Below, in pieces: positions 1 through 64,000 of a stretch of 64,000 bases of DNA. A program made the translations under genes and the position numbers. The stretch comes from an uncultured SAR86 cluster bacterium (lineage in GTDB: Bacteria; Pseudomonadota; Gammaproteobacteria; Magnimaribacterales; AG-339-G14), in the NCBI GenBank assembly GCA_902522825.1, contig CABYXE010000001.1, positions 58,843 through 122,842 of the forward strand, written 5' to 3'. Positions within the stretch are counted from its first letter, which is position 1. The number at the start of each line of letters is the position of its first letter. The notes under the pieces were generated by a model. The model saw only the letters and a program-made list of their open reading frames with translations, did not search any database and was not told where the DNA came from.

Positions 1-2
1 TA

Positions 3-626
3 TTAAAATTTTTACCGGGACCAGGGCAGTGGATGGAAAGTTTCAAAAAATTTATGGCAATTCCTATGGCCCTTACAGCGCTTTGGCTAATTTGGGTTTT
101 GAGTAACCAAATAACGGAAGCTGAATTATTGAGAGTAATTATTGGTATATCTATTATTTTAGTTTTAATTTTATTAAACAATTCGAAAAATATTATTTCT
201 GTAAATAACAAATATAACTATCCTTTGATAATTATTTCTCTTATGAGCCTTATCTACTTAACGCCCAAAAATAATGACTACTTAATGGATGACCAGCTTT
301 TTTCAACAAATGAATTATACGAAAAAATAAATGAAGGGCCTGTTTTTTTAAATTTTACTGCTGATTGGTGTATCACTTGTAAAGTTAATGAGAAAGTTGC
401 TTTAGATAATAAAGTCTTCAAAGATTTTATAAATTCAAAAAATATTTCTTACATTAAAGCTGACTGGACTAATAGAAACGATGAGATTTCTTCTCTTTTA
501 GAGTCTTTTGGAAGAAGTGGTATACCCCTTTATGTTTTTTATCCCTCAAAAGATAGGCAGCCGATTATATTGCCTGAAGTTCTTACCGAAAAAATAGTTA
601 TCAAATATCTGAGTGAAGAGTATTAA
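3..626 (+). CDS. dsbD: Protein-disulfide reductase DsbD family, C-terminal part (5' end outside window)
   Basis: Frame is open from the window start (LKFLPGPGQWME, matching the DsbD LPxPGxWM motif). TM helices are followed by a thioredoxin domain with FTADWCITCK, ADWT and GIPLY. Confidence 0.85.
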   Translation, partial: LKFLPGPGQWMESFKKFMAIPMALTALWLIWVLSNQITEAELLRVIIGISIILVLILLNNSKNIISVNNKYNYPLIIISLMSLIYLTPKNNDYLMDDQLFSTNELYEKINEGPVFLNFTADWCITCKVNEKVALDNKVFKDFINSKNISYIKADWTNRNDEISSLLESFGRSGIPLYVFYPSKDRQPIILPEVLTEKIVIKYLSEEY

Positions 627-1138
627 GCAACAATATATTCTTGCCATTCAGGTGAGATAATTTTTCCAGTCACCATTTCTTGACCTCTAATTAATTCTCT
701 ATAGGACGGCTTTTCAGCTTTTGGGAGAACTTTGGGTATATTATCTGCCTTTTTTAAATTACAACTCTTGCAGGAAGTGGTTACATTTTCCCAAGAAGTA
801 ATTCCGCCCTTACTTTTAGGTATCAAGTGATCTATTGTTAATTCTTTTTTTTCAAAAACATCTTTGCAATACTGACAAGTAAACATATCTCTTAAAAATA
901 CATTTGATCTTGAAAATTTTACTTTTTTAGAAAACTTATGAAATTTTCTTAGCATGACAATGCTTGGAACTTTAAAGGAAGTTGAAGGCGATCTTACTAT
1001 CCAGTCTGGATACTCCTTAATGATTATTACATTTCTTGTAATAACTAATTTTACCGCTGTTTTCCAATCAACAGATGATAAAGGAAAGTAACTTAAAGGC
1101 TTTCCGTCTCCATTTAGAATCAAACAATCCTGTGACAT
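623..1138 (-). CDS. HNH endonuclease (McrA-like)
   Basis: RDMFTCQYC, TIDHLIPKSKGG, WENVTTSCKSCN. ATG at 1138 preferred over the TTG at 1153. Confidence 0.9.
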   Translation of the reverse strand: MSQDCLILNGDGKPLSYFPLSSVDWKTAVKLVITRNVIIIKEYPDWIVRSPSTSFKVPSIVMLRKFHKFSKKVKFSRSNVFLRDMFTCQYCKDVFEKKELTIDHLIPKSKGGITSWENVTTSCKSCNLKKADNIPKVLPKAEKPSYRELIRGQEMVTGKIISPEWQEYIVA

Positions 1139-1217
1139 ATCTAAATAATACAAGAAAAATTGTTTTTTTTTAAATAGTTAAATCTATTTAATATTTCTAT
1201 CTTTATTTTAATAGATA

Positions 1218-2246
1218 GTGATAGAATTCACGCCAATGGAGTTTCTAGGTAGTAATATCCTCTCCATAGATCAGTTTGATAGGAAGGATATAGATTTAAT
1301 TTTTAAAACTGCTGATCAGCTTTTCCCTTTTGCATCTCGACAAAAAATTACCAGAGTCTTACAAGGTGCTATTTTAAGTAACATGTTTTTTGAACCTAGC
1401 ACTAGAACTAGAATAAGCTTTGGTAGTGCATTTAACATGCTTGGAGGTGAAGTAAGAGAAACTACTGAGGTAGAAGCTACTTCTTTGGCTAAAGGAGAAT
1501 CTTTATATGATACTTCTAGAGTGCTAAGTGGTTATAGCGATGTGATTGTAATGCGTCACCCTTTAGCTGGTTCTGTTGCAGAGTTTGCTAAAGCATCAAG
1601 AGTTCCCGTGATTAATGGAGGAGATGGCGATAACGAACATCCTAGTCAGGCTCTACTTGATCTTTTTACAATTAAAAAGGAATTAGAGTCTCATAAAAAA
1701 AACATAGAATCGTCTCGTATCGCTCTAATTGGAGATTTAAAATTCGGCCGGGCAGTTCATTCCTTGTGTAAGGTTCTTATGCTTTATGAAAATATTTCTA
1801 TAAAACTGGTTTCTCCAAATGAATTAAAACTGCCTAATTTTTTAGTCGGTGAACTTAAAAAAAGAAATATTTCTATCCTTGAAACTCAAGATATTAAGGA
1901 AGGAATAGCTGATGTCGATATTCTTTATATGACTCGCATTCAAGAGGAAAGATTTAATAACTCTTCTGAAGCTAGCAAGTACAAAGGTCTCATGTCTCTT
2001 AATCAAGAGATTTATACAAAAAACTGTGAACCCAACACCGTCATCATGCATCCTTTGCCTAGGGATTCAAGAAAAGATGCAAACGAACTAGATGAAGATT
2101 TAAATCAAAATCCTAATTTGGCAATATATCGACAAACAGATAATGGTCTCCTTATTAGAATGGCTCTGTTTTCTCTTATCCTGGGTGTTGCCGATAAAAT
2201 TGAAGATACAGCCTCCTCTGTCGACTGGTTTTCTAACAAATCCTAA
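1218..2246 (+). CDS. pyrB: Aspartate carbamoyltransferase
   Basis: FFEPSTRT, HPSQALLD, GDLKFGR and HPLPR motifs. Confidence 0.95.
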   Translation: MIEFTPMEFLGSNILSIDQFDRKDIDLIFKTADQLFPFASRQKITRVLQGAILSNMFFEPSTRTRISFGSAFNMLGGEVRETTEVEATSLAKGESLYDTSRVLSGYSDVIVMRHPLAGSVAEFAKASRVPVINGGDGDNEHPSQALLDLFTIKKELESHKKNIESSRIALIGDLKFGRAVHSLCKVLMLYENISIKLVSPNELKLPNFLVGELKKRNISILETQDIKEGIADVDILYMTRIQEERFNNSSEASKYKGLMSLNQEIYTKNCEPNTVIMHPLPRDSRKDANELDEDLNQNPNLAIYRQTDNGLLIRMALFSLILGVADKIEDTASSVDWFSNKS

Positions 2247-3505
2247 CTAACCCTAGGCAAATCATTCCAGCTTGTCGTGTATCTGGGAGACTGCATTTCT
2301 CTTTTCATTGACCACTCTTTTTTTATTCCCTGAGCTAAAAAAGTTATCGGTCCTAAACTAGTACGATTTATTTTATCAACCATTTGCATTAATTTTTTAT
2401 CAATATTCTTTCGTTCTTGGCTATTGAATAAATCTAACTGAGAAACTCCTTCGTCGTAAAAATCACTCAGCATTATTCCTGCTTTGTTGTATTGAAAATC
2501 ATTTCTATATACTTGATCTATACCTTGCTTTGCTGCTTTTATTAAATCTCTTGAATCGTTTGTTGGCAGAATAAAAGGCACCGAAACAATCTCCCTGTGC
2601 TGTATGTCCTGTTTTCGAAATGGATTTGTTCTAATAAAGACAGATAGTACTTTGCAGGTTTGATTCTCTTTTCTCAATTTTATAGCTGCTCGAGCAGCAT
2701 AATCACTTACGGCCTCGTGTAGCATTTTTAAATTTGTTACGCGACTATTAAAGGTCCTGCTTACAACAATTTGTTTTTTCGTGGGAGCTTCCTCTTCTAA
2801 ATCAATACAGACTTCTCCTCGTAATTCTCTAACTGTTTTAGCTAAAACTATATTAAATTTACTTCTGATGAAGTTCAGATCTAATTGAGATAACTCATAT
2901 GCATTCTTAATGCCTATGCCACTTAGATGTTGGTGCAGTTTTCTACCAACTCCCCATACTTCTTGTACTGGCATTAACTTCATCAACTTAATTTGTCTTT
3001 CTTTTGAAGATAAATCTACGACTCCATGAGTTTGAGGATATTTCTTAGCTCCGTAACTTGCAACTTTGGCTAAAGTTTTTGTAGGACCAATTCCTACCCT
3101 AACTGGCATACCTGTCCATTTTTTTATAGTATCTAAACAATCCTTCCCAAAAGTATTAAGGCTTAGACAATTACTAACGCCAGATAAATCTAAGAATGCC
3201 TCATCAATACTGTAAATTTCTACACGCGGAGATAACTGCTCAAGAATATCCATAATCCTAGATGAAATATCTGCATAGAGTTCATAGTTTGAAGAAAAAG
3301 CAATTCCCCCTTTTTGTTTATATTCTTTTTCTATTTTGAACCAAGGATCGCACATTTTAATACCTAAACCTTTGGCTTCTTTTGATAGAGCAACTACGCA
3401 ACCGTCATTATTAGATAATACAACTACAGGTTTATTTTTTAGATCGGGTCTGAATACACGCTCACAAGAAGCATAGAAACTATTGCAATCAACTAAAGCA
3501 AACAC
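2243..3505 (-). CDS. umuC: Y-family DNA polymerase V subunit UmuC
   Basis: MFALVDCNSFYASCE, YSIDEAF, C-terminal SPRYTT motif; directly downstream of umuD. Confidence 0.95.
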   Translation of the reverse strand: MFALVDCNSFYASCERVFRPDLKNKPVVVLSNNDGCVVALSKEAKGLGIKMCDPWFKIEKEYKQKGGIAFSSNYELYADISSRIMDILEQLSPRVEIYSIDEAFLDLSGVSNCLSLNTFGKDCLDTIKKWTGMPVRVGIGPTKTLAKVASYGAKKYPQTHGVVDLSSKERQIKLMKLMPVQEVWGVGRKLHQHLSGIGIKNAYELSQLDLNFIRSKFNIVLAKTVRELRGEVCIDLEEEAPTKKQIVVSRTFNSRVTNLKMLHEAVSDYAARAAIKLRKENQTCKVLSVFIRTNPFRKQDIQHREIVSVPFILPTNDSRDLIKAAKQGIDQVYRNDFQYNKAGIMLSDFYDEGVSQLDLFNSQERKNIDKKLMQMVDKINRTSLGPITFLAQGIKKEWSMKREMQSPRYTTSWNDLPRVS

Positions 3506-3511
3506 GCTTAA

Positions 3512-3940
3512 TTAAAATTGATTTATTGCAGCTAATACGACTCCCATAATTTCAAGATCTTCATCTTCTTCTATTTTTATAGGTGGGTATTTAATATTTT
3601 CAGAAAGTAAGAAAGGTTCCGGAAATAATTGTAATTTTTTACATGCATAAGAGCCATTGACTGAGGCAATTACTATTTTACCATGTTGAGGCTCCACGCT
3701 TCTATCTACTACCAATATAGCGCCATCATTTATACCTGCATTAATCATTGAATCACCGCTAGCTCTAACTAAATAAGTAGCCGCTGCATTGCTAACCAAA
3801 TATTCATTTAAATCTATTGGACGTTCTACATAATCATCTGCTGGACTTGGCCAACCAACTTTTACTTTTTCAGTGAAGATTGGAAGTTTAATTGAGCTTT
3901 TATTTACATCGGCAAGGTGGCCTAAATTTTTAACATTCAT
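3512..3940 (-). CDS. umuD: Pol V subunit UmuD (S24 peptidase)
   Basis: GWPSPADDY, GDSM (catalytic Ser), CKKL (catalytic Lys). Confidence 0.93.
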   Translation of the reverse strand: MNVKNLGHLADVNKSSIKLPIFTEKVKVGWPSPADDYVERPIDLNEYLVSNAAATYLVRASGDSMINAGINDGAILVVDRSVEPQHGKIVIASVNGSYACKKLQLFPEPFLLSENIKYPPIKIEEDEDLEIMGVVLAAINQF

Positions 3941-3952
3941 CTAAATTATTTT

Positions 3953-3972
3953 TACTGTATATATATACAGTA
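3953..3972. promoter_or_regulatory. LexA (SOS) box overlapping the umuDC promoter
   Basis: Perfect palindrome TACTGTATATATATACAGTA, equal to the E. coli consensus CTG-N10-CAG (3955-3970). Minus-strand -35 TTGCAA (3996-3991) and -10 TATACT (3974-3969), 16-nt spacer. Confidence 0.92.
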
Positions 3973-4007
3973 TATTTAAAATGTCTTAGATTGCAACTAA
4001 AAGATAA

Positions 4008-4205
4008 CTAAAACCCTTCATCTTCCTGCGTCGCTAAAATTGAAATGTCCTCACCAAAAATTTCAGTTTTAATAAGGATAGGATGACAGCAAACTGAACA
4101 ATCTTCGGTATAAGTTTGTGACTCGCTAGGATCTACTAAAACTGGAATTAATTCCCAGCAAAATGGACAGGTAATATCTTTTTCGACAAGCTCATGAAAG
4201 CTCAT
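4008..4205 (-). CDS. CPXCG-motif-type small cysteine-rich protein
   Basis: CPFCWE...[12 protein letters not shown] pattern. ATG at 4205 lies just after the coq7 stop. Confidence 0.8.
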
Positions 4206-4210
4206 TGGGC

Positions 4211-4726
4211 CTATATAACTTTTGCAACTTTCACGGCAAAAGCTGATCCACCTCCAACTATTTTGATCCAAATTTTTAAAAAGAACCCAGGAGTAAGTTG
4301 TTTTTTATGCCCAGATTCAAGTTTGTGTTCAATCTCATCGTCTTGGCAGGACTGTAAAAGATCAATTAGAGACGTGTCAGGATTAGGTTGAGCTCTTAAA
4401 TACTTCAATTGATCTTCGTAATGTTCCTCGACAAAAGCTTCTACTGCTTCTATGGTTGCAAAGACAATTTTTGAACTAACTAAAGCAGGTAAAAATCCCA
4501 ATAAAAATCCAGCTATTTTCCACAAGCCAACTAACTTGCTACGTTTATCTGCTGACAATACTTCCTCTATCTTTCGAAGATGCTCTTTTTCAGTGGCTAA
4601 ATGACGAGTTGAGAACTCTACTAATTCTGGATCTTTAGCAATAGTAAGAATGCCTTTATAAATATAAACAGCGCCAACCTCTCCAGCATGGTCAGATCTT
4701 AAAAAAGATTCAAGTAACTTATTCAT
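4211..4726 (-). CDS. coq7: Demethoxyubiquinone hydroxylase (Coq7) family di-iron protein
   Basis: [28 protein letters not shown] and DEIEH di-iron motifs. Confidence 0.8.
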
Positions 4727-4771
4727 AATTAAATAATAGAGTAGAAGAAAGTTATAAGGAAATTAAAATTT

Positions 4772-5038
4772 TTAAATATTTGCTTTAACTATTCTAAATT
4801 CCCTCCAGTTGTTTACTAATCCTCGATAATTAATGTAAACCCATATTGGAGTTGCCGCTAATAACCACCATAGTTCCGTAGCAATTAAAAGATAAGAGCC
4901 AGGGATAAACCCTAATGACCCTATTACAAAACCATAAAAACGAATTTTTGCATTCAAACTCGTAAGTAAATAGATACAAGCAAAGGCAAATATTTGATCA
5001 AATATTTGTGCTGTATTAAATATGTTTATCTCAAACAT
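4772..5038 (-). CDS. Small hypothetical membrane protein
   Basis: 88 aa with 2-3 hydrophobic segments; strong AGGAGG Shine-Dalgarno upstream. Confidence 0.7.
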   Translation of the reverse strand: MFEINIFNTAQIFDQIFAFACIYLLTSLNAKIRFYGFVIGSLGFIPGSYLLIATELWWLLAATPIWVYINYRGLVNNWREFRIVKANI

Positions 5039-5060
5039 AAGAGACCTCCTAAATGAAAAG

Positions 5061-5137
5061 TGGTAGACGTGAGTGGATTCGAACCACCGACCCTCTCGAT
5101 GTCACCGAGATACTCTAACCAACTGAGCTACACGTCT
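5061..5137 (-). tRNA. tRNA-Val(GAC)
   Basis: Cloverleaf AGACGTG...CACGTCT-A-CCA; anticodon arm TCTCG-GTGACAT-CGAGA; T-loop TTCGAAT. Confidence 0.95.
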
Positions 5138-5181
5138 AGATTGGATGTATATTCTAATGGAAAATCATTAAGAAGATAAAC

Positions 5182-5508
5182 TTAGCCAAATATTTTGAAG
5201 CGCCAAAATATAAGAAATGCAATTGGTCTATAACAAAATTTAGCTATTTGAAGGATTATAGGTAGTTTTGTTATTTTTGCTAACCAGTTGTATCCTTTAG
5301 TGTTTGACCAAACATAAATAAAAGCATCGACACCCTTTAGCTCAGTTCCATCTGAAAACTGTACATACAATGCCTTCAAATATTTATCTTCCATTTCGCT
5401 GCAATCTTTAAAGTTTAATGTAGAGCGTTTTTTATAATGCTTTATTTCAAAGTTACAGATACTGCACTTTTCGTTAAATAAAACTTTACCTTTTTCCGTT
5501 GGAGTCAT
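5182..5508 (-). CDS. DCC1-like thiol-disulfide oxidoreductase (DUF393)
   Basis: N-terminal FNEKCSIC (DxxCxxC-like) and GVDAF..W motif. Confidence 0.75.
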   Translation of the reverse strand: MTPTEKGKVLFNEKCSICNFEIKHYKKRSTLNFKDCSEMEDKYLKALYVQFSDGTELKGVDAFIYVWSNTKGYNWLAKITKLPIILQIAKFCYRPIAFLIFWRFKIFG

Positions 5509-5509
5509 A

Positions 5510-6574
5510 TCAGTTTATGCTTTCTACAAATTCTATAATTTTTCTAGCTTCATCTTCGATTGAATAATTTTCTACTATATTTTTATTAGCATTAACTCCC
5601 ATTTCTTTTGTTTTGTCATTATTTGAAATTAATTCTTCTAGTTTTAGCTCTGTAAGTTCTAGATTGTCAGTTGGAACACAAAAACCATCAATATTATCTC
5701 TTATGATTTCCTTCCATGCTCCCTCTTCGCTCGTAATAACTGCCGCTCCAGAGGCCATTCCTTCTAAAGGAGTTAAACCATAACCCTCATTTCTACTTAA
5801 AGCCGCAACAACCTTCATGCCTTGAAAAATTTTTGGTAATTCATCAAATGATTGTTTACCAATGAATATAATTCTTTTTGTTAAATTAGCCGATTTAATC
5901 TTATCCATCATTTTTTGTTTATATAAATAATCTTTAGGAATGCATTCACCACAAATAATGATTGTAACTTCTGGATGATTTGGTAAAAGATTTATGCCTG
6001 CATCAACTAAGATATCTATACCTTTTGAATGTCTAACTCGGCCAAAAATACCTATACCAAACTCTCCTACATAGCCTAATGCTTGCCAAGCAGCTTCTTT
6101 ATTTTCGGGCATTTTAAATCTATTAATATCTATTCCATGGGGAATCACCCTATCCACTTTTCTTGATACTAAATATGAAGCAGCTTTATTTGAGGTGCTA
6201 ACAAGAGCATCCATTCTTTGCATTAACCATTTGGTAAAATTAGTATGAGTTCTTTGTGCTGATGAGGAGAAAATTATTTTTAATTTCGCACCAAAGAACC
6301 ACTTAGCAATTAAAGCCTGAATCATTTCATCATTCCTACGAGCATAGAAAATTCTTGGTTTCCCATTTATAGTTTTTGTTCTAGCAATCCTTAAAAAATT
6401 CAAAAATGATATGCTATTTATATTATCTGGAACAAAATGTTTTCCTACAACAACTAGCGGTTTGAGCTCCACTTGGTATTCAAGAAGTTGGAGCATGATA
6501 GATGTACCACCTGAAAATTTTCTACTAGAATTTCCAATAAGCAGCTCTATTTTAGAAAACTCATCATTATTCAT
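5510..6574 (-). CDS. Glycosyltransferase family 4, LpcC/LpsB-like LPS core mannosyltransferase
   Basis: ARRNDEM, SAQRTHT, FGRVRHSKG and EGYGLTPLEGMASG motifs. Confidence 0.85.
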   Translation of the reverse strand: MNNDEFSKIELLIGNSSRKFSGGTSIMLQLLEYQVELKPLVVVGKHFVPDNINSISFLNFLRIARTKTINGKPRIFYARRNDEMIQALIAKWFFGAKLKIIFSSSAQRTHTNFTKWLMQRMDALVSTSNKAASYLVSRKVDRVIPHGIDINRFKMPENKEAAWQALGYVGEFGIGIFGRVRHSKGIDILVDAGINLLPNHPEVTIIICGECIPKDYLYKQKMMDKIKSANLTKRIIFIGKQSFDELPKIFQGMKVVAALSRNEGYGLTPLEGMASGAAVITSEEGAWKEIIRDNIDGFCVPTDNLELTELKLEELISNNDKTKEMGVNANKNIVENYSIEDEARKIIEFVESIN

Positions 6575-6582
6575 TGTTCTGC

Positions 6583-6590
6583 ATTATAAT
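6583..6590. promoter_or_regulatory. Palindromic ATTATAAT giving TATAAT -10 boxes on both strands
   Basis: 22-bp gap between divergent genes. TATAAT lies 6 nt before the hflX ATG and 8 nt before the glycosyltransferase ATG. Confidence 0.55.
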
Positions 6591-6596
6591 CTTTGC

Positions 6597-7898
6597 ATGC
6601 AAGATCGTGAAAAATTTACGCAAAATGCCATCTTAGTTCAAATAGAACTTTTCAAACTCAAAACTAAAGATTCTCAAAAAAATTCGCTTTTAGAGTTTAA
6701 AGAATTGGCTCTTTCTTCTGGTGCAAGGATTTTTGGAGAAATTACTGGAAAGCAAGATAGGCCTTCGGCAAAATATTATTTGAAGCAGGGAAAAGCTGAA
6801 GAAGTAAAAAAAATTATCGAAAGTAAAAATGCTGAGTTAGTAATTTTTAATCATGACCTTTCTCCCTCTCAAGAACGAAATTTAGAAAAATTTCTTGGGG
6901 CAAGAGTGTTAGACAGGACTGGGTTAATTTTAGATATTTTTGCTCGAAGAGCGTCAAGTCATATAGGAAAGCTACAAGTTGAACTTGCTCAACTTAAACA
7001 TCTCTCTACTAGGTTAGTAAGAGGATGGAGTCACTTAGAAAGACAAAAAGGAGGTATAGGTTTAAGAGGGCCAGGTGAGACTCAGCTAGAAACGGATAGA
7101 CGTTTAATTGCTAACCGAATCAAATCAATAAATAAGAAATTAGATAGATCTCATAGCCAAAGGTCAGTAAATAGATACTCAAGAAAAAAAAGTAAAAATA
7201 AATTAGTTTCTTTAATTGGTTATACCAATGCTGGAAAAACTTCTTTATTCAACAAATTAACAGGGCAAAATCTATATGCTGCAGACATGCCCTTTGCTAC
7301 TCTTGATGCAACTACGAGAAAAAATACCACTCCTGGGATAGACTCAATTTTATTTTCAGATACGGTAGGATTCATATCAGACCTACCAACACAATTAATA
7401 GAATCATTCAAAGGCACGCTAGATGAGTTAAGGTCTGCTGATCTTCTTCTTCATGTAGTAGACACCTCAGATTCCGATGCTGACTTTAAAAAAACACAAG
7501 TGAACAAATTACTTAAAGATCTCAAGGCTGACTCAATTCCTCAATTAATGGTTAATAATAAGTGCGATCTTACGAATGTTGATGATCTAATAATTCCAAA
7601 AGTAAATGATTTTGAATCATGGGTATCTGCAAAAGAAAATACAGGCATTGAAGATCTTAAAGAAAAAATTAATAATCATTTCAATGAAGGAATTTATAAA
7701 GGCTGGATATCAATTGATTCATCAGCAGGGAAATTAAGATCACGACTTTTTGCTTTAGGCTGTGTTGACGAAGAAAAGATTTCTAACGAACAGATTTATT
7801 TATCTATAACAATGGGAATAAAACTATTAAATGAGTTCATGCAGAATGAAGATCTTCAACTTATCGAAATAGACACAACTGCTTCAAAAGTTTCTTAA
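6597..7898 (+). CDS. hflX: GTPase HflX
   Basis: GPGETQLETDRR, GYTNAGKT, FATLD, DTVGF, NKCD. Start reassigned to ATG 6597 because the longer ORF overlaps the divergent gene. Confidence 0.95.
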   Translation: MQDREKFTQNAILVQIELFKLKTKDSQKNSLLEFKELALSSGARIFGEITGKQDRPSAKYYLKQGKAEEVKKIIESKNAELVIFNHDLSPSQERNLEKFLGARVLDRTGLILDIFARRASSHIGKLQVELAQLKHLSTRLVRGWSHLERQKGGIGLRGPGETQLETDRRLIANRIKSINKKLDRSHSQRSVNRYSRKKSKNKLVSLIGYTNAGKTSLFNKLTGQNLYAADMPFATLDATTRKNTTPGIDSILFSDTVGFISDLPTQLIESFKGTLDELRSADLLLHVVDTSDSDADFKKTQVNKLLKDLKADSIPQLMVNNKCDLTNVDDLIIPKVNDFESWVSAKENTGIEDLKEKINNHFNEGIYKGWISIDSSAGKLRSRLFALGCVDEEKISNEQIYLSITMGIKLLNEFMQNEDLQLIEIDTTASKVS

Positions 7899-9016
7899 AT
7901 ACTTTGAGCTGCAATTTTTGCTTTTTGTATCCTTTCCTTTCTTCGAGTTTTATCATTGACCTGACCAACTAATTGCCCGCAAGCTGCCATAATATCGTCT
8001 CCTCTAGTTGATCTTATGGTTGTAACATAGCCTCTTTTTACTAAATAATCTTTAAATTTTCTTACTCTGTTACCTGAGGGTTGAAGGTAGTCTGATTCGT
8101 CAAATTCGTTAAAAGGAATTAAATTAATCTTGCATTTAATCTGTGAAAGTAGATCTGCCAACTCTTTTGCTAACTCTAGTGTGTCGTTAACCCTGTCAAT
8201 CAATATATATTCAAAAGTAGTTACTCTTTTATCGTTACACCCTTCTACATAATCTTTGACAGAACTTAATAGCTCTTGGATTGGATATTTTTTGTTTACT
8301 GGAACTAAAATATTTCTTAATTCATCATTCGGCGCGTGCAAAGAAATAGTGAGAGAAACATCTGAAACTTTTGATAGTTTGTTTATTTCAGGAACTAAAC
8401 CCGAAGTACTTAATGTAACTTTCCTTTTAGACAATCCATAAGCATTTTCATTAAGCATGATATCCATTGCGGAAACTACTGGATTAAAATTATGGAGAGG
8501 CTCTCCCATACCCATCATTACAATATTAGTAATGTTTTTATCATTTCCTATTCTTGGTATACCGAAAGAATTTGCTGCCAACCAAACTTGACCAATTATC
8601 TCCGAAGCAGTTAGATTTCTTGAAAAACCCTGCTTGCCAGTTGCACAAAAACTACAATTGATTGCGCAACCTACTTGAGAAGAAACACACAAGGTAGCTC
8701 TATTTCCTTCTGGAATTAAAACCATTTCAATTGAGTCATGCTCACCAACATCTAGAACCCATTTCTTGGTTCCGTCATCAGATAATTTTTCGTAAGAAAT
8801 ACTTGGTGCTTTTATATAAAAACTATCATTAAGCAAAGATCTTAATTCTTTAGAAAAATCTGTCATTTGATCAAAGTTTGATATTCCTCTTTGATGAATC
8901 CATTTAAGAGCTTGCTTAGCTCTATATGGCTTTTGATTAAGATTTAAAAAAAGCTCCTCCAATTCCGGCAAAGTTTTTCCCAAGATATTTATCTTTTTAT
9001 CAATTGCAGAGTCCAT
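7895..9016 (-). CDS. rlmN: 23S rRNA/tRNA m2A methyltransferase RlmN
   Basis: CVSSQVGCAINCSFC radical-SAM motif, MGMGEPL, AACGQL. Confidence 0.95.
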   Translation of the reverse strand: MDSAIDKKINILGKTLPELEELFLNLNQKPYRAKQALKWIHQRGISNFDQMTDFSKELRSLLNDSFYIKAPSISYEKLSDDGTKKWVLDVGEHDSIEMVLIPEGNRATLCVSSQVGCAINCSFCATGKQGFSRNLTASEIIGQVWLAANSFGIPRIGNDKNITNIVMMGMGEPLHNFNPVVSAMDIMLNENAYGLSKRKVTLSTSGLVPEINKLSKVSDVSLTISLHAPNDELRNILVPVNKKYPIQELLSSVKDYVEGCNDKRVTTFEYILIDRVNDTLELAKELADLLSQIKCKINLIPFNEFDESDYLQPSGNRVRKFKDYLVKRGYVTTIRSTRGDDIMAACGQLVGQVNDKTRRKERIQKAKIAAQSI

Positions 9017-9085
9017 TTTAAAGTTAAATTTTGAGAATATTGGAGATAGAGGTTAAGAGGTCTCTATAGAAACTAAATTACATAA

Positions 9086-10546
9086 TTATTTATCTAATTT
9101 AGAAAATTTTAAATAGCCATCATCAAGTTTTTTAAATTTTATATCAATCCAATCTTTAAAATAATCTTGAAGATTAACCCAAGGCTTTTCTTTACCTTGT
9201 CTAGGTTGAGTTTCAGCAGCTCTTTTTAAATAACCTGAAGAAAATCCATTCAAGAAATCATCAGATTCTTCCATATTCACTTCGAACTGAGGGCAAACTA
9301 TTTCAAAATCATTTTTTTTCATATGTTTAATCAAACGACATACATACTCGCTTGTAAGATCTGCTTTTAAAGTCCATGAAGCGTTAATATAGCCAAAACA
9401 ACTTACAAGATTAGGAACTCCGCTATACATTAAACTTCTGTAAGTGTAAGTATCAGAAGCCTCAATAGGCTTATTATCAATACTCATTTTTACCCCTCCA
9501 AAAGATTCCAAAATTAAACCAGTTGCTGTAACAATTAAATCTGCAGGTAAAAATTTACCAGATTTTAATTTAATTCCTTTTTCTTCAAATTTTTCAATGT
9601 GATCAGTTACAACCGAGGAAGTTTTAGCTTTAATGGATTCAAAGAAATCGCTATTAGGTATAAGACAAATTCTTTGATCCCATGGGTTGTACGAAGGTGT
9701 GAAATGTTCGTCAACAATTTTTTCGGGCAATTCCTCTTTAATCATATTTAAAATTCTTTCTTTTGTTTTAAGCGGATAGGCTCTTGCTCGTTTAAAAAAG
9801 AAATTTTGGAAAAAAATATTTCTAATCCTTATTAATGCGTAAGCTAATCTGTCTGGAATGAATCTTCTTAGATTATTAGCCAAGTAATCCTCATCCGGGG
9901 CTGATACAAAATAAGTAGGCGATCTTTGTAACATCGTAGTGTGTTTGGTTTTTTTTGCTAACTCAGGAACGATAGTAGCTGCCGTTGCACCACTGCCAAT
10001 AACAACAACTTCTTTATTTTCATAATTTATATTGTCGGACCATTTTTGTGGATGAACGATCTGTCCCTCAAAATTTTCTGACCCTTCAAATTTTGGTTCA
10101 TATCCATGATCGTACTTATAATAACCAGAACACATATAAAGTAATTTTGCCTTAAAATTGATTTCTTGATTATTAGCCTTATCAGTTACTCTAACTATCC
10201 ATCTGCTCTCTTCTGAAGACCAATTAGCCGTTTCAACGTGATGGTTGTACCTAATATGTTGGTGTAATTCATATTCGTCTATCGTTTCTTCTAGGTAATC
10301 CATTATTGCCGGTGCATTAGCTATAGATTTTTTATGGGTCCAAGGTTTAAAAGAATATCCAAGGGTGTGCATATCAGAATCTGATCTGACTCCAGGGTAT
10401 TTAAAGAGATCCCATGTTCCACCAAAACTTTCTCTTCCTTCTAAAATTACATACTTTTGATCAGGACACTTTAAATTCAAATGGGCTCCAGCACCGATAC
10501 CAGAAATTCCAGCTCCAACTACTACTACATCATATTCATTTTCCAT
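9086..10546 (-). CDS. Flavin-containing (Baeyer-Villiger, EthA-like) monooxygenase
   Basis: GAGISG, GGTWDLFKYPG.RSDSD, FEGQIVHPQKW, GSGATA. Confidence 0.88.
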   Translation of the reverse strand: MENEYDVVVVGAGISGIGAGAHLNLKCPDQKYVILEGRESFGGTWDLFKYPGVRSDSDMHTLGYSFKPWTHKKSIANAPAIMDYLEETIDEYELHQHIRYNHHVETANWSSEESRWIVRVTDKANNQEINFKAKLLYMCSGYYKYDHGYEPKFEGSENFEGQIVHPQKWSDNINYENKEVVVIGSGATAATIVPELAKKTKHTTMLQRSPTYFVSAPDEDYLANNLRRFIPDRLAYALIRIRNIFFQNFFFKRARAYPLKTKERILNMIKEELPEKIVDEHFTPSYNPWDQRICLIPNSDFFESIKAKTSSVVTDHIEKFEEKGIKLKSGKFLPADLIVTATGLILESFGGVKMSIDNKPIEASDTYTYRSLMYSGVPNLVSCFGYINASWTLKADLTSEYVCRLIKHMKKNDFEIVCPQFEVNMEESDDFLNGFSSGYLKRAAETQPRQGKEKPWVNLQDYFKDWIDIKFKKLDDGYLKFSKLDK

Positions 10547-10596
10547 GAGGCTATTTTAATACAAAAAACATTAAATTCTTCAACTTTAAATTTTAA

Positions 10597-10962
10597 TTAA
10601 TCATTTGAAACAAGCGGAAAGCCGGCATTTATCCAATCTCCTATTCCACCTTTAAGTGAAAAAACTTTTGCATAACCCATTTCTTGTAATGATTTACATC
10701 CTAAAACTGATCTTACTCCGCGAGCACAATATAGAACTATCTCTTCTTCTCTATCAAAAACATGTCCTTCTATACTTTTTTCTAATACCCCTCTACCAAT
10801 ATGATCAGCTTTGTTAATTTTTCCATGCAGTAATTCGTTATCTTCTCTAATATCTATCAAAGTAAACTTTGAATCATCATCGAGTAGTTTTTTTAATTGA
10901 AAAATATCGATTTCTTTTACATCTTTTGCTGCATCATTAAGTATTTCAGAAAAAGTTTTCAT
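10597..10962 (-). CDS. Single-domain rhodanese / sulfurtransferase
   Basis: DIRE, YCARGVRS, LKGGIGDW. Start MKTF at 10962. Confidence 0.88.
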   Translation of the reverse strand: MKTFSEILNDAAKDVKEIDIFQLKKLLDDDSKFTLIDIREDNELLHGKINKADHIGRGVLEKSIEGHVFDREEEIVLYCARGVRSVLGCKSLQEMGYAKVFSLKGGIGDWINAGFPLVSND

Positions 10963-10963
10963 T

Positions 10964-11173
10964 TTACTTAGGCATATATTTCTTTTTAGCAAGCCTAACT
11001 AAAAAATAAATTGGGGAGATGACTAAAATACAAATAAATATTTCTGGCCAAAAAGGCATATCTATTTGATTTCGAATAAAAGCTCCTAAATAAACACTTC
11101 CAATACCCATAAAGGCATAGATGATAAATAAAGTAACGTCTATTTTATCTAAAATTCTGCTTATTAAATTCAT
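10964..11173 (-). CDS. Hypothetical 2-TM membrane protein
   Basis: 69-aa ORF with two hydrophobic helices, abutting the rhodanese gene. Confidence 0.6.
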   Translation of the reverse strand: MNLISRILDKIDVTLFIIYAFMGIGSVYLGAFIRNQIDMPFWPEIFICILVISPIYFLVRLAKKKYMPK

Positions 11174-11246
11174 ATTAATGAAAAAATTTATTCTTTTGCT
11201 TTAAACAGCAATAATAGAGTATTGTATTTCATTTCAAGAATTAAAA

Positions 11247-12020
11247 ATGGATATATTTATGGAAGATTTAGTATTATCGGTTCAAGGTCACACAGCATTT
11301 ATAAAAATAAATCGGCCGCCAAATAATTATTTTGATTCAAATTTAATTTCTCAAATTGCAGATTTTCTAGAAGAGCAAGATAAAAATATTGATTGTCGTT
11401 CAATTATTCTTCATTCAGAAGGCAAACACTTTTGTGCAGGTGCCGACTTTACTAAATCAAGTTTTAAAAATGAATCAGATGCTTATGCTGCTTTATATGA
11501 TCAAGCTGTAAGATTATTTAGAACAACAAAACCCATTATTGCGGTAATACAAGGCGCTGCTGTTGGCGGAGGATTAGGGGTTGCTTTAGCAGCAGATTTT
11601 AGAGTAGCCTGTCCCGAATCAAGGTTTAGTGCAAATTTCTCAAAACTTGGATTCCATCAAGGTTTTGGAACAACTATTACTCTTCCAAGAGCAGTTGGTG
11701 CTCAAAAGGCTAAGTGGATGTTACTTACTAGCGCCAGATTAAAGGGAAAAGAAGCTTTTGAAATAGGATTGGCAGATTATCTAGTGGAAAAAGACAACTT
11801 AATGGAGAAAGCTTTAGAACTTGCGTCTGAGATTAATTCTGCAGGACCTCTTGGAGTTCAAGCTATAAGGTTCACAGTAAATGAAGGAATTGCCGATGAA
11901 ATTGAAAAAATAGTTAAATGGGAATTATCCGAGCAAGATAGATTAAGAGAAACTAGTGATTTCAAGGAAGGCATCAAAGCCTCACTAGAAAGAAAAGAGC
12001 CAAATTTTAAGGGCTCTTAA
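11247..12020 (+). CDS. Enoyl-CoA hydratase/isomerase family protein
   Basis: FCAGADF and GAAVGGG crotonase motifs. Confidence 0.9.
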   Translation: MDIFMEDLVLSVQGHTAFIKINRPPNNYFDSNLISQIADFLEEQDKNIDCRSIILHSEGKHFCAGADFTKSSFKNESDAYAALYDQAVRLFRTTKPIIAVIQGAAVGGGLGVALAADFRVACPESRFSANFSKLGFHQGFGTTITLPRAVGAQKAKWMLLTSARLKGKEAFEIGLADYLVEKDNLMEKALELASEINSAGPLGVQAIRFTVNEGIADEIEKIVKWELSEQDRLRETSDFKEGIKASLERKEPNFKGS

Positions 12021-12486
12021 TCTTCAACCTAAACTCAAAATCTAAGTCACCTAATTGATCGTGACTTTCTTTAAGATTTCTTATTTTTTCATAGGATTTT
12101 TCTGAGAATGGAGTTGATTTTCTTTTGACCATATCTATATGAATCAACAAAACTTCAGAAATGGCTGATATTTCTTCTTTTTCATTTAGAAGCACAGCTG
12201 CTTGATGAATTAGCTTTTTATTTACATTTACGATGCGATAGCAAGGAATTATTTTTTCTCCCAAAAGATTCTCTTTGAGATACCTAATATTTTCCTCAAG
12301 CGTAAAAGTAGAAAATTCCATTCTGACTGATTCGTTATCCCAAGAAAATCCTAAATCCTTATATAGCTCAAAACCGCCCTCATCAAAAACCTTTGAGTAA
12401 TAGGAAACATTCATGTGCCCATTAAGATCACACATATCCTTAGTCACAGTAACTATATTGCCTTTATATGGAAACTTATTTTTCAT
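12007..12486 (-). CDS. Acyl-CoA thioesterase (hotdog fold)
   Basis: DLNGHMNVSYY motif. Confidence 0.85.
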   Translation of the reverse strand: MKNKFPYKGNIVTVTKDMCDLNGHMNVSYYSKVFDEGGFELYKDLGFSWDNESVRMEFSTFTLEENIRYLKENLLGEKIIPCYRIVNVNKKLIHQAAVLLNEKEEISAISEVLLIHIDMVKRKSTPFSEKSYEKIRNLKESHDQLGDLDFEFRLKIKSP

Positions 12487-12520
12487 ATAGTGTATTAAGA
12501 AAATTTAATTTTAAAAAATA

Positions 12521-14014
12521 ATGGCAGATAATAGCTTACTCATAATTCTTGGCAACCAATTATTTCCATTGTCGGAAATTAAAAAAACAAAAACAAAGAA
12601 GATCTTTATGAAAGAGGATCTAGGTCTTTGTACTAATTACAAGCATCATAAACTTAAAATTTTATTTTTTCTTTCTGCAATGAGACAGTATAAAGATCTT
12701 CTTCAAAGCAATGGATATGAAGTCATTTACCATGCGATCGATAATGTTGTTTTTGAAGAAAATTACTTAAAGGTCCTAAAAAAAGAAATAAAAGATAGGA
12801 AAATATCAAAGCTTACTTATTTTGAAATTGAAGATAATGAGTTCCAAGCTGATTTTAAAAAGTTTATTGAAAAGGAAAAAATAGAATCAGAAGAGTTTTA
12901 TTCTCCAATGTTTCTATGTAAAAAAAATGAATTTAAAGATTTTTTTGGAAATAAAAGTTTGAGGATGAGTAGTTTTTATCAAATGATGAGAAGGAAGCAT
13001 AATCTACTAATGGATGGGGATAAACCTAGAGGAGATAAGTGGTCTTTTGATGCTGAAAATAGAAAAAAATTGCCAAAAAATATTGAGATTCCTGTCTTGC
13101 CTAAATTAAAGTCATCTAAATATAATTCAAACTTGTCCAAAATTATTCACACTAAGTTTGAAGATCATCCAGGAAATATCGAGAATGTGTGGTTTCCGAC
13201 TAATAGGTCAGATTCGCTAAAGTGGCTTAAAAATTTTTTAAAGGAAAGATTTAAATCTTTTGGAGATTACGAAGATGCTATTGATTCAGAACATAATTTT
13301 ATTTTTCATAGCGCTTTAAGCCCCCTTCTTAATATAGGTCTTTTAACACCTGCTGAGATAATCTCTGAAACCATCAAATATTCAGAAAAAAATAATATTC
13401 CCTTAAATTCCTTGGAAGGATTTATTAGACAGATAATAGGCTGGAGGGAATTTATAAGAGGTACTTATCATTTAAAAGGTGATGAAGAAAGACAGTCAAA
13501 CTTTTTTAATCATCATGGCAAACTCCATGAATCATGGTATTTAGGTGATACTGGAATTCCGCCACTTGATGATGCAATTAAAGATTGTCTTAACTATGGA
13601 TACACTCATCATATTCCTAGACTAATGATCATAAGCAATCTTATGACTCTTTCTAGAATTCATCCTGAAGAAATATATAAATGGTTCATGGAAATGTTTA
13701 TAGATTCCTCTGAGTGGGTAATGGTTCCAAACGTTTTTGGCATGGGCACTTTTGCTGATGGTGGGATATTTGCTACTAAACCTTATTCATGTGGTTCAAA
13801 TTATTTACTCAAGATGAGTAACTACAAAAAAGGACCATGGTGTGATGTTGTAGATGGTTTGTACTGGAAATTCATGAGTGACAATAAGAAATTTTTTTCT
13901 TCAAACCCACGTTTATCTATTTTGCCAAGATCCCTAGATAGAATGAAGCCTGAACGAAAAAATTTAATTTTTAATGAAGCAGACAAATTTATTAATACCT
14001 ACACATCAAAATGA
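12521..14014 (+). CDS. Cryptochrome/photolyase family, bacterial (6-4) photolyase (PhrB/CryB-like)
   Basis: [50 protein letters not shown] motifs. Confidence 0.9.
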
Positions 14015-14142
14015 AGAGTAAAGAAAATAAAATTTGCAAAGTTTGCAATAAGCCCTTCAGTTGGAGAAAAAAATGGGAGCGAGATTGGGAAAATGTAATT
14101 TATTGCTCTGAGAGATGCAGAAGAAATAAAAAGACTAACTGA
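14011..14142 (+). CDS. DUF2256-like 43-aa Cys-rich protein (not in ORF track)
   Basis: Hand translation [43 protein letters not shown]; ATGA overlap with the photolyase stop. Confidence 0.88.
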
Positions 14143-15142
14143 TTCTAATTACTACCTTTCCAATCAATTCCCTATTTTCTAAAAATTCTAAAGCTTTTTT
14201 GGAGTCTATGAAATCAAAGATCTTACAAATATGTGGTCTAATTTTATTGTCTTCTGCTAATGAATTAATGATGTCTATATTTTCTCTACCTAAAAGAGGA
14301 TCTCTTCTGCCAAACTCTCCAGCTCTAACCCCCACAACTGAAAATCCTTTGATTAATGGATAATTAACCGGCAAAGTTGGAATTGTTCCTCCCGCAAAAC
14401 CAATTATCAGTAATCTTCCGCCCCAATTGATGCATCTGATTGACTGATCAAAAACTTCCCCCCCGACTGGATCATAAATAACGTCTGCTCCTTTTCCACC
14501 AGTTAAATCTTTAACTTTATCTTTAAAAGAGACTTCGTCATTCTCATAAATATTTATTACTTCATCTGCTCCCCAGCTTTTAACTACTTCTAATTTTTTA
14601 TCTGATGTTCCAGTCGCAATAACATTTGCTCCGTATAACTTACCTAATTGTACTGCTGCCATACCTACTCCTCCCGAAGCACCATGAACTAAAAGTGTCT
14701 CGCCTCTTTGAAGTTGCCCTCTTCTAATCAATCCTACGTAGGCCGTAAGATAGGCTGTTTTAAATGCAGCAGCTTCTTCAAATGAATAAGTTTCTGGTTT
14801 GGGAGAAATCATGGACTCAGATACGACAATAGCTTTGGCTATTGCTCCATGACCCCAGCCACCAAACATTACTTCATCGCCGACTTTATAATTTTTAACT
14901 TTCGAGCCCAGATGAGATATCACACCAGAACCTTCCATGCCCAATGCGAAAGGTAAATTTGGTTTATTTTGATATTTTCCTTGAGTCATTAGTAGATCAG
15001 GAAAGTTTAAAGACGCAGCTTTAATATCTATTTTTACAGAATTTTCTGAAACTTTTAAAATTTCAATTTCTTTTATTGATAAGCCACTAAGATCGTCTGA
15101 AAGATTTGAACAAACAAATCCTTCAGTAAGATCTTCAGACAT
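14135..15142 (-). CDS. NADPH:quinone oxidoreductase (MDR family)
   Basis: [24 protein letters not shown]. Confidence 0.9.
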
Positions 15143-15156
15143 TTGGGAGACTATTG

Positions 15157-16419
15157 TTAAGCTTCAGCTGCTTTAGCTTTATCCTCAATATTAGTCACTC
15201 TAGCCGCTTGATGCTTGCTAAGTTCTATCCTTGCAATAGTTCTACGATGAACTTCATCTGGACCATCTGCCAGTCTCAAGGTTCTCATTCCTGAATACAT
15301 TCTAGCTAAAGGCGTATCTTGTGAAACTCCCTCTCCACCATGCATTTGAATAGCTTTATCAATAACAGCTAAAGCCATTTTAGGAACTGCAACTTTAATT
15401 TGTGCAATGTCAGATTTAGCGATTTTGTTACCTAATTTATCCATGCGATCTGCTGCTCTATAAGTTAACAATCTGCACATTTCAATTTCAGTTCTGCAAT
15501 CTGCGATGATGTCGTAATTACCACCCAATTCAGCCAAGGGTTTATTGAATGCAATTCTATCTAATGATCTTTTGCAAAGTAAATCCAAAGCTCTTTCTGC
15601 TACACCAATTGTTCTCATACAATGATGAATACGGCCTGGGCCCAAGCGTCCTTGCGCAATTTCAAATCCCCTTCCCTCGCCTAAAATCATATTTGATTTA
15701 GGCACTCGAACATCAGTGAATTTCATATGAGCATGTCCGTGAGGAGCGTCATCATTTCCAAATACTTTCATCATTCTTAAGACTTCAACTCCAGGAGTAT
15801 CCATAGGAACTAAAACTTGTGACTGTCTTTGATGCTTAGGATTATCTGGGTTTGAAACACCCATAAAGATAATGATTTTGCATCTTGGATCACCGGCACC
15901 TGAAGTCCACCACTTCTCACCGTTAATAACGTATTCGTCGCCGTCTTCAACTATAGAGCTACAAATATTAGTAGCATCTGAGGAAGCGACATTAGGTTCA
16001 GTCATTCCAAAAGCAGATCTAATTTCACCTGCAAGCAATGGTTCTAGCCATTCTCTTTTTTGTTCATCAGTTCCGTATTTATCAATTACTTCCATATTCC
16101 CTGTATCAGGAGCAGAGCAATTAAAAACTTCTGAAGCAATGCCAACTGTACCCATCAATTCTGATAAAGGTGCATATTCTAAATTTGTAAGACCATAGCC
16201 ATATTCGGATTCTGGTAAAAATAAATTCCATAGACCAGCTTTTTTAGCTTTTTCTTTAAGCTCATCTAAAACTGGAGGTTGTTCCCATCTGTTTCCATTA
16301 GCGCTCATCTCTTCGTGCTGTTGGTGATAAGTAATTTCACCTTCGTAAAGGTGATCGTCCATAAACTGTTGTATTTTTCCTAAGATTTCTTTCGTTTTAT
16401 CTGAATGTTCAAAATCCAT
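15157..16419 (-). CDS. Acyl-CoA dehydrogenase (ACAD10/11, FadE2-like)
   Basis: [45 protein letters not shown]. Confidence 0.92.
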
Positions 16420-16519
16420 TGTTTTCTCCTTTTTACCTTTTATTTATTATCAAAATTCTACATCTTTCAAGAACTTTTAGTAAGATAAATATCATATTTA
16501 AACTAATTGGAATATTTAA

Positions 16520-17281
16520 ATGATTAAGTCCTTAGACAGAATCTCTTATCTTACAAACTCTTTAGAACAAACCGAAAAAACTTTTTCAGCTTTTTTTAAT
16601 TCAAACCCATCGAAAAAAATAGTTTCAAAGGATAGAAACTATGAATCGTTGCTATATATTTTTGAAAATATCAATTTTGAAATTATCAAAAAAAGTGAAG
16701 ACTCACCCAAAGAAGATAAGTTAAGTGGTTTTTCTATGTTATCCGACGATCTAACAAGTCTAAATATCTCAACTTCATACGATAAATATGAAAATAACGA
16801 AGAATCCAACGAAAAAGTCCAATTAGTTAAGTCTATAAGCATAAATCAGTCTCCAGACTTTCAGTTGTCTGTGAATGAATATGAGTATTCAAATGTAAGT
16901 CCTACAATCGAGAATAATTTATTCGCCTTGGATCATCTTGTTCTGACAACTAATAAAAGTGATGAATTAATAAACCTTTATGAAAAAGAGCTAGGTATTA
17001 GACTTGCTTTAGATCAATTCGTTGAAAAATGGGGAGGTCGAATGCTTTTTTTTAGAACTGGGCAAGCAACTATTGAAGTAATTGATAATAAAGTTGAAGG
17101 CAATGATCAATTTTGGGGTCTGGCATGGAAGACAAAAGATATTAGAAAAAAAAGAGAATACCTTATTAAAAATGGATTCAACGTCAGTGATGTTAAAGAC
17201 GGTAGAAAAAAAGATACTTTGGTTGCAACAGTTAAATTTGACGAGATTAAAATACCTACCCTTCTAGTAGAACATTTATAG
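16520..17281 (+). CDS. VOC/glyoxalase family protein
   Basis: Two VOC-like repeats (LDRI..., LDHLV); C-terminal GRK..T.V.T motif. Confidence 0.7.
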   Translation: MIKSLDRISYLTNSLEQTEKTFSAFFNSNPSKKIVSKDRNYESLLYIFENINFEIIKKSEDSPKEDKLSGFSMLSDDLTSLNISTSYDKYENNEESNEKVQLVKSISINQSPDFQLSVNEYEYSNVSPTIENNLFALDHLVLTTNKSDELINLYEKELGIRLALDQFVEKWGGRMLFFRTGQATIEVIDNKVEGNDQFWGLAWKTKDIRKKREYLIKNGFNVSDVKDGRKKDTLVATVKFDEIKIPTLLVEHL

Positions 17282-17977
17282 TAATGCTATCTCTTTGAAA
17301 CTTTTCTCGATTAAATTGCCTTTTTCCGAAGTCACTTCATAAGAACCTTTATCCTTTTTAAAAATTACAGATTTAAATTGTGTATCGTTTTTGATATGCA
17401 AAGCTGCACCGCCATCAACGGCAAGAACATTTTTTAACTTCTTTGAAAGGATTAACTTTTTCACTGTTGGCTTTCTTTCAGGCTCTTCGTCGTAATGAGG
17501 ACAACAAGTTCCTTTAATAAAATTCATGCAAGGCATTACTTTTAAATTTGAACCCCATGAGTCCGTAATGCCATTTTGGAACCAGCAAATAGCTCCTGCA
17601 CTGACGCCGCTCATAACTACTCCTTCTTTGTAAGCTTTTTTAAGAATCTTATCTAAACCCCATTCTTTCCATACCGCCAACATGCTTTTAGTATTTCCTC
17701 CGCCTACAAAAATCGCGTCTTGATTAAAAATAAGTTTTTTTAGATCTGGAGTTCTTTTAAAAAAATCCAAATGCGAGGGATTGCAATTAAGTTTAGAAAA
17801 GGTTGCATAATAATTAACTTTATATGCTTCATTATCGCCAGTGGCAGTAGGTATGAAACAAATGTCAGGGATCTTTTTTTTTGTTTGTTTGAGTATGTAT
17901 TCTTCAATAACTCCTTCTCCTGGATTCCGGCCAAAGCCGCCCCCGCCAATAGCAATAATGTTTCTGTCTTTAGACAT
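17276..17977 (-). CDS. Peptidase E (S51) family protein
   Basis: IGGG, FIPTA, VGGGNT, GVSAGA (nucleophile), CPHY. Confidence 0.88.
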   Translation of the reverse strand: MSKDRNIIAIGGGGFGRNPGEGVIEEYILKQTKKKIPDICFIPTATGDNEAYKVNYYATFSKLNCNPSHLDFFKRTPDLKKLIFNQDAIFVGGGNTKSMLAVWKEWGLDKILKKAYKEGVVMSGVSAGAICWFQNGITDSWGSNLKVMPCMNFIKGTCCPHYDEEPERKPTVKKLILSKKLKNVLAVDGGAALHIKNDTQFKSVIFKKDKGSYEVTSEKGNLIEKSFKEIALL

Positions 17978-17992
17978 TTATTAATAATATCT

Positions 17993-18077
17993 TGGTGCGC
18001 ATAGAGGGAGTCGAACCCCCACACCTTGCGGCACTGGTACCTAAAACCAGCGTGTCTACCAATTCCACCATATGCGC
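17993..18077 (-). tRNA. tRNA-Leu(TAG)
   Basis: GCGCATA...TATGCGC-A-CCA; anticodon arm CTGGT-TTTAGGT-ACCAG; long variable arm. Confidence 0.95.
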
Positions 18078-18103
18078 ATATAAAAGATCGATAAGTTTAA
18101 CCA

Positions 18104-18754
18104 TTATTCAGTCTCGATCAAGGCAGGTTTAGCACTTAACTCTTCTTGAATATCTAAAATAGATTGATTTGTTTGTTTTCTGTAAGCATCGACAGATTGA
18201 ACTGCCTCTTCTAACTCAGCCAATCTTTCAGAATAAGTTCTACTATTGAGTTCAAATGATGACAATTTAGCCAAACGCTTTTTCATACCTTTTAAAGACT
18301 CTTCAATGTTTTCTAGCGTTTGAGTATTCGAAGTTGAGTTATTTTGTATTTCAAAAATCTCATTACTAATAACTTTATTTTGCTCAGATAAAACTGAAAT
18401 ATCTTTTTTATTTCTTTTATTGCTTAAATCCCAAAGTTTTCTTATTTCGCGATTTATAATTTTTAGATCTGCTAAGAGTGTTTCTATGTTTTCTTCGGAA
18501 GAATCTGAACTAGACTGAACATTCTCTTCTAACGAAATTAGTCTATTGTTAATCTTAACTAAATTGTCTTGTTGTGCAGAAATACCAAAGTATGTCCAAC
18601 TAAAAGTTGCCACAATTATGACTGTTACAACCAAATAAAAGATTAAATCTTTTGGCGGTACCTGGCTAGAGACAAATATTTTTCTAGTAGATAGATTTCT
18701 ATCAGACTTTTTATCTTTTAATTCGTCTTGATTCATTGTAAATTTATGTCCCAA
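18104..18754 (-). CDS. Hypothetical membrane-anchored coiled-coil protein
   Basis: One TM helix then heptad-rich sequence with REIRKLW. Start uncertain (TTG 18754 or ATG 18736). Confidence 0.7.
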   Translation of the reverse strand: MGHKFTMNQDELKDKKSDRNLSTRKIFVSSQVPPKDLIFYLVVTVIIVATFSWTYFGISAQQDNLVKINNRLISLEENVQSSSDSSEENIETLLADLKIINREIRKLWDLSNKRNKKDISVLSEQNKVISNEIFEIQNNSTSNTQTLENIEESLKGMKKRLAKLSSFELNSRTYSERLAELEEAVQSVDAYRKQTNQSILDIQEELSAKPALIETE

Positions 18755-18829
18755 TTAAGACATTTTAAGTTTTCTTTGATTGGTTGTAACTACTTAAGTA
18801 AGGTGAAGGCCTTATAAAATGGAGAAGAG

Positions 18830-19939
18830 ATGAATTTTAGTTTTTCAAACGAGCAAATATTAATGCAAGAAGAGGTAAAAAAGCTTCTTGATAAAGAAAA
18901 TTCTGTAAAAAGAAATAGAACAATTTTAGAAGGAGATGAAAAGTTTGATGAAGAACTCTGGAAATCTCTTGTCGCTATGGGCTTAACTGCCACAACCATT
19001 CCAGAAGAATATGGCGGAATTGGAATGGGTTTTCTTGAGTTATGCGTCATTGCAGAAGAATTAGGTAGAGGCATTGCACCAGTTCCCTTCTCTTCAAGCG
19101 TTTATCTTGCAACTACCGGCATTCTAAATTCATCTAATGAAGAGGTGAAAAAAGAATATCTTCCTAAATTAGCAGGTGGAGAAATAATTGGTACGTTTGC
19201 TCATTCAGAAAAAACGTCTTTTCCAGATGAATCAGGTATATCCGTTTCTGCAAGTGGAAATGAAATTTCTGGACAAAAAATTGCAGTGCCTGATGGAGAT
19301 ATTGCTGATTTTGCAATCGTCTCAGCGAGTACTGGAAAAAATGTCGGCCTTTTCTTAGTAAATTTAAAAGATGATAGTGTTGCTATAGAAACTTTAGATA
19401 CTTTTGACCCTTCAAGATCTCATGCCAATATTACTTTTAATAATGCAGAAGGAATTTTATTACAAGATGATGCTTGGTCTTCTATTGAAAAATTACTTGA
19501 TCAATCAGCTGTGCTTTTTGCTTTTGAACAAGTTGGTGGTGCTGAGGCCGCAATGAATATGGCCAAAGAATACGCTATGGGAAGATATGCATTTGGAAGA
19601 GCGATAGCTTCCTTTCAAGCCATTAAACATAAGGTTGCTGATATGTATGTTTCTCTGCAACTTGCTAGATCAAATTGCTACTACGGAGCTTGGGCTTTAA
19701 GTAATGACTCTTCAGAATTACCAACTGCGGCAGCGACTGCTCGGGTAAGTGCGACAAAGGCTTTTTACGAGTGTTCTAAAGAAAATATTCAGACTCATGG
19801 AGGTATGGGTGCTACTTGGGAATTTGATTGCCACCTTTTTTACAGGCGCGCAAGGCTACTTTCAAGCAATATAGGCAGTCAAGGAATATGGAAAGATAAA
19901 TTAATTACATCGCTGGAAAAAAGTAATTCACCAGCTTAA
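18830..19939 (+). CDS. Acyl-CoA dehydrogenase, short partner subunit
   Basis: IPEEYGG, R.AFGR.IASFQAIKH, QTHGGMG.TWE. Confidence 0.9.
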   Translation: MNFSFSNEQILMQEEVKKLLDKENSVKRNRTILEGDEKFDEELWKSLVAMGLTATTIPEEYGGIGMGFLELCVIAEELGRGIAPVPFSSSVYLATTGILNSSNEEVKKEYLPKLAGGEIIGTFAHSEKTSFPDESGISVSASGNEISGQKIAVPDGDIADFAIVSASTGKNVGLFLVNLKDDSVAIETLDTFDPSRSHANITFNNAEGILLQDDAWSSIEKLLDQSAVLFAFEQVGGAEAAMNMAKEYAMGRYAFGRAIASFQAIKHKVADMYVSLQLARSNCYYGAWALSNDSSELPTAAATARVSATKAFYECSKENIQTHGGMGATWEFDCHLFYRRARLLSSNIGSQGIWKDKLITSLEKSNSPA

Positions 19940-19964
19940 AATAGAAAAATATTAGGAGATTATT

Positions 19965-21193
19965 ATGGATTTTAACGATACTAAAAATGAAGCTCAATTT
20001 AGAGAAGAAGCAAGTACTTGGTTAAGTAACAATGCTGAAAAAAAACAGCATGCAAGAGATATTTATAAAGCAGCCGGTATACCGGGCGATGGTAGTGCTT
20101 TAAATGATGCTAAAAATTGGCAAGAGAAACTCTATGAAGCAGGATGGGCTTGTCTACATTGGCCAAAAGATTATGGTGGAAGGGACGCTTCTCCAATGGA
20201 AAGAGTCATCTGGAGTCAAGAAATGTCTAAATATAAAGTACCAGGTGGTTATTTTGAAATAGGACAAGGTATGGCTGGACCAGTTTTAATGACCTATGCA
20301 ACCGAAGAACAAAAACAAAGGTATTTGCCCCCAATGGCTAAGGGTGAAGAAGTCTGGTGTCAATTATTTAGTGAACCTGGAGCTGGATCTGACTTAGCAG
20401 GTATTAAAACAAAAGCCGAATTAGATGGAGATACATGGACTATTAATGGTCAAAAAGTTTGGACTTCTGGAGCACAGTTTAGTGACTATGGAATCCTAGT
20501 TACAAGAAGTGATTTTTCTGCTCCTAAGCATAAAGGTTTAACTTACTTTTTCCTTGATATGAAATCTCCAGGAATCGAAATAAGACCTATCAAACAAATT
20601 ACAGGTGGTTCTGGGTTTAATGAAGTTTATTTTACTGATGTAAAAATTCCTGACTCACAAAGATTAGGAGAAGTTGGTGACGGTTGGAAAGTTTCTCTAA
20701 CAACATTAATGAATGAAAGACTTGCTGTTGGAGATGCTTCCGGAGTAGATTTTCAAGAAATTTTTGATCTAGCTAAAGAGCAAGATTTTAATGGCGACCA
20801 AGCTATTAAAAATGGCTCAGTTAGAGAAAAGCTTGCTGACTGGTATTGTGAACAGTCTGGATTGAAATATACAAAAATGAGAAATATTTCTGCCTTATCG
20901 CAAGGAAGTACTCCAGGTCCTGAAGCTTCCATAACAAAAATTGTTAGCGCAAATAAACTTCAAGATATCGCAAACTTCGGTATGGATTTAATGGATAGTG
21001 GTTCAATTGTCAGAGATGATGACACTTCAGCGCTTTTTCAAGGCAGTCTTTTAGGCGCCCCGTTGATCCGAATAGCGGGTGGTACGGATGAAGTCTTAAA
21101 AAATATTATTGCTGAACAAGTTTTAGGCATGCCTCAAGATGTAAGGGTAGATAAGAATGTTCCTTTTAATGAAATTCCTACTGGCACAAAGAA

Positions 21194-21197
<4 letters not shown>
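19965..21197 (+). CDS. Acyl-CoA dehydrogenase, long partner subunit
   Basis: WCQLFSEPGAGSDLA, NGQKVWTS, FNEVYF, IAGGTDEV. Confidence 0.92.
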
Positions 21198-24498
<3,301 letters not shown>

Positions 24499-24502
<4 letters not shown>

Positions 24503-26931
24503 ATCGCAGCTAATTTCATTGCCTCATCAACATCTACCGAAACTAGCCTGGAAACACCTGGTTCCTGCATGGTCACACCTAAAAGATGCTTGCTCTTCTC
24601 CATAGAGATTTTATTATGAGTTACAAAAATAAATTGGACTCGATCAGACATCTCCTCAACCATCGAGATAAATCTTGCCGCATTGAAATCGTCTAAAGGC
24701 GCATCAACTTCATCTAAAATGCAAAAAGGAGCTGGATTTAGGGCAAAGAAAGAGAAAACTAGCGCTATTGCTGAAAGTGCTTTTTCTCCTCCAGAAAGTT
24801 GAGATACGTTTACATTTTTTTTACCAGGAGGCATTGCTCTAAATAGAACTCCAGCTTCTAAAAGATCTTCGCTTGTAAGCTCCAAGTTTGCATGACCACC
24901 ACCAAAAAGTTTTGGAAAAAGCTCGCCTACTTTTAAGTTTAATTGATCCAAAGTATCTTTAAATTTTGTTTTTGATTCCAAATCAATTTTTTTAATTGCA
25001 TTTTGTAAAGTAGTGAGTGCTTTCTCTAATTCAGCAAACTGAGACTCTATTTCATTTTTTCTCTCTTCTTCGATTTTATATTCTTCAGCTGCTGCTAAAT
25101 TTATAGGTCCAATCCTTGATATTGATGATTCTATTTTAGAAATTTCATTGATGAGATTATCTTCGGATTCATCATTATCAAGTTGTTTTAATAATTCTTC
25201 TAAAATAAAGTCGTCTTTTTCTAATTGCTTAAAATAAATTTCTGCTTCAGATATATAGCCTTGTCTTTTTAATTTAGAGTCTTGTGAATCAGATCTAATT
25301 TTTTCAATAGAAATATCAACTTCGTGGGACTTTCTTTCGTTTTGTCTTATCTGCTCTGAAATATCAGAAAATTTTGTTCTTCTATCAGAAAGATCTCCCT
25401 CAACATTTGCTCTCGAATCTAGCAAAGGCTTCATATCTTTCTCTAATTCAGATATTGGTTGAGTTAGTTCTTCAAGCTGCTTATTGCAAGATTCAAGATT
25501 ATTATTAGTTAAATGTTCTTGCTCATCAAAAGATGCTAGGTCACTTGATATAGTTGCAAGACTAACCTTAAGATTGGTAATTTCTCCACTCAAGGATAAC
25601 AAGTCATTTTTTTGAGCTATAAATTTTTCTTCTTGATAGTCTTCTTGTTTTTCTAAAATTTCATTTAATCTAGATAACTTTTCTTCAAATTTTTCTAAAT
25701 CTACAATTATTGGGTTCAAGTCTTCACTAGTCTTAGAATCAAAATTAAGTTTAAAATTCTTAACACTATTCATTAAATTAGATTGTTCAATAAGAATTTG
25801 TTTCAAAATAAAAACTGGTGACATTGCTCCATCTAGTTTTGAAATTGAAGCGTCCATTTTTTCTAGTTGAGGTTCTTTTTCTGCAAGATCAAAATTTAGT
25901 TTTTCCATTTTTTCTAAAAAGGAAACTTTTTTATCGGCTATGTTTAATAGGGTTTCTTTGTGTGATTGTATTTCAAGATTTAGCTCATTTTTTTTCTCCT
26001 TTAGAAAAACTAATTGTTGCTCAGATTTTGAAAGGTTAGCTCCGCTAGAATAAAAATCTTCTTGAATGGAATCTATTTCTAATTGCAGCTCATTTTGTTT
26101 TGCTCTAAAGGTTTCAATTGAGGTTAATAAAGTTTGCTTTTCGCTTTGCAATTTCTCTATTTCTAGTTCTGTTTGTTTTACACTTAAATCTAATTTAGAT
26201 GCAGCTTCATTTCTTGCTTGCCAACTAAAAGCTTTCAATAATCCGTTTAATTTTTTTTCTTTCTCCTTTAAAAAATTGTATTTCTCAGCCGATTTAACTT
26301 GTTGGTTTAGTTTTACTAAAGTCCTTTCAATTTCTTCTCTTAAATCAGAAACTCTATTTAGGTTTTCTCTTGTTTTTTTAATTCTAGACTCTGTTTCTTT
26401 TTTTCTTTCCCTATAAATCGAAATACCTGCTACTTCCTCTATATAGGCCCTCAATTCTTCTGGCTTAGAACTTATTAGCTTAGTTGCCATTTCCTGTTCA
26501 ATAACAGCATAACTTCTTGGCCCTAGCCCTGTTCCTAAAAAGATATCTGTAATATCTTTTCTTCTGCATTCAGATCCATTCAAAGAATAAGTGGATTTTC
26601 CATCTAAATCTAAGACCCTTTTTACAGAGATTTCTGAATAAGAAGAGTATTCTCCACCTAATCTTCCTTGATCATTATTAAAAAGTAGTTCTACTGAAGC
26701 TCTGCTAGATGGAGCTCTTGATGAAGAGCCATTGAAAATTACATCTGCCATTGATTCTCCTCTCAAGTTTTTAGCAGAAATTTCACCCATTACCCATCTA
26801 ACCGCATCGATAATATTAGATTTACCGCACCCATTAGGGCCAACTACGCCTGACATGCTGGAGGGGAGGCTAATTTTCGTTGGATCAACGAAAGATTTAA
26901 AACCTGAAAGACTAATATTTTTTAATCGCAT
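24499..26931 (-). CDS. smc: Chromosome segregation protein Smc, unusually short (810 aa) with no recognisable hinge
   Basis: GFKSF, Walker A GPNGCGKSN, GPINLAA, signature LSGGEK, Walker B LDEVDAPLD, VTH, TMQEPGVS. Confidence 0.92.
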
Positions 26932-26968
26932 ATGTAGCTTTAAAGCTATATTTTAAACGATTTATTAC

Positions 26969-27556
26969 CTATTTACTGTTGTTATTTTGTTTTATTTCTA
27001 ATTCTTTTAACGCAGAATTCATGACTATAATTAAGGATTTTTTTTGATCTTCACTTGTTACATTTTCAAGCGCGATAGACCAGTTTTTAAGAGCTTCCTC
27101 AAACTTACTTTGACTAAACAAATAAAGCCCATTCATTGTTAAAGCTTTATGATTAGAAGGATCTAAAAATAATGACTTACTTAAAGCCTTTAAAACGTCT
27201 TTATTAAATGAAAGATTATTTAAAAGATATTGAACTTCTGCAAATGAGGCATAAAGCTCAGAATCAGCCTGACTAGGAAAATTCTGAATATAGTTTTCTA
27301 AGACTTTGTATGATTGAGCGTAATATCCATCTGCTAATAAATTCATTGCTAAAAGACTTAATTCAGAAGAGGAAATATTATTTATTTGAAGTAATTCATC
27401 AATCCTGTTGTCTAATTCAATAATATAATTTAGATCTTTTTCTGATTCATAGAATGTTTTAAATGATTGTTTGGTTAGATTGTCAAAGCCGCCGATAAAT
27501 AAGTAAACAATCAAAGTAAAGATAATCAAAGAAAACAAAAGAACCTTATTTGTCAT
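26969..27556 (-). CDS. ccmI: CcmI/CycH-like TPR protein
   Basis: TM plus TPR (LDPSNHKAL...A...W); last gene of the ccm operon; ATGA overlap with ccmH. Confidence 0.65.
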   Translation of the reverse strand: MTNKVLLFSLIIFTLIVYLFIGGFDNLTKQSFKTFYESEKDLNYIIELDNRIDELLQINNISSSELSLLAMNLLADGYYAQSYKVLENYIQNFPSQADSELYASFAEVQYLLNNLSFNKDVLKALSKSLFLDPSNHKALTMNGLYLFSQSKFEEALKNWSIALENVTSEDQKKSLIIVMNSALKELEIKQNNNSK

Positions 27557-27936
27557 TTTTTTATCAGAACCAAACAAAGCAAATATAGTGAAAATATAAT
27601 TAGAACTACCGGAAACAGGAAAAGCAAATATGAATAGTTGTTAGTGGGAGGCATATACAAAATATCATCGCCAAATTTATTCGCCAAATAAATTTTAATC
27701 TGATCATCAGTCTTATCTTCTGAGATCATTTCAAAGACTATGTTTTTCATATCTGTGGCAATGGGAGCTGACGATCCGCTGATACTCGAGCCCTCACATA
27801 AAGGACAACTTATTTCATTAGATAATGTATAAAATCTTTTTTCATGATCTAAAGAAGAAAAAGAATATAAATCTAAAGCCTCTTGATTAAACAGCGAAAG
27901 AGAAAATAAAAGAAAAAAGTATTTAAAAAAATTCAT
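27553..27936 (-). CDS. ccmH: Cytochrome c biogenesis protein CcmH
   Basis: ISCPLCEGSSISGS.APIA.D motif, FGDDILY.P. Confidence 0.9.
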   Translation of the reverse strand: MNFFKYFFLLFSLSLFNQEALDLYSFSSLDHEKRFYTLSNEISCPLCEGSSISGSSAPIATDMKNIVFEMISEDKTDDQIKIYLANKFGDDILYMPPTNNYSYLLFLFPVVLIIFSLYLLCLVLIKK

Positions 27937-28439
27937 TTTATTAATTTTATAAATTTATTTGTCCAAATATTTTCATTAACAATGCCGATATGTTTTTGAA
28001 TTATTTTATTTTCTTTATCTATTAAATAAGTTTCCGGCGCACCAGAAACTCCAATTTCCAAACCAAAATTTCCTCTGGGGTCGTATATAGTTTTCCAATA
28101 TGGATTTCCAAACTGATCAAGCCATCTAATAGCTTTTTCTTTGTCATCTTTATAATTTAATCCGAATATTTTTATTCCTTTATTTTTTAAATTCATTAAG
28201 AATCCATGCTCTAATTTGCAATTAACACACCACGTAGCCCAAACATTGATTAATTTATATTCACCTTCAATAAATGCGTCTTGATTAATAATATCTCCAG
28301 TTAGTTCTTTCATTTTAAAAGAAGGGAAACTAGAAACTTCTATTAGTTTTTCGTTGGGATTTAAAAGGGTTAAAGTAAATATAGAAAATAAGATTCCTAT
28401 AGATATAGTCGAAAATATAAATAGCCGAAATTTATTCAT
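27933..28439 (-). CDS. ccmG: Thiol:disulfide interchange protein CcmG/DsbE
   Basis: NVWATWCVNC, NYKD, GAPET. Confidence 0.92.
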   Translation of the reverse strand: MNKFRLFIFSTISIGILFSIFTLTLLNPNEKLIEVSSFPSFKMKELTGDIINQDAFIEGEYKLINVWATWCVNCKLEHGFLMNLKNKGIKIFGLNYKDDKEKAIRWLDQFGNPYWKTIYDPRGNFGLEIGVSGAPETYLIDKENKIIQKHIGIVNENIWTNKFIKLIK

Positions 28440-30324
28440 ATTTTATTCTTCTAAATACTGCCAAGAATCCTCCGATCATCATAATCAATGCGCCAATCCA
28501 AATTAATCTGACGAAGGGTTTTATTTGTATCTTTGCAATCCACTTTCCAGACTCAAGTTTTTCACTAAGACTTATGTATAAGTCCTCTTTCGGCCTTATA
28601 TAGATATCAGATTCTGTCATTACATTATTTGAAGCTGGATAAAAACTTTTTTCAGGCTTTAATAAAATTTTCTTTTGAGTTACGTTATTTTCAACTTCAA
28701 ATTGCACAACTTCAGAAAAATAATTTGAGAATTCCTCTTTACCCTCTTCAATAAGCTTAACTTTATAGTTGCTTAAATTTGTGAATTCCCCTTTTCCTAT
28801 TATTACTTCTTTGTTTTGTGAAAAAGATGAGACCACTCCAATTCCTAAGATCATAATTGCAATTCCAAAGTGTGCAGTAACCATTCCTAAATTATTAACT
28901 ACTAAATTTTTATTATTCAGATTTTTAAAAATATAAATTACTAATCCAGAAATTATTGCGGCAAACATTAAATAACTGGCAAATGAAAAAATGTCCGGAT
29001 AACTAAACAATGTATAGGTAAAAAGGAAAGTAAGTAAAAAAACTATTCCCAAGAGAAGAAGATAGTAGTTTTTTTGTTTTTTTGAATTTCCCCATGAAGT
29101 TAATATTCCATACCCTTGAAAAAAAGCTATAAAGAAAGCTATAGGAACACTTGTTAAATTAAAATAAGGAGCGCCAACAGTTATACTTTTTCCACCTGTA
29201 AAAATATCATAAATAATTGGATATATAGTGCCAAATAAAATAACAGCAGCAAGTATCAAAAGTAAGGCGTTATTAATTAATAAGAAGAACTCTTTGGAAT
29301 AAAAAGTGTAATCCGTTGTTTCTTTTGGAACTGTATCTGCCCGAAAAAAAAGATAAAAAGAGTAGATTGAAATTAAAAGCGTAATTATCAGCAAAATTAA
29401 GCCTCTTTCTGGATCAAGAGCGAAAGTATGAACAGAAGTTAAAATTCCTGATCTAACTAAGAACATACCAATAAAACTTCCAATCACAGCTAAAACTGCC
29501 AACAAGATCGTCCAATTCACAAATATATTTCTTTTATCTGTGACAATCGCAGAATGAATTAAAGCTGTTGCAATAAGCCAAGGTATTAAGGATGAATTTT
29601 CAACGGGGTCCCAAAACCACCAGCCGCCCCAACCAAGCTCATAATAAGCCCACCAACTTCCAAGCGCTATCCCAAGTGTTAGAAAACTCCAAGATAAAGT
29701 AGTCCATTTTTTTATCCTTGAAGACCAAGCGTCTTTCACTCCAATACATCTCCCAAGTGCAATGGCGAATGGAATAACTAAACCAGCGTAACCCAAATAA
29801 AGCATTGGTGGATGAATGGTAAAAGCAAAATCTTGTAATAAAGGATTCAAATCTGTTCCATTTAAAGGAGGAACTGGCAATAATCTTTCAAATGGATTTG
29901 AGGTAAAAATTGTGAATCCTGCAAAACTCATAAAAATTAACGACGTGAATCCATAAAGATAGTTTTTATCTCTAGCTGATTGATATTTCGAAAATAATGC
30001 AAATAAAATAATCCACAAAGAAAGAATTAAAATAAATAAGAGCATAGATCCTTCATGACCTCCCCACAAAGCAGATATTTTGTAATAATTTGGAAGAAAA
30101 GGATTTGAGTTACTTGCTACATAAAGCACACTAAAATCATCAAATAAAAAAGATACTTCGAGCGCAAGAAAGCTAAGAAAAACAAATCCAAATTTAAAAT
30201 AAATTAAAGTACTTAAATCGAGTATTTCTCTTTCAAAATAATAAGAAAAAGTAGCTAAGCAAAAAATAAAAGTGGCTACAGAAAAAGATGCAATAAGAAA
30301 GAAATTTCCAATTTCTGGAATCAT
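28432..30324 (-). CDS. ccmF: Cytochrome c heme lyase CcmF
   Basis: HPPMLYLGY, WAYYELGWGGWWFWDPVEN, SVHTF. Confidence 0.96.
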   Translation of the reverse strand: MIPEIGNFFLIASFSVATFIFCLATFSYYFEREILDLSTLIYFKFGFVFLSFLALEVSFLFDDFSVLYVASNSNPFLPNYYKISALWGGHEGSMLLFILILSLWIILFALFSKYQSARDKNYLYGFTSLIFMSFAGFTIFTSNPFERLLPVPPLNGTDLNPLLQDFAFTIHPPMLYLGYAGLVIPFAIALGRCIGVKDAWSSRIKKWTTLSWSFLTLGIALGSWWAYYELGWGGWWFWDPVENSSLIPWLIATALIHSAIVTDKRNIFVNWTILLAVLAVIGSFIGMFLVRSGILTSVHTFALDPERGLILLIITLLISIYSFYLFFRADTVPKETTDYTFYSKEFFLLINNALLLILAAVILFGTIYPIIYDIFTGGKSITVGAPYFNLTSVPIAFFIAFFQGYGILTSWGNSKKQKNYYLLLLGIVFLLTFLFTYTLFSYPDIFSFASYLMFAAIISGLVIYIFKNLNNKNLVVNNLGMVTAHFGIAIMILGIGVVSSFSQNKEVIIGKGEFTNLSNYKVKLIEEGKEEFSNYFSEVVQFEVENNVTQKKILLKPEKSFYPASNNVMTESDIYIRPKEDLYISLSEKLESGKWIAKIQIKPFVRLIWIGALIMMIGGFLAVFRRIKYE

Positions 30325-30746
30325 TTTCCCTCCAAGGCGTTAACTACTTCTTTTGGTTCATAATTTTCATCGTGTTTAGCTAAAATTTCAAATGCCTGAA
30401 AACTATTATTGTTTTTGTCATAGTAACCTGTTGCCACAACACCTGCGTCTTCTTTAAATAGATCAGGCAAAATTCCAGAATATTTAACGGCTACTTTCTC
30501 TTTTAAGTCTGTAATTATAAAGTTTACTTCTAGAGAATCTGAAACTCTATTCAAAGAGCCTTTTTCAACTAGTCCTCCTATCCTGATTGATTTATTTTTA
30601 AGCGGTCCAGATTCTAATAATTCAGAGGGAGAATAAAATAAATTTATATTTTGATTTAGAGCAATCAAAACTAATCCTACCGCAACAGCAGATGAACTTA
30701 CTATAAATAAGACTGCATAGAGTCTATTTCTTCTAATCTTTATCAA
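30321..30746 (-). CDS. ccmE: Heme chaperone CcmE
   Basis: LPDLF and AKHDENY motifs. Confidence 0.95.
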   Translation of the reverse strand: MIKIRRNRLYAVLFIVSSSAVAVGLVLIALNQNINLFYSPSELLESGPLKNKSIRIGGLVEKGSLNRVSDSLEVNFIITDLKEKVAVKYSGILPDLFKEDAGVVATGYYDKNNNSFQAFEILAKHDENYEPKEVVNALEGK

Positions 30747-30873
30747 TTTCTTGTAATGTTTTTAATTTTTTTAGTTTAAATTTTGGAATTATCAAATTTA
30801 AGCCAATTAAAAAAAGAGTTAAAAAAAAGACAAACCAAACGTGAAAATTATAATCGTTAAAATCGTAAATCAT
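30733..30873 (-). CDS. ccmD: Heme exporter protein CcmD (not in ORF track)
   Basis: Hand translation MIYDFNDYNFHVWFVFFLTLFLIGLNLIIPKFKLKKLKTLQEIDKD: Y..(H)VW, one TM, basic tail; lies between ccmC and ccmE. Confidence 0.8.
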   Translation of the reverse strand: MIYDFNDYNFHVWFVFFLTLFLIGLNLIIPKFKLKKLKTLQEIDKD

Positions 30874-30876
30874 TTT

Positions 30877-31623
30877 TTATAAACTTTTAAACCATTCTTT
30901 ATTAATTTCTCTTTTTGCAATTTCCGCCCTCATTGCCATTAAACCTGATAAAAGAACAATTAAGTAAAACCCTATGATGGAAAGTAAAAGTGGATATAAC
31001 ATTTCAAGAGAAATTGTAGAACTTTCAGTTAGCTTGATGCTCGAAGGTTGATGGAGAGTATTCCACCAATCAACAGATTTTTTTATTATCGGTAAATTAA
31101 CGGCGCCTACTAGAGTCAGAATTGAAACTGCTTGATCAGCTGATTTTTTTTCACTAAAAGACGAATATAAGCTGATAATGGCAATATAAAATATAAATAA
31201 AACTAAGGTTGAAGTAAGTCTTGCATCCCAAATCCACCAAGTTCCCCAAGTAGGTTGGCCCCATATAGAACCACTTATTAAAGCTAAAAATGTGAATGAT
31301 GCGCCTATAGGCGCCATTGATTTTATAAAAATACCTGCCATTTTCATTCGCCAAATCATTGAAACAATTGCGGCTATCGTCATAGTGTAATAAATAGATT
31401 GAGAGACAGAAGCAGCTGGAACATGCATATAAATTATTCTGTAAACATCGCCTTGTTTATAGTCTGTAGGAGAGTAAAAAATTCCCCAGCCGAGTCCTAT
31501 AAATAAAGGGATTAAAGATATAAACGCCACGTAAGGAATTGCAATTCCAGAAAACTTATAAAACCAAGGGTAAGAACCTAACTTGTGATAAAAAGTTATA
31601 AATTTTTTTAAGATCTTACTCAT
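30877..31623 (-). CDS. ccmC: Heme ABC transporter CcmC
   Basis: HVP, WGQPTWGTWWIWDARLT, WWNTLHQ. Confidence 0.96.
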   Translation of the reverse strand: MSKILKKFITFYHKLGSYPWFYKFSGIAIPYVAFISLIPLFIGLGWGIFYSPTDYKQGDVYRIIYMHVPAASVSQSIYYTMTIAAIVSMIWRMKMAGIFIKSMAPIGASFTFLALISGSIWGQPTWGTWWIWDARLTSTLVLFIFYIAIISLYSSFSEKKSADQAVSILTLVGAVNLPIIKKSVDWWNTLHQPSSIKLTESSTISLEMLYPLLLSIIGFYLIVLLSGLMAMRAEIAKREINKEWFKSL

Positions 31624-32290
31624 AATGAAGCCTCAAAGCACCAATACATGCATAACAAATTAACGGAAGTAAAAAAATAAATATCGCCAATAATAATAAA
31701 AAATAAAAAGTTGGGTCTTCGCCATTTAAAAAACTAGAAACTGATGCTGTGCCTAAGATTAAAACTGGCAAGCTTAAAGGTAAAACTATTGCTGGACCGA
31801 GTATAGAACTTTTTCCCAAAGATAAGGCTCCTGCAAGGGCGCCAAATAATGATATTACTGGAGTTCCTAATAAAAGACTTATTAACAAAATAGTTAAACT
31901 TTCTGGTGGAAGAAATAAAAGGAAAACGACAGTTGAAGATAAAATAATTATTGGCAATGAACTAAAAATCCAATTAACTAATATTTTTATAAGAACCAAG
32001 CTTAATGTAGTACTTCTTAAAGAAAAAAATATATCTAATGAACCATCTTCGTAGTCTTCATTAAAAATGTTTTGGATTGATAAAAGTGTTGATAAAAGTA
32101 CACAAATCCAAGTTATACCCGGAGCCAATAATGCTAAATCATTTGGATCATTAGATAAAGCTAGCGGGTAAAGCGAAAGAGTAATCAAAAAAAACACTAT
32201 TGGACTTAAATAAGTACTTGATCTTTTTTTATATGAAACAAGCTCTTTCATGAAAACTCTTTTAGAAATATTATTCATTTTTATAGTCAT
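31616..32290 (-). CDS. ccmB: Heme exporter CcmB
   Basis: DYEDGSL, LLLGTP, LPLSLPVLI. Start may be ATG 32278. Confidence 0.92.
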   Translation of the reverse strand: MTIKMNNISKRVFMKELVSYKKRSSTYLSPIVFFLITLSLYPLALSNDPNDLALLAPGITWICVLLSTLLSIQNIFNEDYEDGSLDIFFSLRSTTLSLVLIKILVNWIFSSLPIIILSSTVVFLLFLPPESLTILLISLLLGTPVISLFGALAGALSLGKSSILGPAIVLPLSLPVLILGTASVSSFLNGEDPTFYFLLLLAIFIFLLPLICYACIGALRLHYE

Positions 32291-32876
32291 CGATATTTAT
32301 TTCTTTAAATTTTTGGCCTTGATTTTCATGAGAGGTAAAGATAATAGAACTTCCATCGTTTATTTTTTTTTCAAATACATTATTCAAGTAATCAATGCCT
32401 TTGGCATCAAGGTTTGAAAATGGCTCGTCAAGGACATAAAGATCTGCTTGAGAAGCAGCTAACAGAGATAATAGAACTTTTTTCTTCTGTCCTTCTGAAT
32501 AATTGCCTAAAAGTGATGAAAATGAGATATCACAACCAAAACTAGAAAAATATTTTTTTACATTATTTAAATTTAAATCTCGGGCTCTTAGATCATTATT
32601 CAAATTTTCTTTTATAGTGAGATTATTTTTGAAACCATTTCTATGGCCTGTATAAAAAATATTTGGAAAAGACATATCTTTTATGTTTTCATCTTTGAAA
32701 TAAATATTTCCTTCGTAGTTTTTAAGAATTCCAGCTATATTTTTTAAAAAAGTACTTTTCCCTGAACCATTTGAGCCAGAAATTTTAATTATAGTTTTTA
32801 TATCTAAGTGAAAGCCTAAATTTTCAAAAAGATATTTATCCGAATAGGCATATGATAAATTATCGACTTTAAGCAT
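32271..32876 (-). CDS. ccmA: Heme ABC exporter ATPase CcmA
   Basis: GSNGSGKST, GH, SEGQ, LDEPF, TSH; first gene of the ccm operon. Confidence 0.9.
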   Translation of the reverse strand: MLKVDNLSYAYSDKYLFENLGFHLDIKTIIKISGSNGSGKSTFLKNIAGILKNYEGNIYFKDENIKDMSFPNIFYTGHRNGFKNNLTIKENLNNDLRARDLNLNNVKKYFSSFGCDISFSSLLGNYSEGQKKKVLLSLLAASQADLYVLDEPFSNLDAKGIDYLNNVFEKKINDGSSIIFTSHENQGQKFKEINIDDYKNE

Positions 32877-32953
32877 GGCTGAGGTGTGTTAAATTAATAA
32901 TTTAACCATTTTAAGTTAATATTATAGCTAATTATAAAATTTAGGACTTTAGA

Positions 32954-33412
32954 ATGAGTGATGATTTTGGAAAGAGAATAAGTATAGAAGAGGTAGAAGA
33001 AGGAACATTGTTTACACCTAAATTTGATGAAAAAGGCTTAATTCCAGTAATAACAGTAGAAGACAGCACTAGTGAAATACTTATGCATGGCTACTCAAAC
33101 AAAGAAGCTTTGCTTAAAACAATCGAAACCAACCAAGCTCATTATTGGAGCAGAAGTAGAAAAAAAATCTGGAAAAAAGGTGAAACTAGTGGTTTAAATC
33201 AAGCAATAAAAAAAATACTCATTGACGACGATCAGGATTGTATAATTTTTAGAGTTGAACTCGGTGGAATGGCAGCAAGTTGTCACGTTGGTTATAAATC
33301 ATGTTTTTATAGGTCATTAGAAGGTAAAAATGAGTTAGTTTTTACTGAGACGGAAAAAGTTTTTGATCCTGAAGAGGTATACGAAGGTCAAGAAAACCCA
33401 ACCATTCTTTAA
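32954..33412 (+). CDS. hisI: Phosphoribosyl-AMP cyclohydrolase
   Basis: GLIP, YWSRSR..W.KGETSG, DDDQD, CHVGYKSCFY. Confidence 0.93.
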   Translation: MSDDFGKRISIEEVEEGTLFTPKFDEKGLIPVITVEDSTSEILMHGYSNKEALLKTIETNQAHYWSRSRKKIWKKGETSGLNQAIKKILIDDDQDCIIFRVELGGMAASCHVGYKSCFYRSLEGKNELVFTETEKVFDPEEVYEGQENPTIL

Positions 33413-33417
33413 TATCT

Positions 33418-33493
33418 GCCCTTGTAGTTTAACTGGATAAAACGGCCGCCTCCTAAGTGGCAACTCTAGGTTCGAGTCCTGGCTGGGGCACCA
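33418..33493 (+). tRNA. tRNA-Arg(CCT)
   Basis: GCCCTTG...CTGGGGC-A-CCA with one U:U mismatch in the acceptor stem; anticodon arm GCCGC-CTCCTAA-GTGGC. Confidence 0.92.
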
Positions 33494-33612
33494 AAAGGTT
33501 TTAAGACTCAATAATCATGAAGGTTTCAGACAACCAGTATATTTCTATATTTTGACCAATAAATTTAGTTACAGTTGATAATCGTTGATTCCTGAAAACC
33601 TATAATATTTAG

Positions 33613-33939
33613 TTATCTAGTTAAAATCTCCATTGCTTTTTTGTCGTCTACTACAGGGACTATTGCAGACTCGCACACTTCGCTCCATCCATTAGCGAAT
33701 TCAATTACAAGAGTCGGATCGTCTGCCTCAACTATAACTATCCCATTGCCAGTCGTGAGGTCATGATATCTAGCAAGCTTTTTAGAGCCCTCTAAGAATT
33801 GACCATCAAGCTCATCTAACGTCAAGGTAGCAAAAACTTTATATGCCTCTTGATTGCATTTGAAATCAATCATGTAGACAGCTGCTTGTGAGATATTACA
33901 AAACATTATCGCAACCCCTAGAACAAAGTATTTTTTCAT
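33613..33939 (-). CDS. DUF3303-like protein with N-terminal signal-peptide-like segment
   Basis: RYH...G.G..IVEADD...W.....IVPVVDD pattern; GGAGA Shine-Dalgarno. Confidence 0.7.
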   Translation of the reverse strand: MKKYFVLGVAIMFCNISQAAVYMIDFKCNQEAYKVFATLTLDELDGQFLEGSKKLARYHDLTTGNGIVIVEADDPTLVIEFANGWSEVCESAIVPVVDDKKAMEILTR

Positions 33940-34068
33940 TTTATGTCTCCAATAGATTTAATGATTTATTATATTAAATTATTATCAAACCGCCATCACT
34001 TCTAACTCTTTTTTTCTCATCCTGATAGTTATAGAGTGCATAATTTGCCGAAGCTCCTTTCTCTGTTT

Positions 34069-35070
34069 TTAAAGAAGCTTAGAATTTAAAAAATTCATGA
34101 TTTTTTTAAGTGCTGGAATAGCATCTCTTTTAAAATCATTTCCTGATAAGAAAGTTTTACCAGAATCCAAATAAGCATGCCTTTGATCTTTGTATTCCCA
34201 ATAGGTGGCATCCTGACCAGCATCTCCAAGAGCTTTAACGTATTCCTCGATAGCATGAACCGGAGTTACCCTATCTTCACTTGCTGAAGTTATAAATTGT
34301 GGTGGCAATTTTCTTTCATCTACATTAGGAATGTTATAAATAGGAGAAATCGCTTTATACATTTCAGGATTTTCCCGTGCATTAAAATTATTCCCAAAGA
34401 TGCCTCTCGGTTTGGATAGAGCAAGTGTCCAAAATGGATTTTTTCTTGTTTCAAAAATTCCTTTAAGAGCTGGACTATATAAATTGTAACCCCCATAACT
34501 AAGCACTGCTGCTTGCACATCAAGAAGGTTTTTATTTTTAATGTCATCAGCTGTTATTGATTCAGGCACATAAGATGGTTTTATGCAGAGGTGATCAGAA
34601 AAATTTCCACTAGTAGCTATTTTATTTCCTGAATTAACAATCATTGCTGAGATGTATGCCCCTGCGCTATCGCCGGTAACTGCAATGGAATCTCTGTTTC
34701 CTTTGTAGTTCGTGATATTTTCTTTGATCCACAACATGGCCCCGAATGCATCGCCTATTAATTCATCAAATGTTACGGAGTTTTTTTGATCTCTTAGTAA
34801 ACGATAATCCACATTACAAACGACATAATCATAATTGCTGGCAATATATTGAGCCATATTTTCTATGATGTATTTTCTTCTTAATAAAAAACCGCCGCCA
34901 TGAAACATTACCAAGACTGGAAAAGAATCTTCGATTTTGGTTGGTGAATATATATCCATAGCCAAATCAAAGCCTTTGGGCGAGGCCCAGATAACATTTT
35001 TTGATAAAGAATAATTCTTACTATTGTTTATGTTTTTATCTAAAGAATATAATTTTGAAATTAGATACAT
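34069..35070 (-). CDS. Alpha/beta hydrolase (HSL-like esterase)
   Basis: HGGG oxyanion motif, VDYRL, GDSAG nucleophile, downstream D and H. Confidence 0.88.
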   Translation of the reverse strand: MYLISKLYSLDKNINNSKNYSLSKNVIWASPKGFDLAMDIYSPTKIEDSFPVLVMFHGGGFLLRRKYIIENMAQYIASNYDYVVCNVDYRLLRDQKNSVTFDELIGDAFGAMLWIKENITNYKGNRDSIAVTGDSAGAYISAMIVNSGNKIATSGNFSDHLCIKPSYVPESITADDIKNKNLLDVQAAVLSYGGYNLYSPALKGIFETRKNPFWTLALSKPRGIFGNNFNARENPEMYKAISPIYNIPNVDERKLPPQFITSASEDRVTPVHAIEEYVKALGDAGQDATYWEYKDQRHAYLDSGKTFLSGNDFKRDAIPALKKIMNFLNSKLL

Positions 35071-35092
35071 TTTAGAATTTTAAAACTTGTAT

Positions 35093-35121
35093 AAAAAACC
35101 CAGCTAATACTGGGTTTTTTT
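35093..35121. terminator. Intrinsic terminator downstream of metY (bidirectional form)
   Basis: AAAAAACCCAG-CTAATA-CTGGGTTTTTTT. Confidence 0.8.
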
Positions 35122-35133
35122 GTTTATTTGATT

Positions 35134-36438
35134 TTAACTAGCTTTATCTATTGCCTGAGCAATATCAGCAATAATGTCTTCAACGTTCTCAATTCCGATA
35201 GATAATCTGACATAGCCGGGTGTCACACCAGCAGAGAGTTGTTCTTCTGGAGCCAATTGACTATGCGTTGTAGTTGCAGGATGAATAGCTAACGATCTTG
35301 AATCTCCAATATTAGCAACGTGATAAAGGAGCTCCAAAGAATCAATAAACTTACTGCCCGCTTCTTTTCCACCAGGTAATTCAAAACCAATTAAAGCGCC
35401 GTAACCACCAGTCATATATTTGTCAGCTTTTTCTCTTTCAGCTCCTTCAAATAATCCCGGATAAGTTACCGATTGTACTTTTTCATTGGCAGCAAGAGCT
35501 TCAGCAACTGCTTGAGCATTTTTTGCATGTTCTCTCATTCTCAATGGTAAAGTTTCCAAGCCTTGAATGAACATCCAGGCATTGAAAGGACTCATAGCAC
35601 CACCTAAATCTCTTAATAAAGTAGTTCTCAGTTTAAGCAAGTAAGCAAAAGGAAGTCCCATATTTTTTGTCACTTGTTCATCCCAGACTACTCCTCCGTA
35701 ACAAGGATCTGGGGTATTCATAGCTGGCTGCCTATCGGCTCCTGCTTTACCCCAATCAAAATTACCGCCATCCACAATCAAACCACCAATGGTAGTTCCA
35801 TGACCACCAATGTATTTTGTAGTTGAATAAGTAGTAATAGCAGCTCCATGATCAAAAGGCCTACATAGTACTGGTGCTGCAGTATTATCAACAATTAATG
35901 GAATATTATGTTTTCTTCCTATTTCTGCAACTTCTGAAATTGGAAATACATGAAGTTTTGGATTTGGAAGAGTTTCAGCAAAATAAGCTCTAGTTTTTTC
36001 ATCAGTTGCCTTTGCAAAATTTTCTGGATCGGTTGGATCAACAAATCTAACTTCTATGCCCATCTCACGCATATTATTTTTAAATTGATTATAAGTTCCA
36101 CCATACAAGTGAGAGGAAGACACAATATTATCTCCTGATCTAGCTAAATTTTGTATAGAGTAAGCTGATGCAGTTTGACCAGAAGCAACTGCTAGCCCAG
36201 CTACTCCCCCGTCTAATGCTGCCATTCTTTGCTCCAACACATCACATGTTGGATTCATTATCCTGGTATAAATATTCCCAAATTCTTGCAGTCCAAAAAG
36301 ACTCGCCGCATGGGCAGTATCGTTAAATTGATAACTTGTTGTTTGATGAATTGGAACGGCTACTGAACCTGTTGTTTCATCGTTTCGCCATCCAGCATGT
36401 AAAGCGATCGTTTCTAAATTTTTTCCTTCGTAAGACAT
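35134..36438 (-). CDS. metY: O-acetylhomoserine aminocarboxypropyltransferase
   Basis: PIHQTTSY, GNIYTRIMNPT, STTKYIGGHG, HVANIGD, IHPATTTHSQL. Confidence 0.93.
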   Translation of the reverse strand: MSYEGKNLETIALHAGWRNDETTGSVAVPIHQTTSYQFNDTAHAASLFGLQEFGNIYTRIMNPTCDVLEQRMAALDGGVAGLAVASGQTASAYSIQNLARSGDNIVSSSHLYGGTYNQFKNNMREMGIEVRFVDPTDPENFAKATDEKTRAYFAETLPNPKLHVFPISEVAEIGRKHNIPLIVDNTAAPVLCRPFDHGAAITTYSTTKYIGGHGTTIGGLIVDGGNFDWGKAGADRQPAMNTPDPCYGGVVWDEQVTKNMGLPFAYLLKLRTTLLRDLGGAMSPFNAWMFIQGLETLPLRMREHAKNAQAVAEALAANEKVQSVTYPGLFEGAEREKADKYMTGGYGALIGFELPGGKEAGSKFIDSLELLYHVANIGDSRSLAIHPATTTHSQLAPEEQLSAGVTPGYVRLSIGIENVEDIIADIAQAIDKAS

Positions 36439-36458
36439 ATTTTCTCCTTCTCTTAAAT

Positions 36459-36489
36459 AAAAAAACCTGTTTGCTAGAGCTAAACAGGT
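36459..36489 (-). terminator. Riboswitch-controlled intrinsic terminator in the metY leader
   Basis: Minus strand ACCTGTTT(A)GC-TCTA-GCAAACAGGT-TTTTTT. Confidence 0.8.
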
Positions 36490-36499
36490 CGAAAAGGGT

Positions 36500-36550
36500 C
36501 GTGTTTAGCTAATTTTATAAAGCGTTTGCAAGTCAGATAAATCAACGCTA
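36500..36550 (-). ncRNA. SAM-II riboswitch aptamer
   Basis: Minus strand AGCGTTGATTTATCTGACTTGCAAACGCTTTATAAAATTAGCTAAACA. P1 AGCGTT/AACGCT with the TGATTT, TGC, AAAT and GCTAAA elements of SAM-II; upstream of metY. Confidence 0.88.
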
Positions 36551-36591
36551 GGTATATAAAACCAAATTAATTTATAATTATCAACCATTTT

Positions 36592-37452
36592 ATGAAAAAA
36601 TTTGAAACACTTAGGACTGAGACTAAAGAAAACTCTTTGATTATTTATCTTTCCAGAGAAGAAAGAATGAATGCTTTTACCTTAACGATGCAACAAGAAT
36701 TAGTTGCAGTATTAGATGAAGCAGAAAACATGGACGAAATAAAATCTATAATCTTTACTGGAGATGGTAAAGCATATTGTGCAGGAGCAGACCTCTCATC
36801 GGGTGGAGATACTTTTGATAATAGAAAAGGAAGAGAAAAAACCAATAATGTAGTGAGAGATTCTGGTGGACTTTTAACTCTTAGACTTTTCAAAAGCAAA
36901 AAACCTTTGATTGCTGCGGTTAATGGAGCAGCTGTGGGCATTGGAGCTACTATGTTATTGCCAATGGATTTTAGAATATGTTCTGAAGAAGCTCGGTTTG
37001 GATTTGTTTTTGCAAGAAGAGGTATTGTGCCTGAAGCTGCTTCAAGTTGGTTTCTTCCAAGATTAGTAGGAATTACTAAAGCGCTTGAATTATGTTACTC
37101 AGGAAAAATAATTTCAGCTAAAGAAGCTGAAGATATAAATTTAGTTTCTGAGGTTTTACCCAAAGAACAGCTTTTAGATAGAGCTTTGGCAGTCGCTAAT
37201 GAATTTACAGCTGAAAGTTCACAGATATCTATAGCTCTGACAAGGCAAATGATGTGGCGCATGCTGGGAGCAGATGACCCCATGGAAGCTCACAAGATAG
37301 ACTCAAGAGGAGTTTTTGAACTTGGTCAATCTGGAGAAGCTATAGAAGGTGTTAAATCTTTTCTTGAAAAACGCCCTCCTTCGTTTCCTGGAAAAGTTTC
37401 AAAAGATATGCCAAGTTTTTATCCATGGTGGGATGAAAAAGAGTTTGAATAG
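36592..37452 (+). CDS. Crotonase/enoyl-CoA hydratase family protein
   Basis: YCAGADL, NGAAVGIG, RRGIVPEAASSWFLPR. Confidence 0.9.
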   Translation: MKKFETLRTETKENSLIIYLSREERMNAFTLTMQQELVAVLDEAENMDEIKSIIFTGDGKAYCAGADLSSGGDTFDNRKGREKTNNVVRDSGGLLTLRLFKSKKPLIAAVNGAAVGIGATMLLPMDFRICSEEARFGFVFARRGIVPEAASSWFLPRLVGITKALELCYSGKIISAKEAEDINLVSEVLPKEQLLDRALAVANEFTAESSQISIALTRQMMWRMLGADDPMEAHKIDSRGVFELGQSGEAIEGVKSFLEKRPPSFPGKVSKDMPSFYPWWDEKEFE

Positions 37453-37454
37453 AT

Positions 37455-38987
37455 ATGTCTTGGAAAAAGGAAATTAAAGAAATTGGAATAAGGAAAAAAG
37501 CCTCTAAAGCACAAGGAGGAAAAGAAGCAGTTGAGCTTCATCATAAAAAAGGAAGATTAACTTTGAGAGAAAGAATAAATATTTTTCTCGATGATAATAC
37601 GTTTGAAGAAATTGGAGAATTAGCTGGTGGCGTAGAAGTAGATAATGAAGATAATTTTAAATCCATGACTCCAGCAAATTTTATATTAGGTTTTGGTAAA
37701 ATTAATGGAAGACAAATAGTTGTTGGTGGAGAAGATTTTACTGTTAAGGGAGGCTCTCCTAATTCAGCGGGTTTGAGAAAAAGCGTTTATACAGAAGAGC
37801 TGGCATTGCAATATAAATTGCCTTTAGTGCGGCTTCATGAAGGTGGAGGAGGATCAGTTGCTGGGCCTAAATCAGGCTCAAGTGCAGATCCAGTATTTAC
37901 TAGATCGCGATTTAAGTCGGTGGCTGATTCTTTAAAGGAAATTCCCGTTGCAAGTGCAGCTCTAGGACCTGTAGCCGGCCTTCCTGCATCAAGATTTGTT
38001 GGTTCTCACTTTAGAGTAATGACAAAGAAGAATTCTCAAATATTAGTAGCTGGTCCTCAAGTGGTCTCAAGAGCTTTTGGAAAAGAATTTACAAAAGATG
38101 AGCTTGGTGGATCTGATATACACAAAAAAAATGGAGTTACAGATAACCTTGCTAATTCTGAAGAGGATGCTCTTGCTCAAATAAAAACTTTTTTATCTTA
38201 TTTTCCTCAAAATATTTACGAAATTCCGCCTGTAGAGAAATCTAATGACTCCCCAAGTCGATCAGAGGAAAAACTATCCTCAATCATTCCCAAAGAAAGA
38301 AATAAAAGTTATGAAATGAGAGAGATTTTAAAATATGTATTTGATAAAGATAGCTTTTTTGAAATGACTAACTTCTATGGACGAGGAATTATTACTGGAT
38401 TTGCAAGATTAAATGGTTTTTCTTTTGGAGTTTTTGCTAATGATAGTAACTTCTATGCTGGATCAATGACTGCAGATAATGCCAAGAAAACATCAAGATT
38501 TGTTAAATTATGCGATACCTTCAACCTACCAATAATTACTTTTGTTGATGAACCTGGTTTTTTAATAGGCCCTGAAGCAGAAAAAGAAGCAACTATCTTG
38601 CATGGAACTGAAACAGTTCTTGCTGTAAATGATACTTCTGTTCCTTGGGCAACAATCCTTGTCAGAAAGTCTTTTGGTGTGGCTGCAGCAGCTCATTTTG
38701 GCAATAACCCATATGTTTTAGCTTGGCCCTCTTCTGAATCTGGTGCTTTGCCATTGGAAGGAGGAGTAGCGGTGGCATTTTCTAAAGAAATTGCTAGTGC
38801 AAAAGATCCAGAAAAAAAGAGAAAAGAAATTGAGGATGAAATGGCAAAGAAACAAAATCCATTCTCTAAAGCGGAAACATTTTCAGTGCATGAAATTATT
38901 GACCCCAGCGAAACTAGAAAGTATCTTTGTAGCTGGATTGAAAAGGTTCAACCTCAATTGAAGGCAAGATTAGTAAAAAATACTTAA
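37455..38987 (+). CDS. Acyl-CoA carboxyl transferase domain protein
   Basis: GRLTLRERI, EDFTVKGGS, AGP.VV, VDEPGF. Confidence 0.9.
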   Translation: MSWKKEIKEIGIRKKASKAQGGKEAVELHHKKGRLTLRERINIFLDDNTFEEIGELAGGVEVDNEDNFKSMTPANFILGFGKINGRQIVVGGEDFTVKGGSPNSAGLRKSVYTEELALQYKLPLVRLHEGGGGSVAGPKSGSSADPVFTRSRFKSVADSLKEIPVASAALGPVAGLPASRFVGSHFRVMTKKNSQILVAGPQVVSRAFGKEFTKDELGGSDIHKKNGVTDNLANSEEDALAQIKTFLSYFPQNIYEIPPVEKSNDSPSRSEEKLSSIIPKERNKSYEMREILKYVFDKDSFFEMTNFYGRGIITGFARLNGFSFGVFANDSNFYAGSMTADNAKKTSRFVKLCDTFNLPIITFVDEPGFLIGPEAEKEATILHGTETVLAVNDTSVPWATILVRKSFGVAAAAHFGNNPYVLAWPSSESGALPLEGGVAVAFSKEIASAKDPEKKRKEIEDEMAKKQNPFSKAETFSVHEIIDPSETRKYLCSWIEKVQPQLKARLVKNT

Positions 38988-38997
38988 AAGGAGAAAT

Positions 38998-40440
38998 ATG
39001 AATAACTACGAAAAATTCTATATCAATGGTGAATGGGTAGATCCCATAAACGATTTAAAAACTATGGATGTTATAAACCCAGCAACGGAAGAAGTTTTAG
39101 GTACTATTGCTATGGGAGATTCAGATGATGTCAACTCTGCTGTTAAAGCGGCAAAGGAAGCTTTTGAAACATTCGGACAAACATCAACTGAAGAAAGAAT
39201 AGAAATCCTTCAAAAGATTGTAGAAATCTATATGAGTAAATCTGCTGAAATTGCCGATATGATTTCAAAAGAGAATGGTTCTCCAATTACTTTGTCGAGA
39301 AATGCTCAAGCTGCTTCTGGTATTGGTCATTTTGCAACTGCATTAGCGACATTACAAAATTATAATTTTGAAGAAGTAAGAGGTGAAACTGTAATCAGAA
39401 AAGAGCCCATTGGAGTTGTTGGAATGATTACTCCCTGGAATTGGCCGATAAATCAGATTTCTTGCAAAGTTGGTCCAGCAATTGCTGCAGGTTGTACTAT
39501 GGTTTTAAAACCAACTGAAATTGCACCTTTCAATGCCATTTTATTAGCTGAAGTCCTTCACGAAGCTGGCCTTCCCAAAGGAGTATTTAATTTAGTTAAC
39601 GGAGATGGTCCTACAGTTGGAGAAGCTATGTCAGCTCACACCGATATAGATATGATGTCTTTCACAGGCTCCACAAGAGCAGGAATTGCCGTCGCAAAAG
39701 GTTCTGCTGATTCTGTTAAAAGAGTTCATCAAGAGTTAGGAGGAAAATCAGCAAATATTATTTTAGATGATGCAGATTTTGTAAGTGCTGTTAGTAGAGG
39801 TACCAAGCACATGTTTAATAATACTGGTCAGTCTTGTAATGCCCCTTCAAGAATGTTGGTTCCAGAAAATAGACAAGATGAAGCTAAGGAAGCTGCTAAA
39901 AAAGTAGCCGACGAACTAATTGTTGGTGATCCTTCGTCTGAAGAAACTGTAATGGGTCCTGTCGTTAGTGATGTTCATTTCAATAAAATTCAAGGACTAA
40001 TTGAGAAAGGAATCGAAGAAGGCGCCGAGGTGGTTGTTGGTGGATTAGGAAAACCTGAAGGCTTAAATCAAGGTTATTTTGTAAAGCCTACGGTTTTTGC
40101 TAATGTCTCGAACGATATGACTATAGCTAGGGAAGAAATATTTGGTCCTGTTCTATGTATGATTCCTTACAAAGATGAGGAAGAAGCAATCAAAATAGCT
40201 AACGACACTCCTTATGGACTTTCTGGTTATATCTCGTCTGAAGATCCTGAACATGCTCTCAGTGTTGCTAGAAGAATTAGAAGTGGAAACGTTCATATAA
40301 ATAATGCTCCAACTGGAATAAATGATCCCTTTGGTGGGTTCAAACAATCTGGTAATGGTAGAGAATGGGGAGTGTTTGGCTTTGAAGAATTTTTAGAAAT
40401 TAAGGCTGTTCTTGGATACAAGCCCGACGAAATAGATTAA
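38998..40440 (+). CDS. Aldehyde dehydrogenase
   Basis: ITPWNWP, FTGS, ELGGKS, GQSC, EEIFGP. Confidence 0.94.
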   Translation: MNNYEKFYINGEWVDPINDLKTMDVINPATEEVLGTIAMGDSDDVNSAVKAAKEAFETFGQTSTEERIEILQKIVEIYMSKSAEIADMISKENGSPITLSRNAQAASGIGHFATALATLQNYNFEEVRGETVIRKEPIGVVGMITPWNWPINQISCKVGPAIAAGCTMVLKPTEIAPFNAILLAEVLHEAGLPKGVFNLVNGDGPTVGEAMSAHTDIDMMSFTGSTRAGIAVAKGSADSVKRVHQELGGKSANIILDDADFVSAVSRGTKHMFNNTGQSCNAPSRMLVPENRQDEAKEAAKKVADELIVGDPSSEETVMGPVVSDVHFNKIQGLIEKGIEEGAEVVVGGLGKPEGLNQGYFVKPTVFANVSNDMTIAREEIFGPVLCMIPYKDEEEAIKIANDTPYGLSGYISSEDPEHALSVARRIRSGNVHINNAPTGINDPFGGFKQSGNGREWGVFGFEEFLEIKAVLGYKPDEID

Positions 40441-41498
40441 TTTATAATAATTTCATCAGAGTTTTTAGAGACGACGATTTTGTCGTTATCTCTTGCCAAC
40501 AAAAATTTATAAGGCACATCGGAAAATAAATCTTCCATATATCTAATTCCTATTGGGTTTTTTGCAGGCACAAGATGATTCACAATCAGTAATCCCAAAT
40601 CTTTATTTTCTAAATTTTTCTTTATTGCTTTAACATCGGCATGGTAATCAAGAATGTCATGAAAAGCGATTTCAGCTCGAGATATATTATTATCTTTTGC
40701 GACTTTTTCTAAAAAAGATACATGATCTTTAATCATGCCGTCGTGAATTAAAATATCAGCGCCATCTACTAAAGAAAAAACATTATCTGTAATTTCTGTA
40801 TCACCAGAAATGATAATTTTTTTATTTCCAAAGAAGATTCTAAATCCAATGGCCTCTCTGACAGGAAAGTGATCTACCAAGAAAGATTCAACTCTTATGT
40901 TTTGATCTTCGAAAATAAGTTGCGGCCTATCAGTGGGCTTGTGTACCACAGGAATCATTGGTCTATTCTCTGGAGGCACAAACTCTTCTCCATGATGAGC
41001 AACTCGGTAATCTTCATCATTTTTGTAAGCCAAATTTATACCTGAAGTTACGTTAACAATTTCTGAACTTCCATAAACTCTTAATGGGGCTTGCGCACCA
41101 CTTACCCATCTTCTTAAGTTTAATTCATCAAGATCTCCAATGTGATCAGAATGAGCATGCGTGATAAATACTGCTTTTATATTTTGTGGCAGATAATTAC
41201 TCGATATTTTTCCAAAACTATTCTCGCCAGAATCAATTACATAAATATTGGAACCAATTATAAGCGCCATACATTGAGCTCCTTCCGGAATAAAAGAAAG
41301 AGGCGAGCCTGACCCACAAAAAAAGATTTCTAACTTATCTGAATTAACAACTTCAGACCCACCAAAAGCACCTTGAAGGCGGGACTCGAAAATTGATTTA
41401 ATAACAAATTTTTGAACAGCTGGACTACTTAAAGAAAAATAACCAACGGTACCAATAACAATTGTTAATATGCTCAGGAAAATAAAAAATTTTTTCAT
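40437..41498 (-). CDS. MBL-fold metallo-hydrolase (RNase Z/AtsA-like) with N-terminal TM or signal
   Basis: CGSGSP, THAHSDH, VDH.PV, SGDT, DYH, HLVP. Confidence 0.85.
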   Translation of the reverse strand: MKKFFIFLSILTIVIGTVGYFSLSSPAVQKFVIKSIFESRLQGAFGGSEVVNSDKLEIFFCGSGSPLSFIPEGAQCMALIIGSNIYVIDSGENSFGKISSNYLPQNIKAVFITHAHSDHIGDLDELNLRRWVSGAQAPLRVYGSSEIVNVTSGINLAYKNDEDYRVAHHGEEFVPPENRPMIPVVHKPTDRPQLIFEDQNIRVESFLVDHFPVREAIGFRIFFGNKKIIISGDTEITDNVFSLVDGADILIHDGMIKDHVSFLEKVAKDNNISRAEIAFHDILDYHADVKAIKKNLENKDLGLLIVNHLVPAKNPIGIRYMEDLFSDVPYKFLLARDNDKIVVSKNSDEIIIN

Positions 41499-41551
41499 TA
41501 CAATTTAATAACTCTTTTACATTATACTTTCTTCAATCAATTTTTCTTTAA

Positions 41552-43030
41552 ATGTCACTTTGTCTTAAAATTCATTTACTTCTGACTTTATTTTTTTCAA
41601 ATTATTTCTTACCCAATATTTGGATTGAGCCAAGTGATGAATTAAAAATAAAAAAAATTGAACTTTATACTGCAGAAAACAATATAAATATAAGATCTAC
41701 AACTTATCCCGTAACTTTAAATTCTTTAAAAAACTCTTCTAGTTATGGAACGTTATTATTAACTGAAAAAGTTGGATTAAATACTGCATTAGATAAAAAT
41801 TTTAAAAATGAGAAAAAATTTAATTCTAGTTTTACTGTAAGTTCTTTTTCAGACAATTCCATGATCAAGAATATTGATGATAATTGGAGAGGCCAAAATT
41901 CTTTTATTCTAAAAAATAGTTATACAAATAAAAATTTTTCAATGAATTTAAATCTACACTTGATAGACGGCTCTTACGATGAAAAAAAAATTATCTTAAA
42001 TGGATCTCATATATCTTTTACAAAATGGAATGTTGTCTTTGGGTTTGGATTTTTAAATCGTTGGTGGGGACCTACTCATAACAATAATTTGATACTATCA
42101 AACTATGCTAACCCTTCTCCTGGAATTTTTATAAATTCTCTTCAAGGATTTGAGTTTGAAAATAGACTACTTGCAAGATTAGGGAAAATAGATTTTTCTT
42201 TATTTATTAATAGACTTGAAAAAAATAGACATGTGCCAAATCCTTTTTTAGTTGGCGCAAGAGTTACTTTTAACCCATTAAATAATCTTCATCTAGGCCT
42301 TTCAAGGACGATAATGATGGGAGGGGAAGGTAAAAGTGAAAGTTTTAAATCCTTTTATAAAGCTTTTTTTGAAGCAGGAGGAGGATCAGGAGAAAACCCA
42401 AGGATTGGAGGAAAATATATTGGCACAAACTTGTCGAATCAGTTAGGAGGTTATGATATTAAATACGATATAAAATTTAATGAGAATATTGCTACGATCT
42501 ACTTTCAACGGATTGGAGAAGACTCTGATACCAGTAGTACAAGCTTGATATCATCCTATATATCTACTCTAGGAGCAGAATATAAATTTTTTAAAAATGA
42601 CTTGTTGAACTCAATCATTCTTGAATTTTCTAAAACTTCTACTGAAGATCATTACGCTTATCGAAAATATAATGTTACTTATGCACATGATGTTTATCAA
42701 TCCGGATATAGGTATAGAGGCTTGCCAATAGGAGCTTTTATAGACAGTGATTCCAAGTATTCTCAGTTATCTTTTTTAAAAGAAATCAGTGACAATTCTC
42801 ATTTTAAAATGGATTTATTTTATGCAGAACCAAACGTGGACGAAAGTGGAGCAAGTATTTGGGGTTCTTCTGGAGAGCCGTTTTATGGCTTAAAAACTAA
42901 ATATAAAACTCAAGTTACGAAAAAATTAACGATGGAATTAGTACTTACTTTGAGTGATAAAAAACTTTCTTTTTTAGATGAAAAATTAGACAAAAATATT
43001 TTAGGATTAATAACAGAATATAGTTTTTAA
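41552..43030 (+). CDS. Capsule assembly Wzi family outer-membrane protein
   Basis: RWWGP....LILS.YA, G.R..F.P, SNQLGG.D, IGED, Y.H.VY.SGYRY; C-terminal Phe. Confidence 0.8.
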   Translation: MSLCLKIHLLLTLFFSNYFLPNIWIEPSDELKIKKIELYTAENNINIRSTTYPVTLNSLKNSSSYGTLLLTEKVGLNTALDKNFKNEKKFNSSFTVSSFSDNSMIKNIDDNWRGQNSFILKNSYTNKNFSMNLNLHLIDGSYDEKKIILNGSHISFTKWNVVFGFGFLNRWWGPTHNNNLILSNYANPSPGIFINSLQGFEFENRLLARLGKIDFSLFINRLEKNRHVPNPFLVGARVTFNPLNNLHLGLSRTIMMGGEGKSESFKSFYKAFFEAGGGSGENPRIGGKYIGTNLSNQLGGYDIKYDIKFNENIATIYFQRIGEDSDTSSTSLISSYISTLGAEYKFFKNDLLNSIILEFSKTSTEDHYAYRKYNVTYAHDVYQSGYRYRGLPIGAFIDSDSKYSQLSFLKEISDNSHFKMDLFYAEPNVDESGASIWGSSGEPFYGLKTKYKTQVTKKLTMELVLTLSDKKLSFLDEKLDKNILGLITEYSF

Positions 43031-46000
43031 CTAAGCGGTTACTTTTCCTAAATAACAAAACATTGCGGGTATTAATAATAAGGCAATTAAAGCAGATCCT
43101 AAAACACCAAAACACATAGCCCAAGCTAACGTTTCAAAAAAAGTATCAAATAATAAAGGGAATAATCCTCCAACTGTTGTAATAGAGGTAGTAACTATAT
43201 GTCTCGTAGACCTTATTGTTGTAGAAACTAACTTTTCTTTGGAGATTTTTCCTTCAGCAGCATCTTCGTTGAGGTGAGACAAGACAACAATAGCATCGTT
43301 TATAGCTAATCCAGCCAAACCTACAATACCAACTAACCCTATAAAACCAAAATTCTGAAATCCTAAAAACATTCCTAGAAAACCCAAGCCAACACAAAGC
43401 AAACCAACAAATAAAATTACTCCAGCTTGATAAAAACTATTTAAAATCATTACTAAAGTAAGAATTATTAGGCCTAAAAATAAAAAGAAGGTGCTAAATA
43501 ATTGACCGAAAGATTCAGCTCTTTCATTGGCATCACCAAATTGCCTCATCACATACCCAGCCGGTAAGGAATTTTCAAAATCTATTAATTCTTCTTCAAC
43601 ATCTTTTAAAACAGAAGAAGCCAATTGCCCAGGATAAACTGCAGCCTTGACAGAATTCAGTCTTGAGCCTTGGTATCTATTTATTTGATTAATTTCACTT
43701 TTAAAAGAGATATTTGAAAAATTCTCAACGTATTCATAGCCATTAGCATTAGGTATTGCTAAGAGAGCAGTTTGGTTTATTTCTTTAGATTCGATATTGT
43801 TGTTTTTTATTCTTATAGGTATTTCTTTATTTCCATCTAACATAGAGCCAATATACAAACCTCTAGTTGAAGAAGAAATTTGATCTAAGATTTCTTTAGA
43901 AGATTTAGATGAAAATGCTAAATCAATTTCATCTAGGTTAATTTCCAATCCAGTTATACTTGCAGATTGATCAGCGAAGACGTCGCTTACTTGCGGTGAT
44001 TTAGAAATAATAGATTTAAGCCTTTCTCCCAAAATTTTTAAAACTTGATTGTCCTCTCCAAAAATAGCAACTTGAACTGGAAATTCTACAGGGGGACCAT
44101 TTGTAAACTTGCTAACCCTAATACGAACATCGGCGTGATTACTTTCTAGGTTTTTAGCTAATTTTTCTAACCCTTTATCCATTTTTGAATATGAGTTAGT
44201 GAAATAAACACCTACGGCAATATTATCTGAACCTTCTCCTGAAGAACCACCAATGACGTTATATAAAAGTCTTGGTAACCTTCTTCCAATCCACCACATG
44301 TCAGTTTCAATATAGTCCTCTAATAAAATCTGTTCTCTTATGCTTTCAACTCTTTCCTTTGTCGCAAAAATAGAAGCATTTTTATCTAATTCAACTTCGA
44401 CTTGAAACATCGTTTTACCCTGATTAGGAAAAAAATCAGTATCTAAAAAATTGAAAGAGATAAACCCTATTATTGGAAGTAAAAGAGCAAGAACTAAAGC
44501 TCTTGAAGGTTTATGAAAACTCCATTCTAAAAAATTTTTATAATGCTTATAAAGTTTTTTGTTATTAAATCCAGAGTTTGTCGAGTTATTTAAATTTAAG
44601 AAATTTTTCTCTTCCATAAATTTTAACAACACAGGAACTACAGTTAAAGCTAATAACAGCGATGAAGAAACAGCAAAAATTACTGTTATAGCCATGTCAC
44701 CTACAAACTCAGGACTTGCCCCCTTTCCTGCAGCCATTGGCATAAAAGCTAGACCGGTTGTAACTGTTGCCGCAAGTAAAGGTAAAGATAAATGTCTTAT
44801 AGATGCGTAGATTGCCTCTCTATTAATTAGATTTATACTTTTGCGATACTTGTAGTCTTCAACCACTATAATTGAGTTGTCTATTAAAAGTCCTAAGGAA
44901 AGAATTATTCCAGTTACTGAAGTAGTATGGAGGGGAATGCTAAAAATACTGCATAATATTAGTACTAAAAATATGGTAAGAGGCACAACAGCACTGACTA
45001 TAATTGCAGATCTAGGCCCTAAAGAAATGTAACTTAAAGCTAGAACTAAAAAAGTAGCTATAAAAATGCTTTGCAATAAGAATGAAAATTTATCCTCAAC
45101 AAAATCAGCTTCGTTAAATACTAATTCTAAGGCAATTTCTTCCGGCAGATCGGCTTTAAAAGCATTTGAGATTTTAAGGACTGATTCAGAATATAAATCT
45201 GTTCTTTGAGAAAAAATTCCTCTCACTTCGACAAATACAGAAGGAATACCATTATAAGTTACGAACTCAATTGGGGGATTTACTGGTAATTTAGAGACAG
45301 TGGCAACATCTTCAAGTCTTAAAGCTTGATAATCGCCAATTATTTTTAAAGGTAATTTTTTTAAATCACCTACTAAAGAAATATTATCTTGAGCTTGAAT
45401 TCTAAACTCAGATTTTTGCCCAGTAATATTTCCAACAGCTTGTTTACTATCAAATTGTTCGATTACTTTTGCAATGTCTTGAATATTCATCCCAGCATCA
45501 GCTAATGAATCTAAATCTGCGCCGATATATATTTCTTCTTTCGTATCTCCATAAATTATAGATTTTTCAGAGTTTTCAATATTTGCTAGCTTTCTTTTAA
45601 GCTGGCTAGCTAATCTGGAGAGGATAATCATTTGAGGTTCGCCCTCTCCTACCCACTGAAGAGCAAAAAGGAGAGTAGTTGGAGGTCCACTATGATTCAA
45701 ACTAATTTTAGTTCCAGGAGGAACTAATTCAGATGTTTCTTTTAATTTATTTTCTATTTTTGACCAAACTTCATCCGTCTGTGCTTTGGTCACAGTTTCT
45801 TTGAGCTCGATCCCTACTAACCCAACTCCTGTCGATGAGTTTGAACTTAAAATTTTTATTTCATCAATTTCTCGGAGTTCTGTTTCTAGAATATCGGATA
45901 TTTGAGTTTCTACTCTATCCGGCGATGCGCCTGATAATACTGCAGTTATGTCTCCCCATCTTTCAGCAAGTTGTGGATTTTCTTGTCTAGGCAAAGAATC

Positions 46001-46090
46001 GAATGAAAGAAAGCCGCCAACCAATACGAAAAGAAGAAACAAAACAAAAATCTTCGGTCTATCCAGATAAAGATCAACAATTTTTTTCAT
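43031..46090 (-). CDS. RND efflux transporter permease (AcrB family)
   Basis: 1019 aa; LPRQENP, GLLIDNSIIVVE, R..R.I..TS.TT.GG. Confidence 0.92.
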   Translation of the reverse strand: MKKIVDLYLDRPKIFVLFLLFVLVGGFLSFDSLPRQENPQLAERWGDITAVLSGASPDRVETQISDILETELREIDEIKILSSNSSTGVGLVGIELKETVTKAQTDEVWSKIENKLKETSELVPPGTKISLNHSGPPTTLLFALQWVGEGEPQMIILSRLASQLKRKLANIENSEKSIIYGDTKEEIYIGADLDSLADAGMNIQDIAKVIEQFDSKQAVGNITGQKSEFRIQAQDNISLVGDLKKLPLKIIGDYQALRLEDVATVSKLPVNPPIEFVTYNGIPSVFVEVRGIFSQRTDLYSESVLKISNAFKADLPEEIALELVFNEADFVEDKFSFLLQSIFIATFLVLALSYISLGPRSAIIVSAVVPLTIFLVLILCSIFSIPLHTTSVTGIILSLGLLIDNSIIVVEDYKYRKSINLINREAIYASIRHLSLPLLAATVTTGLAFMPMAAGKGASPEFVGDMAITVIFAVSSSLLLALTVVPVLLKFMEEKNFLNLNNSTNSGFNNKKLYKHYKNFLEWSFHKPSRALVLALLLPIIGFISFNFLDTDFFPNQGKTMFQVEVELDKNASIFATKERVESIREQILLEDYIETDMWWIGRRLPRLLYNVIGGSSGEGSDNIAVGVYFTNSYSKMDKGLEKLAKNLESNHADVRIRVSKFTNGPPVEFPVQVAIFGEDNQVLKILGERLKSIISKSPQVSDVFADQSASITGLEINLDEIDLAFSSKSSKEILDQISSSTRGLYIGSMLDGNKEIPIRIKNNNIESKEINQTALLAIPNANGYEYVENFSNISFKSEINQINRYQGSRLNSVKAAVYPGQLASSVLKDVEEELIDFENSLPAGYVMRQFGDANERAESFGQLFSTFFLFLGLIILTLVMILNSFYQAGVILFVGLLCVGLGFLGMFLGFQNFGFIGLVGIVGLAGLAINDAIVVLSHLNEDAAEGKISKEKLVSTTIRSTRHIVTTSITTVGGLFPLLFDTFFETLAWAMCFGVLGSALIALLLIPAMFCYLGKVTA

Positions 46091-47064
46091 TAGTTAATTC
46101 TTAGATTTTGACCTTCTGCAACTTTAGCTGCCCCACCAATAATTACCAAGTCTCCATCTTGGATAGTACCTGAGACGTATGCCATATTTTTTTCAATGTG
46201 AATTAATTCTACATAATCTTTTTGGGCTTTTTTGCCATCAGATACGGTATATAAATTCCATAGCCCTTGTTCTGACTGAGCTAATGAATTTAATGGCACC
46301 CATGCCCCTCTTTTAGATTCTACTGTATTTAAAACAAGTCTTGCTGTTGCTCCAGGATTAAAAAAATTATCAAATTCAAAGAGTCCCAATTTATTGTTTG
46401 ATCCTTTCACTGACATTGGAGCAATTCTCGTCAGTTTAGCTTCAAATTCATCATTTTCGATCAAAAATTTGTATTGTTTTCCTATATTCAATTCGTTGAC
46501 CAGTGACTTTGGAAGTGACACTTTAGCTTCAACAAATTTAGAATCAAGAATTTCAATTATTGGAATACTAGCGTTAATAATAGAACCTTCATCTAAAAAC
46601 CTGTTTTGAATAATCCCATCATAGGGAGCTAAAATTTTAGTTTGTTTAAATTTTATTAAAGCTTTATCGAATTGAGCTTGAGCAACTAAAAAATTAGACT
46701 CCGCTCTTTCTAATTCTTGATCAGAAATAAAATTTTCCTCATTAAGAGAAACAGACCTATTAAAGACTTTTTCGAACATAGAAAGTTTGGCTTTTGCTTC
46801 GTTATAATTTGCAAGTGCCTCTGAATCTTCAAGCTCCGCCAAAAGGTCTCCAGTATTTACTTCATCTCCAATATCAACAATTACCTTTCTTAATTTTCCA
46901 GATATTTCAAATCCAAGTATAGATTGACGTTTTGGAGTTATTTTTCCTGGTAGCAATTTGCTGACCTTAAATTCATTAAGTATTTTAACTTCGTATGACT
47001 CAATATTTTTTTGAGAAGCAACGCATGTCGACATGAAAATCATGACTAATAGAATTTTTTTCAT
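46090..47064 (-). CDS. RND periplasmic adaptor (MFP)
   Basis: Lipoyl-like FEISGKL...GD.V..G, helical hairpin, APYDG. Confidence 0.9.
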   Translation of the reverse strand: MKKILLVMIFMSTCVASQKNIESYEVKILNEFKVSKLLPGKITPKRQSILGFEISGKLRKVIVDIGDEVNTGDLLAELEDSEALANYNEAKAKLSMFEKVFNRSVSLNEENFISDQELERAESNFLVAQAQFDKALIKFKQTKILAPYDGIIQNRFLDEGSIINASIPIIEILDSKFVEAKVSLPKSLVNELNIGKQYKFLIENDEFEAKLTRIAPMSVKGSNNKLGLFEFDNFFNPGATARLVLNTVESKRGAWVPLNSLAQSEQGLWNLYTVSDGKKAQKDYVELIHIEKNMAYVSGTIQDGDLVIIGGAAKVAEGQNLRIN

Positions 47065-47077
47065 TTTTTTTTAAAAT

Positions 47078-47126
47078 AATGTTTACAGTGCACACATTAG
47101 TGTTTAAAGTTAACAGTGTCAACATT
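47078..47126. promoter_or_regulatory. Two tandem imperfect palindromes, probable TetR operators
   Basis: AATGTTTACAGTGCACACATT (47078-47098) and AAAGTTAACAGTGTCAACATT (47106-47126), between the divergent tetR and MFP genes. Confidence 0.65.
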
Positions 47127-47133
47127 TATTTTT

Positions 47134-47760
47134 ATGAAATATCACCATGGAAATTTAAAAGAAAAATTGATTCAGAGCGCTTATGACTGGATCTCTGAAA
47201 ATGGTATTGAGGGCATAAGTCTAAGAAAAATTGCAAAGATTTCAAACGTTTCTCAAACCGCTCCTTATAGACATTTTTCTTCGAAAGAACATCTTCTGGC
47301 AGATGTGACCAAACTAGGATTTGAAAATTTTTCATTTAAACTATCTTCTTTTAGGCAAAATTCTGACCCTATAGAAAACCTGGTTGATAGTGGGATTAAA
47401 TATATTGATTTTGGTATGAAGAATCAGAATATTTTTAGCTTGATGTTTGACTACCCTCTTCCTAAAAGTGATTATCCAGAGCTTCTCTTATCGGCCAATA
47501 ACGCATTTGCAATTCTTCAAAACAGAGTAAAGGTCCTCCACAAGAAAGACGCATCAAAAAATCAACTTAACAGCATGGCTTTACATGCTTTCACACATGG
47601 CTTATTAAATATTATTCAAATGAATGAAAGAATAGATCAAGGAACAAAAATTTCGACTAAAGACCTAGCTAAATCTTCAGATTTTTATAAAGCTTCAAAA
47701 AAGGTAAAAATTAATCTTCGAAAATTATTAAAGGATTTTGTTAAAAATCTAGAATTTTAA
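47134..47760 (+). CDS. TetR/AcrR family regulator (YHHG type)
   Basis: MKYHHGNL, SLRKIA..SNVSQTAPYRHF helix-turn-helix. Start set at ATG 47134. Confidence 0.92.
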   Translation: MKYHHGNLKEKLIQSAYDWISENGIEGISLRKIAKISNVSQTAPYRHFSSKEHLLADVTKLGFENFSFKLSSFRQNSDPIENLVDSGIKYIDFGMKNQNIFSLMFDYPLPKSDYPELLLSANNAFAILQNRVKVLHKKDASKNQLNSMALHAFTHGLLNIIQMNERIDQGTKISTKDLAKSSDFYKASKKVKINLRKLLKDFVKNLEF

Positions 47761-47804
47761 TAATATTGCATATGCTTTATTAATTAATGCTTTTTAAGAT
47801 TTTC

Positions 47805-48071
47805 TTAAGTACTGTTCCAACTTGCAATTATATTTTTGTTTTCTTCTATCCATCTTTCTATTTGTAGGATTGCATAATCTTGACTCAATATAAGATCAAA
47901 ATTTTCTTGCGGCATTGAATCTTTTTCTTTTGACATTAATTCGATTAAGACTAAAAGATTTTTATTTTGCTCTTCGTACTCTCTCAATAATGGATGCTTT
48001 TTATCTTTAAATGTGTTTTTTATCTCCTCTAAAAGTGCACTCTTTAGTTCTTGTAATTCAAATACATCCAT
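47805..48071 (-). CDS. Hypothetical protein
   Basis: 88-aa helical ORF filling the gap; TATAAT 5 nt upstream of the ATG. Confidence 0.6.
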   Translation of the reverse strand: MDVFELQELKSALLEEIKNTFKDKKHPLLREYEEQNKNLLVLIELMSKEKDSMPQENFDLILSQDYAILQIERWIEENKNIIASWNST

Positions 48072-48104
48072 AAATAATTATAAGTGAATATTTATTTTTT
48101 AAAT

Positions 48105-49322
48105 TTAAATGGAAATTGCTTCAAAAGCTTCAGAAGCAATTCTAACAATTTCATTGATTTCAGCTTCACCATGGGCGACCGATAAAAAATGATTGTGATA
48201 ACTAGTAAGATACAATCCTCTTGATAAACATTCATCCGTCCATTCGACATGAAAATTTTTGGTTTGATCTTCAATCCTAAAATAAGGCATTGATGGCACT
48301 CCTGAAACTTTCATCTTTAAGCCAAATGCTTTTGCGGCAGAAGAAAGATTGTCTTTTAACTTTAATCCATTAGTGTTCATAATTTCAATGGCATTCAAAT
48401 TTTGAAGTTCTTCTAAAGTAGCTTTAGAAGCTGCCATTGGAGCAGAATTAAAAAATTGTGTTCCACTGAAATAGACTTTATTAGCCGCATCCTTTAAAGA
48501 TGCTTTACCTACAAGAGCTGAAATTGGATAGCCATTTGCCATTGCTTTTCCTAAACAAACTAAATCTGGACTAAATCCAAAAGCATTGTGAGAACCTTTT
48601 AGATCAATCCTGAATCCAGTTCTAACATCATCAACTATTAAAACAATATTATTTTCACTACATTTCTTTTCAATATGTTTCCAATAACCTTCTTTAGGGA
48701 GAGAACTATCTTTTGATGTTGGGTGATCGTATGGACTAGAAATAAAACATGCTATCTCACCACCAAATGACGAAATCATTTCATCAAATTCATCTAAATC
48801 ATTCCATGAAATTGAAAGAACCTCTTCGCTATCAGAATCGATTATTCCTGGATTATTTTTATTTTGCATCCAGCCATTAGCACCATGATAACCATCTTTA
48901 ATTTTTAAAATTTTTGTTTTTCCAGTCTCTGCTCTTGCAACCATAATCGCTAATTGGGTGCTGTCCCCGCCATTTTTTCCAAAAAGAGACCAATCAGCTA
49001 TATCAACCATATCAGTTAAAGTTTCAGCTAGGTCTACCATTACTGGCGAGGCAACACTAACCGTGTTACCAAGATCGTATTGTGTTCTAGCGGCTTTATC
49101 TATCTTCGAATTGTTATACCCTAAAATCATGGGGCCCCATCCACAAATCAAATCTAAATATTTGTTACCATCTATATCCCAAAAGTACGCATTTTTTGCT
49201 TTAGAAAAGAACTTAGGACCCTCCTCTCTTACCGCAAATTTATAATGCCCAAAAATACCTCCGGGAATTAATTCCTGAGCTTTCAAAAAAAGTTCATCTG
49301 ATTTTTTTTGTTCTAACTTCAT
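48105..49322 (-). CDS. Class III PLP aminotransferase (GSA aminomutase-like)
   Basis: DIDGNKYLD, YHG, DDVRTGFR, LGKAMANGYP. Confidence 0.85.
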   Translation of the reverse strand: MKLEQKKSDELFLKAQELIPGGIFGHYKFAVREEGPKFFSKAKNAYFWDIDGNKYLDLICGWGPMILGYNNSKIDKAARTQYDLGNTVSVASPVMVDLAETLTDMVDIADWSLFGKNGGDSTQLAIMVARAETGKTKILKIKDGYHGANGWMQNKNNPGIIDSDSEEVLSISWNDLDEFDEMISSFGGEIACFISSPYDHPTSKDSSLPKEGYWKHIEKKCSENNIVLIVDDVRTGFRIDLKGSHNAFGFSPDLVCLGKAMANGYPISALVGKASLKDAANKVYFSGTQFFNSAPMAASKATLEELQNLNAIEIMNTNGLKLKDNLSSAAKAFGLKMKVSGVPSMPYFRIEDQTKNFHVEWTDECLSRGLYLTSYHNHFLSVAHGEAEINEIVRIASEAFEAISI

Positions 49323-49348
49323 CTTTATAAATATCTTATCTAATAATG

Positions 49349-49439
49349 TGGCGGAGAGGGAGGGATTCGAACCCTCGATGCAGGATTACCACATACTCCC
49401 TTAGCAGGGGAGCGCTTTCAACCACTCAGCCACCTCTCC
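49349..49439 (-). tRNA. tRNA-Ser(GCT)
   Basis: GGAGAGG...CCTCTCC-G-CCA; anticodon arm CTCCC-CTGCTAA-GGGAG; long variable arm. Confidence 0.95.
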
Positions 49440-49460
49440 GAAAGAGGAATTGTAGATTTT

Positions 49461-51086
49461 TTAAGCTGATTGTCTAATGATATCTGCTGCTTTTTCAGCA
49501 ATCATGATTGACGGTGCGTTAGTATTACCTCCGATCAATGTTGGCATAATTGACGCATCAACAACTCTTAAATTATCCACGCCTTTTACTTTTAGATTAT
49601 CATCAACAACAGCCATGTCATCATTACCCATTTTACAAGTTCCAACAGGATGATATAAAGTTTCCCCAGTATCGCGAACCCATTGATCTACTTCATCATC
49701 ATTATCGACATTTAAATCTGGACTTGGTTTAGATTGTTCGCCTCGGTATTCGTCAAACGCAGACTGCATAAATACTCTTCTTGATTCTCTAAAAGCATTT
49801 CTTGTATCAATAACATCCTGTTCTTCAGATAGATAATTTGGATACATTAAAGGCGGCTCACTAGGATCTGAACTTTTAAGTTCTAAGTGCCCTCTACTCT
49901 GAGGCCTCAAAATACAAATAACTGCACTAAATCCATGATTTGAATCAATTCCTTCTCTTCCATGAAGATCAGGTGAATGAAAAGAAGCATAGTGAATTTG
50001 CGTATCAGGAATATCTTTTTCAGGACTAGACTTAATAAAAGCTCCCGCACTAGTAGGCGGAAAAGCTGCGTCTCCTGTTCCTAATAACAAATACTTTAAT
50101 CCTGAAAGTTGAGTTTTCAAAAAGCTAGCTGATCTGTGAAGAGTGACGGGTTGTGTGCAGTTAAAAGAATTTACAACGGCATAATGATCCTGAAGATTTT
50201 TTCCTACTCCTTTCAACTCATGTACAGTACTTATACCATGCTTAGCTAATTCAGATGAGTCTCCAATACCGCTGTTCATTAAGATTTGTGGAGAATTTAT
50301 TGCCCCTGCAGATAAAATTACTTCTTTATTAGCTTTTACTTGAGTAATTTTTCCTTTTTGTTGATATTCAACTCCAATAGCTTTTTTACCTTCAAACAAT
50401 ACTTTGTTTACTTGGACATTAGTTTCAGTACTTAAATTTTTTCTTTTTAATGCTGGGTGTAAATAAGCTCTTGCAGAACTCCATCTTCTGGGCCCTAATT
50501 TTGTATCTGACATAGTGTGTTCATATCTAGAAAAACCTTCTTGTTCTTCTCCATTAAAATCATTAGTGAAAGGAAATCCTGCTTGCTGACCTGCTTCTAC
50601 AAAAACATCTAGTAACTCATCGTCAGTTCTTTCAGACTTTTTCACATGAAGAGGACCTTCGAAACCATGAAAATCTTTATCGCCTTCGCCATTAAAAGAT
50701 TCAGCTTTTTTAAAATATGGCAAAACATTTTCATAAGACCAACCTTCATTTCCCATTTGTCGCCATAGATCATAGTCGTAAGCATGTCCTCTAATGTAAA
50801 CCATTGCATTAATTGATGAGGAGCCCCCCCATCCTCTTCCTCTTGGCCAGTAAAGTTTTCTGTTATTAGTTGTAGATTCAGGTTCCGTTTCAAAACCATA
50901 ATTTACGTCATTCTTAGTTGGTACAATCTGGGAGTAACCTGATGGCATATGAATAAAAAAGTTTTTATCTTTGCCTCCAGCTTCCAAAACCAAAACTGAA
51001 TTTTCTCCGTTTTGAGACAGCCTGTTTGCCATAACGCATCCAGCGCTTCCAGCTCCAACTACAATGTAATCAAAATTTTTTTCCAT
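49461..51086 (-). CDS. GMC oxidoreductase (choline dehydrogenase-like)
   Basis: GAGSAG, GGSSSINAMVYIRG, NLQDH, YHPVGTC, GNTNAP. Confidence 0.9.
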   Translation of the reverse strand: MEKNFDYIVVGAGSAGCVMANRLSQNGENSVLVLEAGGKDKNFFIHMPSGYSQIVPTKNDVNYGFETEPESTTNNRKLYWPRGRGWGGSSSINAMVYIRGHAYDYDLWRQMGNEGWSYENVLPYFKKAESFNGEGDKDFHGFEGPLHVKKSERTDDELLDVFVEAGQQAGFPFTNDFNGEEQEGFSRYEHTMSDTKLGPRRWSSARAYLHPALKRKNLSTETNVQVNKVLFEGKKAIGVEYQQKGKITQVKANKEVILSAGAINSPQILMNSGIGDSSELAKHGISTVHELKGVGKNLQDHYAVVNSFNCTQPVTLHRSASFLKTQLSGLKYLLLGTGDAAFPPTSAGAFIKSSPEKDIPDTQIHYASFHSPDLHGREGIDSNHGFSAVICILRPQSRGHLELKSSDPSEPPLMYPNYLSEEQDVIDTRNAFRESRRVFMQSAFDEYRGEQSKPSPDLNVDNDDEVDQWVRDTGETLYHPVGTCKMGNDDMAVVDDNLKVKGVDNLRVVDASIMPTLIGGNTNAPSIMIAEKAADIIRQSA

Positions 51087-51125
51087 GAAATCCTCTTTCC
51101 TTCTATATTTAAGATTTAATATATC

Positions 51126-51683
51126 TTATTTCCAAATCGTAACAAAGTCTTCTGTTTCAAGTTCAGGGATTTTTTTTGTTTTTCCATCAATTGAACCAAT
51201 ATATAGATAACCTATAACTATTTCTGATTCCTTAAGACCAAGCTCGACTGAAATTTCTCTATTAAAAGAAAATTTGCCAGTTCTCCAAATTCCTCCAAAT
51301 CCCATATCATGAAAAGCTAGCAACATATTTTGGCCAGCTGCAGCTGTAGATAACTGTTGTTCAATTATTGGAACCTTAGGGTGCTCTTTAGTATTGGCAA
51401 CTAAAACTATTATTAAAGGCGCTCTAAAAGGAGCACTTTTGTACTTTTCTAAAATTTCTGGCTTTGTGTTTGGATCTAATTTTTTTGCTGTACTAATAAA
51501 TGCATCAGATAACTTATCTAAGCCCTTTCCAGTAATTTGAATAAATTTCCATGGTCTTATCCAAGCATGATCCGGCGCTCTTAAAGCGCACTGATAAGCA
51601 ATATCGAGTTGCTCTTCTGTTGGAATTGGATTAGTTAGTTTCGGGGAAGAGTTTCTGGTTAGTAAAGCATCTATGGTCTTCAT
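51126..51683 (-). CDS. Nitroreductase (YdjA-like)
   Basis: R.S..KL, RAPDH, RPWKF, RAP, WRTG. Confidence 0.88.
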   Translation of the reverse strand: MKTIDALLTRNSSPKLTNPIPTEEQLDIAYQCALRAPDHAWIRPWKFIQITGKGLDKLSDAFISTAKKLDPNTKPEILEKYKSAPFRAPLIIVLVANTKEHPKVPIIEQQLSTAAAGQNMLLAFHDMGFGGIWRTGKFSFNREISVELGLKESEIVIGYLYIGSIDGKTKKIPELETEDFVTIWK

Positions 51684-51684
51684 A

Positions 51685-52902
51685 TTAATCTAACTCGAAA
51701 ACATCATGAAGAGCCTTAACCGCATCTTCCGCATTGTCCCTAGAAACTACAACTGAAATCTTTATTTCAGAAGTTGAAATCATATCTATATTGATATTTT
51801 TTTCTGCTAATGCAGAAAACATTTTTGTCGCTACTCCTGCATGAGATTTCATTCCAACTCCCACTACAGAAACTTTACTAATTTCTTTGGCTAGCTCTAC
51901 ATTCCCGCCGCCTAACTCATCAGATAAATTATTTAATATTTTCGCTGCTTTGTCTGCATCCTCATCCTTAACTGTGAAAGTAAAATCTGTGGTTTTATCT
52001 TCTGCAACGTTTTGAACAATAACATCTACTTCTATCCCTTCTTTACTAATTGGAGATAAAATCTTTGCAGCTATTCCTGGTAAATCTGGAACTTTTCTTA
52101 TTATTAATTTCGAATCATTTTTTGTATGCGTAACGCCCGAAATCAAAGCATTTTCTAAATTTTCATCTTCGTTATCAATCAAAGTACCTCCTCCTGGTTC
52201 AAAACTAGATAGAACTCTTATTGGCATATTAAATTTACTTGCGAATTCTACTGATCTTATTTGAAGAACTTTAGCACCTAAACCAGAAAGTTCTAACATT
52301 TCCTCAAAGCATAATTTATCTATCTTTTTTGCTTTGTCATAAACTCTTGGGTCAGTGGTATAAACACCATCAACATCGGTATAAATCTGACACTCATTAG
52401 CTTTTAAAGCTACAGCCAATGCAACCGCTGAAGTATCTGATCCACCTCTTCCAAGAGTTGTAATATCTCCAGATTCGTTTATTCCTTGAAAACCAGTGAT
52501 AACTGGCACTATGCCCTTTTTTATATCTTTTTCTAAGATACTCGTATCGATAGAGTTTATTCTTGCCTTGCCATGAATTTGATCAGTTTTTAATCCTAAT
52601 TGAAATGCTGTATACGACTTTGAAAGAAAATTTCTTTCTTTTAGAGCCATAGCTAATAATGCAACAGAAACTTGCTCACCAGATGAAATCAATGCATCGT
52701 ATTCTCTAGGATCTGGTTCTGATTGAATTTTTTTAGCAAGATCAATTAATCGCTGAGTTTCCCCTGCCATCGCTGATACAACAGCTACAACTTCTTTTCC
52801 ATCTTGAATAGATTTTTCTATTAGATTTGCAACAGCATGAATCCTTTCTATGTTGGCAAGTGATGTGCCGCCAAACTTTTGAACTATTAAATTGGGAGTC
52901 AT
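51685..52902 (-). CDS. lysC: Aspartate kinase
   Basis: QKFGGTS, TTLGRGGSDTSA, TDVDG; ACT domains with STSEIKIS. Confidence 0.95.
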   Translation of the reverse strand: MTPNLIVQKFGGTSLANIERIHAVANLIEKSIQDGKEVVAVVSAMAGETQRLIDLAKKIQSEPDPREYDALISSGEQVSVALLAMALKERNFLSKSYTAFQLGLKTDQIHGKARINSIDTSILEKDIKKGIVPVITGFQGINESGDITTLGRGGSDTSAVALAVALKANECQIYTDVDGVYTTDPRVYDKAKKIDKLCFEEMLELSGLGAKVLQIRSVEFASKFNMPIRVLSSFEPGGGTLIDNEDENLENALISGVTHTKNDSKLIIRKVPDLPGIAAKILSPISKEGIEVDVIVQNVAEDKTTDFTFTVKDEDADKAAKILNNLSDELGGGNVELAKEISKVSVVGVGMKSHAGVATKMFSALAEKNINIDMISTSEIKISVVVSRDNAEDAVKALHDVFELD

Positions 52903-52906
52903 TGTT

Positions 52907-55492
52907 TTACTTTAGTAAGTTTTCTACTTCTTCAAGAGCTAAATCTATTTTTTCAATATTACCGCCGCCAGCTTGAGCAAAATCCTTTTTCCCGCCACCC
53001 TTAGCATCAATTATTTTTGAACAGGATTCTAGCAAATTTCTTGCGTCTATCGTATCTATCAAGTCATCTGAAACAGAAATGATTGCCATAGCTTTAGATT
53101 GAAAATTTCCCAACAAAACTATCACTGCTTGTCCTACAGAGTTCTTTAATGAATCCAAGGATCCTCTAAGACTTGATAAATTAATATCATCTAGTCTTTT
53201 GATAAGAACATGCATTTGATTTATCGTTTTAAACTCTTCTTTTAAACTTAAAATTAAACGTTCATTTTGTTTTTGTTCTACTTTTTTTAATCTTTCTTGA
53301 TAGCTCTTTAATAGATTACTTGATTCTTTTATTTTATTAGGAATATTGCTTATCTCGACTCCTAAGAAAGAAGATAACTCTAATAGTTCATTTTTAGAAC
53401 TCATTATAATTTCTTCAGCAGCCTCGTTTGAAACAGCTTCAATTCTTCTAATTCCTGAAGATATGCTTGATTCAGATAGTATTTTAAACAACTTTATTTC
53501 ACCCGAACTTTTGACGTGAGTTCCTCCACATAGTTCAATTGAAAAATCTCCCCCTATTTTTAATACACGAACTTTTTCGCCATACTTTTCTCCAAAAAAT
53601 GCCAATGCACCAATTTTTATTGCTTGATCATAAGAAGATTCAAAAATTTCTGTTTTGATATTGTTTTTAACAATTTCATTAACTTGATGGTCAATTTTTG
53701 TTATTTCATCTTTGCTCAAAGCCTTGTGATGAGAAAAATCAAATCTTAATTTTTCATCATTTACCAATGAGCCCTTTTGTTCTACATGAGTTCCTAAAAT
53801 ATCTCTTAGCGATGCATGCATTAAATGTGTAGCCGAATGATTAGATTCAATTTTGCGTCTTTTTTTTGAGTCAATTTCCATCAATACATTTTGGTCCTTT
53901 TTAAACGAACCATTTTCTATCTTTGCAAAATGAATAAAATTACTACCTGATTTTTGAGTATCAGTAACTTGCGCAGAACCAATATCAGCTTTGATAAAAC
54001 CAGAATCTCCTATTTGGCCTCCTGATTCAGCGTAAAAAGGAGTTTTATCTGTTATAAATAAACATTCTCCTGAATCAACATTATCGACCTCTACACCGTC
54101 TTGAAAGATTAATTTAATTTGAGCCTCGGATGACTCTTGCTCATATCCTACAAATTTAGTTTCTTGATCTAAAGTAATTGAAGAAGGAATTAAAGCAGAA
54201 AAGGAACTAGATTCTTTTGCCATTTTTCTTTGATTTTCCATGCAACGTTCATAACTCTCTATGTCTACCTCAAGGTTTTTTTCTCTAGCTAAATCTATTG
54301 TCATGTCTAAAGGAAACCCATACGTATCGTAAAGCTTAAAAGCTAACTCTCCTGGAATAGTTTCTGTTTTAAGTGAAATCAGTTCCTCTTCTAATAAGCT
54401 CATTCCAGTCATCAATGTATGACTAAATTGGTTTTCTTCATTTTCTAAAGAATCTTTTATTAAATCTCTATTTTGAATCAACTCAGGATAAGTGCTGCCG
54501 AGACTATTAACCAGGATATCTATCGCCTTAGATAGAATATGATTTTCATTAGGGTTCAGTTTATGAGCATGTCGTAACGCTCTTCTTATAATTCTCCTCA
54601 AAACATAGCTTCGCCCTTCATTTCCTATGAGAACTCCATCAGAGAGCAGAAAAGAAGAAGATCTTAAATGATCTGCAATAACTCTTAACGAGGGATCAAA
54701 TAGATTTTTTACATTTAATATTTCAGCAATATTTTTTATTAAAACCTCAAATATATCGGTCTTGTAATTATCATTTGTGTTTTGCATTACAGCAGTAATT
54801 CTTTCGAATCCCATTCCAGTATCCACAGAAGGCTTGGGCAAAGGCGACATATTTCCTTTTGCATCTCTATCGAATTGCATAAATACAAGATTATAAATTT
54901 CTATATATCTATCTCCAGACTCATTTCCTTCAGCAGGAGGATCTCCAATAAAATCATCTCCGTGATCGTAAAATATCTCAGAACAAGGACCACAGGGTCC
55001 TGTATCTCCCATTGACCAAAAATTATCTTCATCCAATCTATTAATTCTCTCTTTTGGAACTCCTATCTTGTTGAGCCATATATTTTCTGATTCATCGTCA
55101 CCTACATGAACGGTTATCCATAACTTTTCTTTCGGCAACTTATATTTTTCTGTTAGTAATTCCCAAGCAAATTTAATGGCATCTTCTTTAAAATAGTCGC
55201 CAAAGCTAAAATTTCCTAACATTTCAAAAAAGGTATGGTGTCTTAAGGTATATCCAACATTTTCAAGATCATTATGTTTTCCTCCAGCTCTTATACATTT
55301 TTGCGAGGAAGTCGCTCTTTTGAGAGAAGTTTTTTCTGATCCAAGAAATACATCTTTGAATTGAATCATTCCAGCATTAGTAAATAATAAAGTCGGATCA
55401 TTTTGAGGTACCAACGAAGAACTTTTTACATGCTCATGATTTTTTTCTTTAAAAAAGTCTAAAAAGGTTTGTCGAACTTCAGAGGAATGCAT
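52907..55492 (-). CDS. alaS: Alanine--tRNA ligase
   Basis: DPTLLFTNAGM, HHTFFEMLGN, HSATHL, ELCGGTH, GGG..FAQAGG. Confidence 0.97.
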   Translation of the reverse strand: MHSSEVRQTFLDFFKEKNHEHVKSSSLVPQNDPTLLFTNAGMIQFKDVFLGSEKTSLKRATSSQKCIRAGGKHNDLENVGYTLRHHTFFEMLGNFSFGDYFKEDAIKFAWELLTEKYKLPKEKLWITVHVGDDESENIWLNKIGVPKERINRLDEDNFWSMGDTGPCGPCSEIFYDHGDDFIGDPPAEGNESGDRYIEIYNLVFMQFDRDAKGNMSPLPKPSVDTGMGFERITAVMQNTNDNYKTDIFEVLIKNIAEILNVKNLFDPSLRVIADHLRSSSFLLSDGVLIGNEGRSYVLRRIIRRALRHAHKLNPNENHILSKAIDILVNSLGSTYPELIQNRDLIKDSLENEENQFSHTLMTGMSLLEEELISLKTETIPGELAFKLYDTYGFPLDMTIDLAREKNLEVDIESYERCMENQRKMAKESSSFSALIPSSITLDQETKFVGYEQESSEAQIKLIFQDGVEVDNVDSGECLFITDKTPFYAESGGQIGDSGFIKADIGSAQVTDTQKSGSNFIHFAKIENGSFKKDQNVLMEIDSKKRRKIESNHSATHLMHASLRDILGTHVEQKGSLVNDEKLRFDFSHHKALSKDEITKIDHQVNEIVKNNIKTEIFESSYDQAIKIGALAFFGEKYGEKVRVLKIGGDFSIELCGGTHVKSSGEIKLFKILSESSISSGIRRIEAVSNEAAEEIIMSSKNELLELSSFLGVEISNIPNKIKESSNLLKSYQERLKKVEQKQNERLILSLKEEFKTINQMHVLIKRLDDINLSSLRGSLDSLKNSVGQAVIVLLGNFQSKAMAIISVSDDLIDTIDARNLLESCSKIIDAKGGGKKDFAQAGGGNIEKIDLALEEVENLLK

Positions 55493-55499
55493 TTTTTAT

Positions 55500-56201
55500 T
55501 TAAAAAAGCTCCGATAATAAATCTGTAAAAATTTTCCATGATCTTGCATCGGCGTTTTTAGAATATACAGCCCCAAAATCTGGATCATTTGCTTCAGGAT
55601 TTGTGAATGAATGCATTGCATCGCCAAAAACATGCAATTGCCAATCAACTTTTTTAATTGTCATTTCCTCCCTGAAAGATTCTATTTGGTCTTGCCCAAC
55701 CATAGGATCTAATTGTCCGTGAAGAGCTAAAACTTTGGCTTTGATTTCATTTGAAGAATTTTCAGGTCCAGCTAAAAATCCATGAAAACTAACCGCACCT
55801 TTAATATCAGCTCCCGTTCTAGCTAAGTCTAAAGCTACCAAACCTCCGAAACAGTAACCCATTATTACTATTTTACTAGAATCTATAGTTTCAATTTTTG
55901 TAACTGCATCTAAAGCTGCAAGAACTCTTCTGCTCAATTCTTCTCTATCGTCAAGAAGCGGTTGCATCATCGACTGGTTTTCTTCTACGGAAGTTCCAAT
56001 CTTTCCATCTCCATACATATCTAAAGCAAATGCTGCATATCCTAGCTGAGTTAATAGATTTGCTTTCTCTTCAACAAATGCATCTCGGCCTGACCAAGTA
56101 TGGGCAATTAAAATACATGGATGAGATTCTCCCTCAGGTTGAGCTAAATAACCTTCAAAAGAATTTTCTCCTGATTTGTATACTACGTTTTCTGTCTTCA
56201 T
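55500..56201 (-). CDS. Dienelactone hydrolase family protein
   Basis: GYCFGG, SFHG, HG..DP, HSFTNP. Confidence 0.9.
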
Positions 56202-56725
56202 ATTTTCTGCTCCTTAAGTTCTTTTTTAAACCTAATATAGTTTTCTGCATAATGACTTGCACTGCCAATTAGAATATCTTTCATAGAAGGATCTAATTCT
56301 TTTTTTACTTTAGCGGGTGAACCCATTACAAGAGAATAGTCAGGTATTTCCATGCCTTCTGTAACAAGAGAATTTGCTCCTATAAGACAATTTTTTCCTA
56401 TTTTAGCTCCGTTGAGAATGACGCTATTTATACCAATTAGGGAATTATCTCCAATAGAACATCCATGAAGCATCACTTTATGTCCAACTGTTACATTTTT
56501 GCCAATTTCTAAAGGATGTCCTGGATCTGCATGCAAAACTGATAAGTCTTGAATATTTGAGTTCTCTCCTATTTTGATATCCTCTACGTCTCCTCTAATT
56601 ACGGCGCCAAACCAAACACTTACATTTTTTCCTAAAAATACTCTTCCCATTACTGATGCTGATGGAGCAACAAAATAATCATCGCCATCTGTAATAACCG
56701 TATGGTCACCTAATTTATAAATCAT
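56198..56725 (-). CDS. Gamma carbonic anhydrase family protein (YrdA-like)
   Basis: Hexapeptide repeats, RGD, NIQD..VLH, GH..MLHGC. Confidence 0.9.
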
Positions 56726-57284
56726 AATCGAATTTTATATCTAATAAGTCTAAAAAGTTAATTGTAAAAGCTAATGTTAACCCCCAAATTTCAAATTTTT
56801 CAAAGTTAAACACAGGTGTTTTAAAAGTTTCCCCATTATAGTTAGTTACTTTTTCCGAGATATTAGGGTCATTTTTAAAAAAAGATAAAGGAACATGAAA
56901 AATTTCTGAAACTTCTTTTGAGTTTGCCGTGAAACATAGATTTTCCTCAATTAATCCAATAAAGGGGGTTACACTTAATCCAAACCTTGATTTTAAGGTA
57001 TCTAATTCACCTATTACTTTAATTTTACTTGCATCTAAGTCAATTTCTTCTACTGCTTCTCTAAGCGCAGTTTCGAGAAGAGAATTATCTTTTTTTTCTC
57101 TTTTGCCGCCTGGATAAGCTACTTCCCCCGGATGACTGGGTAAGTTTTTTGATCTCTCTGTCATCACAATAAATAACTCATCGTCTCTTTCGTAACAAAT
57201 TATTAAAACTGCTGCTTGAGGCGAATCTTCTATGTATCCGTTAGGAGTATAATTTTTAAGTTTTGATTTTAAGGTAGATATCAT
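56715..57284 (-). CDS. CoA pyrophosphatase (Nudix, NudL-like)
   Basis: AAVL, R...[12 protein letters not shown], Nudix box REAVEE, IWGLTA-like motif. Confidence 0.88.
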
Positions 57285-57343
57285 TTTTAAAGGTATTAAA
57301 GATCAATTATACTTCTGATTCTTTTTAATTAACGAAATTTATC

Positions 57344-57877
57344 TTGAATTATTGTCCTAATTGCTCTGCAAAAGTATCTCTTAAAATCCCCGAGGGAGAT
57401 AATAGAGAAAGATACGTTTGCGACTCATGCAACACAATACATTACTCAAATCCAAATGTGGTTGTGGGTACATTACCGGCATTTGAAGATAAAATTCTAC
57501 TTTGCAAAAGAGCCATAGAGCCAAGAGTTGGTCTTTGGACAGTGCCTGCTGGATTTTTAGAAAATGGAGAGTCCTTACTTCAAGGAGCTTGGAGAGAAAC
57601 CAAAGAAGAAACTCAAGCAGAAGTGGACATGAAAGAAATATTAACGATATTTAATATACCTCAAATAAATCAAATTTATGTAATTTATAGAGCAGATATT
57701 GAAGACAATTCATTTGGTCCAACCTCTGAAAGTCTAGATGTACAGTTATTTTCTTATGATGAAGTTCCTTGGGAAGAATTGGCTTTTCCATTCGTTCCAA
57801 AAACAATTAATCATTACTATGAATGTTTGAAGACTAAAAAATTTAATCTTCATACTGAAGATATAATTAGAAGGTAG
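57344..57877 (+). CDS. Zinc-ribbon NUDIX hydrolase
   Basis: YCPNC...C..C..IHY.NP, PAGFLE.GE....A.RET.EE. Confidence 0.9.
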   Translation: MNYCPNCSAKVSLKIPEGDNRERYVCDSCNTIHYSNPNVVVGTLPAFEDKILLCKRAIEPRVGLWTVPAGFLENGESLLQGAWRETKEETQAEVDMKEILTIFNIPQINQIYVIYRADIEDNSFGPTSESLDVQLFSYDEVPWEELAFPFVPKTINHYYECLKTKKFNLHTEDIIRR

Positions 57878-60800
57878 TTAATTCACGAATTTTCTAGCGT
57901 TTAAAAACATTTCAAGCCATGGGCTAGGTTTTGAAACATCGGAATCGGTCCATGATAATTGTTTATTTAAAAATGCTCTTTCAGGGTGGGGCATGAGGAT
58001 AGTTACTTTCCCGTCTTTAGAACATACAGAAGAAACTCCTTCTGCAGACCCATTAGGATTCAAAGGATATTTTTCAGTTGTTTCGCCCTTAGAATTGACA
58101 TATTGCAGCGGAACCTGACGGTTAGAAATTAGTTTTTTTATTTTAGAATTATCAGAGAACTCCATTCTTCCTTCTCCGTGTGCTACCGGAACGATTAGTT
58201 GAGAATCATCCATATTTTGAAAAAAAATAGATTTTGAATCATTTACTTTAATTTGAATTAACCTTGCTTCAAATTGATTTGAAATATTCTTTTTTAAACT
58301 AGGCCAGTCTTCGCAACCAGGAATAATTTCTTTTAATTCAGATAAAACTTGGCACCCATTACAAACGCCGAGAGAAAAAGTATCTGGACGATTAAAAAAC
58401 TTTTCAAAATTATCTCTTAATTCGTTATTCATCAAAATTGAATTTGCCCATCCTCGTCCAGCTCCTAATACATCTCCATATGAAAAGCCTCCTGGAAAAG
58501 CCAGACCTATAAAGTCATCAAGATCAAAAAAATTATTTTTTAAATCTGTCATATGGAGGTCTACCACGTTAAAACCTGCTCTAGTAAACGCAGCTGACAT
58601 CTCTATTTGCCCATTAATTCCTTGATCTCTTATAGCAGCTAATTTAGGTTTGGTCGAAAAGGAAATTTTAGAATTAGTTTCTTTGAATGAAATTTTTTGA
58701 ACTAGCTGGTTATTCTTTCTTTCTAGAGAAACTCGAGATTCTTCTAAAGCACATAAGGGATTGTCCCTTATTGCTTGCATTTTTGAAGTAACACTAGTCC
58801 AGTTAGAAATTAAAGTTTCTAAATCAATAATTTCATCAAATTCATCTGTAGAAATTAATAGGTGATCCTCTTTATTTGTATTCCCTAGATGCATCAACAT
58901 ACTTTCTGAATGAATTTTTTGCATGAAAGCTTCAATATCTGCATAGGTTCTTTCAGAGACTTGAAATACAAAACCTAATTCCTCTGCAAATAAAAGTTTA
59001 AGTAAATCTTTCCTCTGCAATTTTGTCTTCAGACAAAAACCAGTATTTCCTGCAATCATCATTTCAATCAAACAAGATACTAAACCACCATCAGAGATAT
59101 CATGATAAGCAAAAACTTTTTTTTCTTTTATCAGATTAGCGAAGAAATTAAATATTTTAGGGAACTCATCTATAGCTTCCATATCTGGTACTTCGCCTAA
59201 ATCTTGGCCCAAAATTTCAGCCAGCACTGCTCCTCCTAAACGATTTTTAAAAGAGCTAAAATTTATTTGTGCAACAACCAATTTTGAATTATCAATAAAA
59301 TCAGGGGTAACGCTTTTAGTAATATCTGGTACTTGAGAAAAGGCTGAGACAATCAAAGATTGAGGTGAAGTATTAGTTTTGTTTTCCCATGCAGTCTCCA
59401 TTGATAAAGAATCTTTTCCTACTGGTATAGTTATATTCCATTCATTGCATAGCCTTTCAGAAATTGACTTTACGGTCTGATATAAATCAAAATTATTTAC
59501 GTCATTATTTGGGGATGCCATCCAATTTGCAGATAGCTTTACTTTAGATAACTCTTCTACTCCAGATGAAAGAATATTAGTTAAAGCTTCTGTAATTGCC
59601 ACTCTTCCTGAAGCTGGAGCATTCGAAACTGCTAAAGGGGCTCTTTCACCAAGAGACATTGCCTCACCTTCTATTGAGTCAAAATTTGCCATGGTAATAC
59701 CATTGTCTGCTACTGGGATTTGATATGGTCCAACCATTTGATCTCGATAAGTTAAACCGCCTACATTTCTATCGCCAATAGTAATTAAAAAGTTTTTACT
59801 TCCTACCGTAGGATGCCTCAAAACATCTAAAATAGATTTTTTAATATCTAGATCTAAATCAATTTCCACAGAGTTTTTTTTAGGTGCTTCTATTAAATTT
59901 CTTTTAAGTTGTTCTTTTGCTCCAAAGATAAAATTCATGTCTAGGTCTATGACATTTTCGTTTAAACTTTTATCTATCAAGATAAATTTTTTATCGTTGG
60001 TGAATTCACCAACGATAGCTAGAGGACATTTTTCTCTAGCGCAAATTCTTTTGAAGTTTTCAAGTTCTGATTCTTCCACGGCTAAAACATATCTTTCCTG
60101 AGATTCGTTACACCAAATTTCTAATGAGCTCATAGATTGATCTACTATTGGAATTTTATTTAAATCAATAATTGCACCTAAATTACAATCCTTAGCTAAT
60201 TCTGGAATTGCATTGGATAAACCACCTGCTCCAACATCATGAATAAAAGCAATAGGGTTATCTTTATCAAGCTGCCAGCATTGGTCTATTACTTCTTGAC
60301 ATCTCCTTTGCATCTCAGGATTTGATCTTTGCACCGAGGCAAAATCTAATTCCTCATTCGATTTTCCAGATTCAACCGAAGAGGCAGACCCTCCGCCTAG
60401 ACCTATTAAATAACCTGGCCCCCCTAATACTATTATTTTAGCCGAGCTAGAAACTTTAGATTTATTAGTATGTATTGGCTTAATATTTCCTAAACCTCCA
60501 GCTAACATAATTGGTTTATGAAAACCAAAATACCTATCCTTATCTTTATGCTCAAAAGACCTGAAGTATCCCAATATGTTAGGTCTTCCAAATTCATTGT
60601 TGAAAGAAGCTGCCCCAATGGGACCATTGATCATAATTTCCAAAGGAGAGGCAATTCTTTTAGGCTTATCTTCTTGCCCTTCCCACTTTTCTATATTGTC
60701 TGGAATTCTTAAATAAGAGACAGAAAATCCACACAAACCGGCTTTAGGCTTGGCTCCTCTTCCTGTTGCTCCTTCATCTCTTATTTCCCCACCAGAACCT

Positions 60801-61747
60801 GTAGCTGCGCCTGAAAAAGGAGCTATAGCAGTAGGATGATTATGCGTTTCTACTTTAATACAAAAGTTATTCTGCTCTTCTACATATTTATATTCTTTAG
60901 TTATTGGGTCTGGATAAAACCTTTTTTTCCCTAAACCAGAAATTACCGCTGCATTATCGCTATAAGCTGACAAAACGCCGTCTGAATAATTTTTATATGT
61001 ACTTTTTATAAAATCGAAAAGACTATTTTTTTCATTCCCTTGGTCAGTAACCCATAATGAGTTAAAAATTTTATGCCTACAATGCTCAGAATTAATCTGT
61101 GAAAACATCATCAACTCAGTATCGGTGGCCTCTTTAGCTGCAGCTTCATACCCTTTAGTTAAATATTCTATTTCATAGTCGTTTAAAGCTAGCCCCATTG
61201 AAGAATTTAATAACTCTAAAGTTTTTTTACCATCCTTGAATTTAATAAACTGTGTTTTCTTTTTTTCTAATTTTAAAAAAGTATTATTTAAATTATTTGC
61301 ATCACTAAAAAAAGATTCTGTAAGAGGGTCATATAGAATTTTTTCTAAATGAGAAACATTTATTACTTTATTGGAAAATTTTATAGCCGTTAATTTTTCT
61401 ATATTAGTTATCTCTTCCAATCCGCAGCTTTCAAATATATTTAGTGTTTTAGAGGCCCAAGGAGATTGAACTCCTTGTCTTGGAGAAGTAAAACAGAATT
61501 TTTTTAAATCGTAATCTTTTAAATAAGTCTCAACTTGAAGTAATTTAAAAATTTGAAACTTTTTTTCTTCAGAAATTTCTTTCCATTCAGTCGACAATTC
61601 TAATAAATAAAAATCTTTTACTGTATTTAAGGTATTACTTGAAATATTTTCTACTCTAGATGAGAGATTTAAAAATTCAAAGTTGGTCAGAGAATCTTGC
61701 CCTAACAGACCAACTAATTTTGGATTAATTTGATAAATATCTAACAT
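57878..61747 (-). CDS. purL: Phosphoribosylformylglycinamidine synthase (large fused type)
   Basis: NSEHCRHK, ETHNHP, GGEIRDEGATG, GVCNGCQ, PHPER. Confidence 0.96.
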   Translation of the reverse strand: MLDIYQINPKLVGLLGQDSLTNFEFLNLSSRVENISSNTLNTVKDFYLLELSTEWKEISEEKKFQIFKLLQVETYLKDYDLKKFCFTSPRQGVQSPWASKTLNIFESCGLEEITNIEKLTAIKFSNKVINVSHLEKILYDPLTESFFSDANNLNNTFLKLEKKKTQFIKFKDGKKTLELLNSSMGLALNDYEIEYLTKGYEAAAKEATDTELMMFSQINSEHCRHKIFNSLWVTDQGNEKNSLFDFIKSTYKNYSDGVLSAYSDNAAVISGLGKKRFYPDPITKEYKYVEEQNNFCIKVETHNHPTAIAPFSGAATGSGGEIRDEGATGRGAKPKAGLCGFSVSYLRIPDNIEKWEGQEDKPKRIASPLEIMINGPIGAASFNNEFGRPNILGYFRSFEHKDKDRYFGFHKPIMLAGGLGNIKPIHTNKSKVSSSAKIIVLGGPGYLIGLGGGSASSVESGKSNEELDFASVQRSNPEMQRRCQEVIDQCWQLDKDNPIAFIHDVGAGGLSNAIPELAKDCNLGAIIDLNKIPIVDQSMSSLEIWCNESQERYVLAVEESELENFKRICAREKCPLAIVGEFTNDKKFILIDKSLNENVIDLDMNFIFGAKEQLKRNLIEAPKKNSVEIDLDLDIKKSILDVLRHPTVGSKNFLITIGDRNVGGLTYRDQMVGPYQIPVADNGITMANFDSIEGEAMSLGERAPLAVSNAPASGRVAITEALTNILSSGVEELSKVKLSANWMASPNNDVNNFDLYQTVKSISERLCNEWNITIPVGKDSLSMETAWENKTNTSPQSLIVSAFSQVPDITKSVTPDFIDNSKLVVAQINFSSFKNRLGGAVLAEILGQDLGEVPDMEAIDEFPKIFNFFANLIKEKKVFAYHDISDGGLVSCLIEMMIAGNTGFCLKTKLQRKDLLKLLFAEELGFVFQVSERTYADIEAFMQKIHSESMLMHLGNTNKEDHLLISTDEFDEIIDLETLISNWTSVTSKMQAIRDNPLCALEESRVSLERKNNQLVQKISFKETNSKISFSTKPKLAAIRDQGINGQIEMSAAFTRAGFNVVDLHMTDLKNNFFDLDDFIGLAFPGGFSYGDVLGAGRGWANSILMNNELRDNFEKFFNRPDTFSLGVCNGCQVLSELKEIIPGCEDWPSLKKNISNQFEARLIQIKVNDSKSIFFQNMDDSQLIVPVAHGEGRMEFSDNSKIKKLISNRQVPLQYVNSKGETTEKYPLNPNGSAEGVSSVCSKDGKVTILMPHPERAFLNKQLSWTDSDVSKPSPWLEMFLNARKFVN

Positions 61748-61795
61748 TTAATTAGAAAAAATAATTATAACTGAGTTAGAAACTTAATTTAAATT

Positions 61796-63793
61796 TTAGG
61801 CGGCAAATAATCTATTTTTTAATTCAGTTATTTTATCTCTTAATTTAGCAGCTTCTTCAAATTCTAGCTTATTGGCATATTCCAGCATTAATTTTTCTAA
61901 AGAATCTATTTGTTTGGCTAATTCTTTAGGAGTCAAATAATCTTCTTCAATTTTTTTATCCATTTCAGATAAAAATTGCTTTTTGGTGAAGTTTTTTGAA
62001 CCTTCCATTACATCTGAGACAGGTTTTATTATTCCAGACGGAATAATATTGTTTTTCTTGTTGAAATTTAGCTGTATTTTCCTTCTTTCTTCAGTTTTCT
62101 TAATAGCTCTAGATATCGATCCTGTTTCTTTATCTGCGTATAGGATTGCATGACCATTAATATGCCTGGCAGCCCTACCTATAGTTTGGATAATTGAAGT
62201 TTCTGATCTCAAAAAACCTTCTTTATCGGCATCCAAAATTGCAACTAAAGAAACTTCAGGAAGATCTAACCCCTCCCTTAGCAAATTAATTCCTACTAAA
62301 ACATCAAAATTTCCTAATCTAAGATCTCTTAAAATTTCTATTCGTTCGACAGTATCAATATCTGAATGCAAATATCTAACATTAATATCTCTTTCAAATA
62401 AATACTGACTCAGGTCTTCAGCCATTCTTTTTGTTAAAACAGTCGCTAAAACTCTTTCCTTTCTTTTAACTTTTTCAGTTATTTCAGACATTAGATCATC
62501 AACTTGATTTGTTGCAGGACGAATTTCAATAGTCGGGTCGACTAAACCAGTTGGTCGTACTATCAAATCAACTTTTTGTTCCATATTATTTTCTTCGTAC
62601 TCTCCTGGAGTAGCTGAAACAAAAATTTTTTGTCCCGAGGTTGATTCCCATTCGTCGAATCTCAAAGGCCTATTATCCAATGCGCTAGGTAGTCTAAATC
62701 CATATTCGGTTAAAGTTTCTTTTCTTGATCTGTCTCCTCTATACATGCCTTTAATTTGAGGAAGTGAGACATGAGATTCATCCACAAATACTATTGCATC
62801 CTCAGGAAGATATTCATATAAAGTCGGTGGTGATTCGCCTTCTTTTCTCCCAGAAAGATATCTTGAATAATTTTCGATACCAGAACAAAAACCAAGTTCT
62901 TTTATCATTTCAATGTCGTACTTGGTTCTTTCTTCAATTCTTTGAGCTTCTATAAACTTTTCATTTTTTTTGAAAAATCTTACTCTTTCTCTCATTTCAC
63001 TTCTTATTTCTTTAGTAGCATTTAACATTATGTCTCTTGAAGTAACATAATGAGTTTTAGGGAAAATAGTTATTCTGGGAACTTCTTTAAAAATTTCTCC
63101 CGTAAGAGGATCGAACATCTTTAACGATTCTATTTCATTATCAAACATTTCTATTCTAAGAGCCTCTGCTTCAGATTCGGCGGGAAAAACATCGATTACA
63201 TCCCCTTTTACTCTATAGGTTGCTCTTGTAAATTCGATATCATTTCTTTTGTACTGTAGTTCAGCTAATCTAAGCAATAAAACATTTTGATCAATTTCAT
63301 CGCCTCTATCTAGATGCAGAACCATCTGAAGATAAGATTTTGGGTCGCCTAATCCATAAATAGCAGAGACGGATGCAACTATCACGACATCTCTTCTTTC
63401 CATAATTGCTTTAGTAGCTGAAAGACGCATTTGTTCAATATGTTCATTAATAGAGGCATCTTTTTCTATGAAAGTATCAGATGTAGGCACATACGCTTCT
63501 GGCTGATAATAATCATAATAAGAAACAAAATACTCTACTGAATTATTAGGAAAAAATTCTTTAAATTCACCGTACAGTTGTGCTGCTAAAGTTTTGTTAT
63601 GTGCCATAACAATTGCAGGCCTTTGTACTTCTTGAATTACATTGGCCATTGCAAAAGTTTTTCCTGAACCAGTTACTCCCTGCAAAGTTTGATTCAAAAG
63701 GCCGTCATTTAGGCCTTTGACAAGTTTTGATATCGCCTTAGGTTGATCTCCAGCAGGACTAAAATCTGATTTTATTTCAAATGTTTTACTCAT
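61796..63793 (-). CDS. uvrB: Excinuclease ABC subunit B
   Basis: [41 protein letters not shown]. Confidence 0.97.
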
Positions 63794-63828
63794 CTTTTAT
63801 ACTTTTTTGCTTATAATACATCTCGTTT

Positions 63829-63904
63829 TCCGCGATAGCTCAGTTGGTAGAGCAAATGACTGTTAATCATTGGGTCGCAGGTTCGAGCCCTGCTCGCGGA
63901 GCCA
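63829..63904 (+). tRNA. tRNA-Asn(GTT)
   Basis: TCCGCGA...TCGCGGA-G-CCA; anticodon loop CTGTTAA; TATAAT upstream at 63812-63817. Confidence 0.96.
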
Positions 63905-64000
63905 GCTCAAAAATGCCAATATATAGTAAAGATAACACAAACCCATACAAACTTAGCAGAACTAGGATAGAGAATTTTTGTAAATGCAAAAAGTGTTTTT

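Follow-up and report, generated by a model that had tools for sequence, protein, structure and literature searches.

The smc gene of an uncultured SAR86 cluster bacterium lies on the reverse strand of a 64,000-nucleotide stretch of DNA, which is referred to here as the window. The open reading frame starts with ATG and encodes 810 amino acids with zero internal stops. The order smc-zipA-ligA forms an operon in which the zipA start codon overlaps the smc stop codon, and the genes around smc are zipA, ligA and ccm genes only. A full-length smc followed by zipA is also found in Alloalcanivorax and Alcanivorax. The first-pass annotation, which was made from the sequence alone, had proposed a smc-zipA-ligA locus, and this is supported by domain matches for ZipA and LigA and by the position of zipA 3' of smc in both outgroup loci that were checked (2/2). 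The features of the locus are listed in the table.

Table. Genes of the operon and parts of the 810-aa Smc, in window coordinates
Feature	Residues	Position	Strand	Evidence
smc, 810 codons + stop	1-810	24499..26931	-	
zipA, 222 aa		23834..24502	-	ZipA_C, E 3.8e-13
ligA, NAD-dependent DNA ligase, 680 aa		21789..23831	-	DNA_ligase_aden, E 6.8e-96; OB, HHH and BRCT domains
N-terminal half of ATPase head	1-169	26425..26931	-	sequence; 5xg3_A match
Walker A, GPNGCGKS	31-38	26818-26841	-	sequence
Q-loop, IEQEM	144-148	within 26425..26931	-	sequence
N-terminal arm strand, one unbroken helix	170-367	25831..26424	-	AlphaFold2, pLDDT mostly 74-89
Helical tip at hinge site	368-431	25639..25830	-	AlphaFold2; tip-only model pLDDT 84.8
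C-terminal arm strand	432-676	24904..25638	-	AlphaFold2: helices 432-572, 577-583, 590-607, 614-676
Joint motif, GPINLAA	608-614	25090-25110	-	conserved motif
C-terminal half of ATPase head	677-810	24502..24903	-	sequence, invariant columns, PDB head matches
Signature, LSGGEK	712-717	within 24502..24903	-	sequence
Walker B, LDEVD	739-743	within 24502..24903	-	sequence
H-loop, THN	771-773	within 24502..24903	-	sequence

The encoded protein (P0001) is the sole Smc-like match in its own genome at E ≤ 0.001. It scores 793.5 bits with TIGR02168, the curated equivalog model of bacterial Smc, and thereby passes the cut-off of 567.35. This match falls into two stretches, the first of which pairs residues 2-471 with profile positions 1-464 of 1181. 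Pfam SMC_N spans residues 3-794 (E 1.4e-53), the head structure of B. subtilis Smc (5xg3_A) is matched with an E of 1.5e-96, and the protein groups with gammaproteobacterial Smc at 37-50% identity. The ABC-type head is complete from Walker A, Q-loop and signature to Walker B, D-loop and H-loop. In a 32-sequence alignment, the head motifs, including the catalytic ones, are invariant, and column identity in the N-terminal head half reaches 0.82-1.00 within the window's own family (f1). The uninterrupted frame, the two head halves and the GPINLAA motif that had been read from the sequence were all found. The unusual Q-loop reported earlier is also real: IEQEM, with a glutamate after the glutamine where glycine is usual, occurs in f1 only, and the outgroups and the other families of the order carry IEQGM, IEQGI or IEQDM. 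The protein has four cysteines (C35, C122, C482 and C737), none of them paired as CXXC, and the earlier statement that it lacks the zinc hook of Rad50 holds. Judged from its sequence, the gene is a genuine chromosome-organising Smc of tiny-genome ocean bacteria, present as a single copy in the genome, and it is very probably a functional hinge-less orthologue.

In every SMC protein the hinge is regarded as a hallmark with an important function, and dimerisation, DNA binding and, in cohesin, a role as DNA gate are ascribed to it. In the 810-aa Smc, SMC_hinge was unmatched by Pfam even at E ≤ 1, and it was not among the 25 most often matched of 63 families when the 32 alignment members were scanned singly. 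A six-frame search with PF06470 matched 0 of 121 genomes of the order, and Pfam likewise found no hinge in one representative of each other short form. Three of four full-length outgroups do match the Pfam hinge model, but since it misses the fourth, a true full-length Smc, as well as a Caulobacter control (six frames, E ≤ 0.01), the negative Pfam result is weak alone, and the argument for hinge loss is carried by the fold and the missing length. The middle of the protein holds no beta strands in the AlphaFold models of the whole protein and of the tip only, and comparison of the tip with outgroup hinges by hhalign gave a probability of 0.5%. Compared with an outgroup Smc of 1169 aa, 359 aa are missing, which corresponds to the hinge and about 90 aa per arm strand, and MAFFT puts the deletion in the distal N-arm, the hinge and the distal C-arm. 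Both the absence of a hinge motif or segment and the loss of about 350 aa from the hinge and distal arms, as first proposed, are therefore borne out. The globular hinge and about 90 residues of each arm strand were probably lost in the common ancestor of the order, whose members are marine Gammaproteobacteria with small genomes. Because the hinge is absent, the protein is classed as a variant orthologue, filed under bacterial Smc without one of its defining domains, and not as a typical member.

What occupies the hinge site is a short helical hairpin. The AlphaFold2 model contains only helices between residues 146 and 680, with breaks at 368-371, 396-401 and 429-431. The tip consists of a kink (LDGA, 368-371), a helix (372-395), a loop (396-401) and a second helix (402-428), which agrees with the helix-loop-helix previously placed at residues 368-430 or thereabouts, about 25830-25640. 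Discontinuities in the C-terminal arm strand at residues 573-613 mark the joint, where G608, I610, N611 and A614 are invariant in the 32 sequences. Within f1, no part of the protein is less conserved than the tip, where column identity is 0.38-0.56, and the neck below it (residues 351-380 and 431-460) is more conserved in this family than the adjoining arm. The tips of the four families cannot be aligned to each other, and conserved tip motifs are family specific (LDGAxSP in f1, LSPxEKA in f3 and GYxFGxGE in f4). Foldseek, when run with only the tip, returned nothing but generic helical hairpins, none of them at E ≤ 0.001. With the whole model against PDB, it returned SMC heads and arms only, which is uninformative on the tip.

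The short form is present in all four families of the order that were searched. An Smc match was found in 39 of 41 relatives, and the close relatives yielded no full-length copy. Complete copies measure 809-810 aa in f1, 821-827 aa in f2, 730-732 aa in f3 and 732-736 aa in f4, so that the range is 730-827 aa, with 995 aa in one genus of f3. Length is conserved across genera to within one residue. An assembly collapse had been named as one way in which the short frame could prove spurious, and this came out negative: 105 of 120 listed middle-region homologues, from many independent assemblies, are exactly 810 aa. Full-length close relatives together with relaxed selection on this copy had been named as another, and they too are contradicted, by the short copies in the relatives and by a whole-gene dN/dS of 0.036-0.040 in the three least saturated pairs. 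By part, dN/dS is 0.05-0.105 in the tip and 0.011-0.044 in the neck below it. Among genomes of the class outside the order that gave a match, 50 of 52 have open frames of 1154-1441 aa, and contig ends truncate the frames of the remaining two. All 15 hinge-less rows of the tree (15/15) fall on one side of a branch with an SH-aLRT of 100. The full length of these class relatives suggests that the hinge-less state is derived. A further apparent short Smc (L088, "uncultured Pseudomonas sp.", with a short tblastn span) was set aside, as its 660-aa frame looks broken or misassembled.

Association of two tips was modelled with two copies of residues 318-482. The homodimer score was 0.58 (0.59, 0.58 and 0.55 in separate runs), and the best of three controls scored 0.00. 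The pass mark is reached by 20 of 30 solved homodimers and 1 of 23 solved single chains, counts that are only approximate for this case because a custom alignment was supplied to the dimer run. At least 92% of contacts are common to the runs, with a partner pLDDT of at least 77. The predicted interface covers residues 372-430 and 433-471, and the two tips are placed next to each other in a parallel four-helix bundle, with the heads at one and the same end. The score, which covers the f1 tip only, is the model's own confidence, and helical hairpins are easily laid side by side. Interface positions are more hydrophobic (0.51 versus 0.22), but the intermolecular pairs 390-408, 379-419 and 376-422 are identical to the pairs needed within one hairpin. 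Conserved hydrophobics do not separate a hairpin from a bundle for this reason, and they were discarded as support for the dimer, the same a/d positions being needed by the intramolecular hairpin. From the controlled prediction we infer that the tip serves as a dimerisation element, with a probability somewhat better than even. RecN is an SMC-superfamily ATPase without a hinge whose coiled-coil end mediates dimerisation; its molecules join tip to tip with the heads at opposite ends, whereas the window Smc is predicted to pair side by side with the heads at the same end. The first-pass annotation, which cited the helical apex of RecN, had suggested dimerisation through a new helical apex. The apex is favoured by the prediction, and the RecN-like geometry is not.

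Searches of 121 genomes of the order recovered ScpA from 112 and ScpB from 113, and all high-quality genomes of the order carry both (55/55). A search for scpA and scpB in the genome had been advised at the outset, and its outcome is mixed, since both genes occur in relatives, and the window's own genome, at a completeness of 88.9%, yielded neither. In a genome of the same genus (G006), scpA and scpB lie between a 536-aa gene and a 236-aa gene. The 536-aa gene of the window's genome is cut at about residue 350 at the end of locus L128 (C22:4151, taken as a contig end), and the 236-aa gene was not found there. Because the flanking gene is cut at this presumed contig end, the missing scpAB is attributed to a probable assembly gap. 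For ParB, the window's own genome gives a ParB_N match (E 7e-33).

Together with these data, a mechanism can be proposed. Each molecule would fold back on itself, so that an ATPase head is followed by a joint and by an arm of antiparallel coiled coil, which ends in a helical hairpin of about 60 residues. Two molecules would be joined at the far end by their tips in the side-by-side parallel four-helix bundle, and contacts would run on along the C-terminal arm strands, giving a shorter rod with both heads at one end. ScpA and ScpB would close the ring at the heads, and the conserved joint would be where ParB recruits the complex. As in ordinary Smc-ScpAB, ATP turnover may then power the loading of DNA and loop extrusion, with the arm shorter and the DNA-binding surface of the hinge gone. 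As a whole, this explanation of a hinge-less Smc with tip dimerisation and a ScpAB ring is considered moderately probable.

Other readings of the same protein have to be weighed against tip dimerisation. A hinge-less Smc could do without a stable far-end contact and pair only by its ATP-engaged heads and the ScpA bridge, the tip simply capping the hairpin. The variability of the tip in f1 and its lack of alignment between families fit this, as do its hydrophobic pattern, which is what any intramolecular hairpin needs, and the intact heads and ScpA-binding regions. It is nonetheless unlikely, as the homodimer prediction lies far above its controls, the neck (351-380 and 431-460) is more conserved than the adjoining arm with a dN/dS of 0.011-0.044, and every functional engineered B. 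subtilis construct listed in the available text of PMC5344682 kept a dimerisation module. Less probable still is a tip that binds another protein or DNA instead of itself, with that partner giving closure or anchoring. Conserved tip motifs that differ by family could track such a co-evolving partner, but no candidate was seen in a neighbourhood of zipA, ligA and ccm genes and in genomes of about 1 Mb, and self-association already passes its controls.

Two further readings concern what the gene is, and both are highly improbable. Identity as another SMC-like ATPase (RecN, SbcC/Rad50 or MukB/MksB) is recommended by the absent hinge and the short arms, which resemble RecN or Rad50. It is opposed by a score above the TIGR02168 equivalog cut-off, by Rad50 models that reach 42-46 bits against cut-offs of 700-1087, and by the lack of any RecN model among the best 25 of 31 NCBIfam families matched. 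The missing CXXC, the Smc joint motif, the smc synteny and the grouping with gammaproteobacterial Smc speak against it as well, and RecN or Rad50 identity was rejected on the TIGR02168 and Rad50 scores. A decaying remnant or an assembly artefact might be expected in a strongly reduced genome that is incompletely assembled and in which ScpAB was not found. Such an origin is at odds with a length kept within a residue across genera, a dN/dS of about 0.04, invariant catalytic motifs, the recurrence of the 810-aa form in independent assemblies and the ScpAB of all high-quality relatives. It is rejected as far as sequence data reach.

The favoured reading, a tip-joined hinge-less Smc, can be set beside known systems. 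With canonical bacterial Smc (TIGR02168; B. subtilis; gammaproteobacterial proteins of 1150-1190 aa), the protein shares the head motifs, the joint, the antiparallel arm and the smc-zipA order, and with canonical Smc-ScpAB it shares the ScpA and ScpB of its relatives and the ParB of its genome. It differs in lacking the globular hinge, in arm strands shorter by about 90 residues each and in its hairpin end. Rad50/SbcC also has a head, an antiparallel coiled coil and a small apex that is not a hinge, but carries the zinc hook that is absent here. According to the accessible text of Buermann et al. 2017 (PMC5344682), the hinge fold of B. subtilis Smc is swappable and arm length is quantised. Cells with Smc(Zh), in which the hinge is swapped for the Rad50 zinc hook, grow normally, arms of 253-267 aa retain function as well, and Mini-Smc can work with arms that are roughly one superhelical period (91-99 aa) shorter. 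Both changes, hinge replacement and arm shortening, come together in the natural protein. As those constructs are described there, they retain a known module for dimerisation, either the hinge or the zinc hook, whereas the window Smc has a plain helical tip.

A natural hinge-less SMC is not reported here for the first time. Sussfeld et al. 2025 (Environ Microbiome 20:65, PMC12153180) described from metagenomes a "hinge-less" oceanic SMC cluster 9 (COG1196), which is abundant in ocean samples. Like the window Smc, cluster 9 has a coiled coil and an intact head and lacks both hinge and CXXC in the published description, through which alone the two were compared. It is assigned to the class Actinomycetes, as a basal branch of actinobacterial Smc, whereas the window Smc is gammaproteobacterial by synteny and nearest relatives. 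The available text of that paper gives no partners, synteny or dimer model, and the term "SAR86" occurs in it 0 times. The literature search found natural hinge-less SMCs described only in this paper, as far as its available text goes, and found no earlier description of a hinge-less Smc in the SAR86 marine lineage. The distinct, streamlined architecture first suggested for this protein is real, but it is less new than supposed, and its importance is tempered by this earlier account of ocean SMCs from another phylum.

The lengths of the different forms suggest, tentatively and at less than even probability, a stepwise, quantised shortening of Smc in the order that led to a hinge-less Smc-ScpAB joined only at the tip. 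Arms may first have been shortened by one period of about 90 aa, and a 990-aa hinge-bearing relative resembles such a stage. A single excision of the hinge at the base of the order would have followed, then further trimming in two families, and one genus would have regrown both arm strands by internal duplications. The 995-aa form of this genus is close to canonical length minus the hinge (995 vs 1169 aa). BLAST of this form against itself gave no internal repeat at E ≤ 1e-3, and duplications were seen in a more permissive search against a 732-aa relative. If this history is true, the B. subtilis experiments on arm length and hinge replacement have been repeated and taken further, independently, in nature, and hinge loss would be recurrent under marine genome streamlining, in this order and in the Actinomycetes cluster of 2025.

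To our knowledge, the natural tolerance of Smc without a specialised dimerisation domain has hardly been examined so far. An entire order of highly abundant marine bacteria retains a hinge-less Smc, which is under strong purifying selection and is accompanied by ScpAB and ParB, and the purpose of the hinge is thereby put to the test in nature. Three arm lengths and four different tips make up a natural set of variants, which allows tests of the minimal needs of loop extrusion, of the role of the hinge in DNA handling and of the arm-length rule.

The smc gene of the window encodes an orthologue of Smc without the hinge, a defining feature of its family. Its reading frame has no internal interruption, and every head motif named in the first-pass annotation was found in the sequence. 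Pfam SMC_N spans residues 3-794 (E 1.4e-53), and solved Smc head structures were matched at E 1.5e-96. TIGR02168, the NCBIfam equivalog for bacterial Smc, reaches 793.5 bits against a curated cut-off of 567.35; it matches in two stretches, the first of which aligns residues 2-471 with positions 1-464 of the 1181-position profile. Of the 31 NCBIfam families matched, the 25 listed include no RecN model. The protein has four cysteines in all (35, 122, 482 and 737) and, as had been noted, no CXXC hook of the Rad50 type. A Rad50 identity was rejected, since NCBIfam Rad50 models reach only 42-46 bits against cut-offs of at least 700.

Features of smc, its protein and the adjoining zipA (aa, residues of Smc; otherwise window positions)
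Feature	Position	Strand	Basis or remark
smc	24499-26931	(-)	810 codons, ATG start
Walker A GPNGCGKS	aa 31-38		sequence
Q-loop IEQEM	aa 144-148		sequence
Joint GPINLAA	aa 608-614		sequence
Signature LSGGEK	aa 712-717		sequence
Walker B LDEVD	aa 739-743		sequence
H-loop THN	aa 771-773		sequence
zipA	23834-24502	(-)	ZipA_C E 3.8e-13; start overlaps smc stop; downstream of smc

The earlier reading of an smc-zipA-ligA locus was also borne out, with ligA downstream beyond zipA. In both outgroup loci checked (Alloalcanivorax and Alcanivorax; outgroups are full-length Smc proteins of class relatives outside the order), zipA likewise follows smc, and this shared gene order therefore backs orthology. 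The three genes are tightly packed, with one overlapping stop and start and one 2-nt gap. Upstream, a ccm cluster adjoins smc on the same strand (26969-30324, -), comprising ccmF, ccmG (a thiol-disulfide protein, Redoxin), ccmH and a gene for a CcmH-like TPR protein. ZipA has only 222 aa, compared with at least 297 and at least 314 aa in Alcanivorax and Alloalcanivorax where their loci end, and its linker between membrane anchor and FtsZ-binding domain therefore appears to be shortened too. At residue 147 (window 26491-26493), which follows the Q-loop glutamine, Glu stands in all sequences of the window's own family (f1, one of four in the order, f1-f4), Asp in two of three f2 sequences, and Gly in the third f2 sequence, f3, f4 and the outgroups.

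Four full-length Smc proteins of class-level relatives (1161-1169 aa) served as alignment reference. The window's Smc is colinear with them up to residue ~365-384 and resumes at ~428. About 355-359 outgroup residues are absent, namely the hinge (placed by Pfam SMC_hinge at ~525-621 in three of the four outgroups) and, on either side of it, the distal parts of the N-arm and the C-arm, which agrees with the first estimate of ~350 aa; ~60 residues occupy their place. The Pfam scan, which matched SMC_N, gave no SMC_hinge in this protein even at E<=1, as had been proposed, and a six-frame search at E<=0.01, which also missed the control Caulobacter, matched it in 0 of 121 genomes of the order. The Pfam hinge model is imperfectly sensitive, having missed one of the four genuine outgroups, and the conclusion of hinge loss therefore depends on the shortfall in length and on the all-helical model no less than on the negative Pfam result.

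An AlphaFold2 model of the whole protein from a 32-sequence alignment (mean pLDDT 73.5; pTM 0.38, as expected for a rod) predicted helices at 170-367, 372-395, 402-428 and 432-572, then the joint breaks and a helix at 614-676, with no strand between residues 146 and 680. Modelling of the tip only, the stretch where the hinge would stand (residues 335-475, pLDDT 84.8), reproduced this helical hairpin, which kinks at 368-371 and loops at 396-401; the midpoint helix-loop-helix described at first is thus predicted in both models. When the profile of the tip was compared with that of the outgroup hinge region, the probability was only 0.5%, and Foldseek returned 0 matches to the tip at E<=0.001, with generic helical hairpins only. 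As an orthologue of Smc that lacks this one defining feature, the protein is filed as a variant of Smc-ScpAB.

The first-pass annotation had suggested dimerization through a helical apex, and complex prediction favors this mode. Residues 318-482, which cover the f1 tip, were folded as two copies from the family alignment and scored 0.58 (runs 0.59, 0.58 and 0.55), against 0.00 for the best of three controls. Calibration of the tool gave pass rates of 20 of 30 for proteins with a solved homodimer structure and 1 of 23 for those solved as a single chain, counts that hold only roughly because our own alignment was used. The runs have at least 92% of contacts in common, with partner pLDDT of at least 77. 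The predicted interface is made up of both tip helices (372-395 and 402-428) and extends along 433-471, and its best-defined intermolecular pairs (390 with 408/409, 379 with 419, and 376 with 422) share their register with pairs inside one hairpin. This implies that two hairpins lie alongside each other in one orientation, so that the modeled tips would form a parallel four-helix bundle and the two heads would share one end, as they do in the Smc rod. Hydrophobic positions of the interface are conserved in f1; they add nothing to the case for a dimer, because an isolated hairpin needs the same positions.

The short form is found throughout the order, with an smc match in 39 of 41 genomes (four families, 12 genera). 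Complete copies have 809-810 aa in f1 (18 relatives and the window's own), 821-827 aa in f2, 730-732 aa in f3 (995 in one genus) and 732-736 aa in f4. A query with the middle region (residues 300-520) found 229 proteins, and 105 of the 120 listed have exactly 810 aa. These come from ENA, JGI, NCBI, Logan and Tara assemblies, and an assembly collapse, which the first-pass annotation had raised as a way to refute its claim, is therefore excluded. The other 15 (453-809 aa, some on 1.5-5 kb contigs) are probably mostly fragments. At locus L088, whose record bears the title uncultured Pseudomonas sp., the match to smc extends over 2912 nt with a longest ORF of only 660 aa, and this gene is probably frameshifted or misassembled.

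The survey of relatives called for at first also revealed strong constraint. By Nei-Gojobori, the three least saturated pairs gave dN/dS of 0.036-0.040 for the whole gene, 0.003-0.024 for the head, 0.043-0.069 for the arms, 0.011-0.044 for the neck just below the tip (351-380 and 431-460) and 0.05-0.105 for the tip (381-430). Pairs with the window's own smc are saturated (dS 1.3-1.9; dN/dS 0.05-0.09). Column identity within f1 is ~0.70-0.72 in the neck, 0.38-0.56 in the tip and 0.34-0.50 in the adjoining arm, and tip sequences are unrelated between the four families.

The class-level sample took one genome per family with completeness of 90% or more, 61 in all, and 54 of them match. Of these, 52 belong outside the order; open frames in 50 run to 1154-1441 aa, and in the remaining two a contig end truncates the match (without the unpublished genome G160, 49 of 51). 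Among the best 150 of 31,641 representatives of a 1.84-billion-protein library, 145 have 1142-1188 aa, and the five shorter ones have 810, 827, 732, 995 and 990 aa. In a quick maximum-likelihood analysis (LG+G4, 49 rows, 721 columns; unrooted tree, many rows failing the composition test), all 15 hinge-less rows fell to the same side of one branch (SH-aLRT 100). From these sequence comparisons, the absence of the hinge is probably derived through one loss, the simplest reading though not a proven one.

The 990-aa protein, P0131, is a library representative without genomic context that keeps SMC_hinge (residues 436-532, E 1.1e-5, above cut-off). Compared with a 1169-aa outgroup, it has 89 N-arm and 91 C-arm residues fewer, which equals one period as measured by Buermann et al. 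(91 aa in the viability screen, ~99 aa from the superhelix; PMC5344682). P0131 exceeds the f1 Smc by 180 residues, and the two rejoin the outgroup alignment at the same C-arm position, 786/787. Judging from lengths alone, the arms would first have been shortened by one period and the hinge removed afterwards, and P0131 may be an intermediate of the stage preceding hinge loss. In the unrooted tree it branches first among the hinge-bearing rows, beside the hinge-less group, a position that could also result from compositional attraction among AT-rich sequences.

A hinge-less Smc of 994-995 aa occurs in one f3 genus, in all six genomes examined (G035, at locus L033 on contig C4, G044, G059, G084, G095 and G117), and is roughly as long as a canonical Smc would be without its hinge. 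The 995-aa form is composed of residues 1-422, then 301-537, then 395-732 of a 732-aa relative, its central 237 aa matching residues 301-537 at 37% identity (E 2e-53). This segment order points to two overlapping internal duplications (~122 and ~143 aa) that lengthened both arm strands.

Partners of Smc were also searched. The joint, described as the ParB contact site in B. subtilis (PMC9449133), has a motif invariant in all 32 aligned sequences, and the window's genome has a ParB_N match (E 7e-33). ScpA (PF02616) occurs in 112 and ScpB (PF04079) in 113 (112 above cut-off) of 121 genomes of the order. The proposed search for scpA and scpB thus succeeded in relatives, where the two genes are adjacent and both are present in 55/55 high-quality genomes and 20/20 genera, but it detected neither of them in the genome of the window itself (1.11 Mb, 30 contigs, 88.9% complete). 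In a same-genus genome the pair is flanked by 536-aa and 236-aa genes. In the window's genome, the former breaks off near residue 350, at the limit of locus L128 (C22:4151, taken as the end of contig C22) and the latter was not found; the scpAB locus is therefore most likely unassembled rather than lost. The flanking gene on L128 (G000:C22:3098-4151, in the window's genome) lies in two frames with stop codons within the matches near the locus end, probably reflecting poor sequence at the contig end, or else a broken gene.

With an assumed hinge of ~174 aa, rough arithmetic places the f1 arm including the tip about one period below canonical. Natural prokaryotic arm lengths have modes at 238, 341 and 515 aa, and engineered arms are functional at 253-267, 321-373 and 407-435 aa (Buermann et al. 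2017, PMC5344682). The same study reported normal growth of a B. subtilis Smc chimera in which the Rad50 zinc hook replaces the hinge, and concluded that the dimerization domain's fold is irrelevant in B. subtilis (PMC5344682). The window's Smc is a natural counterpart of such hinge-replaced, short-armed proteins. It is not the first natural hinge-less SMC reported, as Sussfeld et al. 2025 described "hinge-less" SMCs from the ocean that lack CXXC and form a small, highly abundant cluster (PMC12153180). That cluster was assigned to class Actinomycetes, basal to actinobacterial Smc (PMC12153180), whereas the window's Smc is gammaproteobacterial by synteny and nearest relatives (37-50% identity); as described there, the two are probably different lineages. 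A literature search found no description of this lineage's Smc. Overall, the interpretation of the first-pass annotation was essentially right and the finding is real: a hinge-less Smc is conserved across an abundant marine order, with several natural arm lengths and tips open to experiment.
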